The notes: generated from the sequence alone by a model not told the origin. A stretch of 38,198 bases of DNA from a virus (IMGVR_UViG_3300020043_004799:1-38198); one strand, 5' to 3'. Shown: positions 1-38,198, numbered from the stretch's first letter. Numbers and translations: made by a program.

Positions 1-121
1 GGGGAATGAGAATGGCCGTTGAAAATGACGTAGGTTTTCTCATGATCCTGAGGGATTATTGGGGCATTTTCGCGGCGATGGTTACGGGATTTGCGGGGGT
101 CGTCATGGGCCGAGAGCGGAC
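1..121. repeat. 121-bp terminal overlap (copy 1); circular assembly
   Basis: Identical to 38078-38198; the stop of gene 37676..38086 overlaps (ATGA) the start of ORF 6..305 across the junction. Confidence 0.95.
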
Positions 122-305
122 ACGGTATCAGGTCGAAAGCGTGTCAGACCGCCTAGGCGCGTTTGAGCAACGGCTAAAGTCAGTCGAGGATCAGGGCAAT
201 CAACAGGCGCTGCACATGGCGTCAATGAAGGCCGAGCTTGGAATGCTGCCAGAAATGCGGCAAGATATTAAAGACGTTCTCATGGCCATCAGTGGCCGGA
301 AATAG
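6..305 (+). CDS. Lysis-region membrane protein (N-terminal TM helix + coiled coil), holin/antiholin-like
   Basis: Hydrophobic WGIFAAMVTGFAGVVMG followed by heptad-rich helix; directly upstream of endolysin. Confidence 0.6.
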   Translation: MRMAVENDVGFLMILRDYWGIFAAMVTGFAGVVMGRERTRYQVESVSDRLGAFEQRLKSVEDQGNQQALHMASMKAELGMLPEMRQDIKDVLMAISGRK

Positions 306-313
306 GGGCTGCG

Positions 314-1018
314 ATGAATACGAATTTCTGGGATGCGGTCAGGGCTATCTTCGGCGGGCGGCTGACGAAAGAGCAAATGGCGGGGGTGGAAACTATCCTT
401 GCGGCGTCTGATGGTCTGCCAATCTCGCACCGCGCATATCTGCTGGCAACGGCGAAGCATGAGACCGCCGACAGCATGCAGCCGATCACCGAATATGGCG
501 GGCGCAAATACTTCGACAAATACGACACCGGCAAGCTGGCGAAGGCGCTTGGCAACACGCCGGAAAAAGATGGCGACGGATACCTGTATCGCGGACGGGG
601 CTTTGTCCAGATCACGGGCCGCGCAAACTATGCCAAGGCATCTGGCAAGTTGGGCGTCGATCTGATTGCCAATCCTGACGCGGCGCTAAATCCTACTGTC
701 GCAGCGCAGATCCTTGTGCGCGGGTGTTCGGAAGGGTGGTTTACCGGCAAGAAGCTGTCTGACTATCTGCCGGATGACTTCCGCAACGCGCGGCGGGTTG
801 TCAATGGCACGGATCGGGCCGATCTGATCGCTGGCTATGCGATTATGTTCTACGACGCGGTTGCGACAAAACCGACACTCAAACTGCCACCAATCGCGGT
901 TGATGTTAAAGAACCGCCGAAAATCGAACACGTCGCGCCTGTCGTGTTAACGAAACCATCAGTCTGGGCGCAACTGATCGCCGCTATTCTCGCAATCCTG
1001 AAAGGGCCGCGCAAATGA
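314..1018 (+). CDS. Endolysin, glycoside hydrolase family 19
   Basis: AYLLATAKHET..PITEYG and YRGRGFVQITGRANY motifs; lysis context. Confidence 0.9.
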   Translation: MNTNFWDAVRAIFGGRLTKEQMAGVETILAASDGLPISHRAYLLATAKHETADSMQPITEYGGRKYFDKYDTGKLAKALGNTPEKDGDGYLYRGRGFVQITGRANYAKASGKLGVDLIANPDAALNPTVAAQILVRGCSEGWFTGKKLSDYLPDDFRNARRVVNGTDRADLIAGYAIMFYDAVATKPTLKLPPIAVDVKEPPKIEHVAPVVLTKPSVWAQLIAAILAILKGPRK

Positions 1019-1224
1019 CGCAACTTCGCTTGACCGCATACCTGACCGCATTTTTCGGCGGCGGCGCGGTGATCCTGTCCATGATCGGCGCGGCTGATTA
1101 TGACCACACTTCCGGCCTGCTGGATATTCGCCCGTTTAACGTCAACTGGATGGCGGGCATCGTGGCAGGGCCGCTGGCGTCGGGCATGGCTGCGGTGATG
1201 GTCTGGTGGCAGGGGCGGAAATGA
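1015..1224 (+). CDS. Putative holin (69 aa, two TM segments)
   Basis: Two hydrophobic stretches, basic C-terminus, ATGA-coupled to endolysin. Confidence 0.65.
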   Translation: MTQLRLTAYLTAFFGGGAVILSMIGAADYDHTSGLLDIRPFNVNWMAGIVAGPLASGMAAVMVWWQGRK

Positions 1225-1352
1225 TTGGCGGTCCGTTAGCCTACCCGGGTTGGATTCCAGACAATGACCCCAGTATACTGGACTTGCTATCCCGCCACGG
1301 ACCAACGGACGGGCGACCACAAAGGCGATCTCACAGGCTAAGCCTGTACTGA
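1221..1352 (+). CDS. Possible 43-aa small protein (MIGGPLAYPGW...)
   Basis: ATGA overlap with holin stop; below ORF-track cutoff; translated by hand. Confidence 0.35.
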   Translation: MIGGPLAYPGWIPDNDPSILDLLSRHGPTDGRPQRRSHRLSLY

Positions 1353-1379
1353 ATATGCCACGAAAGGCAAGGTGACGCA

Positions 1380-1625
1380 ATGCTGACACTGATCCTATCA
1401 TCGCTTCGCAAGGCCGCTGGCTGGGCGCTGGCGGGCCTTCTGGCGTTCTTGGCTGTGTGGGGGCTGGCAAAGCGTGATGCGCGCCGTGAGACGGCTCTAC
1501 AGGCGGCCGAACGCATTGCCAAGGCGGAACGGAAACGCGGAAAGAAGGATGACGACATTGACCAAGACACTGACCTTGTCGGCCGTGCTATGCGGATTAA
1601 TCTCGTGCGGGGTCCAAACGAATGA
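1380..1625 (+). CDS. Inner-membrane spanin (Rz-like)
   Basis: N-terminal TM helix then charged helix; overlapped by a lipoprotein gene. Confidence 0.75.
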   Translation: MLTLILSSLRKAAGWALAGLLAFLAVWGLAKRDARRETALQAAERIAKAERKRGKKDDDIDQDTDLVGRAMRINLVRGPNE

Positions 1626-1758
1626 TGATTGCGCGGGGTGGCGGTCAATTCGTATCGCGCCTGAGACGCTGGATTATTTGGCCAAGAACGACGAGGTCGC
1701 GCTCAAGGCGCTGATCGGGCATCAAGAAACTGGGCTTGAACGCGGGTGCTGGGAGTAG
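1549..1758 (+). CDS. Outer-membrane lipoprotein spanin (Rz1-like)
   Basis: Start at ATG 1549 gives MTTLTKTLTLSAVLCGLISC with LISC lipobox; overlaps 3' end of i-spanin. Confidence 0.75.
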   Translation: MTTLTKTLTLSAVLCGLISCGVQTNDDCAGWRSIRIAPETLDYLAKNDEVALKALIGHQETGLERGCWE

Positions 1759-1833
1759 TGGTGCCGCCACGAGGACTTGAACCCCGAACATTCCGCCTAC
1801 AATGCGGCTACTCTGCCATTGAGCTATAGCGGC
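1759..1833 (-). tRNA. tRNA-Thr(UGU)
   Basis: GCCGCTA/TGGCGGC acceptor, A73, encoded CCA, D-arm GCTC/GAGT, T-loop TTCAAGT, anticodon loop ATTGTAG. Confidence 0.88.
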
Positions 1834-1834
1834 T

Positions 1835-1910
1835 TGGTGAGTTCGGCAGGACTTGAACCCGCAACCTAGCGTGTAGAAGACGCCTGATCTATCCATTGAT
1901 CTACGAACCC
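1835..1910 (-). tRNA. tRNA-Arg(UCU)
   Basis: GGGTTCG/CGAACTC acceptor, CCA, D-arm GATC/GATC with A20, anticodon loop CTTCTAC, T-loop TTCAAGT. Confidence 0.92.
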
Positions 1911-1916
1911 AAGCTG

Positions 1917-1945
1917 ATCTTACGCGATTGTGAACCTGTAAGCAA
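1917..1945 (-). promoter_or_regulatory. Sigma70-like promoter for the tRNA pair
   Basis: TTGCTT-N17-TAAGAT on the minus strand, -10 ending 7 nt before tRNA-Arg G1. Confidence 0.55.
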
Positions 1946-1960
1946 TCGTTACAGGTTCAC
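1930..1960. repeat. Perfect 12-7-12 inverted repeat
   Basis: GTGAACCTGTAA-gcaatcg-TTACAGGTTCAC. Confidence 0.9.
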
Positions 1961-1966
1961 CGATGG

Positions 1967-2167
1967 TCATTCGTGGTCACCAAAGTATTCTTCGCGGTTG
2001 CCTTCCTGAATATCCAGAGTTGGCCTGCCGCGCTTTCCTGTCGTCACTTGGATCATGCCAGATGCGCTGAGTGGGTTTTTGTTTGCACAGTTGGCGCAGT
2101 TGATCGGATCAATCACCAATTCGCGGCATTTTTTGCATCGGTGATATTTTGGGTTTGGCTTGGTCAT
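1967..2167 (-). CDS. Small zinc-finger protein
   Basis: CKKC..CANC pair; last gene of the leftward operon. Confidence 0.6.
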   Translation of the reverse strand: MTKPNPKYHRCKKCRELVIDPINCANCANKNPLSASGMIQVTTGKRGRPTLDIQEGNREEYFGDHE

Positions 2168-2218
2168 CCCTGCACCTGCGCCAGTGTGCTGCCCGCATCC
2201 GCCAGCCGTGTGAGTGCG

Positions 2219-2256
2219 TCAGTCATGCTGCACCGCCTTGGCCGCTGCGAGGGCGG
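2219..2256 (-). repeat. Box D, left copy (38 bp; inverted copy 10761-10798)
   Basis: 38/38 identical by manual alignment. Confidence 0.95.
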
Positions 2257-2746
2257 CGTCATGGCTTTCGATGAACGAACACGCTGGGCATTGAACTAGA
2301 TCGCGGAATGCGTCGCCCGTGAGCGGCCCAGTTGCGTAGCAATCATGCGGCGCGCAATGCTCCCCTATTGCCCGTCGCCCTTCTTCAAGCGCCTCCACCA
2401 GCCGCGCAATCACCTCGTCGCGGGGGTCGGGCTGCGGCTCGATGGCGGCGAGGATGCGGGTGTAACCCGCGCTTTCGGTTGGGTCATATTCTGTCCACGC
2501 ATCAGCATGAAAACTGCTGGCAGCACCTGCGCTAACACGTCCAGATATGAATGCATGTTTCAGGGCATGGGATAAGTCCAGCGGCTTGACCCTCACCTTC
2601 GCGGGGACGGCGGCAAGGTCGGCGCGGACGATGCGAAAACCATTGCTACACAACTTATCGACGGCGGAATGAGCTGCGCTATATGTCAGATCACCATGCT
2701 TGTAGAGAAACTGCACGGCGTCATTGCGGTTGTCCGGTGCGGTCAT
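2219..2746 (-). CDS. Mosaic early protein L (conserved boxes + variable domains)
   Basis: Shares MTAP, ADLAAVPxxVRVKPL, PDPRDEVIARLVEA and ALAAAKAVQHD with 9791..10798. Confidence 0.85.
   Translation of the reverse strand: MTAPDNRNDAVQFLYKHGDLTYSAAHSAVDKLCSNGFRIVRADLAAVPAKVRVKPLDLSHALKHAFISGRVSAGAASSFHADAWTEYDPTESAGYTRILAAIEPQPDPRDEVIARLVEALEEGRRAIGEHCAPHDCYATGPLTGDAFRDLVQCPACSFIESHDAALAAAKAVQHD
2390..2433 (-). repeat. Box C, left copy (44 bp; inverted copy 10566-10609)
   Basis: 44/44 identical. Confidence 0.95.
2578..2624 (-). repeat. Box B, left copy (47 bp; inverted copy 10081-10127)
   Basis: 44/47 identical. Confidence 0.95.
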
Positions 2747-2748
2747 TT
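2733..2748 (-). repeat. Box A, left copy (16 bp; inverted copy 9789-9804)
   Basis: AAATGACCGCACCGGA spans the start codon in both genes. Confidence 0.85.
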
Positions 2749-2985
2749 CTTTTCTCCGATCAGGTCGTCCATCACGCCACCTTGAATCAGTCGGTCATCC
2801 ACGGTATCGAATACCAGCCATCCGTCGCGGTAAACTGGCCTGCGCGAATGCATAGGTTGCCACCAGTTTTTCCCGTGGTATCCGCGCAGATGCGCTACGG
2901 TGTCGCCGTCCTTCGCCGTGATTTTCCCAGTAAGATCAGAAAACACCTGATCCGGTGAAACCTTGATGCTTGTCTCGATCATCAT
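2743..2985 (-). CDS. Hypothetical protein
   Basis: Coupled overlaps at both ends; start moved to MMIETS. Confidence 0.6.
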   Translation of the reverse strand: MMIETSIKVSPDQVFSDLTGKITAKDGDTVAHLRGYHGKNWWQPMHSRRPVYRDGWLVFDTVDDRLIQGGVMDDLIGEKK

Positions 2986-3461
2986 ACACCGCCTTTCTTG
3001 CTGGCGGCGAGGATGGCAATTGCACACTCTTCTCCGGTCATTGGCGTGGTATTGCGCCAACCACTGATCAATTCAGCGATCCGTTCAACTGTGCGTGCTT
3101 CCGCCTCCGCGATCAGCCGATCAAGCGCGGCGGTCTGGTCGGGCGTGGCGAGGGCGCGCCGCAGGTCTTTTTGATCGACCTTAAACGTGTGGATTTTTTT
3201 CCCTCCGCCCCAAGGCTTAGGTCCAGAGACTCGATAATCTTGCATATAGAGGCTCGGACCTTCGACGCCCTTCACTACGTCCACGATTATATCACCCACC
3301 TCATATGCCGCAGCCGTGGCGGCATTGGCGCGGGTGAGGGCGGCCTCAAGCTGCTCGATGCGGTCGGCGGCCAATTCGGCTGCTTCTGTAAGCTGAACTC
3401 CGTAACGGAGTTGGTCCACCAGATCATCCGTGCCTACGGGGTGGGTTTCTTGGGCGGTCAT
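2982..3461 (-). CDS. Mosaic early protein (ead/Ea22-like scaffold: DDLV..AADRIEQLEA..TPDQ..AILAA)
   Basis: Scaffold motifs shared with 6600..7007; coupled start at 3461. Confidence 0.7.
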   Translation of the reverse strand: MTAQETHPVGTDDLVDQLRYGVQLTEAAELAADRIEQLEAALTRANAATAAAYEVGDIIVDVVKGVEGPSLYMQDYRVSGPKPWGGGKKIHTFKVDQKDLRRALATPDQTAALDRLIAEAEARTVERIAELISGWRNTTPMTGEECAIAILAASKKGGV

Positions 3462-3622
3462 CACACACCCCCCACAATGAACTGATTGAACGCATAGATG
3501 ATCACGCCAGCCGCAGCGCAGACGGCCACGACGATGCCGAACACCTGCCACAGCAGCCCGTCATGCGGCTCTGGCACAAGGTCAAAGCGGTTGTCGCGGG
3601 ATGGTAGGTCTTGGCGGGTCAT
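3461..3622 (-). CDS. 53-aa single-TM membrane protein
   Basis: Hand translation MTRQDL...LLWQVFGIVVAVCAAAGVIIYAF..GGV; coupled at both ends. Confidence 0.65.
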   Translation of the reverse strand: MTRQDLPSRDNRFDLVPEPHDGLLWQVFGIVVAVCAAAGVIIYAFNQFIVGGV

Positions 3623-3804
3623 TCTTGCGTCTCCTGTGCAATGGGGGTGAGGGTGTAGCCTGCTGCGAGGGCGGCTTGGCGCAGATCATCAAGCGCCATG
3701 TTGGACAGAAACTCGCGGTTTTCTTTGGACCAATAGGCCGCGCAGGCATGTTGCGATGCTATGGCCGCGTAACTACGCAATCCGCCAAGCTGGTAATCAT
3801 TCAT
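3619..3804 (-). CDS. Hypothetical protein
   Basis: GGAAGG RBS, operon continuity. Confidence 0.6.
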   Translation of the reverse strand: MNDYQLGGLRSYAAIASQHACAAYWSKENREFLSNMALDDLRQAALAAGYTLTPIAQETQE

Positions 3805-3994
3805 CGCGGTCATCCTTCCACTGCTCATATTTGTAATCGCCGTATTCATCAGCGGCGTCTTGCTCGGCCTGCTGCCAGCCTTCGTTGGTCCAGTATGCCT
3901 GCGCGGCGGCAATGTCGGCTTCGGGGTCTTCGCTATCCACGTTTCCGTCATCGTCGGCGGTGTAGTCAATATCGTGATAGGTGAAATAGAACAT
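3797..3994 (-). CDS. 65-aa highly acidic protein, DNA-mimic candidate
   Basis: 21 D/E versus 3 K/R; strong AAGGAG RBS. Confidence 0.7.
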   Translation of the reverse strand: MFYFTYHDIDYTADDDGNVDSEDPEADIAAAQAYWTNEGWQQAEQDAADEYGDYKYEQWKDDRDE

Positions 3995-4054
3995 GGGTGG
4001 TCTCCTTGCTTGCTGGCACATAGTGACGCGCCCCGTAAGGCGCGCTGCAATGGG

Positions 4055-4360
4055 TCAGGCGGACGCTTTTTCCAGTTTGTCGATATTGACGCTCAGCATA
4101 AGCGACTGAGCGTAACCCATGCGCGCAATCTGTTCGGCGGTGTCGCGGGCCGCAATCTTAGCCAGCGTACGGAGCCATGCAGCATCTGGACGCCCTTGGC
4201 TATAGCGCTTGCGGTCAACAGGCATTGCCGCGCGGATACAGTCAGCGCCGTAAACCCCGAGGCCAGAAAGCTGAATTCCAACCTTGAGCGAGCGCCCGCA
4301 GCAATCGCAGTTGGTCTGGAAGTCAGCTCCGATGATTTTTGTTTGGAAGGTCATGTTCAT
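4055..4360 (-). CDS. Hypothetical Cys-motif protein, first gene of leftward operon
   Basis: CDCCGR..YGADC motif; AAGGAG RBS. Confidence 0.7.
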   Translation of the reverse strand: MNMTFQTKIIGADFQTNCDCCGRSLKVGIQLSGLGVYGADCIRAAMPVDRKRYSQGRPDAAWLRTLAKIAARDTAEQIARMGYAQSLMLSVNIDKLEKASA

Positions 4361-4379
4361 TCTCCTTGCTTGCCAGATC

Positions 4380-4449
4380 ACCCTACACCGATTTTGCGCG
4401 CCTGCAACATAAAAATAACGATTGACCGCACTTTGTTTCGTGATATGGT
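4380..4449. promoter_or_regulatory. Divergent promoter region 1
   Basis: Plus TTGACC-N16-TATGGT (4422-4449); minus TTGCAG-N16-TAGGGT (4407-4380); AT-rich centre. Confidence 0.55.
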
Positions 4450-4455
4450 CGGCTC

Positions 4456-4659
4456 ATGGAAAACAAAACCGCACCTGAACTTCTGAACGACTGGCTCAAG
4501 CGCGAAGGCCGCAAGGGTCTTTGGCTGGCGTCGGTTCTCGGCGTAAACAAGGGCGCAATGACGTGCTGGCGTCGCGGTCACAATCCGCCGCTGCCGCCAT
4601 ACCGCCGTGAAATCGAACGCATCACCAATGGCGCTGTGCCTGCGAGTGCGTGGAAGTAA
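4456..4659 (+). CDS. Cro-like HTH regulator, probably leaderless mRNA
   Basis: LASVLGVNKGAMTCWRRG..P..IERITNGAVPASAW pattern; ATG 7 nt after the -10, no SD. Confidence 0.8.
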   Translation: MENKTAPELLNDWLKREGRKGLWLASVLGVNKGAMTCWRRGHNPPLPPYRREIERITNGAVPASAWK

Positions 4660-4693
4660 CCCGCCGCGTTTCACCTCTCGCGCGGCGCAACCT

Positions 4694-4731
4694 GCCGCCT
4701 GACATACGCCCCCCGGTCAGGCGGCTTTTTT
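4694..4731 (+). terminator. Rho-independent terminator
   Basis: GCCGCCTGAC/GTCAGGCGGC stem + T6. Confidence 0.8.
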
Positions 4732-4745
4732 ATTCTGGAGATGTG

Positions 4746-5342
4746 ATGCGCGTCCTTGTCGCCTGCGAATATTCTGGCCGCGTCCGTGAGGCGTTCCGCG
4801 CCCGTGGGGCTGATGCCTGGTCATGTGATCTGATCGAAAGCGAGGATAACAGCCCGCACCACATCATCGGTGACGCATTGGCCGTAGCGCGCGATGGATG
4901 GGATTTGATGATCGGCCACCCGCCCTGCACATACCTATCCAATAGCGGGGTTTGCCACCTCCACACCGATCCTGCCAGGTGGGGAAAGATGGCAGATGGT
5001 GCCGCGTTTTTTCGCGAGTTGTGGGATTTGCCTATTCCGCGTGTCTGCCTTGAAAATCCCGTAATGCACAAACATGCGCGTGAATTGATCGGCGGTCTGC
5101 GCCCGTTCCAGATTGTCCAACCGTGGATGTTTGGCCACTTGGAAACCAAGGCAACAGGGCTTTACCTGCGAGGCCTTATGCCACTGCGACCCGTCACTAA
5201 TCTCAAGGCTGAAACCATGGCATTGCCTGCCAATGTTCGCCAGCGCCTGTTTTACCTTCCCCCAGGTCCTGACCGCTGGAAAGAGCGCTCTCGCACATAT
5301 CAAGGCATTGCTGACGCTATGGCAGCGCAGTGGTGCAACTAA
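4746..5342 (+). CDS. Compact phage DNA cytosine-C5 methyltransferase-like protein
   Basis: HPPC catalytic and ENPV motifs, C-terminal GIADAMAAQW; atypical motif I VLVACEYSG; GGAG RBS. Confidence 0.75.
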   Translation: MRVLVACEYSGRVREAFRARGADAWSCDLIESEDNSPHHIIGDALAVARDGWDLMIGHPPCTYLSNSGVCHLHTDPARWGKMADGAAFFRELWDLPIPRVCLENPVMHKHARELIGGLRPFQIVQPWMFGHLETKATGLYLRGLMPLRPVTNLKAETMALPANVRQRLFYLPPGPDRWKERSRTYQGIADAMAAQWCN

Positions 5343-5463
5343 TTCAGCCCATCGGCTCAATCCGCCCCGCGTCGGTCACGCGCAACATGAAAGGTCAAGC
5401 CTAGGGCGATTTTGGTTGCCCCAGACAGACAGCCCCCGCCCGCTAACAAATGCGCTACATCTG

Positions 5464-5838
5464 CTATAGGCGGGGGCAAATCATCGCTGCAACGCGGGCC
5501 AGTAATTCGTCATCTGATCCGTGCAGATCGTTAAACGCGCGGCGGCTGCGGTGATACGCTCCAGCCCCATATTCGCGGCGATGGTGCTGCGGGCATAGCG
5601 GGATCACTCGCATGTCGGATCTGGGGTAGGGCAGGTGGTGCACCTCTACTATCCACGCACCGCAAACCAAGCACGGCAATTCTGCGACCCGCGCCATGTG
5701 CGCTTTGCCTTCTTCGCGCTCCGGCGATGCAAGATAGGCTTTGCGCTTGGCTGATTGCTTTGGCAGGCGCTTGCGCGGCTTCTTCGGTGGCTTGGGTTGC
5801 TTTTGTCCGAGTGGGCCGCGTCCAGCTAGATCAGGCAT
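5464..5838 (-). CDS. DUF968/Ref-like HNH zinc protein
   Basis: Basic N-terminus, CLVCG..EVHH..VIPLCPQHH. Confidence 0.7.
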   Translation of the reverse strand: MPDLAGRGPLGQKQPKPPKKPRKRLPKQSAKRKAYLASPEREEGKAHMARVAELPCLVCGAWIVEVHHLPYPRSDMRVIPLCPQHHRREYGAGAYHRSRRAFNDLHGSDDELLARVAAMICPRL

Positions 5839-6244
5839 CGACAAACGCCAGAACGTCAAAGCCGCAAGCCTCCGACAGTGCAGCCATAGCCTTGTCGAAA
5901 TACGCGCGAAACTCCGGCTGCGTCATTGCCCCGAAGGCAGTTGAGTGCGGCATCATCCCTGTGACGTTGCCGCGAAGGTCATAGATCGGCTCCACAAGGC
6001 CCATCCGCACCTTTAGCGCTGTGTGTAGCGCCTCACGCGATTGCCATCGTCCTGTGGCCTCTACGGCGCGTGTGAGGGCCTGCCAGTATAGGCGGTGGTG
6101 CGGAAGGCTACGCTTGCCGCGCGGCACTAGGTCAAACTCCGTGCCGTTTGGATATGCTGCAAGTTCCTCGGCGTCAAACGCGGTGACTGGCGAGAGTTTA
6201 CCCCCCGCCAGCTTAACCATTGGTGTAGGCGGTTTGTCTTTCAA
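5831..6244 (-). CDS. DUF1367/NinB-like recombination-associated protein
   Basis: RSLPHHRLYW and STAFGAMTQPEFRAY motifs. Confidence 0.6.
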   Translation of the reverse strand: MKDKPPTPMVKLAGGKLSPVTAFDAEELAAYPNGTEFDLVPRGKRSLPHHRLYWQALTRAVEATGRWQSREALHTALKVRMGLVEPIYDLRGNVTGMMPHSTAFGAMTQPEFRAYFDKAMAALSEACGFDVLAFVDA

Positions 6245-6603
6245 CTTGTGCCTTTCCCAATATCTAGCAGCACAGCTCGTGATCGGTTGATGCTTGCGGC
6301 GTAGTCTCTAAGCATTTGGTCAAACATCTTGTCTGATGGTGCAGCTTTCTTTCCGCCTTGCTCAAGCAAACTTAGTGCAGCCACAAGATGTGATGTCGTA
6401 TCAATTAGCGCCTCCACCGCCTTCGCCAGTTGCGCATTGGTGGCGTCGTGCAGGTCGGCGCGGGTGTTCCATGCGGCTGCGGCTTCATCACCAGTGGGAC
6501 GCCATCCTGTTTCAGCGCCGCAGCCGTAGCAGCGAACCCACGCGGTATCGTCATGTGGCGGCATCTTTTCACCGCAAAACGGGCATGGTTTCAGCGCGGT
6601 CAT
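6241..6603 (-). CDS. Lar-family restriction-alleviation domain protein with mosaic C-terminus
   Basis: LKPCPFCG..VRCYGCGA..AAAAWNTR. Confidence 0.8.
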   Translation of the reverse strand: MTALKPCPFCGEKMPPHDDTAWVRCYGCGAETGWRPTGDEAAAAWNTRADLHDATNAQLAKAVEALIDTTSHLVAALSLLEQGGKKAAPSDKMFDQMLRDYAASINRSRAVLLDIGKGTS

Positions 6604-7007
6604 GCTTTGGCTCCTTTGATGGCGGCGAGGATGGCATGCGCCAAATTATCTGCATGAGTTTTCCACTCCGCGCGGGGATTTGGGGTAACCCCTCCAAGAG
6701 GGCCGAGAGTTTGACATATCTTTGCCGCCTCCCGCATCCCCTGCGCCCGTGCTTCTGCCCGCACAGCGTCCATCGCGGCGTTTTGATCGGGGGTGGGCAG
6801 GGATGAAGTATGTAATGTAATCACACGATTGGACCACACTGCAAGCTGTCCCTGCGCCCACTCTGCTTTTTCTTTCCATGCGGCGCGTTCTTCTCCGCAG
6901 GCGTGCGCTTCTGCCACAGCCGCAGCGGTTTCTGCGCGGGATTGGGTCAGGGCGAGTTCGAGGGCTTTGATGCGGTGCTTACGCCCCCCAAGTAGGTCGT
7001 CTGTCAT
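6600..7007 (-). CDS. Mosaic early protein (paralogous scaffold to 2982..3461)
   Basis: TDDL, RIKALELALT, TPDQ, AILAA motifs. Confidence 0.7.
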   Translation of the reverse strand: MTDDLLGGRKHRIKALELALTQSRAETAAAVAEAHACGEERAAWKEKAEWAQGQLAVWSNRVITLHTSSLPTPDQNAAMDAVRAEARAQGMREAAKICQTLGPLGGVTPNPRAEWKTHADNLAHAILAAIKGAKA

Positions 7008-7189
7008 CAATTCGCCCCCATGATTTTGAAATGCCGATCAAACACGCGCTGGGCTGTCAGTTTTGCCGCCTCATCACCGCCGATCACCTGCGCGGCGGTA
7101 TCGACCAGCAGGCATTCATCGGCCCACCCCTCCGCGACGAGGTTTCGCATGGTATTCAGCGCGCGGCTTTCGTTGTGATTGCGTGTCAT
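7007..7189 (-). CDS. Hypothetical protein
   Basis: Fills the operon between ssb and the next gene. Confidence 0.55.
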   Translation of the reverse strand: MTRNHNESRALNTMRNLVAEGWADECLLVDTAAQVIGGDEAAKLTAQRVFDRHFKIMGAN

Positions 7190-7190
7190 G

Positions 7191-7592
7191 TCAGAACGGG
7201 ATTTCATCGTCTAAATCGGTGCGCCCATATCCAGTCTCAGATCCACCCTGACCGCCGCGTGGTTCGTCGTCCTGCCGTTGGCCATCGGACTTGCCGCCGC
7301 CTTGGAATGACAGATCATTGACTGTGATGCCAAGATACGCTTTGCCATCGTGCGCGCGCGCCGTGGGCCTGCCGCTGAGTGTCAGCTTGCCGCCCTTGGT
7401 GATGTGATTTTGCAGCGACGTGGCGCGCTTGCCCCAGATCGAGCAATCATACCACGTTGCATCGCGCTTGTTGCCCTGCGCGTCTTTTCCGTTGTCCACG
7501 GCCAGCGAGAAATTCAGCACGGCCTCGCCGCCTTGCGTGTTACGCAGAACGGCATCCTTGCCGACTGTGCCTGCGATTGTCAGAATTTGCAT
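7191..7592 (-). CDS. ssb: Single-stranded DNA-binding protein
   Basis: OB-fold motifs, Gly-rich linker, DDEIPF tail. Confidence 0.95.
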   Translation of the reverse strand: MQILTIAGTVGKDAVLRNTQGGEAVLNFSLAVDNGKDAQGNKRDATWYDCSIWGKRATSLQNHITKGGKLTLSGRPTARAHDGKAYLGITVNDLSFQGGGKSDGQRQDDEPRGGQGGSETGYGRTDLDDEIPF

Positions 7593-8275
7593 CAGATTGC
7601 CCTTTTCTCTTTGTAATTGCGAACCGCATCTTCCGGCATCCGCTTTGCGTTTTTCGCCACATATGCCTCAATAAAGGCGGTCATGGCATCCCGATCATTT
7701 GCCGCGATCCAGTGCAGCGCTTTGCGATGGTCGATGATCTCATAGCAATCATACCAGCGCATACCCTTCACGGTGTCATTCTTCGCCGCCATAGCTGCCC
7801 GCTGCGCAGCCTCTGCCTGAGCCTGTGCGGCTGCGGCTTGGCGCTGCGCCTCGATGTTGCTGGCGTCCGCCATGCGCGCGGCTTCCTGCGCCTTTCGGGT
7901 GGCCTCCCACGCCTCGGCCTCGGCCTTCTTGCGCGCGGCCTCCTTTTCCGCTGCCAGCTTGCGCTTGAACGTGTCCACCGCCGCGACAAGCCCTTTCACG
8001 ATGCGGTCAAGGTCAGTGATAGTCGGCGCAAACTTGGCCTTCTCCGCCTTCCACTGGTCATAGATCGGTTTCGCGGCGCTTTCCTCAGCAGCCTCGACGG
8101 CTTTCTTTGCCGCTTTGATTTCCTTGGTCAGCGCATCAACCGCCTTCATCTGGCCTTCGGTTTCAACAGGCTTCCCGTCAAGCCAGCCTTCTGCCTCAGT
8201 GATGGTATCGCCAAACGGCTCTAGCGCCTCGTCAATCGGGTTCGGCGGGTTGTTGTGAAGTTTGGTCACTTGCAT
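7592..8275 (-). CDS. Coiled-coil recombination-module protein
   Basis: HNNPP N-terminus, long Ala/Glu/Lys helix, between erf and ssb. Confidence 0.7.
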   Translation of the reverse strand: MQVTKLHNNPPNPIDEALEPFGDTITEAEGWLDGKPVETEGQMKAVDALTKEIKAAKKAVEAAEESAAKPIYDQWKAEKAKFAPTITDLDRIVKGLVAAVDTFKRKLAAEKEAARKKAEAEAWEATRKAQEAARMADASNIEAQRQAAAAQAQAEAAQRAAMAAKNDTVKGMRWYDCYEIIDHRKALHWIAANDRDAMTAFIEAYVAKNAKRMPEDAVRNYKEKRAI

Positions 8276-8285
8276 GTCATTCCCC

Positions 8286-8939
8286 TCAATATGGAATTTT
8301 GTCTTGCCCAAGGTCGTCGCGCATTCCTTGCAGTTGGGTCTTTCGCTTGTCTTTCTCGGCAATCACGCGGGTATCGGCCTGAACGGGCTTTGCCAGCGTC
8401 CGCCATACGCCTGCCAGATCGTCGAGGCTGTCGGCACTGGACAGCATGACGCAAGCCGAACCAACGGAGACCTCATGCGTTCCATCGATAGCGTCCTGAT
8501 TTTTAGGACGGTCCGGCTTCGGTGCAGCCTTCGCAGCGGCGTTGCCATCGTCATCCTCCGGCGCGATGCCAGTGACACTTTCAAGCCCGATCCGCTTGGC
8601 ATATGTGGTAGCGGACTTCATGCCCTGCATGTCGTTCTTGCTGACAATAAGCGGAACGTCGCAATCAATCCGCGTTTCGCTTTCCCCATGCACAAGTGAT
8701 GTTCGCATGTCCAGTCCGCCGCCTTCGGTGCGGATAATCTGGTGAAAGTATGCCAGACCATTTTCGACAAGCGCGGGTCGAACCGCTGACACAACGTCAG
8801 ACAGATCTGCATAGGCGGTGCCTTTCGGTTTCCCCTCGCCCTTGAACGCTGGGTTGATTGCGCCCTTGATGACAGGCTCCATTGCCATTTGTGCGGCTGA
8901 CAGCGCGGTGAATACGTTCTTGTGCGCGGTCATGATCAC
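8286..8939 (-). CDS. erf: ERF-family single-strand annealing protein
   Basis: NPAFK..YADLSDV..QGMKSATTYAKRIGL..EDDDG. Confidence 0.9.
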   Translation of the reverse strand: MIMTAHKNVFTALSAAQMAMEPVIKGAINPAFKGEGKPKGTAYADLSDVVSAVRPALVENGLAYFHQIIRTEGGGLDMRTSLVHGESETRIDCDVPLIVSKNDMQGMKSATTYAKRIGLESVTGIAPEDDDGNAAAKAAPKPDRPKNQDAIDGTHEVSVGSACVMLSSADSLDDLAGVWRTLAKPVQADTRVIAEKDKRKTQLQGMRDDLGQDKIPY

Positions 8940-9178
8940 ACCATGCCCAGCGCGTTGCGATACATGTCCTCGATAGCCTCGAACTCGGCTAGAGCGTCGC
9001 GGGCGATCTTGCGGTCGCGGATCACTTTCTTCATCACCTTGGTTTCGTATCCGCGCCCCTTGGCTTCGGCGAACAACTCCTTTTCCTGATCGGTGATGTC
9101 TTTTTTCTCAGCGGCAAGCTGTTCTGCCCGCTCGATAAATTGGCGCAGTTCGGCCTCGGTTGCGTTAATGTCGGTCAT
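8936..9178 (-). CDS. gapR: GapR (DUF2312) nucleoid-associated protein homologue
   Basis: ELRQFIERAEQL..EKK..AEAKGRGYETKVMKKVI..MYRNALGM. Confidence 0.9.
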   Translation of the reverse strand: MTDINATEAELRQFIERAEQLAAEKKDITDQEKELFAEAKGRGYETKVMKKVIRDRKIARDALAEFEAIEDMYRNALGMV

Positions 9179-9200
9179 TGGTTTTGCTCCTTGCTTGGTC

Positions 9201-9233
9201 TTGACACCATACCAAACGCGCGGCATTATGCAA
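9201..9233. promoter_or_regulatory. Overlapping divergent promoters 2
   Basis: Plus TTGACA-N17-CATTAT (9201-9229); minus TTGCAT-N16-TATGGT (9233-9206). Confidence 0.6.
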
Positions 9234-9258
9234 GGGCAAATGGCAAGGAAAGTGCAAA

Positions 9259-9510
9259 ATGACAGTCGATGAAATCAAGGCGGCGATTGCCGGAATGTCG
9301 CCAACGGCGGTTGCCGATGCGTCAGGTGTGGCGGTGCGGGCGATCTACAACATCAACAACGGGCTTGTCACTCCATCGCGCAAGACGCTGGATAAGCTGG
9401 AGGTTTGGCTGAACGGGTCGAAGCTGCCGCAGACCCAAGCGGAGTTGGATGCGGTCACAACCCGCGCCTTCAAGGCTGGGGCCGCTTGGGCGTGTAAGGT
9501 GAGCTTGTGA
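9259..9510 (+). CDS. XRE/Cro-like HTH regulator
   Basis: VADASGVAVRAIYNINNG..PSRKTLDKL. Confidence 0.8.
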   Translation: MTVDEIKAAIAGMSPTAVADASGVAVRAIYNINNGLVTPSRKTLDKLEVWLNGSKLPQTQAELDAVTTRAFKAGAAWACKVSL

Positions 9511-9794
9511 TGTGGGGAAATGCTATCGTTGCGGCGTGGAAACGCCTTTGGCAATCCGACTCCCAGGTCTCTACACCAAGCTCGCCCCAGACAAGCGCGG
9601 CAGGTTGTGGTTCTGCACTTCACACGAGGCGGATGCAGTCGCGCGCCGAGACGCAGCAACAGGCGTTCCAACGGCTGCAAAGCCTGCGGGCGCAGATCGC
9701 GGTGACAAACAAATTCAACCCACGCCGCGCCGATCTGGAAAGCCAAGCGCGCCAAGCGGTCAGGGTGATCTTTTCTGAGGGAGTGAACAAATGA
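9507..9794 (+). CDS. Hypothetical protein (frame coupled to both neighbours)
   Basis: GTGA/TGATG overlap upstream and ATGA overlap downstream. Confidence 0.45.
   Translation: MMWGNAIVAAWKRLWQSDSQVSTPSSPQTSAAGCGSALHTRRMQSRAETQQQAFQRLQSLRAQIAVTNKFNPRRADLESQARQAVRVIFSEGVNK
9512..9778 (+). CDS. Zinc-finger protein with C-terminal clamp-binding-like motif, nested in 9507..9794
   Basis: CYRC..WFCTSH and terminal QGDLF. Confidence 0.6.
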   Translation: MGKCYRCGVETPLAIRLPGLYTKLAPDKRGRLWFCTSHEADAVARRDAATGVPTAAKPAGADRGDKQIQPTPRRSGKPSAPSGQGDLF

Positions 9795-10798
9795 CCGCAC
9801 CGGAACGCTACCGCAAGAAACCTGTCGTTATTGATGCGATCCAATGGACAGGCGACAACCTTCGCGCTGTGATCTGCTTTACGGATGGGCCGCCAGACAC
9901 TCGCACAAACCACGCGGGGATGATGTGGGGGAAGTATGAAGATTTGGTCCAGCGCGAGGGGCTTAAAATCTACACGCTTGAAGGCGCGATGAATGCCAAC
10001 ATTGGCGACTACATCATCAAAGGCGTTAAGGGCGAGTTCTACCCGTGCAAGCCCGACATTTTCGCCGCCACCTATGATCCCGCCGACCTTGCCGCCGTTC
10101 CCACGCAGGTGAGGGTCAAGCCGCTGGTATTTGACTGGCACAAGGACGAGGACAGTCCAAACCCATCATGCTGGCGAGCAGATGGTGATGGTTTTTTTGC
10201 CTATGTCCTTATCCCGTTTGAACCCAATTCCGATCCGCACCGTGGCTTTGGGCAATGGAACGCAAACCCTAACCATCGCGGTCAGACAGGGTTCAGTTCG
10301 CGCGAACATGCGATGGCCTATTGCGAAACGACTATCCGAGATCAGGCCCAAGAAGATTTGAGCCACGCGATGCGGGCGATAGCGACGTGGGGCGTCGAAC
10401 CGCAGCCAGACCGCCGCATAGCAGACTACGAACAAGCCTATCAGTATGCACTAACATTGGCTGACGCGCTGATAGCAAAGCATTACCCAGACAATAAAGA
10501 CTGGCGACCGCTTGGAGACCTTACGGGGTTACTGACGCAGATCGACAATATGGTTGCGGGCAAGAAGCCCGACCCCCGCGACGAGGTGATTGCGCGGCTG
10601 GTGGAGGCGGCAGAAAAAACACTGGTGGCGGGTGAATTGCGCGAGGCATACCACCGGCTGCCGAATGACAAAAATAGGATCGGTGATGCGAAATCTCCCA
10701 AAAGCAAGGCCCGCGACGCTTGGCTGAAATATTTTCGTCGCGCAACTTCTGCGACTGCCACCGCCCTCGCAGCGGCCAAGGCGGTGCAGCATGACTGA
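9791..10798 (+). CDS. Mosaic early protein R; first module is the widespread phage YRKKPVV..GEFYPCKPDIF domain
   Basis: Four boxes shared with 2219..2746. Confidence 0.85.
   Translation: MTAPERYRKKPVVIDAIQWTGDNLRAVICFTDGPPDTRTNHAGMMWGKYEDLVQREGLKIYTLEGAMNANIGDYIIKGVKGEFYPCKPDIFAATYDPADLAAVPTQVRVKPLVFDWHKDEDSPNPSCWRADGDGFFAYVLIPFEPNSDPHRGFGQWNANPNHRGQTGFSSREHAMAYCETTIRDQAQEDLSHAMRAIATWGVEPQPDRRIADYEQAYQYALTLADALIAKHYPDNKDWRPLGDLTGLLTQIDNMVAGKKPDPRDEVIARLVEAAEKTLVAGELREAYHRLPNDKNRIGDAKSPKSKARDAWLKYFRRATSATATALAAAKAVQHD
10081..10127 (+). repeat. Box B, right copy
   Basis: Inverted copy of 2578-2624. Confidence 0.95.
10566..10609 (+). repeat. Box C, right copy
   Basis: Inverted copy of 2390-2433. 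Confidence 0.95.
10761..10798 (+). repeat. Box D, right copy
   Basis: Inverted copy of 2219-2256. Confidence 0.95.
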
Positions 10799-11189
10799 GG
10801 CAAAAATTCACCGATCTATCATCGCATGGCTGCGCGCGGTCCTGCCGGATGCCATTATCCATCATAGCGCCAATGAAGGGGTGCGCGGAGGCAAGGCTGG
10901 AATGCTGGACGGGGCGCGCAAGAAAGTCATGGGTCAGGTAGCGGGCTTCCCTGACATTCAGGTGATAACGTGGCAGCATGTGCCTGCCATGTTCTTCGAG
11001 GTCAAAGCACCTACAGGCAGCGTGTCGAAAGAGCAGGCTGCGATAATCAAGCGGCTGTCCGAGTTCGGCTATCGGTGCGCCGTGGTGCGGTCTATTGACG
11101 ATGTGCGGGCGCGCCTGTTTGAATGGGGGGTTCCGACGAAAGAAGCGGGGAACCTTGTGCGCTTGCAGGTCAAAGGACCGATCACATGA
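10791..11189 (+). CDS. VRR-NUC domain nuclease
   Basis: TEAKIH..HSANEG..GFPD..FFEVK..G.VSKEQ. Confidence 0.9.
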   Translation: MTEAKIHRSIIAWLRAVLPDAIIHHSANEGVRGGKAGMLDGARKKVMGQVAGFPDIQVITWQHVPAMFFEVKAPTGSVSKEQAAIIKRLSEFGYRCAVVRSIDDVRARLFEWGVPTKEAGNLVRLQVKGPIT

Positions 11190-11548
11190 CACACATTATC
11201 ACTGACGAAACCCACGCGCTACGGCGGCGTGTAGATCGGCTAGAAGCGCGTGTTCTGGACCTGACCGCAGAACTGCGGCGATTGCTTCCTAAGCCTTCGC
11301 AGCGACTGCCAGACGCAGAGACGCACCTAACCGTCATGTCTATAGTTGACGATGTGGCGGAAACCCACGGGATAACGCAGGCGGAAATATTGGGCAGAAA
11401 CCGTCAGGCGCATATCGTAAGAGCGCGTCATGAGTGCTTTGGCATAGCCAAGGGCGCTGGCGTTTCCTACGCGGACATTGGCCGATCAATGGGCCGCGAC
11501 CACACGGCTATCATGCACGGGGTGAAAAAGTGGAACTCTGGGACTTGA
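11186..11548 (+). CDS. Protein with DnaA C-terminal (domain IV)-like HTH
   Basis: EILGRNRQAHIVRAR..SYADIGRSMGRDHTAIMHGVKK. Confidence 0.8.
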   Translation: MTHIITDETHALRRRVDRLEARVLDLTAELRRLLPKPSQRLPDAETHLTVMSIVDDVAETHGITQAEILGRNRQAHIVRARHECFGIAKGAGVSYADIGRSMGRDHTAIMHGVKKWNSGT

Positions 11549-11703
11549 TCGACGCCGTGGAGGAACGCGCGGCAATCATCGAGGAGGGCGAAAAATGCCG
11601 CCGTGAGACTGCCGAGAACCACGCGGCGCGGCTGCACGGGTTTGCGGACTGGTCGGCGTATCGCGCGCATGTCAGGGCGATGCAGTCCAAGGCTATGAAA
11701 TGA
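11530..11703 (+). CDS. Hypothetical protein (ERAAI.E motif)
   Basis: EERAAIIEEG..R..AE motif common in phage replication regions; GTG start inferred. Confidence 0.55.
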   Translation: MELWDLIDAVEERAAIIEEGEKCRRETAENHAARLHGFADWSAYRAHVRAMQSKAMK

Positions 11704-11708
11704 ACAAA

Positions 11709-11738
11709 GCCGCGCTTTTCGGGCGCGGCCTTGCTTTT
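11709..11738 (+). terminator. Probable terminator
   Basis: GCCGCGC/GCGCGGC stem then CTTGCTTTT. Confidence 0.5.
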
Positions 11739-11759
11739 GCCGTGGTGGCGGCGTATGGT
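11731..11759 (+). promoter_or_regulatory. Sigma70-like promoter for replication genes
   Basis: TTGCTT-N17-TATGGT. Confidence 0.45.
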
Positions 11760-11839
11760 TGCGGCATCACATCGCAGGTTGTTGTTATCATGGGTGGTGC
11801 CGTGATGCAAGACCCTGCCCCAAAGAGGGCGTTTTCCCA

Positions 11840-12550
11840 ATGAACGGATTGCCATATTACAAGGCGTATCCACGAGACTTTTTTGAGGGGACAGTGGCCA
11901 TGCCATTTGACCTCAAGAGCGCGTATAGGCTCATTCTTGACCTGATCTACATGCATGGCGGAGCGCTTCCTGACGAGCCGAGATTTATCGCTGGCAACCT
12001 CGGATGCAGCGTCAGGGCGTGGTCTGGATACCGCGCGAAACTGATCGGCATGGGGAAAATATCGGCTGATCTTGGGATTATCTCCAATTTACGCGCGAAT
12101 AAAGAGCTGGATAATCTTGGGATGTTTCAAGATAAACAGCGCGAAAACGCAAGTAAACCAAGGAAAAGCAATGGCTTAGCGAACGCCATGGCTGAGCCAA
12201 AACCTAGCCATACAGAACCAGAACCAGATACAGAAAGAGTAGAAGCTAAAGCTTCTAAGCAAAAACGCCGATGCAGACTGCCAGACGGATGGGTTCCAAG
12301 CCCGAGAAACATGCAGGACGCCGCCGAAAAAGGTTTCACAGAAAGGGATGCCGAAAATGAAGCCGACAAGTTCAGAGATTACCACATCGCCAAAGGCACC
12401 ATCTACGCAGATTGGGACGCAGGTTGGCGAACTTGGATTGGCAGGGCTAGACCTAACGCGGGTGGCAACGCCAGATCAGGCAGCGCACATCAAAACCTAT
12501 TCGACGGGTTTCAACGGGCAGCACTTCGAGACGAAAGCCGCGCGGGATGA
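11840..12550 (+). CDS. DUF1376 (YdaU-like) replication initiator with DnaT-like C-terminal domain
   Basis: LPYYKAYPRDF..AYRLILDLIY; LPDGWVP..KFRDYH..DWDAGWRTWI. Confidence 0.8.
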   Translation: MNGLPYYKAYPRDFFEGTVAMPFDLKSAYRLILDLIYMHGGALPDEPRFIAGNLGCSVRAWSGYRAKLIGMGKISADLGIISNLRANKELDNLGMFQDKQRENASKPRKSNGLANAMAEPKPSHTEPEPDTERVEAKASKQKRRCRLPDGWVPSPRNMQDAAEKGFTERDAENEADKFRDYHIAKGTIYADWDAGWRTWIGRARPNAGGNARSGSAHQNLFDGFQRAALRDESRAG

Positions 12551-12983
12551 TGGCGCAGCGCTAGCTGATTGGCTGGCACGTCCTGCGCCGCGTTCGTGGC
12601 TTCTGTCGCGCATTGCAGCCCTTCTCAGCCACTACTTCACCGCATCAACAGACGCGCGGGTTGTGGAGGCCATGGCCGACGATTGGGCCGCGACGTTATC
12701 CAACTATCCGGCATGGGCCGTTGCCGATGCTTGCCGCTGGTGGATCAGCGCAGAGAATGAACGGCATAGGTTCAAGCCGCTTCCGGGTGAAATCAGCACC
12801 AGATGCATGCATGAGACGGAAAGGCTTCGGCTGGCAAAGCTGTTGATTGCTCGGTTCGATGCTGCAAACGGCGCGGCATTGCCAGTATTCACCGCGCCGG
12901 AACAACCCCGTGAGCGCGTCACCGCAGAACGTGCCGCCGACATTCTGCGCGATGTTGGATTTTCGCCGAAGCGGATGGAATAA
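12348..12983 (+). CDS. Initiator partner (helicase-loader-like); true start uncertain, probably downstream
   Basis: DWAATLSNYPAWAVADACRWW..KPLPGEI; follows initiator. Confidence 0.55.
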   Translation: MPKMKPTSSEITTSPKAPSTQIGTQVGELGLAGLDLTRVATPDQAAHIKTYSTGFNGQHFETKAARDDGAALADWLARPAPRSWLLSRIAALLSHYFTASTDARVVEAMADDWAATLSNYPAWAVADACRWWISAENERHRFKPLPGEISTRCMHETERLRLAKLLIARFDAANGAALPVFTAPEQPRERVTAERAADILRDVGFSPKRME

Positions 12984-13040
12984 CTCTTGCAGGCGTAACG
13001 GCACTGTGCAATGATAAATCACCAAGCAAGGATAACACAC

Positions 13041-13598
13041 ATGGACCTGACATACAAATCAACCACCACGCTAGCCCGCATTCGCGCGAACAGACCCTGC
13101 CGCGAAGGGTGGGAGAAACTGCTGGCGCATCTTGGCAAAACCAAGGCCGACGACGAACCGCTGCCGCTGCTGACCGTGCTTGACAGCAACGGCCTTGATG
13201 ATGCGCTGTGGGTTCTGTCATTCGCAATGCCAGATGATCGGCTTACGCGTCATTTTCAGGCGTGGTGCGCGGATCAGGTGCTGCATTTATTCGAGGATGA
13301 ACGCCCAAATGATGCGCGTGTGCGTGATCAGATCGCAATTCTGCGGAATGATGATGCGACGGACAAAGAGCGGGCTGACGCACGGGCTGCTGCATGGGCT
13401 GCCTCAGGGGCTACCTCAGGGGCTGCTGCACGGACTGCCGCACGGGCTGCTGCACTGGATGCGGCACTGGATGCGGCACGGGTTTCCGCACTGGCTGCTG
13501 CATGGGCTGCCTCAGGGGCTGCTGCACGGACTGCCGCATTAGATGCCGCAGGGGATGCCCAAGAAAAGCAACTTCGCAAAATGATTGGCGGTGTGTGA
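13041..13598 (+). CDS. Phage protein with Ala-rich tetrapeptide repeats (Imm5-like)
   Basis: PCREGWEKLL..NGLDDALW then ARAA/AWAA repeats. Confidence 0.8.
   Translation: MDLTYKSTTTLARIRANRPCREGWEKLLAHLGKTKADDEPLPLLTVLDSNGLDDALWVLSFAMPDDRLTRHFQAWCADQVLHLFEDERPNDARVRDQIAILRNDDATDKERADARAAAWAASGATSGAAARTAARAAALDAALDAARVSALAAAWAASGAAARTAALDAAGDAQEKQLRKMIGGV
13380..13559 (+). repeat. 15 degenerate 12-bp tandem units
   Basis: GCACGGGCTGCT / GCATGGGCTGCC / TCAGGGGCTGCT / GCACTGGATGCG variants in register. Confidence 0.9.
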
Positions 13599-13954
13599 TG
13601 GACCTGACGAAAATCGACAAGCCATTTGGCGAACTGGACGACGCCACCAAGGGCGCGCTGCTGCTGGCCGCGCATCGTGGTGAGGTGATTGAGTATTGCA
13701 CCGGAGCAAGTGTTAAATCTCCAATCTGGGATAATCATACTATCTACCGCGTCCAGCCCAAGCCCGTGATCGGCGAGGTGGTGATGCATGGTGTTATGCA
13801 GACGATATATCCACTGATTAAAACACCTTCTTGGGTATACGAAGAGCCATTCCAGCTTGTAACCTTCACCTTTCCCACCCGCGACGGCCTGCACATTCCC
13901 GGCGTCTACACCTCACCGGATGGCATGCAAATCAAGATCGAGGTGGCGGAATGA
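13598..13954 (+). CDS. Hypothetical protein
   Basis: TGATG-coupled start MDLTKIDKPFG. Confidence 0.7.
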   Translation: MDLTKIDKPFGELDDATKGALLLAAHRGEVIEYCTGASVKSPIWDNHTIYRVQPKPVIGEVVMHGVMQTIYPLIKTPSWVYEEPFQLVTFTFPTRDGLHIPGVYTSPDGMQIKIEVAE

Positions 13955-14118
13955 GTGACGAGGGGCAGGCTTTTTTGACTGGTGTTGCTATGACGGCTTT
14001 CTTTACCTTCCTGTTTTTTCAGGTTGTAGAGGGTGCATGTCAGCAAAAACACGACGTAGCTGATTGCGAATGGGCGCAGTCGCCTTTCACCCCAACTGCG
14101 CCAGAGGCCCGCAAATGA
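13951..14118 (+). CDS. Small membrane protein
   Basis: ATGA coupling; hydrophobic FLTGVAMTAFFTFLFF. Confidence 0.6.
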   Translation: MSDEGQAFLTGVAMTAFFTFLFFQVVEGACQQKHDVADCEWAQSPFTPTAPEARK

Positions 14119-14372
14119 CCCTACGTGAACGCATCGCAGACTGGATCAGCGGCGGGGCGCTGACGCGAGCGAGGCATGACGCGCGCCAAGGATGGGCCGA
14201 TGGGTATTGCCACCGCATTTCCTACGAATGGTGCAGGGACCAATACAAAGACAAGGCGCGCATGGCCCACACGCTGCAAGAGCGGCTCAACCGCATCGCT
14301 GCTTGCGAAACCCCCAACGCCAACGGCACAGTGCGCCGCATGGCACGTATCGCACGGGAGGCAATGGAATGA
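14115..14372 (+). CDS. Hypothetical protein
   Basis: ATGA coupling at both ends. Confidence 0.65.
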   Translation: MTLRERIADWISGGALTRARHDARQGWADGYCHRISYEWCRDQYKDKARMAHTLQERLNRIAACETPNANGTVRRMARIAREAME

Positions 14373-14740
14373 CACAAGACGAAACCATCATCGCCAACGC
14401 CTACCGCCTGCCGTCCTACATGACGCCAAGCCGCGAGATTGCACTGGCCGACGACATGGCCGCGCGTTGCCGCAACGAAGGCCACCGCCCGCAAATCATC
14501 TGCAACAGTCGCCTTACCGCCGAAGCGCAGTCAGAGCGCGCGGAAGTCGTGGCTGACCGGATCTACATCATGCTGTGCCGTGGTCCGATGTCGATGTTCG
14601 ATATTCGCAAGCGGACGCAGGTTCACAGATCAGAGGTTGACGCGGCGCTGGGAATTCTCACCCGCGCAGGCAAGGTGCGTCGGTGGGAGGTTGATATGTG
14701 GAGTAAACGCCAGCGCGTCATGTATGGGGCAATCCAATGA
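14369..14740 (+). CDS. Winged-HTH-like protein
   Basis: GPMSMFDIRKR..SEVDAALGILTRAGKV; coupled. Confidence 0.55.
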   Translation: MTQDETIIANAYRLPSYMTPSREIALADDMAARCRNEGHRPQIICNSRLTAEAQSERAEVVADRIYIMLCRGPMSMFDIRKRTQVHRSEVDAALGILTRAGKVRRWEVDMWSKRQRVMYGAIQ

Positions 14741-15054
14741 CCAAACCACGCAACGGGCCGGACCCGAAGAAGCTGGCAGCATATCAGGACTGCATCACGC
14801 GCGGCCTGACCGTCGATCAAACCGCCGAGGCGATGGGCGTCAAGCGCCACACCGTCAGAAGCTACGCGCGAGATAACGGGCTTGTGTTTGTGGATTACAA
14901 TCCGCGCTCCACGTCCAGAGCGCCGGACGCCGTGCCAACACGCGACGTGTGGGTGATCGAAAAGCATGCCGTCGAGGGCAGCCGTAATCCGATCACGATG
15001 CGCGTATCCCTTCCCAAGCCACCCTTTGAAATCGACATCAGGAGAACAGCATGA
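14737..15054 (+). CDS. HTH DNA-binding protein
   Basis: GLTVDQTAEAMGVKRHTVRSYA. Confidence 0.7.
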   Translation: MTKPRNGPDPKKLAAYQDCITRGLTVDQTAEAMGVKRHTVRSYARDNGLVFVDYNPRSTSRAPDAVPTRDVWVIEKHAVEGSRNPITMRVSLPKPPFEIDIRRTA

Positions 15055-15284
15055 ATATTGACTTGCCATTGTATGAGACAAAAAACAAGCTTCCAGAAAA
15101 GCCAGGGCTGAGAAGCTATGAATACGTCAAATGCCTGATTTTTGTAAACGGAGCTTGGGAGATCGGTATGTGGAATTGTGAGCATCTATGCTGGGACGAT
15201 GACGAGTGTGATGACTTCAGGTATCACCCACATGAGCCAACCCACTGGATGCCCCTTCCGCCTCCTCCCACAGGTGCAGCATGA
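15051..15284 (+). CDS. DUF551 family protein
   Basis: KLPE..PTHWMPLPPPP. Confidence 0.85.
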   Translation: MNIDLPLYETKNKLPEKPGLRSYEYVKCLIFVNGAWEIGMWNCEHLCWDDDECDDFRYHPHEPTHWMPLPPPPTGAA

Positions 15285-15535
15285 CCCCTCACATGGAAGC
15301 CTTGGCCTATCGCATATGGGCCTATGCAAACCCGCGCGAATGGGATTGCAGCTATGCCGAAATCGCGGATGGCACGGGGATCAGCCTTGGCATGGTGTCG
15401 CAGGTCATCACGCAGAAAAACTGGGGTGGCCGCGTACCAAATCATACAAACATCACGTCGGCGCACAAATGGCAGCACATGCACGGCCAGAATGTGGACC
15501 CGAATTTGCTGGCCGTGGATCAACTAATGCTATGA
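15281..15535 (+). CDS. HTH protein
   Basis: CSYAEIADGTGISLGMVSQVI. Confidence 0.7.
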   Translation: MTPHMEALAYRIWAYANPREWDCSYAEIADGTGISLGMVSQVITQKNWGGRVPNHTNITSAHKWQHMHGQNVDPNLLAVDQLML

Positions 15536-15623
15536 TCCGCCATCGCCACATGCTAAACAAAAGGGGCGGATGCCGAAAACACCCGCCCCACATCAGCGCA
15601 TAACCAGCAAGGAGATCGCGCCA

Positions 15624-15863
15624 ATGGATAAACAGAATTTACACGATGCAGGCACAGCGGGCAAGGGGCTTAGCGCTGTTGAGGCGCTGGCAAATGCCGC
15701 CGTAGGTCTTGCCGTGTCGTGGTGTGCCACCTATGCGCTGCTGCCATTGTGGGGCTTAATGCCAAGCGCTGGGCAGTCCGCTGGCATCACGGGAATGTTC
15801 TTCGTGCTGTCTTTCGCGCGGGCTTTCATCATTCGGGAGGCTTTCCGCAAATGGGCATCGTGA
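15624..15863 (+). CDS. Small two-TM phage protein (DUF7220-like)
   Basis: SAVEALANAAVG..FFVLSFARAFIIREAF; AAGGAG RBS. Confidence 0.7.
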   Translation: MDKQNLHDAGTAGKGLSAVEALANAAVGLAVSWCATYALLPLWGLMPSAGQSAGITGMFFVLSFARAFIIREAFRKWAS

Positions 15864-16510
15864 AAGAAGAACGGATCGGTGATTGTCGCCTGATCTTGGG
15901 CGATTGCCAGCAAGTCATGCCGCTGATTGGAAGGGTCGATGCGGTTGTTACGGACCCGCCGTATGGGATTGGCATCACCAGCAGCGCCCGCCTTGCGGTT
16001 AGTCGTGGCTTGGGTGGTAAGTCTTGGGATGATGCTCCCGCCGATGTATCGAAGATTATGGCGCTCGGTATTCCTACCATTATTTGGGGCGGAAACTGCT
16101 TTGACCTACCTCCGACTCGTGCGCCGCTTGTTTGGGACAAGGACAATGCAGGGCGCGACTTTGCAGACGTAGAGTTGGCGTGGTCAAATCTGGATATGGT
16201 GGCGCGTCGTTTTGTGATGCGCCCGATGAACATGGACGGCGGCAAGCAGCACCCAACCCAAAAGCCACTCGCCCTTATGGAATGGTGCTTGGGCTTCCTG
16301 CCAAACGCGAAAACCATCCTTGACCCATTCATGGGCAGCGGCACAACACTTGTCGCCTGCGCAAAGATGGGCCGCAAGGGCATCGGAATTGAGTTGGACC
16401 CAGACTATTTTGACATAGCCTGCCGCCGCGTTGAGCAAGCCTATCGCCAGCCTGATCTGTTTATAGCGCCCCCAGCGCCGCCAGCCGTGCAGGAAGGGTT
16501 TGACCTATGA
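15851..16510 (+). CDS. DNA amino-methyltransferase (N6-A/N4-C, beta class)
   Basis: TDPPYG, HPTQKP, LDPFMGSGTT in beta order; QPDLF near C-terminus. Confidence 0.92.
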   Translation: MGIVKEERIGDCRLILGDCQQVMPLIGRVDAVVTDPPYGIGITSSARLAVSRGLGGKSWDDAPADVSKIMALGIPTIIWGGNCFDLPPTRAPLVWDKDNAGRDFADVELAWSNLDMVARRFVMRPMNMDGGKQHPTQKPLALMEWCLGFLPNAKTILDPFMGSGTTLVACAKMGRKGIGIELDPDYFDIACRRVEQAYRQPDLFIAPPAPPAVQEGFDL

Positions 16511-16710
16511 ACATCCATACAGACCTGATCTGGTGGGAAGACCTCATCTGGGCAGGCATAACCCCGCCAGCAGGCGGAAGCCGCAAGACGACATGCCCCG
16601 TGTGCAGCCATACGCGCACTAAGCCTGACGAAAAGTGTGTATCGGTCTACTATGACCCACCGGGCGCGCATTGCCACCATTGCGCCAAGACATGGGAGTT
16701 TGCAGCATGA
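16507..16710 (+). CDS. Stand-alone primase-type zinc-binding domain
   Basis: TTCPVCSHTR.K..EKCVSV..CHHC. Confidence 0.65.
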   Translation: MNIHTDLIWWEDLIWAGITPPAGGSRKTTCPVCSHTRTKPDEKCVSVYYDPPGAHCHHCAKTWEFAA

Positions 16711-16976
16711 GCGCATACATCGATCCTGTCCTCATTGCGATGGTGTCAAGCGCTGGCATGGGCCGAGAATACACGGCAGACGACATCGCCGCACGCGCGC
16801 GCATTGTCCACGCTGGGGCCAAAGAAGGGCTGATGACATGTGTCCGCCGTGGTCTGGTGGAAGCTGTCTATCTGCCTCAAGGCGCGCGTGGGTATCGCCT
16901 GACCGAAGAAGGCCGCGCGCAGGCATCCCGCCTATTCGCAACGCGCGGTGTATTCAAAACACGGAGGGTATCGTGA
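16707..16976 (+). CDS. Winged-HTH-like protein
   Basis: TADDIAAR..RRGLVE..YRLTEEGR. Confidence 0.6.
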   Translation: MSAYIDPVLIAMVSSAGMGREYTADDIAARARIVHAGAKEGLMTCVRRGLVEAVYLPQGARGYRLTEEGRAQASRLFATRGVFKTRRVS

Positions 16977-17152
16977 TGACATGGCTTCTGATCCTGAAAC
17001 TGTCCACCATGACCGATCCTGTCGCAATCGGCATGTTCTACGACAAGTCGATGTGCGAACTCGCGGGCAACGGCATGGGCCTGCAAATCCAGCGTGCAGA
17101 GCCGCACGTGTCCGTCACATACCATTGCGCCTATGTGGGGGATGACGCCTAA
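16976..17152 (+). CDS. Small hypothetical protein
   Basis: TGATG coupling, GGAGG RBS, MTWLLIL..C..C. Confidence 0.6.
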   Translation: MTWLLILKLSTMTDPVAIGMFYDKSMCELAGNGMGLQIQRAEPHVSVTYHCAYVGDDA

Positions 17153-17488
17153 ATGAACAATCAACACAAAGGAAACCAAATGAACCACAAAACTCAGCAC
17201 GGTTTTTCCGGCATCGCTACCGCAGGATCATCCGACAGCCTCATGAGTAAAAACATTGATGGAATATTTCAGCAGTTGCTTGACCTGAGTGGCAGGATTG
17301 CTGACGTGAAACATCGAACTACCAATGAACTGATGCGGCTGAATGGCTCATGGCCTGTTGACCCTGATGAATCTTTGTGTGGGCCTGAGACGGATGGGCT
17401 TATTCCGGCAATCAATGGCGTTATCGCCGCAATGCGCCGGAACGTCGATGAACTTGAGGCTAACGCGAACCGCTTGAGCAACCTTTGA
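17153..17488 (+). CDS. Helical/coiled-coil hypothetical protein (start may be 17180)
   Basis: AAAGGA RBS before 17180; heptad pattern. Confidence 0.65.
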   Translation: MNNQHKGNQMNHKTQHGFSGIATAGSSDSLMSKNIDGIFQQLLDLSGRIADVKHRTTNELMRLNGSWPVDPDESLCGPETDGLIPAINGVIAAMRRNVDELEANANRLSNL

Positions 17489-17651
17489 CCGCCTAGCCCG
17501 ACCACGGCTATAAACTGGCCCTAATCGGATAGAGGGGGCGATGTGGCGTTGCATGCGCGCCAATCATCCGAAGCGCGGGAACGGGAATTTGAGGCCACAT
17601 TACTCCGCCCGAAGCCCGCGCAACTATCTTCTCAATATCTGCATTTTCCCC

Positions 17652-17680
17652 TTGCATGGCTTATCAATATTGGCTAATGT
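17652..17680 (+). promoter_or_regulatory. Sigma70-like promoter with palindrome in spacer
   Basis: TTGCAT-N17-TAATGT; CAATATTG at 17665-17672. Confidence 0.55.
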
Positions 17681-17721
17681 CTATGTATGGAAACAGCGAA
17701 AGCCACAAACGGAGAACGAAA

Positions 17722-17871
17722 ATGGAAAAGATGACCCGCGCCCAAGCCAAAGCAGAAGCTGCCAACCGTGGCGTGAAGTATCGCATCACCAAGGATGGTG
17801 AAGTGCATTTTTACGGGGTGATACCGAACTCAAATAAGGTTGGCTGGTATCTTGCCGCGTGGGCAGCATGA
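17722..17871 (+). CDS. 49-aa hypothetical protein (anti-defence candidate)
   Basis: GGAG RBS, ATGA-coupled to an HTH gene. Confidence 0.7.
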   Translation: MEKMTRAQAKAEAANRGVKYRITKDGEVHFYGVIPNSNKVGWYLAAWAA

Positions 17872-18080
17872 CCCCCGCAGACTGGAGCCGCTTCAAGGAT
17901 CAGCAAGGCATGACATGGCAGCAACTCGCTGCCACTGTCGGCCTTTCGCAAACGCATCTGGCAGAGTATCGCGCCGGAACTCGCCCCACCCCGCGTAAGG
18001 TCGCGCTAGCTGTCGCTGCAATAGCGTTTGGCTTGCCGGAGTATGGCGCAACTTGCCACCACCTGCAAAATCAGGCATAA
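17868..18080 (+). CDS. XRE HTH regulator, Aca-like
   Basis: GMTWQQLAATVGLSQTHLAEYRAGTRPTPRKVALA. Confidence 0.8.
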   Translation: MTPADWSRFKDQQGMTWQQLAATVGLSQTHLAEYRAGTRPTPRKVALAVAAIAFGLPEYGATCHHLQNQA

Positions 18081-18081
18081 T
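18053..18081 (+). promoter_or_regulatory. Sigma70-like promoter
   Basis: TTGCCA-N17-CATAAT. Confidence 0.55.
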
Positions 18082-18127
18082 CAACTTTCCAGCGTCGGGA
18101 TACGGCGCAAAAGCAAGGAGACCACCC

Positions 18128-18349
18128 ATGAAATCCATCTTCGCCGCACTCGCATCGTTTGCACTGGCATCAACCGCACTCGCCGACGCGCCCGCAGGTG
18201 CCGCATCCGCAAACTGCGACATCACCCAGTTCACGCCGATCATGTCCGCAGATGGCACGACCATCCTCTACTGGAATAACCCCACCTGCAAGAACCCCGC
18301 CCCCCGCGCCGCGTGTGAGCATGACGGTTCCTGCGAGATGGATGAGTGA
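18128..18349 (+). CDS. Small secreted/periplasmic Cys-containing protein
   Basis: Sec signal MKSIFAALASFALASTALA; four Cys; AAGGAG RBS. Confidence 0.75.
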   Translation: MKSIFAALASFALASTALADAPAGAASANCDITQFTPIMSADGTTILYWNNPTCKNPAPRAACEHDGSCEMDE

Positions 18350-18630
18350 CCATGGATTTTGGTGATGCAATCCGCGCCATGAAGGCCAGAAAGAAAGTGG
18401 CCCGTTCGGGCTGGAATGGCAAGGGGATGTGGCTGAAGATGATCCGTGGCCGTGACGTCACGCTTCACAACAACGGCTTCGGGCCTATCAACGAACACGA
18501 CCACGATTGGACGAGCAGGGTTCCTCGCCTGCTTGACTGGATCGGCATGAAGACAGCCGACAATAGCTTCGTCCCGTGGCTGGCATCGCAGACCGACATG
18601 TTGGCCGAAGATTGGGCCATCGTCGAGTAA
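18346..18630 (+). CDS. tad2: DUF2829 / Thoeris anti-defence Tad2-family protein
   Basis: MDFGDAI..KKVARSGWNGKGMWL..PWLASQTDMLAEDW. Confidence 0.85.
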   Translation: MTMDFGDAIRAMKARKKVARSGWNGKGMWLKMIRGRDVTLHNNGFGPINEHDHDWTSRVPRLLDWIGMKTADNSFVPWLASQTDMLAEDWAIVE

Positions 18631-18637
18631 CACCATC

Positions 18638-18662
18638 AGGGCGGTGTAACGGCCGCCCTTTT
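18638..18662 (+). terminator. Terminator after DUF2829 gene
   Basis: AGGGCGG/CCGCCCT stem + T run. Confidence 0.6.
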
Positions 18663-18689
18663 GACGACACTTAGCACAAGTGGTAAGTT
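18661..18689 (+). promoter_or_regulatory. Sigma70-like promoter for terminase genes
   Basis: TTGACG-N17-TAAGTT just before ATG 18695. Confidence 0.55.
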
Positions 18690-18694
18690 TCCTA

Positions 18695-19123
18695 ATGACG
18701 GAAAAAAAGGGAAAGCCAGGAAATCCAAACCCGTCCCCTGCAACGCGCTTCGGGGCTGGCAATCGCGCAAATCCGAACGGAAAAACTTCCGAGCAAAAAC
18801 GCCTTGAAATGACAACCGCCGAAGCCGCCTTGCGCAATGCTGAGGCGGCTATTCGCATTCGTGAGCGCATCCTTCGCGCGGCAGAGGCCCGCATGGTGGA
18901 ACTGTCGACAGAGGAAGTGCTGTCCGAGTTTGTCGAAGCCGCCATGTTGAAGCTGCTGACCGATAGCGAGACGCGGGGCCTTGGCGCGCCTGTGCAGCCA
19001 GTAGATCATACGACAAACGGCAAGGACATTACCCCAGACGTTCCAGCAACGCAGCGCCTAGCAGAGAGGCTTGCAGACATTGAGCAGCGTATCAGAGCGG
19101 CTGGCACTCCTTCCGCCGAGTGA
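18695..19123 (+). CDS. terS: Terminase small subunit
   Basis: GNPNPSPATRF..ANPNG N-terminus, DHTTNG; upstream of and overlapping terL. Confidence 0.75.
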   Translation: MTEKKGKPGNPNPSPATRFGAGNRANPNGKTSEQKRLEMTTAEAALRNAEAAIRIRERILRAAEARMVELSTEEVLSEFVEAAMLKLLTDSETRGLGAPVQPVDHTTNGKDITPDVPATQRLAERLADIEQRIRAAGTPSAE

Positions 19124-20420
19124 GCGGGCCGCTGTATTGGCAGACCTTACAGACGCCGAGGCCGAAGCCCTGCTATACGATTGGCGGGGCTTTAATGCAC
19201 GTCCAGAGCAGATCGCGCCGGACGGTGATTGGGATATATGGATGGTTCTGGCGGGCCGTGGGTTTGGGAAAACCCGCACGGGCGCGGAAATGGTCCGCGA
19301 GGAAGTCGAAAGCAATAGGTCTGGGCGCATTGGCCTTGTCGCAGAAACAGCGGCAGACGCGCGCGACGTGATGGTGGCTGAGTTGCTGCGGATATTCCCG
19401 AAGGCAGATCGGCCCGTCTATAAGTCGTCCAAGCGCAGCATAACGTTCGCCAACGGGGCCGAGGCGTTCACATACAACGCCACAGAGCCGGATCAACTTC
19501 GCGGGCCTCAGCACGATTTCCTGTGGCATGATGAGTTGGCGAAATGGAGGTACGCCCGCGAGACTTGGGATCAAGCGCAGTTTGGCCTGCGCCTTGGCAA
19601 GCACCCGCGCCAGATCGTCACCACAACGCCGCGCCCGATTGAGTTGATCAAGGCTATCGTGGCGGGTCAGGAAGGCCGCGTTCATATCACGCGCGGGTCA
19701 ACGATGGACAACCGCACCAACCTTGCGGGATCATTCCTCGACCGCATCCAGGCTCGCTACGCTGGCACTCGATTGGGTCGGCAGGAATTGAACGCGGAAA
19801 TCCTTGGCGACCTTCCCGGCGCGCTGTGGTCGATGGCAACGCTAGACACATACCGTCTGCGAGAGGCCCCACAGTTGCGGCGTATTGTCGTATCTGTTGA
19901 CCCTGCCGTAACAAATACAGAGGCGAGCGACGAACACGGCATCATCGTGGCGGGGCTAACAGATGATCAGCGTGGCATCGTTCTGGAGGATGCCAGCATT
20001 TCCGGCAGCCCTATGGAATGGGCGCGACGGGCCGTGTCCCTATATCGCTCTTGGCAGGCTGACGGGATTGTGGTGGAGGTCAACCAAGGCGGCGACATGG
20101 TGGCGCATACCATCCGCACGATTGATCCGACGGTTAAGGTTATCGAGGTTCGGGCCAGCCGTGGAAAGCATGTCAGGGCCGAGCCTATCGCGGCGCTGTA
20201 TGAGCAAGGCAAGATCGCCCATGTCGGTTCGTTTGCGGTTTTGGAGAACCAGATGACACAGATGACCACAAGCGGTTATGATGGCGATGGGTCGCCGGAT
20301 CGTGTAGACGCGTTGGTCTGGGCCATGACTGACCTATTCCCGCAGATGGTTTCAGCCCCGCCAAAGCCTATCGTCCCGATGCCCATGCGCGCAGGGCTTG
20401 GCGCTAATCGCCGAATGTAG
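19071..20420 (+). CDS. terL: Terminase large subunit (TTG start 19071 or 19080)
   Basis: Walker A AGRGFGKT, LRGPQ..WHDE, TTTP, nuclease VDPA..SPDRVDA. Confidence 0.95.
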   Translation: MQTLSSVSERLALLPPSERAAVLADLTDAEAEALLYDWRGFNARPEQIAPDGDWDIWMVLAGRGFGKTRTGAEMVREEVESNRSGRIGLVAETAADARDVMVAELLRIFPKADRPVYKSSKRSITFANGAEAFTYNATEPDQLRGPQHDFLWHDELAKWRYARETWDQAQFGLRLGKHPRQIVTTTPRPIELIKAIVAGQEGRVHITRGSTMDNRTNLAGSFLDRIQARYAGTRLGRQELNAEILGDLPGALWSMATLDTYRLREAPQLRRIVVSVDPAVTNTEASDEHGIIVAGLTDDQRGIVLEDASISGSPMEWARRAVSLYRSWQADGIVVEVNQGGDMVAHTIRTIDPTVKVIEVRASRGKHVRAEPIAALYEQGKIAHVGSFAVLENQMTQMTTSGYDGDGSPDRVDALVWAMTDLFPQMVSAPPKPIVPMPMRAGLGANRRM

Positions 20421-20446
20421 TAGAGTGCCGCGAAATGGGGGAAACC

Positions 20447-22471
20447 ATGCCGAGAAAATCCAAAGCCCAGCGCCTTGCAGAAATCCACGCAACGGCTTTG
20501 GCTCAGTTCGACGAAAGCTACAACGCCACGCGCCGCGACCGTGAAAATGCGCTTATGTCGCGTCGGTTCGTCAATATTCGTGGCGCGCAGTGGGAATGGG
20601 ATAGCGAACAGCAATTCCAAAACCGGATGCGGCTTGAGATCGACCACATTTCCGGCGCTGTGACGCGGATCAAAAACGAATACCGCAAGAGCCGGATCGA
20701 GGCCAAGTTTATCCCGGCGGACGGCAGCGATGCGGATGCGCTGTCCGATGCTTGTGCCAGCCGCTTTCGGGCCGATACCTGCGATGCGCGAGGGCGTGAG
20801 GCGCGCGACATGGCATTCGATAGCGCGGTTGAGGGCGGTATCGGCGGTGTTCGCCTGCGGGCCGAATACGAGAGCGACGAATATCAGCGCATCTGTCTTG
20901 AGCCGATCAATGACGCTGAAAGCAGCCTGTTCTTTGACGCCAACTCCAAACTGAAAGACAAGTCTGACGCAGAACATGCGTTTCTGATCACGCCTTGGAC
21001 GCGCCGTGCGTTTGTTGCTGAGTATGGCGAGGATGCTGCAAGCTGGCCTTCGGAGTTGGTGGGCCAGTATAAGTTCAACTGGTTTGGCGATGGCACTGAC
21101 TTGGTTTTCGTCTGCGAATATTTCGTCAAAGAAGACCGGATCGATACCTATCGCGTGTTCAAAGGTTTTGGCGACGAGGTGCAAGAGTTCCTTGTTGATG
21201 ACATTGCCGACGATGAAGTGACTGACCTTCTGGCGACGGGCTTTGTTGAGATTGAACCGCGCAAGGAAGAGGTTGATCAGGTCCGCAAGTATGTCCTGAA
21301 CGGTGCGAAGGTTCTGGAAGATGGCGACATCATTCCGGGCCGTGAAATCCCGTTGGTGCCGCAGTATGGGCATCGCACAGTGATCAGCAATGTGGAAAGC
21401 TTTCGCGGGCATGTGCTGAAAAGCATGGACCCGCAGATCGTCTATAACCTGCAAGTCAGCAAGGTCGCGGAAACTGCGGCATCGTCTGGCATTGAAAAGC
21501 CGATCTTCATTGACGAGCAAATCAACTCGTATGCCGCAGAGTGGCAGAATGACCATATCGACAACAACGCATTCCTGCGGGTGTCGAAACTGACGGACGC
21601 GCAGGGCAATGCAATTGCATCGGGGCCGATTGGATTCACCAAGTCACCTGATGTTGCGCCTGCCGTTGCCGCACTGGTTAGCCTGACCAAGCAAGACATC
21701 ACCGATCAGTTGGGCAACCCGCAGAACGGTGAAATGGTGCAGCCGGATATGTCTGGTGTTGCTATGGATCTGGTGCAGGGCCGGATTGACATGCAGTCAT
21801 TTGGCTACATGGATAACGCAGCCGATGCAGAGCGGCGCATTGCCGAAATCTGGCAAAGCATGGCAGCGGAAATCTATGTTGAAAAGGGCCGCAAGCTGAA
21901 AACGCTTTCGCCGGATGGCAAGCGCGGCACTGTTGAGTTGGGCCGGATGATCCTAGACGCGAAGACGGGCGAGATGGTGCCGGAAGTTGACTTTTCGCGG
22001 GCGTCGTTTGATGTTGAAGTGGACGTTGGGCCGACAAGCGCAAGTCGCCGATCTGCCATTGTCCGCACCATTTCTAACCTGATCGGCGTCACGGCTGATC
22101 CGGAAATGCAGGCGGTGCTAACCCACACGGCGCTGATGAACCTTGAGGGCGAGGGCATCGCATCGTTGCGGGATTGGTCGCGGTCAAAGCTGGTGGCGAT
22201 GGGCGTCGTGAAGCCCACGAAAGAGGAAATGGCGGAATTGGCCGCAGCGCAGCAACCGCCAGCGCCTGATCCGCAGGCTATTCTTGCCGATGCAATGGCG
22301 ATGGAAGCCAAGGCCAAGGCAATGAAGGCCGAGGCTGATACGATGCTGGCCATTGCCCGCACCAAGGAAACTGAGGCCAAAACGGCGGAAACGTTGGCGG
22401 GCATCCCGATCAGTCAGCAGGAAAGCGCATTGAAGACCGCGCAGGCCATTGCTGGCGCAATCAATCAATAG
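20447..22471 (+). CDS. Portal protein, P22-like
   Basis: About 675 aa after terL; GAQWE, EIPLVPQYG, VDVGP motifs; C-terminal helical barrel-like region. Confidence 0.9.
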   Translation: MPRKSKAQRLAEIHATALAQFDESYNATRRDRENALMSRRFVNIRGAQWEWDSEQQFQNRMRLEIDHISGAVTRIKNEYRKSRIEAKFIPADGSDADALSDACASRFRADTCDARGREARDMAFDSAVEGGIGGVRLRAEYESDEYQRICLEPINDAESSLFFDANSKLKDKSDAEHAFLITPWTRRAFVAEYGEDAASWPSELVGQYKFNWFGDGTDLVFVCEYFVKEDRIDTYRVFKGFGDEVQEFLVDDIADDEVTDLLATGFVEIEPRKEEVDQVRKYVLNGAKVLEDGDIIPGREIPLVPQYGHRTVISNVESFRGHVLKSMDPQIVYNLQVSKVAETAASSGIEKPIFIDEQINSYAAEWQNDHIDNNAFLRVSKLTDAQGNAIASGPIGFTKSPDVAPAVAALVSLTKQDITDQLGNPQNGEMVQPDMSGVAMDLVQGRIDMQSFGYMDNAADAERRIAEIWQSMAAEIYVEKGRKLKTLSPDGKRGTVELGRMILDAKTGEMVPEVDFSRASFDVEVDVGPTSASRRSAIVRTISNLIGVTADPEMQAVLTHTALMNLEGEGIASLRDWSRSKLVAMGVVKPTKEEMAELAAAQQPPAPDPQAILADAMAMEAKAKAMKAEADTMLAIARTKETEAKTAETLAGIPISQQESALKTAQAIAGAINQ

Positions 22472-22485
22472 GGCAAGGAGCGAAA

Positions 22486-23325
22486 ATGCTGGACGGTCAA
22501 GCGGACGTTGCGACGGAAGACCAAGTTGATGTGATCGAGGCTGAGGCGGAAACGCCGGAGCCGGATGAGATTGTCATCACGCTTGAGGGTGAAGACCCTG
22601 AGGTTGATGAATTCGCTGATGTCGAGGCTGAGTTGGGCGACAAAGGCAAGCGGGCGCTAAAGGCCGCGCGTGATGCCCAGAAGGCGGCGGCAGCGGAAGC
22701 GCGTGAGGCCAAGGCGCGGCTGGCCGAACTGGAAGCGGCGGCAAAGCCGAAAGAGCCTGAGATCAAGCGCCCGTCGCTTGAAGAGTGCGGGTTCAATGAG
22801 GATACATTCGCTGACCAGATGGCGGCTTATGTCGCGGCGCAAGAAAAGGTCAAAGCGGCAAAGGTTGAGGAAGAGGCCAGAGCCAAAGCCGCAGCCGAGG
22901 CCTATCAGGCCAAACTGGACCGCTACCATTCGGAACGTGCCAAGGTCGGGGTTGATGATGATGCACAGGCGCGCGTTGTCGCTGCCCTGACCCCGCAGCA
23001 ACAGTCGGCCCTGATGGATGCCAGCGCCGATCCGGCAAAGGTTGTGGCGGCTCTTTCGAAAACGCCGAAGGTGCTGGCGGAATTGTCCGGCATCAAGGAA
23101 ATCCACAAATTCGCGTATCGGCTGGCACAGATCGAAGGGAAAATTCAGATGACCACAAAAGCCCCGCCCCCGCCGGAAACCAAGCTGCGCGGCGGTGGAA
23201 GCCCTGTTGATGCTGTCAGCGCAATCCCTCTGGAAAAACTGCGCGACAAGGCCGAGGCGACGGGAGACTACACGGCATATCTGGCCGAAAAGCGCCGCCG
23301 CCAAGCCTCTGGCGTCAAGTCTTGA
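22486..23325 (+). CDS. Scaffolding protein
   Basis: Acidic N-terminus, coiled coil, basic C-terminal coat-binding-like helix; between portal and coat. Confidence 0.85.
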   Translation: MLDGQADVATEDQVDVIEAEAETPEPDEIVITLEGEDPEVDEFADVEAELGDKGKRALKAARDAQKAAAAEAREAKARLAELEAAAKPKEPEIKRPSLEECGFNEDTFADQMAAYVAAQEKVKAAKVEEEARAKAAAEAYQAKLDRYHSERAKVGVDDDAQARVVAALTPQQQSALMDASADPAKVVAALSKTPKVLAELSGIKEIHKFAYRLAQIEGKIQMTTKAPPPPETKLRGGGSPVDAVSAIPLEKLRDKAEATGDYTAYLAEKRRRQASGVKS

Positions 23326-23350
23326 CCTAACGGGCCTTGTGCTGTAATTT
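23322..23350 (+). promoter_or_regulatory. Sigma70-like promoter for coat gene
   Basis: TTGACC-N17-TAATTT. Confidence 0.5.
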
Positions 23351-23450
23351 ATGCCCAAGGCCCCGCCTCCTGTATGGCGCGTATCTGCACAGGCTCCAGC
23401 GTCCTCTATCGCTGCGCATCTGATCGGCAACGCAACAAAGGAGGCCAATT

Positions 23451-24677
23451 ATGGCTAACCAGTTTACCAAAGACCTTGAGATTATGTTTGAGAACCTCGT
23501 GGAGGGGTTCGACGCTGCTTGCGTCATGTCCAAGGCTGTTGAAACGTCGTATCCCGACGCCACTTCGATGCAGCGCTCGAATGACGTGTTCTATCGCCCG
23601 CAGAACTACCGCACCGCCGTGCAAACTGGCGTGGACATTTCCGGCGGGTCCTCGACCGATCTGATCCAGCGTCAGGTTCCCACCACGTTCCGCACCCCTG
23701 ACAACGTGCGCTACGAAATGAACTTCCTGCAAACCCGCGACCCGCTGCACTATGAACGTGCGGGCCAAGCGGCTGCACTCGATCTTGCGGCCAACATCGA
23801 AGCCAACCTGCTTTCGACCGTTGCATTGCAGGCCGCTATCGTGGTGAAGAAGGTCGGCGTTCTGACGTGGGATGACGCGGCACAGGCGGAAGCGCTGATG
23901 CTGTCGCGCGGTGTTCCGGCTGGCCGTGCGCGCAAGCTGTTCCTGAACCCCTTCGACTACAAGGATGTTGCGAAGGACTTGGGCAACCGCGCTTACATGG
24001 GCGATCTGTCGAAGGATGCGTTCATCCGTTCGCAGGTTCCGTCGATTGCGACGTTTGAAACGTTCCGCACCGACACCCAATACAACCTTGCTGCTATTGG
24101 CACGGTTTCCGGCACCACGATCAACGGCAACCAGTCGTTCACCCCGTCGGCAATGACGGGCGATCTGCCGACTGACAACCGCCGGATGACGCTGGTTGTG
24201 CAAGGCGCGAACATCGCAAACACCAAGAACGGTGACACCTTCACCATCGCTGGCGTGAACGCTGTCCACAACGTCGACAAGACCGACACTGGCCAGTTGA
24301 TGACCTTCCGCATCATCAGCGGCGCGGGCACTGTGAACCTTGTCATCACTCCGGCAATCATTGCCAGCGGCCCTTACCGGAACGTCACCGCACAAGCGGC
24401 TAACAGCGCGGCTGTGTCGTTCCTGAATACCGTGACGAAACCCGTTAACGCGTTCTTCTCTGACGGTGCTGTGACGCTGGACTATGGCGATATTGCGGTG
24501 CAGTCTAACCAAGGCGTCAACTGGATGAAGGCCCGCACCAAGCAGGGCGTTCCTCTGGCGATGGGCTATTCGCAGAACCTGCTGACGGGCGTTACCACGG
24601 TTCGCTGTGTGACGCGCTATGCGACCACGGTTCTTGACCCCGAACTGTGCGGCATTATCATCGCAAACCAATCGTAG
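23451..24677 (+). CDS. Major capsid protein, P22 coat (gp5) family
   Basis: 408 aa, AAAGGAGG RBS, GDTFTIAGVNAVH insertion-domain motif. Confidence 0.92.
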   Translation: MANQFTKDLEIMFENLVEGFDAACVMSKAVETSYPDATSMQRSNDVFYRPQNYRTAVQTGVDISGGSSTDLIQRQVPTTFRTPDNVRYEMNFLQTRDPLHYERAGQAAALDLAANIEANLLSTVALQAAIVVKKVGVLTWDDAAQAEALMLSRGVPAGRARKLFLNPFDYKDVAKDLGNRAYMGDLSKDAFIRSQVPSIATFETFRTDTQYNLAAIGTVSGTTINGNQSFTPSAMTGDLPTDNRRMTLVVQGANIANTKNGDTFTIAGVNAVHNVDKTDTGQLMTFRIISGAGTVNLVITPAIIASGPYRNVTAQAANSAAVSFLNTVTKPVNAFFSDGAVTLDYGDIAVQSNQGVNWMKARTKQGVPLAMGYSQNLLTGVTTVRCVTRYATTVLDPELCGIIIANQS

Positions 24678-24680
24678 GTC

Positions 24681-25205
24681 TTACCTACCTTGGAAGCTGC
24701 CGTGGTGTTTTTCGGCAGCTTCCTTCCTAGCCAAAATGGCTGTGTCTTTGTCTGGAAAGCTACCAAGGTGAACGAGCCGCCCGTCAAACCCGATGTAAGC
24801 GACCCACTTTCCGGAAGTCTTGTTGAAGGACACTCCGCGAACCCCACTTGTCCCGTTTTTGGCCGGGCCACTTCTATTCATTTGGTTTTGCGAGTGCGTA
24901 GCAAAGCGCAAATTGCATCTGCGGTTATCAAGGCCATTCCCATTGATGTGATCAACCTGCATGTCTGGGAACCCCATGATGAGGCGGTGCATCAGCGCGC
25001 GGTATCCAGACCCATAAGACTTATCCTCTCTGCGCATAGCATAGATGTTCTTGCGGCCTCTTGGAGTGAAAGCGGTCCAGTTTGTATCGATGACAAGGCC
25101 AATGTCTGCCGCGTCAATAATGGATTCAAACCCTCTGGTGAGGGTGATGAATGCAACATCTCCTTCAACTCTGATCTGTCGGACTGGTCGTTTAGTCATA
25201 GACAT
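24681..25205 (-). CDS. HNH-AP2 homing endonuclease, free-standing and antisense
   Basis: MHRLIM..VDHINGNGLDNRRCNLR..N; TSGVRGV..KWVAYI..HLGSF. Confidence 0.92.
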   Translation of the reverse strand: MSMTKRPVRQIRVEGDVAFITLTRGFESIIDAADIGLVIDTNWTAFTPRGRKNIYAMRREDKSYGSGYRALMHRLIMGFPDMQVDHINGNGLDNRRCNLRFATHSQNQMNRSGPAKNGTSGVRGVSFNKTSGKWVAYIGFDGRLVHLGSFPDKDTAILARKEAAEKHHGSFQGR

Positions 25206-25273
25206 AAGCAATCCCCTCACTTTACCAATGAATACCTGATGGCGGCAAACATGTCAATAATCAGAGGGGCCGC

Positions 25274-25744
25274 ATGATGGCGCAATGGTCCAAGCTTGAC
25301 GTGATCCAGCAAGCCTTTTCCGAAATCGGAAAGGGCGCTTATGAATTTGACCTCCAGCCCGAAGATCTGCAAACGGCGTTGCGAAAGCTCGACGCCATGA
25401 TGGCATCATGGGGCGGGTCGCTTGGGATGCGCGTTGGGTTCTCTGGTGGAGATGGCAAGGGTGCGCTGGGCGTGGATACTGCCGTGCCGGATTGGGCCTA
25501 TGAGGCGCTGTATCTCAACCTTGCGCTGCGGCTCTGCCCTGACTACGGCAAGACGCCATCGCCAATCACGCTGATGAATGCCAAGGCGGCTATGGACGCC
25601 GTGCGGGTGCGAACCGTGCAGCCCATGACGCGGCGCTTTGGCGGGTATGGTGGCGCGGGCAATGGCGGGGTTGCTCTGCCTGTGCCTGAGACGGATTTGG
25701 CCGCAGGGTCTGATAGCACTTTCACAATCGGGAGCGGCACATGA
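25274..25744 (+). CDS. Head-tail adaptor, P22 gp4-like
   Basis: ALRKLDAMMASW..NLALRLCPDYG..GGAGN. Confidence 0.85.
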   Translation: MMAQWSKLDVIQQAFSEIGKGAYEFDLQPEDLQTALRKLDAMMASWGGSLGMRVGFSGGDGKGALGVDTAVPDWAYEALYLNLALRLCPDYGKTPSPITLMNAKAAMDAVRVRTVQPMTRRFGGYGGAGNGGVALPVPETDLAAGSDSTFTIGSGT

Positions 25745-26187
25745 CCGTAACTATCGGCGATCTGACCAGTGCAACGGCGCTGTCGTCCTCTGACCAGTTT
25801 CCAATCGCAAGCGGATCGGACCGCGACACGCGCAAGGCGTCGCTGGATTTGCTGCGGTCTTGGCTTGATGCAAACCTGACCTTTCCGGCGAAACTGACGC
25901 ACCAATACGCAGCCCCGTCGGCAACGGCGTTCTCGGTGACTGTTGCGGCGGCTGACACATGGCTGATCCTGACGCCTGTTGCGGGATATGCGGATGGCAC
26001 CATCGTTCTGCCTGCCACACGGTCAAACGGGCAGCGGGTGCAGGTTAACAGCACTCAGGCTGTCACGGCTTTGGTGGTGAGCGGAAACGGCACAACGGTG
26101 ACGGGTGCGCCCACAACGCTTGCGGCGAATGCGTTCTTTACCCTGATGTATGACGCCACGCTCAATGCTTGGTATCGTGTGGCCTGA
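25741..26187 (+). CDS. Virion structural protein
   Basis: Thr/Ala-rich beta-type sequence between gp4- and gp10-like genes. Confidence 0.7.
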   Translation: MTVTIGDLTSATALSSSDQFPIASGSDRDTRKASLDLLRSWLDANLTFPAKLTHQYAAPSATAFSVTVAAADTWLILTPVAGYADGTIVLPATRSNGQRVQVNSTQAVTALVVSGNGTTVTGAPTTLAANAFFTLMYDATLNAWYRVA

Positions 26188-27581
26188 TGGTAGCTATTCC
26201 CGTCATGTCGGGTATCGTGGCGGATGGCACTGACTTCCGCACGGCTTTCCCATTGAACCTTGTGCCTGTGCCGAAAACCACGGGCCTATCCGAGGGATAC
26301 CTGAAACCCGCAAGCGGGATTGTAACTGTTGCGGATGCTGGCGGGGCCAATCGCGGCGGGTATCGGTGGCGCGGGGTGCATTATCGCGTGATGGGCAACA
26401 ACTTCATTTCCGTGACGGATGCGGGGGTGATGGTGACAATTGGGACCGTCGCGGGCATCGATTGGGTGACGTTTGATGAAAGCTTTGACCATCTTGCGAT
26501 CAATGGCGGCGGCAACCTGTATATGTATGACGGGACCACGTTTACGCAGGTGACGGATGTTGACCTTGGCACGTCGATTGATGTGGTGTGGGTCAATGGC
26601 TACTTCGTTTCGACCGATGGCGAATTCCTGATTTCCAGCGACATTAACGACCCGTTTTCCTACAACGTGCTGCGCTATGCGTCGTCAGAGGTCAGCCCTG
26701 ATCCTGTCGTGGCATTGCAGAAAATCCGCAGCGAAATCTATGCGGTAAACCGATACAGCATTGAGGTTTTCGGGGCTATCATTGAGCCGGGGACCGCGTT
26801 TCCGTTTGCGCGGATCGAGGGGGCGCAGATCACCAAGGGCGCGGTTGGATCGCGGGCTTGCTGCGAGTTTATGCAGGCTTTGGCATTCGTCGGCAGCGGG
26901 CCGAACGATCCGCCTTCGGTATGGCTTGGATCATCGGCGCAGGCTGCTAAAATCTCGACACGGGACATTGACGCGGAATTGCAGTCGTATAGCGATGCCG
27001 TGCTGTCCACCGTGGTTGTCGAAAGCCGTGCGGACTTGGGCCATGACTTTCTCTATATCCACCTTCCGAGCAAGACGCTTGTGTATGATGGCAATGCCAG
27101 CGCTGCTATCGGTCAGCCTGTGTGGCATGTTCTTAACTCTGGAGCCGGATACCGCGCGCGCGGGTTTGTGTGGTGTTACGGGCAATGGAATGTGGCGGAC
27201 CCGTTCGGAACCAAGATCGGGGTGCTGTCCGATGCGGTCGGCTCGCATTACGGCGATGCGGTCCAGTGGGAGTTTGTGACGCCAATCGCCTATAACGAGG
27301 GGCGCGGGGTGCAGGTGCATGAGTTGGAACTCATGGCGCTGTCTGGTGATATTGCGGTCGGGGATGACCCGATGATTGCCGCCAGTTATTCGCTTGATGG
27401 CGAAACATGGTCGCAGCCGCGCTATATCAGGGCTGGGCGGATGGGTGAGCGCACCAAGCGGCTTGTGTGGGATCGGCAGGGCAGTTTCCGCAACTGGCGT
27501 GTGCAGCGGTTCCAAGGTGACAGCCGCGCGCATTTGTCCTTCGCACGGCTTGAGGCGCGGTTCGAGGTGCTGGCGGTATGA
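26187..27581 (+). CDS. Tail hub / packaged-DNA stabilization protein, P22 gp10-like
   Basis: About 465 aa beta-propeller-like sequence; SLDGETWS..G..GE..KRLVW; position. Confidence 0.88.
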   Translation: MVAIPVMSGIVADGTDFRTAFPLNLVPVPKTTGLSEGYLKPASGIVTVADAGGANRGGYRWRGVHYRVMGNNFISVTDAGVMVTIGTVAGIDWVTFDESFDHLAINGGGNLYMYDGTTFTQVTDVDLGTSIDVVWVNGYFVSTDGEFLISSDINDPFSYNVLRYASSEVSPDPVVALQKIRSEIYAVNRYSIEVFGAIIEPGTAFPFARIEGAQITKGAVGSRACCEFMQALAFVGSGPNDPPSVWLGSSAQAAKISTRDIDAELQSYSDAVLSTVVVESRADLGHDFLYIHLPSKTLVYDGNASAAIGQPVWHVLNSGAGYRARGFVWCYGQWNVADPFGTKIGVLSDAVGSHYGDAVQWEFVTPIAYNEGRGVQVHELELMALSGDIAVGDDPMIAASYSLDGETWSQPRYIRAGRMGERTKRLVWDRQGSFRNWRVQRFQGDSRAHLSFARLEARFEVLAV

Positions 27582-28129
27582 GTGATTTGAACCTGCCAAC
27601 GCGAAACGTCGTTAACGTGGTTTCCCACGGCGATCATCGCATGGTGAAATGGTTCGAGGATGCGACTAAGGCTATTCAGTCGCAAACAGGCTGGGGAACG
27701 TATACGCACAACGGCGCTACACAGTCGATTGTGGCGGGGGTGCAGGAGCCGCTTGAGAATAACAAGGGCATCCTGATTGAGACGCAGAAACCTGCTGACG
27801 TGGTGACATTCTACGATGGCACGGTGATTACGGGCCGATCCGGCGACGGGGTGGCAATCGGGATTGAGTTGACGTTCACCCCAACTGCCAATGGCCTGTA
27901 TGAATTTGTCATGTCGATTGATCTGGGCGGTGCAATCGGTGAGTTGTATTCAAGCCAATACCCGATCACCAAAGGCAACGGGGTTCCGCACAAGCTGGCA
28001 TACACGGCAATCGCCTATCAGCTTGATACGTGGGAGGCCAACGGCGGCACGGTCAAAGTTGTCTGCGATGGGCCGGGGGATATTACGGCTGTGCGGTACG
28101 TGATCCAGCGGACGCACCGGGCGCGGTAA
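27578..28129 (+). CDS. Tail protein at the needle (gp26) position
   Basis: Synteny; short helix followed by beta-rich domain. Confidence 0.55.
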   Translation: MSDLNLPTRNVVNVVSHGDHRMVKWFEDATKAIQSQTGWGTYTHNGATQSIVAGVQEPLENNKGILIETQKPADVVTFYDGTVITGRSGDGVAIGIELTFTPTANGLYEFVMSIDLGGAIGELYSSQYPITKGNGVPHKLAYTAIAYQLDTWEANGGTVKVVCDGPGDITAVRYVIQRTHRAR

Positions 28130-28130
28130 C

Positions 28131-28159
28131 TTGACTGGCGGGCGGAATGCGGGTAATGT
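28131..28159 (+). promoter_or_regulatory. Sigma70-like promoter for ejection operon
   Basis: TTGACT-N17-TAATGT. Confidence 0.55.
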
Positions 28160-28209
28160 TTCGTCAGCCGCGCATCACGCCACCCGGCAGGCACTCGCAC
28201 GAGGATGCA

Positions 28210-28650
28210 ATGACGGCAGAAACCAATCTCGCAACGCACTTCACAACGCTTGGCATCCCTGCCACGGCGCAATCTTGGCTTCTGGACCTGTGGAATGTCA
28301 TTCAGGTCTTGGACGATGCCGCTGATGGTGATCGAGCTGACCCCAATGACGTTTCGCGCGCGGTTTGGTCTATCTTCGCAACGATGCCGCTGAATGACTT
28401 CTATCGCCAGTATTCCGCTGTTTTGCAGCCTGTCTTGGTGTTGCAGATACTCAAGTGGGAAGCGGCAAACGAGGCCGAGGCGCGCGGGCTGGCGAATGAA
28501 AAAAGCTATGTCTGGCGGGCGGGCTATTACGACGTTGTGCTGATGGTCTGCCATTTGTGCGGCATCGGGAATGTCGGCCATGCCTGCATGGAAATGTATG
28601 GCGAAACGTATTCGGAATATCTGGAGGATCAAAAATGCCGGGGCCTCTAG
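28210..28650 (+). CDS. All-helical protein with QxxDDxxD motif
   Basis: GAGG RBS; VIQVLDDAADGD. Confidence 0.75.
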   Translation: MTAETNLATHFTTLGIPATAQSWLLDLWNVIQVLDDAADGDRADPNDVSRAVWSIFATMPLNDFYRQYSAVLQPVLVLQILKWEAANEAEARGLANEKSYVWRAGYYDVVLMVCHLCGIGNVGHACMEMYGETYSEYLEDQKCRGL

Positions 28651-29306
28651 TCGCAGGCATCGCGGGTTCTGTCGGATCAGCGCTGATCCAGAGCAGCGCG
28701 GCCAATAAGGCATCAAAAGCCCAAAGCGCTGCTGCTGATGCACAGATCGCGGAAAGCCGCCGCCAGTTTGACTTGGTGCAGGGCTTGCTTAAGCCCTATG
28801 TCGAAAGCGGAACAGGCGCGCTGAAAGGTATGCTAGACCTCGCTGGCATCGGTGGCGGTGGAACGACCACGGCGCAACAGGCACAGCAGGCCGCGATTGA
28901 TCAACTGTCCGGCGGCGCGCAGTTTGGCGAGTTGGTGCGGCAGGGCGAATATGGATTGCTGGCAAACCGTGCGGCAACTGGAGGGCTTCGCGGCGGCGAT
29001 ACCCAAGCGGCGCTGGCACAGTTTCGCCCGCAAATGCTGCAAGCCTTGATCGACAAGCAGCTTTCGACGTTGGGAGGCATTGCAGCGAATGGCCAGAACG
29101 CGGCGGCACAGACGGGAACGGCGGCACAGAATACGGCCTCACAGGTCAATCAGGCGCTTGGTGATCGTGGGGCAGCGCAAGCAGGGTCTGCACTGGCAAG
29201 CGGTCAGGCATGGGCAAACGCGGGTTCCGGCATTCTGAATACGCTTGGCGGCATGGCGCAACCTTTGACACCGGGCGGTGGCGCTTGGCAGAAATGGACA
29301 TTTTGA
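28635..29306 (+). CDS. DNA ejection protein, P22 gp7-like
   Basis: Hydrophobic Gly/Ala N-terminus, AQSAA..LKPYVESG, GGLRGG; GGAGG RBS. Confidence 0.85.
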   Translation: MPGPLVAGIAGSVGSALIQSSAANKASKAQSAAADAQIAESRRQFDLVQGLLKPYVESGTGALKGMLDLAGIGGGGTTTAQQAQQAAIDQLSGGAQFGELVRQGEYGLLANRAATGGLRGGDTQAALAQFRPQMLQALIDKQLSTLGGIAANGQNAAAQTGTAAQNTASQVNQALGDRGAAQAGSALASGQAWANAGSGILNTLGGMAQPLTPGGGAWQKWTF

Positions 29307-29307
29307 T

Positions 29308-30660
29308 ATGGTGCAGCCGTTTAATTACGCCCTAGATGTGATTGACCCCGTGCAGGCGATGCAAAGCGGCATGGCCTTCGGTCAACAGCAACGCGCTGGC
29401 GAGCAATCAATGGCGCTCAATGCCAATGCTGATCAACGGGCGCAAACCGCATTCGCGCAGGACACGACGCTATTCAATCAGGCGCAAGAGGATCGCGTTG
29501 CGGCACAGGCAGCACAGAGGGCAATGAATGCCGATCTAGCGTCGCTGGCCGAGCGTATTGATTCTGGCAACTATTCGTCGCAGGACTTCGCGGCGATGGC
29601 GGCAAAGTATCCTGATTTGACCGACGAAATGTCGAAGATGTGGGAAGGCCAGACGAAAGAGCGCAAGGATGCTGACGTGGCGAGCCTGTTCAAGGGCGTG
29701 ACCGCGATCAAGGCCGGACGCGCTGACCTTGCCGTTCAAATGCTGGAGGAACGCGCAGTTGCGGCGGAAAATGCTGGCGACCAGATGGAGGCTGATATTG
29801 CCCGCGCCACGGCTGCGGCGATCAAGGCTGACCCTGCGGCGGGCATGACTTCGCTGGGGTTGTTGCTGCAATCTGTTGACCCTGATGCGGCGTTGCAGGT
29901 GTTTGGCGAGGGTCGGCGCGTTCAGTCGTCCAACGCCTATGCAAACGGCACGACGGTGACGGTGTTCAGCGATGGAACGAAGGAAGTTACCGACGCGGCA
30001 GGCACGGTTATTTCAGGGCCGGAAGCGCAGGCGGCGGTTGATGCGGCGCTGGCAAGTGAAGCCGGAATGCGCGGGGCAAATGCGGCGGCGGCAACGGCTG
30101 GCAAACTGACCACTGAGGCCGATCTTGGCACAATGGCAGAGGCGGCAAAAGAGGCAGGCAAGCAGGCTGTTGTGAAGTCCGGCGAGGCATTTGACGCGCT
30201 TGGCAAGGTGCGGTCTAACATCGTCACGATTGATACGGCTGTCGCGGCTCTGGACGCTGGCGCAAACACTGGCATCGTCGCCAAGTATTTCCCCGATGTT
30301 TCGTCGGCCTCGGCTTCGCTGTCCAACGCTATGAACCGCCTCGGGCTTGATGTGATCAGTTCCGTGACCTTCGGCGCGCTGTCCGAGGCCGAAATGAAAC
30401 TGGCAATGGAAACCGCCGTTCCGCGCAATCTCAGCGAGCCGGACCTTCGTGCTTGGCTGCTGTCGAAGAAAGCCGCACAGGAAAAGGCGGCAGAGGCGCT
30501 ATATAACGCGGCTGTATATCTGGGCAAGCCAGGGAACACGCTGGCGACATGGCTAGAGCAAAACCCACCGAAGGCTACTCCGGTTGATGGTTCAGGTTCG
30601 CAGACTGGCGGTGGGTCTTTGGAGGATTTGCTGCGAGAAGTCGAAGGGCTTGGACAGTGA
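29308..30660 (+). CDS. DNA ejection protein, gp20-like
   Basis: Ala/Gln-rich helical protein, FGALSEAE motif, synteny. Confidence 0.75.
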   Translation: MVQPFNYALDVIDPVQAMQSGMAFGQQQRAGEQSMALNANADQRAQTAFAQDTTLFNQAQEDRVAAQAAQRAMNADLASLAERIDSGNYSSQDFAAMAAKYPDLTDEMSKMWEGQTKERKDADVASLFKGVTAIKAGRADLAVQMLEERAVAAENAGDQMEADIARATAAAIKADPAAGMTSLGLLLQSVDPDAALQVFGEGRRVQSSNAYANGTTVTVFSDGTKEVTDAAGTVISGPEAQAAVDAALASEAGMRGANAAAATAGKLTTEADLGTMAEAAKEAGKQAVVKSGEAFDALGKVRSNIVTIDTAVAALDAGANTGIVAKYFPDVSSASASLSNAMNRLGLDVISSVTFGALSEAEMKLAMETAVPRNLSEPDLRAWLLSKKAAQEKAAEALYNAAVYLGKPGNTLATWLEQNPPKATPVDGSGSQTGGGSLEDLLREVEGLGQ

Positions 30661-30778
30661 TGCGGAATGCAAACAGCACAAACAGGATCGATCCCGCCAC
30701 GGCCAACTCAAGGCCAACGGCGGATAGCAAGAGCAGAAAGTAGCAGCCGACAGCGGCCCAAATCCAGATCAGAAGCAT
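30575..30778 (-). CDS. Antisense 67-aa two-TM membrane protein
   Basis: MLLIWIWAAVGCYFLLLLSAVGLELAVAGSILFVLFAF fills the gap between ejection genes. Confidence 0.55.
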   Translation of the reverse strand: MLLIWIWAAVGCYFLLLLSAVGLELAVAGSILFVLFAFRITVQALRLLAANPPKTHRQSANLNHQPE

Positions 30779-30789
30779 AAGAGCAGTAT

Positions 30790-33378
30790 ATGGCAACCTT
30801 GGCAGAAATTGAAGCGGCAATCGCAAAGGCGGACAAGGCGGGTCGCACCGATCTTGCTGACCATTTGCGCGCGTATGCGGCCAAGATGCAGTCCGAGCGG
30901 GTCAATGCGGCGATTGCCAAGGCCGAAGCGGCGGGGCGTCAAGATTTGGCTGATCAATTGCGCGCGGCTTCGCATCCTAAGCCTGCCGCACCTGCGCCAG
31001 TGGTGCAGACTATTGTTGATCAACCGCAGCCGACTACCGCCCCGATTACACCAGCACCTGCTGTGATTGAAGGCCCTGTCGAGGGTCGTATTCTTTCGCC
31101 GGAGGAACAACGCCAGTCCGATTTAAGCAACTTCGCACAGTTCGAGGCCGCAAACCCGACGCTTGCAGGACAATACACGCCGGAAACCATGCCGCGCGCA
31201 GGTGATCTGGTGGTGATGGGTGGGGGTGGCCGAGGTGGTGGCGGGCGGTATACCGTGCAGCCGTGGACCGCTAATGACATTCGCCAGCAGGGCAGTTTCG
31301 GCGAAACGGCTGCGTCGATGATGGAAGGGCCAGTAGCGGCGGCGAAAGCCTTCGGAGGCGGCCTAACTGGCGGCCCAAGCCCTTCGCGTGATTTCTTGGC
31401 ACAAGACCCATTGACGCGCGGCCTTCCTAGCCCTGTGCTGACGGGTCTGGGGGCTATTGGTGATATTGGCGGGGCAGCGCTGTCCACGGTCGGGGCGGGC
31501 CTGTCCGGCGCGGTAGGGCTTGCGACCGAGGCTGTGCCCTTTCAAGACGCCGCCAGTCGTGAGAAGCTTGGCAACGAATTGCTAGGCATGAGCATGTTCG
31601 CCGTGCCGGAATTGGCAGGGGCGTCATCTATCCCTGCGCGGTTAGCGGGTGCTGCACCTGCGATTGCGCCTATTGCGCGCCCCGCGATGACGGCGGAAGA
31701 AATGGTGGCTCGGACATTTACAGTAAGGCCGCCCCGCCCGCCTATCCAGCGCGCCGCCCCAATTGTTTCGCCGAAGACTGTTGCTGCAATCCCTGAAACT
31801 GTAGTTGCTCAAGCCGCTGCAAAGACGCCAGAAGAGGTCGCATCGCTAGCCCGCAAGGCAGCGTCTGGCGGAATGGGGTCAGTGAAGGCGCAAGAGGCTC
31901 TGGCGGTAGAGGCGAGGATTAACCCAGAAGCAAAGGCAGCGGCAGATCGTCTTGGCATTGATCTTCCTGCTGATGTTTTCTCGGAAAGCGAAAACGTGCG
32001 GGCGATTGCTGGCCTAGCGAGGTCTGAGGTTGGCAAAGAGCCAGAAGCGCTTTGGCGCAGCGCAGTCAAGTTGGCCCGCGACAAGGCCGATGAAATCATG
32101 GCTGCGATGGATGGTGCGCCGGATATTGCGACAGTTTCCGAAAACGTAAAGTCATCCTTGCAAGCCACTCAATCCAAACTCAAAACCACGGCCAAGGGTC
32201 TGTATGAAGAGGTTGACGCGGCGGTTCCGAAATCGACTGAGGCGAATGTAACGAATATCGTTAAGGCGCTGAATGGAGTGATCGAGGATCTAGGCGGGCC
32301 GGAAGGAATGTCATCAGCGGAGCGGACTCTTTACGCGCTTGTCACCAGTAGCCAGCCCGTAACCTATGGCCGTTTGATGCGCGAAAAGAACCTGATTGGA
32401 AAGGCTATCGCGCGCGGTGATAGCCCATATTCAAGCATGGATAGCGCCACGCTTGCGCGCATGTATGGAGCCATTGCCGAAGACCAGATGGCGACGGTCG
32501 GCAATATCGGTGATGAAGCCTTGCGCCTGAAACTGCGCGAGGCAAACCAACTGACCGCCAAGCAAAAAGCCTTGGAAAAGCGCATTGTCGCTTCTTTCGG
32601 GTCTGATCTTGATGGGTCTATCGGGGCAAAATTGAAGACGGCGATCAAGCAAGGGTCGCAGGGCGACATCGCGGCACTAACCCGAATTTTGAAGGTTATA
32701 CCGGAAGACCTGAGAAAGAGCGCAGTCGCATCCGCAATTTCTGCGGCCACCAGATCGGCGAGAGCAACTGAGCCGGGGTTTGGGCTGTCAGAGTTTGCCA
32801 AAGCGTTTAGCGGCATTCAGACCAATAAGCCCGTTTATAATCTGATCGGCAAAACGCTTGGACCGGAAGCCATGGGGGTTCTCAAAGACCTTAACACGGT
32901 TGCAAAGCGTATCGCGGTGGCAGATAGCAATGTCCTTCGGACAGGGAAGGCAAATCAGGCGATTGTTGGCGCGCTTATGGCTGATGGCCTTGTCGGTCGG
33001 GTTCTCAACTCAACTGGTGGGCAGCGCGTAGCGCAGTCTGCCGCGATTGGCGCTGGCACGGCGATGGGTGGGCCTGTTGGAGGTATGGTTGCAGGCCCAA
33101 TCGCTTCGGCGCTTATGACGGCAAAGCCTGACGTTCTGGCGAAAGTCGGCAAGCTGTTTTCAAGCGATGACTTTCAGAACCTGATTGTGACTATTGCGGA
33201 GGGTAAACCAGCGCAGCAAGCAGTTGATGCCGTAAAGAAATCATCTGCATTCATGGATTGGGCCAAGTCGCTTCGGGTCAAGGACTTTGACGCGGTTCTG
33301 TCTGGCGTTGCACCTGCGGGTCAGGCGGCCAATGCCAATGCTGGGCCGGACTATGAGAGTTTGTGGGGGCGCTACTGA
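30790..33378 (+). CDS. Large DNA ejection protein, gp16-like
   Basis: 862 aa, helical, Gly-rich hydrophobic patches; duplicated N-terminal AAIAKA..AGR.DLAD.LRA. Confidence 0.75.
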   Translation: MATLAEIEAAIAKADKAGRTDLADHLRAYAAKMQSERVNAAIAKAEAAGRQDLADQLRAASHPKPAAPAPVVQTIVDQPQPTTAPITPAPAVIEGPVEGRILSPEEQRQSDLSNFAQFEAANPTLAGQYTPETMPRAGDLVVMGGGGRGGGGRYTVQPWTANDIRQQGSFGETAASMMEGPVAAAKAFGGGLTGGPSPSRDFLAQDPLTRGLPSPVLTGLGAIGDIGGAALSTVGAGLSGAVGLATEAVPFQDAASREKLGNELLGMSMFAVPELAGASSIPARLAGAAPAIAPIARPAMTAEEMVARTFTVRPPRPPIQRAAPIVSPKTVAAIPETVVAQAAAKTPEEVASLARKAASGGMGSVKAQEALAVEARINPEAKAAADRLGIDLPADVFSESENVRAIAGLARSEVGKEPEALWRSAVKLARDKADEIMAAMDGAPDIATVSENVKSSLQATQSKLKTTAKGLYEEVDAAVPKSTEANVTNIVKALNGVIEDLGGPEGMSSAERTLYALVTSSQPVTYGRLMREKNLIGKAIARGDSPYSSMDSATLARMYGAIAEDQMATVGNIGDEALRLKLREANQLTAKQKALEKRIVASFGSDLDGSIGAKLKTAIKQGSQGDIAALTRILKVIPEDLRKSAVASAISAATRSARATEPGFGLSEFAKAFSGIQTNKPVYNLIGKTLGPEAMGVLKDLNTVAKRIAVADSNVLRTGKANQAIVGALMADGLVGRVLNSTGGQRVAQSAAIGAGTAMGGPVGGMVAGPIASALMTAKPDVLAKVGKLFSSDDFQNLIVTIAEGKPAQQAVDAVKKSSAFMDWAKSLRVKDFDAVLSGVAPAGQAANANAGPDYESLWGRY

Positions 33379-34094
33379 TGGAACCTGTTCTTGCACTCAT
33401 TCGCAGCTTTGAGGGCTTTCGGGAAACCCCGTATTGGGATGTGAACGCCCTTCGAACGGGATATGGGTCTGATACTGTGACGCTGGCGGATGGGCGCGTT
33501 GTGCCTGTCACGCAAGATACGCGGGTAACGCGCGAGGATGCAGACCGTGATTTGCAGCGGCGGGTGAACCAAGAGTTCATGCCGATTGCGGCGCGGGCCG
33601 TTGGGGAGGATGTGTTTTCATCCCTTCCGCCAAATCAGCAAGCGGCGCTGACTTCGATTGCGTATAACTACGGCGAATTGCCTTCGTCGGTTGCAAATGC
33701 GGTGCGGTCTGGCGATCAGGCTTCGGTGGTCAATGCAATCCGCGCGCTTGGGTCGCATAACGAGGGCGTCAATAAATCGCGGCGCGAAAAGGAAGCGGCG
33801 GTTTATGGCGGGGTAATGCCTTCGGACATGGAAGCCGATGGCGCTGGGCGTGTTGATCGCAATCCTGCACGGTTGGCATGGGCTTATGCCAATGGTAAGA
33901 TGACGCCAGAGGATGCGGCAATGTATGAGCGCGGCATGGCTGACGGGGTTTTCCCGAAGGCTGAGAAGCCCAAGGCGTTGCCGGACCCGCTACAGATTTA
34001 CGCCAACACGGCAATGCCGCAACGACGCGCGCCGTTTCAACTGACACCTATCCCCGTGGCCGAGGCGCGGAATGCTTTTGGGAGACTTAGCTGA
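33378..34094 (+). CDS. Lysozyme (GH24-like), probably virion-associated
   Basis: FEGFRETPYWDVNALRTGYG (E-x8-D-x5-T), ALTSIAYNYG, RREKEA. Confidence 0.8.
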   Translation: MEPVLALIRSFEGFRETPYWDVNALRTGYGSDTVTLADGRVVPVTQDTRVTREDADRDLQRRVNQEFMPIAARAVGEDVFSSLPPNQQAALTSIAYNYGELPSSVANAVRSGDQASVVNAIRALGSHNEGVNKSRREKEAAVYGGVMPSDMEADGAGRVDRNPARLAWAYANGKMTPEDAAMYERGMADGVFPKAEKPKALPDPLQIYANTAMPQRRAPFQLTPIPVAEARNAFGRLS

Positions 34095-35326
34095 TGGCCG
34101 TAAATAGCGTTCTTTCGCCCTACCCGACGTTTGTTGACGCGCAGGGCCTGCCGTTGGAGAACGGCTATATCTACATCGGAACGGCGGGCTTTGAGGCGCG
34201 GACAACGCCCAAGGCATCGTTCTTCGATGTGGCGCTGACTATCCCGACGGGGACTGCAAGCGGGGCCGCAATTCGGACGCGGGCGGGCTTGCCGATTGGC
34301 ACAAGCAACGCGCCTGCAATGTTCTACGTGGACGGTGATTATTCGATCAGCGTCTTGGACCGCAACGGGGTTCTGCTGTATTCCGCGCTGAATATGACGC
34401 TGGCGCTGAATGTCGGCGGATCGCTCGGGCCTGTGCTGGCACCTGATGGCAACTTGGGCGCGACGGGGTTCGGCTTTACGAATGAGACGAATACGGGGCT
34501 TGTGCGGTCTGGCACGGGGACGGTGCAGGACGTGGTGCAGGGCGTTGTGGTATCGCAGCGCACGGCGACGGGGGTCGTCGTCAATCAGCCCATGAGCGGC
34601 TCGGGCTTCACGAGTGGCGTTCTGGCAGTCGCGCAACCGCTTGACGCCGATCTGACCGCACTGGCGGGTATTGCTGGCGTTCAGGGCGACTTGATCTATC
34701 GCAATGCGTCACAGTGGACGCGGCTTGCGGCTGGCCTTGCTGGGCAGGTTCTAACCCAAAACACAGGGGCAACCGCGCCGGAATGGCAAACTGGCGGCGG
34801 GTCAAATGTGCAGGTTTTCACCGCCAACGGAACGTATACTCCGACTTCTGGCCGCAAATCCGCGATTGTGTTCTGCACTGGCGGCGGGGAAGCCGGAACG
34901 GAAATGGCGACTAACAACGCAATCGGATCGGGCGGCGGCGCTGGTGCGACTGCGGTTGCTATCGTGGATATTTCATCCGGTGCGACCCATGCCGTGACTG
35001 TTGGCGCTGGCGGGGCAAGTTCGAGCGGAAACGGCGGGACAACTTCTGTCGGCGCGGTTTGCTCTGCGACTGGCGGAGGGGTTGCTGTTGCGACCACTGG
35101 CGTGATGGGCATTTCTGGCGGGTTGGGCGGCGCTGGTGGAAACTCGCAGGCTGGCGCTGGCGGCGGTTCGTTCTGGGGTGGTGGCGGTCGCGTTAATTCT
35201 ACGGCTGGGAACCCCGGCACGGCTGGCCTTGCCTATGGGTCTGGTGGCGGGGGCGGTTACGGAAACGGCAGCACTCAGGCTGGTGGCGCTGGCGCTGGCG
35301 GCGTTGTCCTGATCTTGGAGTTCTAA
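34094..35326 (+). CDS. Tail fibre/spike with head-binding-like N-terminus and glycine-rich C-terminal domain
   Basis: GLPLENGYIYIG; LDADLTALAG; GGG-rich C-terminus ending GVVLILEF. Confidence 0.8.
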   Translation: MAVNSVLSPYPTFVDAQGLPLENGYIYIGTAGFEARTTPKASFFDVALTIPTGTASGAAIRTRAGLPIGTSNAPAMFYVDGDYSISVLDRNGVLLYSALNMTLALNVGGSLGPVLAPDGNLGATGFGFTNETNTGLVRSGTGTVQDVVQGVVVSQRTATGVVVNQPMSGSGFTSGVLAVAQPLDADLTALAGIAGVQGDLIYRNASQWTRLAAGLAGQVLTQNTGATAPEWQTGGGSNVQVFTANGTYTPTSGRKSAIVFCTGGGEAGTEMATNNAIGSGGGAGATAVAIVDISSGATHAVTVGAGGASSSGNGGTTSVGAVCSATGGGVAVATTGVMGISGGLGGAGGNSQAGAGGGSFWGGGGRVNSTAGNPGTAGLAYGSGGGGGYGNGSTQAGGAGAGGVVLILEF

Positions 35327-35365
35327 GTGGACCACTCAATTCTTGAACACTCGAAAGGCTAACAC

Positions 35366-35653
35366 ATGGCACAGAACACCACACTGACAATTCAGCCCGC
35401 AACGTGGACGCTGATTACCGACAGCGATGTATCGGCGGCGCGTTGGGTCAACACCGGCCCCGCAATGGTCTGGATCAAGGCCACCACAGACACAACCGCA
35501 CCGACAAGCAATGCGGGCGCTGTGCCTTATCCGCCGTTTATGGGCGAAAGCGCGGATCGGCTGCTGTCCGACATTTGGCCGGGACTGACTGGCGCGGATC
35601 GTCTCTGGGCCTATTGCGACGTTCTCGGGCAGGTATCGATCAGCCATGCGTGA
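35366..35653 (+). CDS. Hypothetical tail-associated protein
   Basis: Beta-rich 95 aa between fibre genes. Confidence 0.65.
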   Translation: MAQNTTLTIQPATWTLITDSDVSAARWVNTGPAMVWIKATTDTTAPTSNAGAVPYPPFMGESADRLLSDIWPGLTGADRLWAYCDVLGQVSISHA

Positions 35654-37169
35654 CATTGCCAGCCCGCTAGATGGTTTCGCATCGCCGTTTGGTCCGGTGC
35701 GGCGGTCCTTGCGCGCCATGCTATTCGGGCAGAACGAACCCGGCTTCACCTTTGAGCCGTGGGACATTACCACGCTATATCAGGACCGCGCAGGCACCAC
35801 TCCTGTAACGGCTGCTGGGCAGAGTGTTGGCCTGCGGCTGGATAAGTCGAAGGGGCTTTGGCTTGGGCCGGAGCTGGTCACGAATGGGGACTTTTCTGCT
35901 GGTGCAACGGGGTGGTCAAGCACAAACTCAACTCTATCCGTTGTTTCTGGCGCGCTACAAATGTCAGCCCAATCTGCCTCTCCGGCTACTACAGTGCAAA
36001 CAATTAGCGGTATGACGGTAGGACGCACTTACGAAGTGTCCGCAACCTACTGGCAAGGTGGCACAGGCGGAACGGCGGCGAGGATCAGCTTTTTTGGGTC
36101 TGCAACGGCGAACAATTCAACGGCTACGCCCGTCACTGTAACTTTGCGGATTGTTGCCACGCTTACGTCAGCGTCAATAAGCCTGCAATCGTTTGGCACA
36201 GTCAACACGCTTTCCTACTTTGACAACGTCTCCGTCCGCGAACTCGCAGGCAATCACGAGGTTGCAATCAACGACGCGGCGCGCGGCATCTACGGATGGA
36301 TGCCCAAGACGGGGCGGCGGAATTTGCTGGTTGCAACTGACACTCTGGCAACGCAATCCGTCACGGTAACGGCTGCGGCTCACACGTTGGCTTTCACTGG
36401 CACGGGAACGGTGGTTCTGTCCGGCGCTTATGTCGGAACGCTGATCGGGACGGGCGCAAGCGACCGCGGGACGCTGACGTTCACCCCTATCGCGGCAAGC
36501 CTTACCCTGACCGTGACGGGCAGCGTGACGCTGGCACAGTTGCAGCTTGGGTCGGTTGACACCGCCTATCAGCGTGTTGTCTCAAACTACGACATCACCG
36601 AGGCGGGCGTCCCGTCCTGCTACTACGTCCTAGCCAATGGCGTCAACACCGCCTATGTGACGCCCACGATCACGCCGAACACGGATAAGGTTCAGGTGTT
36701 CGCTGGGGTGCGGAAGAATAGCGACGCGGCGAGCGGCATCGTCGTGGAAACATCTGCGGAATACACGACAAACCCCGGAGCATTTGTGCTGGCCGCGCCT
36801 TCTTCTGCTGGCGCAAACTCGTATCGATTCGGCAGTAACGGAGCGCCAGCAGCGCCGGGAGCCAACGCAGGAACTGGGGTATTTGCCGCCGCACCTAACA
36901 CGTCGGTGTTAACTGGGCTTGGCAGCATTTCCGGCGATATTGCGACGTTGCGCCGAAACGGTGCGCTGGTTGAGACAAATACAACCAACCAAGGCACAGG
37001 CAACTACCTCGCCTATCCCGCCTATATCTACGCCCGTGGCGGAACCACGCTGCCCTTCAACGGCTACGACTTCGGCCATGCCGTGCGCTTCGGGCCGAAC
37101 CTTGACGCTGCCACCATCGCACGGGTCGAAGCCCTGATTGCCCGCAACACGCCGGAGGTGACGCTATGA
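35646..37169 (+). CDS. Second receptor-binding/tail protein with carbohydrate-binding-like inserts
   Basis: LYQDRAGTTPVTAAGQSVG; GPELVTNGDFS..FDNVSVRE; beta-sandwich-type C-terminus. Confidence 0.75.
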   Translation: MRDIASPLDGFASPFGPVRRSLRAMLFGQNEPGFTFEPWDITTLYQDRAGTTPVTAAGQSVGLRLDKSKGLWLGPELVTNGDFSAGATGWSSTNSTLSVVSGALQMSAQSASPATTVQTISGMTVGRTYEVSATYWQGGTGGTAARISFFGSATANNSTATPVTVTLRIVATLTSASISLQSFGTVNTLSYFDNVSVRELAGNHEVAINDAARGIYGWMPKTGRRNLLVATDTLATQSVTVTAAAHTLAFTGTGTVVLSGAYVGTLIGTGASDRGTLTFTPIAASLTLTVTGSVTLAQLQLGSVDTAYQRVVSNYDITEAGVPSCYYVLANGVNTAYVTPTITPNTDKVQVFAGVRKNSDAASGIVVETSAEYTTNPGAFVLAAPSSAGANSYRFGSNGAPAAPGANAGTGVFAAAPNTSVLTGLGSISGDIATLRRNGALVETNTTNQGTGNYLAYPAYIYARGGTTLPFNGYDFGHAVRFGPNLDAATIARVEALIARNTPEVTL

Positions 37170-37477
37170 CCAACGCCGTGATGATCCTGCCCGCCGCATA
37201 TCTGGACGCTGGGAACGCCTTCGGGGTCGCGCAGGGGTGGGGCGAGGGGAATTTCTCTGTGCCTCTATCCGCCTCTGGTGGCGAGCCTGCAACGCATTGG
37301 GGATGTTGTGCCGAAGTCGGGCCGGAGTTTCTGGCGATGATGGCAAACCCGCCCGCCGAGGCCGCCCCGCTGCTTGCCGTGATGGTGTCCAGCTTTGACG
37401 ATGCGCTGATGCCGTTTGACCATTGGTCGGCTGTGCTGGCGGCAAATGGGCTTGTGAGGGTGGCAGACAATGCGTGA
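37166..37477 (+). CDS. Hypothetical protein (possible fibre chaperone)
   Basis: ATGA-coupled; FSVPLS..G.EPATHWG. Confidence 0.65.
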   Translation: MTNAVMILPAAYLDAGNAFGVAQGWGEGNFSVPLSASGGEPATHWGCCAEVGPEFLAMMANPPAEAAPLLAVMVSSFDDALMPFDHWSAVLAANGLVRVADNA

Positions 37478-37679
37478 CAAGGCACTCCACTTCGTCGCAG
37501 GGGCTGCTATCGCCGCGCCCGTGGCATGGCTGGGCTATCCCGTTCACGGCGTCTTGCTGGCGGGGTTCGTGGGCATTGCGAAAGAGGAGTGGGATCGGCG
37601 CGGCAATGGAACCCCAGAACTCGCCGACTTCAACGCAACGCTGGTGGGCGCAATCGCGGGGGCTGTGGCATTGGCATGA
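37470..37679 (+). CDS. Small membrane protein (DKxLH motif)
   Basis: DKALHFVAG..GIAKEEWD..DFNATLVG. Confidence 0.75.
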   Translation: MRDKALHFVAGAAIAAPVAWLGYPVHGVLLAGFVGIAKEEWDRRGNGTPELADFNATLVGAIAGAVALA

Positions 37680-38086
37680 TCGACTGGCTTCGGAAATGGT
37701 TTGAGCAAGATGATTTTGTGGACGACTGGTATGGTTGGCTCACAAATCAGATCGGGCATATCTCGCTTGGCGTCATGTGCGCTTTGGCCGTTTCCGTGGT
37801 GTGGTTTCTTGTCGTTGGTGAGTTTCCCGTCAAGGCCGTGATCTGGCCTGCAATCGCGGCGGTGTATATCCTGATCGAGGTTGTGCGCGGCTGGACGTGG
37901 GCCGATAGCGCTGAGGATACGGTATTCTTTGCAGGATATGGCTGCGGCGGCGCTTTTCTGGTATTCAGCGAAGTGACGCCGGGAAGCCCAATGCTGACTG
38001 TTTCCGCTTTGGATATGGTGCCAATTCTGGGCATCGCGTGCGTGCATTTGGCTGCGGGTGTATTTGTTAGACTGCCGGGGGAATGA
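37676..38086 (+). CDS. Multi-TM membrane protein
   Basis: ATGA-coupled start MIDWLRKW; 3-4 hydrophobic segments. Confidence 0.7.
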   Translation: MIDWLRKWFEQDDFVDDWYGWLTNQIGHISLGVMCALAVSVVWFLVVGEFPVKAVIWPAIAAVYILIEVVRGWTWADSAEDTVFFAGYGCGGAFLVFSEVTPGSPMLTVSALDMVPILGIACVHLAAGVFVRLPGE

Positions 38087-38198
38087 GAATGGCCGTTGAA
38101 AATGACGTAGGTTTTCTCATGATCCTGAGGGATTATTGGGGCATTTTCGCGGCGATGGTTACGGGATTTGCGGGGGTCGTCATGGGCCGAGAGCGGAC
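38078..38198. repeat. 121-bp terminal overlap (copy 2)
   Basis: Identical to 1-121. Confidence 0.95.

Follow-up and report, generated by a model that had tools for sequence, protein, structure and literature searches.

Mosaic early genes of a phage share DNA-conserved linkers that probably serve as in-frame crossover points for module exchange between phages

Introduction

Motif swapping in gp38, the adhesin of T-even phages, is reportedly to be credited to Tetart (1998). In a shufflon of the R64 sfx design, one repeated recombination site serves all crossover points. The T-even adhesin is the closest published analogue of the locus described here: according to the part of PMC3157838 that deals with it, conserved motifs in frame set off segments that vary, the set of variants differs from slot to slot, and exchange takes place at the motifs or close by. 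Gene-altering programmed inversions, shufflons among them, carry in-frame inverted repeats able to swap protein parts, as PMC9881135 describes in its account of such systems. At the level of whole genomes, the boundary-sequence model of mosaicism assumes that otherwise dissimilar genomes undergo homologous exchange at short conserved stretches; in the relevant part of PMC3029335 such stretches are proposed at gene borders and said to be absent, or unfindable, at most mosaic junctions, which bears on the origin of small phage genes.

Three further kinds of system come close. Ea22 of lambdoid phages is described as an early accessory mosaic whose C-terminal domains bear no relation to one another and whose terminal motif is conserved, and the sections of the two reports that treat it make no mention of DNA-conserved linkers (PMC7093339, PMC10834534). 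The PeSL cassettes of T4-type phages, as presented in PMC2839356, shuffle accessory DNA without a recombinase at short repeats, and are intergenic promoter-terminator units that move whole genes. Several small conflict domains are joined in one phage polypeptide in the Acb4-Tad2-Sequestin sponge fusions (10.1101/2025.07.12.664507, 10.64898/2026.06.04.730250) and likewise in polyvalent proteins, which are injected and often large (PMC5512222); the parts of these three reports on domain architecture give no linker-based mechanism, and domain shuffling without linkers is the subject of the pertinent part of PMC10684548. Our search of the open-access literature listed no report of phage accessory genes whose in-frame linkers are conserved as DNA.

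Results

Two outward-facing genes share four in-frame boxes

We analysed a 38,198-nt stretch of viral DNA (IMGVR_UViG_3300020043_004799), called the window throughout, in whose coordinates all features are given. Two mosaic genes lie there among early rather than structural genes: gene L (2219..2746, minus strand; 175 aa), with boxes A-B-C-D and three slots, and gene R (9791..10798, plus strand; 335 aa), with boxes A-B-C'-C-D and four slots. Exact matching confirmed the original prediction that the two share four boxes in the same order and frame, and the sequences between the boxes proved mutually unrelated, as had also been proposed. Box A lies at the start codon (2733..2748, minus, in L; 9789..9804, plus, in R) and is identical at 16/16 positions, its L copy extending to 2764 as a LIGEKK-stop/start junction common to other phages. 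Box B, encoding ADLAAVPAxVRVKPL (2578..2624, minus; 10081..10127, plus), matches at 44/47 positions; box C, PDPRDEVIARLVEA (2390..2433, minus; 10566..10609, plus), at 44/44; and box D, ALAAAKAVQHD-stop (2219..2256, minus; 10761..10798, plus, where it overlaps the start of the VRR-NUC gene), at 38/38. In box D, AAGGCGG followed by an overlapping ATG likely forms a ribosome-binding junction. A further box, C', stands directly before box C in L (RILAAIEPQ; 2434..2460, minus) and is reduced in R to a remnant, EPQPD (10395..10417, plus), that opens the extra slot 2b. This partial box, predicted earlier, is real: it recurs in record L006 (22/23 nt), and a 217-nt stretch of record L011, made up of this box, box C and the module enclosed by them, is 95% identical to R.

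In 30 trimer-shuffled genomes the longest exact inverted match arising by chance was 14-20 nt; boxes C and D are far beyond this, as is B (47 nt at 94%), while A alone (16 nt) is within chance and was accepted because of where it stands and because other phages have it too. As for the assembly, a 1,155-nt contig from an independent run, X1, covers 9345-10499 with 37 differences and bridges, for R, boxes A and B and the extra box in the order of the window; among the contigs listed from other runs, none spans all of L. The listed holders of the phage DNA include no RNA sample.

Sequence searches of L and R against PDB gave no match at E<=1, and L matched nothing in Pfam, PHROGs or NCBIfam. In these three databases R slot 1 matched PHROGs of unknown function and, weakly and over 35 residues, one pyrophosphohydrolase. 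No tail or adhesin family and no homology to gp38 was found for either protein in Pfam, PHROGs, NCBIfam or PDB.

The segment between L and R holds further mosaic genes and recombination functions. Gene X (2982..3461, minus) belongs to a second mosaic family, whose boxes E (3296-3350), F (3097-3161) and G (2980-3017) are likewise conserved as DNA, and another mosaic gene (6600..7010, minus) has degenerate F- and G-type linkers. Next to it lies a Lar-domain gene (6241..6603, minus), whose Lar module is also found, at 79% nt, in relative L007, where it fills slot 1 of the gene at the R position. An ERF single-strand annealing protein (8286..8939, minus), the candidate catalyst, and an SSB (7191..7592, minus) were both located inside the segment as predicted. 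A NinB/Orf-like recombination mediator (5831..6244, minus) lies there too.

The boxes recur in distant phages and are conserved at silent sites

The same boxes were found in 14 other distinct phage records, with the duplicates L006 (of L012) and L013 (of L009) left out. Eight of the 11 carriers compared have 0-4% of the window DNA in common (matches of at least 100 nt), and these eight include DNA-polymerase-encoding, primase-encoding and temperate types. When only boxes not used for finding the locus are counted, 541 of 595 synonymous codons (91%) are identical to those of the window against 35% expected, compared with 47-84% silent identity in core genes of the same phage pairs; the boxes are conserved as DNA, wobble positions included, as the original prediction held. 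Internal boxes taken alone give 72/78 (B) and 83/86 (C), and shared modules 249/314 (79%). Box GC3 is 0.78-0.92 in phages with a GC3 of 0.40-0.49 of their own, a count that includes the search boxes. The high silent identity of the boxes could also stem from transfer that is frequent and recent, without selection acting on the DNA itself.

An alignment scan upheld one of 284 pattern matches, six of the eight matches of a 20-nt box B pattern (L020, L021, L023-L026) were dropped for having no box gene, and the box C pattern had no match in GTDB genomes. Among cultured phages, blastn of R matched the slot 1 domain only; a lone weak tblastn match of the G006 gene to Aminobacter phage Erebus (E 5e-3) was left aside.

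Modules assort almost freely between the boxes

Each of the seven modules in L and R is also found in other proteins, next to different partners. The L slot 1 module (2625..2732, minus) is found at 66-86% in four other fetched proteins, the slot 2 module (2461..2577, minus) in P0130 (92%) and P0307 (68%), and the Cys module of slot 3 (2257..2389, minus) in P0054 (95%), there behind different slot 1 and 2 modules. In R, slot 1 is a YRKKPVV (PGDYG-like) domain of a very large family (9805..10080, plus); slot 2a (10128..10394, plus) has relatives at 61-63% in P0001 and P0002, slot 3 (10610..10760, plus) at 70-78% in P0007, P0008 and P0012, and the slot 2b module (10418..10565, plus) recurs at 100% aa and 95% nt in L011, a phage with 3% of its DNA in common with the window. 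Many modules are only 16-30 aa long.

To the wider family, a profile search assigned 225 clusters at 90% and 523 at 50%. A B-C-D parse succeeded for 88 of 137 sequences, of which 85 entered the count and three were set aside as misparsed or truncated; the 49 that fail the strict pattern, many of them linker variants of the family, are uncounted. These 85 proteins hold 46, 52, 13 and 48 distinct modules in slots 1, 2a, 2b and 3, and free assortment is established among them: the combination is unique in 84 of 85, a figure inflated because 90% database clustering hides near-identical proteins, and only one of 80 pairs with a common slot 1 also has a common slot 2a (1.3 expected if independent). 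Residual linkage is seen at slot 3, which is common to 5/80 pairs sharing slot 1 and 4/51 pairs sharing slot 2a (about 1 expected in each case), and the four-gamete cases number only two.

Slot replacement at box edges is likewise established in independent samples, where contigs of independent runs show box-to-box joints with different letters between them for slots 1, 2 and 3 and for gene X. In the close relatives L007 and G006 the flanks are mostly 87-97% identical in nucleotides and the R-position gene has other modules in every slot; relative G001 has no box gene at this position. Free assortment, slot replacement and shared boxes together strongly support the earlier suggestion that modules are imported from other phages into a combinatorial library, and the most likely reading of these sequence comparisons is a shared linker-based library whose modules Rhodobacterales-type phages exchange by homologous recombination during co-infection.

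Cargo of the slots

Lar-type anti-restriction domains are the most frequent named cargo, although their share is inflated because four of the 19 query rows had a Lar match and a fifth opened with the same CPFC motif. No Lar match is present in 107 of 149 family proteins, and nearly none has any other Pfam match; Ral function is treated in part of PMC12707154. In other proteins the YRKKPVV domain is joined to nucleotide-sponge domains, such as Sequestin in P0159. Profile and fold searches of PDB gave nothing significant for it (best Z 4.0, rmsd 6.0, 61 aligned), which does not make its fold a new one; R slot 1 has no Pfam match, and no known sponge domain was detected inside box family proteins. 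The slots likely carry host-interaction or anti-defence functions, as originally proposed, a view supported only by the Lar-type modules and, through its fusion partners, by the YRKKPVV domain.

Inversion, protein scaffold or regulatory signal

The original prediction read the pair as a candidate domain shufflon without an invertase. Taken in full, such a reading has ERF or RecA recombine the inverted L and R boxes so often that both orientations and up to eight hybrids coexist in the phage population, and makes this the purpose of the pair. Its geometry stands: exchange at box B or C would flip a segment of about 7.5 or 8.1 kb, keep the frame and permit eight products. An inverted pair with common boxes also occurs in the complete phage G004, and a diverged one in G006; Erf inverts DNA between 800-bp inverted repeats inside lambda, as the Erf section of the source reports (PMC3945230 section 11), and invertible regions without a nearby recombinase have been described (PMC9881135, in part). 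The inversion itself is not supported, the informative relatives all being collinear: complete G001, G004 and G006 follow the window over left arm, middle and right arm, and partial L007 and L009/L013 agree with its order, so that among assembled contigs 0/5 relatives are inverted. Opposite-strand joints were one of the 15 listed in one contig set, which has 69 further rows (a 33-nt box-to-box match), and none of the 15 listed in another, which has 28 further rows. The integrase and resolvase families PF00589 and PF00239 were found in none of five phage genomes (controls positive in 14/14 and 12/14), although a host enzyme might act in their place, and the boxes lack a common core site, the longest word common to different boxes being 7 nt and no palindrome exceeding 5 nt. 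L and R boxes resemble each other no more than they do boxes of unrelated phages, and in most carriers the copies are single or follow one another in direct orientation (direct in G002, G003 and L014). We therefore regard a working inversion switch as improbable, though a rare minority form may escape detection in contigs. The linked proposal that crossover swaps early promoters agrees with gene orientation, which is left to carry it because the promoter scan was below chance (two sites against 4.4 expected).

It is similarly doubtful that the boxes are a protein scaffold only, with DNA identity owed to recent whole-gene transfer and GC-rich codons and with modules changed by illegitimate recombination. 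In a predicted model of L (pTM 0.41), boxes C and D would form helices flanking slot 3, and helices flanking variable loops are also the arrangement of Ea22; shared modules are DNA-similar too, at 79% of synonymous codons, and more diverged linker dialects occur. Codon use, however, predicts 25-39% silent identity against about 90% in the boxes, which exceed both core genes and shared modules, and whole-gene transfer would leave slots linked, a reading weakened by slots that are nearly unlinked. Least probable of all, and very much so, is that the boxes are frozen because they double as regulatory signals in DNA or RNA, for antitermination, for protein binding or for translational coupling, with module exchange riding along. 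Boxes D and G and the junction before A do contain Shine-Dalgarno-like words and stop/start overlaps, and in uncorrected folding tests of seven stretches, boxes G and E scored z -2.5 and -1.9; the scores of B, C and D (z 0.24 to -1.26) do not set them apart from shuffles, and the internal boxes have no motif in common.

Discussion

Linkers that are near-identical in unrelated phages and modules that combine almost freely point to crossover points between phages rather than to an invertible switch. Judged from sequence, L and R are accessory genes made of modules between DNA-conserved linkers, and at these linkers in-frame crossover likely swaps modules between phages by homologous recombination, probably driven by annealing proteins such as the ERF of the window. 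Two crossovers, or one conversion tract, in adjacent boxes would replace one slot in frame. Slots that are empty or doubled and genes that mix the two families, all of which are seen, would come from crossover between different boxes. Whole genes could also chain into operons, since the terminal boxes would bring along a ribosome-binding site and an overlapping stop and start. Co-infecting phages and prophages are the likely partners in this exchange; the inverted L/R pair arises because this phage group has one such gene ending each of two outward-facing early operons. The ERF-like protein of G004 is only 37% identical to that of the window. The E. coli Chi octamer occurs within box C and in 7 copies in the genome; because likely hosts use a pathway other than the Chi-dependent one of E. 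coli, a Chi-like role was set aside. Erf of phage D3 is reported to outperform RecA 20-100-fold in recombining repeats of 800 bp, a length well above 40-50 bp (PMC3945230 section 11), and elsewhere in that source the Red-beta minimum is given as about 30 bp (PMC3945230).

A bolder version, which we hold only tentatively and think rather unlikely, is that silent sites of a small linker alphabet are selected for recombinability, giving the phages of a single host group a communal, recombinase-free library with V(D)J-like assembly of anti-defence and host-control proteins across phage families; the modules seen in 85 proteins would allow more than 100,000 combinations (46 x 52 x 48). If so, the slots would be a ready catalogue of undiscovered counter-defence domains, and the YRKKPVV domain a candidate new nucleotide sponge. 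In any case the natural borders set by the boxes mark out well over 100 small modules, a practical collection for anti-defence screening.

Like the boundary-sequence model, our reading takes short conserved sequences as homologous exchange sites; here several lie within one reading frame and are demonstrably common to different phages, and the pieces between them assort near-freely. Because such boxes are visible in frame, the boundary-sequence idea becomes testable by recoding one 40-bp box. With Ea22 the locus has in common its early accessory mosaic character, but no Ead/Ea22 Pfam match was found in L, R or 149 family proteins, the L model predicts short helices only in place of a long coiled coil, and there are three to four slots. 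Accessory DNA is shuffled without a recombinase at short repeats as in PeSLs, whereas the boxes are coding, swap gene parts, contain no promoter-like site (promoter scan) and, for B, C and D, fold as shuffles do. In-frame inverted repeats able to swap protein parts recall shufflons, but no site-specific recombinase was found in five genomes, the four repeats are unrelated and a single orientation is seen among assembled contigs. The nearest likeness remains gp38: here too, in-frame motifs stand in fixed order between hypervariable segments, with reassortment known from comparison only. That protein is a single essential virion adhesin of related phages, its variable loops being undeletable parts of one fold (PMC3157838, in the part on the adhesin). 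L/R-type genes, unlike it, are small and dispensable, as at the R position of G001, their slots can be empty or hold whole unrelated domains, and their linkers cross phage groups.

Shared boxes in L and R

The outward-pointing genes L (2219-2746, minus strand) and R (9791-10798, plus strand) share four in-frame boxes at the places, in the order and in the frame originally predicted: A 16/16, B 44/47, C 44/44 and D 38/38. Inverted matches in shuffled genomes reach 14-20 nt at most, which establishes B, C and D as real; for A, context alone does so. The partial extra box of R (EPQPD) is confirmed by locus L011, where a 217-nt stretch with this box, the module that follows and box C is 95% identical. 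The assembly of R is supported as far as slot 2b by an independent run, one contig of which spans window positions 9345-10499 and differs at 37 places. Box C contains the E. coli Chi octamer (10597-10604, plus strand; 2395-2402, minus strand), probably by coincidence.

The record is a complete phage (38,077 bp plus a 121-nt terminal overlap) with terminase, portal, capsid and head-closure genes, and its early genes encode ERF, SSB, a NinB-like protein, Lar and GapR. The window gave no match to either of the two recombinase families tested, one tyrosine and one serine. The GapR-like DNA-binding protein (8936-9178, minus strand) points to an alphaproteobacterial host, given the host range of its family. 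A Tad2-like protein of the Thoeris anti-defence sponge family (18346-18630, plus strand; PF11195, E 3e-25) adjoins the terminase genes, and tRNA-Thr(TGT) and tRNA-Arg(TCT) (1759-1910, minus strand) share the strand of L and lie downstream of it. A 12-bp tandem array (13349-13570) falls within the gene at 13011-13598, in the part for its Ala-rich C-terminus, and an exact 20-bp inverted pair (3992-4011 and 18111-18130) spans a ribosome-binding region and start codon. The gene upstream of R is probably the 9512-9778 frame (plus strand) rather than the overlapping 9507-9794 frame: relatives conserve the former better, and its last residues, QGDLF, resemble a sliding-clamp-binding motif.

Conservation of the boxes as DNA in other phages

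Pattern scans detected the boxes in 14 further distinct phage records, after removal of duplicates and six chance matches. Three of them are complete relatives, whose DNA matches cover 21-31% of the window; eight other compared carriers, among them DNA-polymerase-encoding, primase-type and temperate phages, share 0-4%. The predicted conservation as DNA is borne out: across 13 records, omitting at each locus whichever box served to find it, 541/595 synonymous codons are identical to those of the window vs the 35% that codon use predicts; of these records, G002-G004 had been found with a pattern for box C that left most, not all, third positions free. Core genes of the same phage pairs reach 47-84%, a figure raised by one shadow frame in the gene set. 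Internal boxes B (72/78) and C (83/86) are frozen as much as the terminal boxes (D 136/141), and box third positions are still GC-rich in phages of 45-48% GC.

Two more gene families with their own boxes lie upstream in tandem runs, the window having one (2982-3461). Linker dialects in L037 (12471-13745, minus strand) and family proteins P0001-P0013, e.g., VTVKPLVW, DPRDAQIAALVEA and ALKGGDA, bear the same modules; modules therefore cross between linker alphabets. G002 and G003 have repeated intergenic elements, partly inverted, in their early regions (L002, about 6700-13300; L004, 1002-1186 and 7034-7139); these are possibly promoter-like cassettes. The sole host link found for the gene family is through a Rhodobacterales MAG, whose prophage contains a box-family gene (L050, 5765-6582, plus strand).

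Module diversity and assortment

A profile built from 19 box proteins matched 225 clusters at a 90% identity threshold, 120 of them listed, and 523 at 50%. The order B-C-D could be parsed in 88 of 137 sequences, and 85 of these were retained. At 70% identity these proteins hold 46 modules in slot 1, 52 in slot 2a, 13 in slot 2b and 48 in slot 3, with median lengths of 46, 64, 44 and 29 aa. Module combinations are unique in 84/85 proteins, although clustering at 90% hides near-identical proteins and inflates this uniqueness, affecting the following pair test less. Among 80 pairs sharing slot 1, slot 2a is also shared in one (1.3 expected if independent) and slot 3 in five (1.3 expected), so some linkage is left; two four-gamete cases were found. 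By these comparisons, slots assort almost freely.

Every one of the seven modules of L and R is present in other proteins. At the R position each slot is filled by another module in the close relatives L007 and G006, and G001 lacks a box gene there. Contigs from runs of several studies contain box-to-box joins with different intervening sequence. Shared modules keep 81-100% of residues and 61-100% of synonymous codons, which suggests selection on the modules as protein.

Inversion or exchange between phages

The original prediction had the boxes of L and R recombining as a shufflon, inverting about 7.5-8 kb without an invertase. The segment is inverted in 0/5 relatives: complete genome G004 also has a box gene at each of the two positions, the pair facing opposite ways and carrying other modules, and its middle segment is oriented as in the window; G001 and G006 are collinear with the window, and so are L007 and L009/L013 over the side that they cover. 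G002, G003 and L014 bear direct box copies. The boxes have neither a core nor a palindrome in common; in a shufflon, one recombination site is repeated at the crossover points. L-R box similarity is no higher than that of either gene to distant phages, and each copy of box B departs from the common form at positions of its own. Among the 15 contig joints shown in one search, with more existing, a single opposite-strand joint (33 nt) is explained by another phage's boxes; the 15 shown in a second search, likewise of contigs and with more existing, include none. Erf can invert DNA between 800-bp repeats (PMC3945230), so occasional L/R inversion is plausible; nothing shows frequent or selected inversion. 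The feature is real and the original prediction half right: the box genes form an in-frame library of modules shared across the phage community, rather than a demonstrated shufflon.

Most likely, a replicating phage undergoes annealing-type homologous recombination with a prophage or with another phage infecting the cell; two 40-50-bp boxes would pair and the slot between them would be replaced in frame. The minimum for Red-beta is put at about 30 bp (PMC3945230). Pairing of unlike or offset boxes would account for the slots that are empty, the C boxes that are doubled and the hybrids that combine gene families. Terminal boxes close with AAGGCGG and an overlapping start, which would couple translation of whichever gene comes next. 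Silent sites may be kept either because selection favours boxes that can recombine or because they are continually homogenised. The linkers may also serve as scaffold, since a low-confidence predicted structure of L (pTM 0.41) models boxes C and D as helices around slot 3.

Cargo and comparison with known systems

Lar-type domains match 42/149 family proteins, a count biased by the query set, and a CPFC motif opens 30/85 slot 1 modules in 16 variants. Pfam names the Lar family restriction-alleviation protein, and lambda Ral acts on type IA methylation (PMC12707154). The YRKKPVV domain of R slot 1 (9805-10080, plus strand) occurs in at least 7,993 clusters and is modelled confidently (pLDDT 91); sequence profile and fold comparison found no solved relative in PDB, and a literature search on 'PGDYG' with 'phage' found no paper. 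The domain is fused to Sequestin in protein P0159 and shares clusters with Sequestin, Tad2, Acb2/Tad1, DUF551 and WDGH domains. Sequestin was itself found through fusion to sponges (10.1101/2025.07.12.664507), and by this fusion logic the YRKKPVV domain is a candidate sponge. Because the majority of family modules are without a name, an anti-defence role of the library is likely at best.

No paper on in-frame linker design in accessory genes was found in the open literature searched. The box genes are neither Ea22 (PMC7093339, PMC10834534) nor PeSL (PMC2839356), and they fail two defining tests of a shufflon (PMC9881135). They work like gp38 motif swapping (PMC3157838), though they are not gp38 homologues, and like the boundary-sequence model (PMC3029335).
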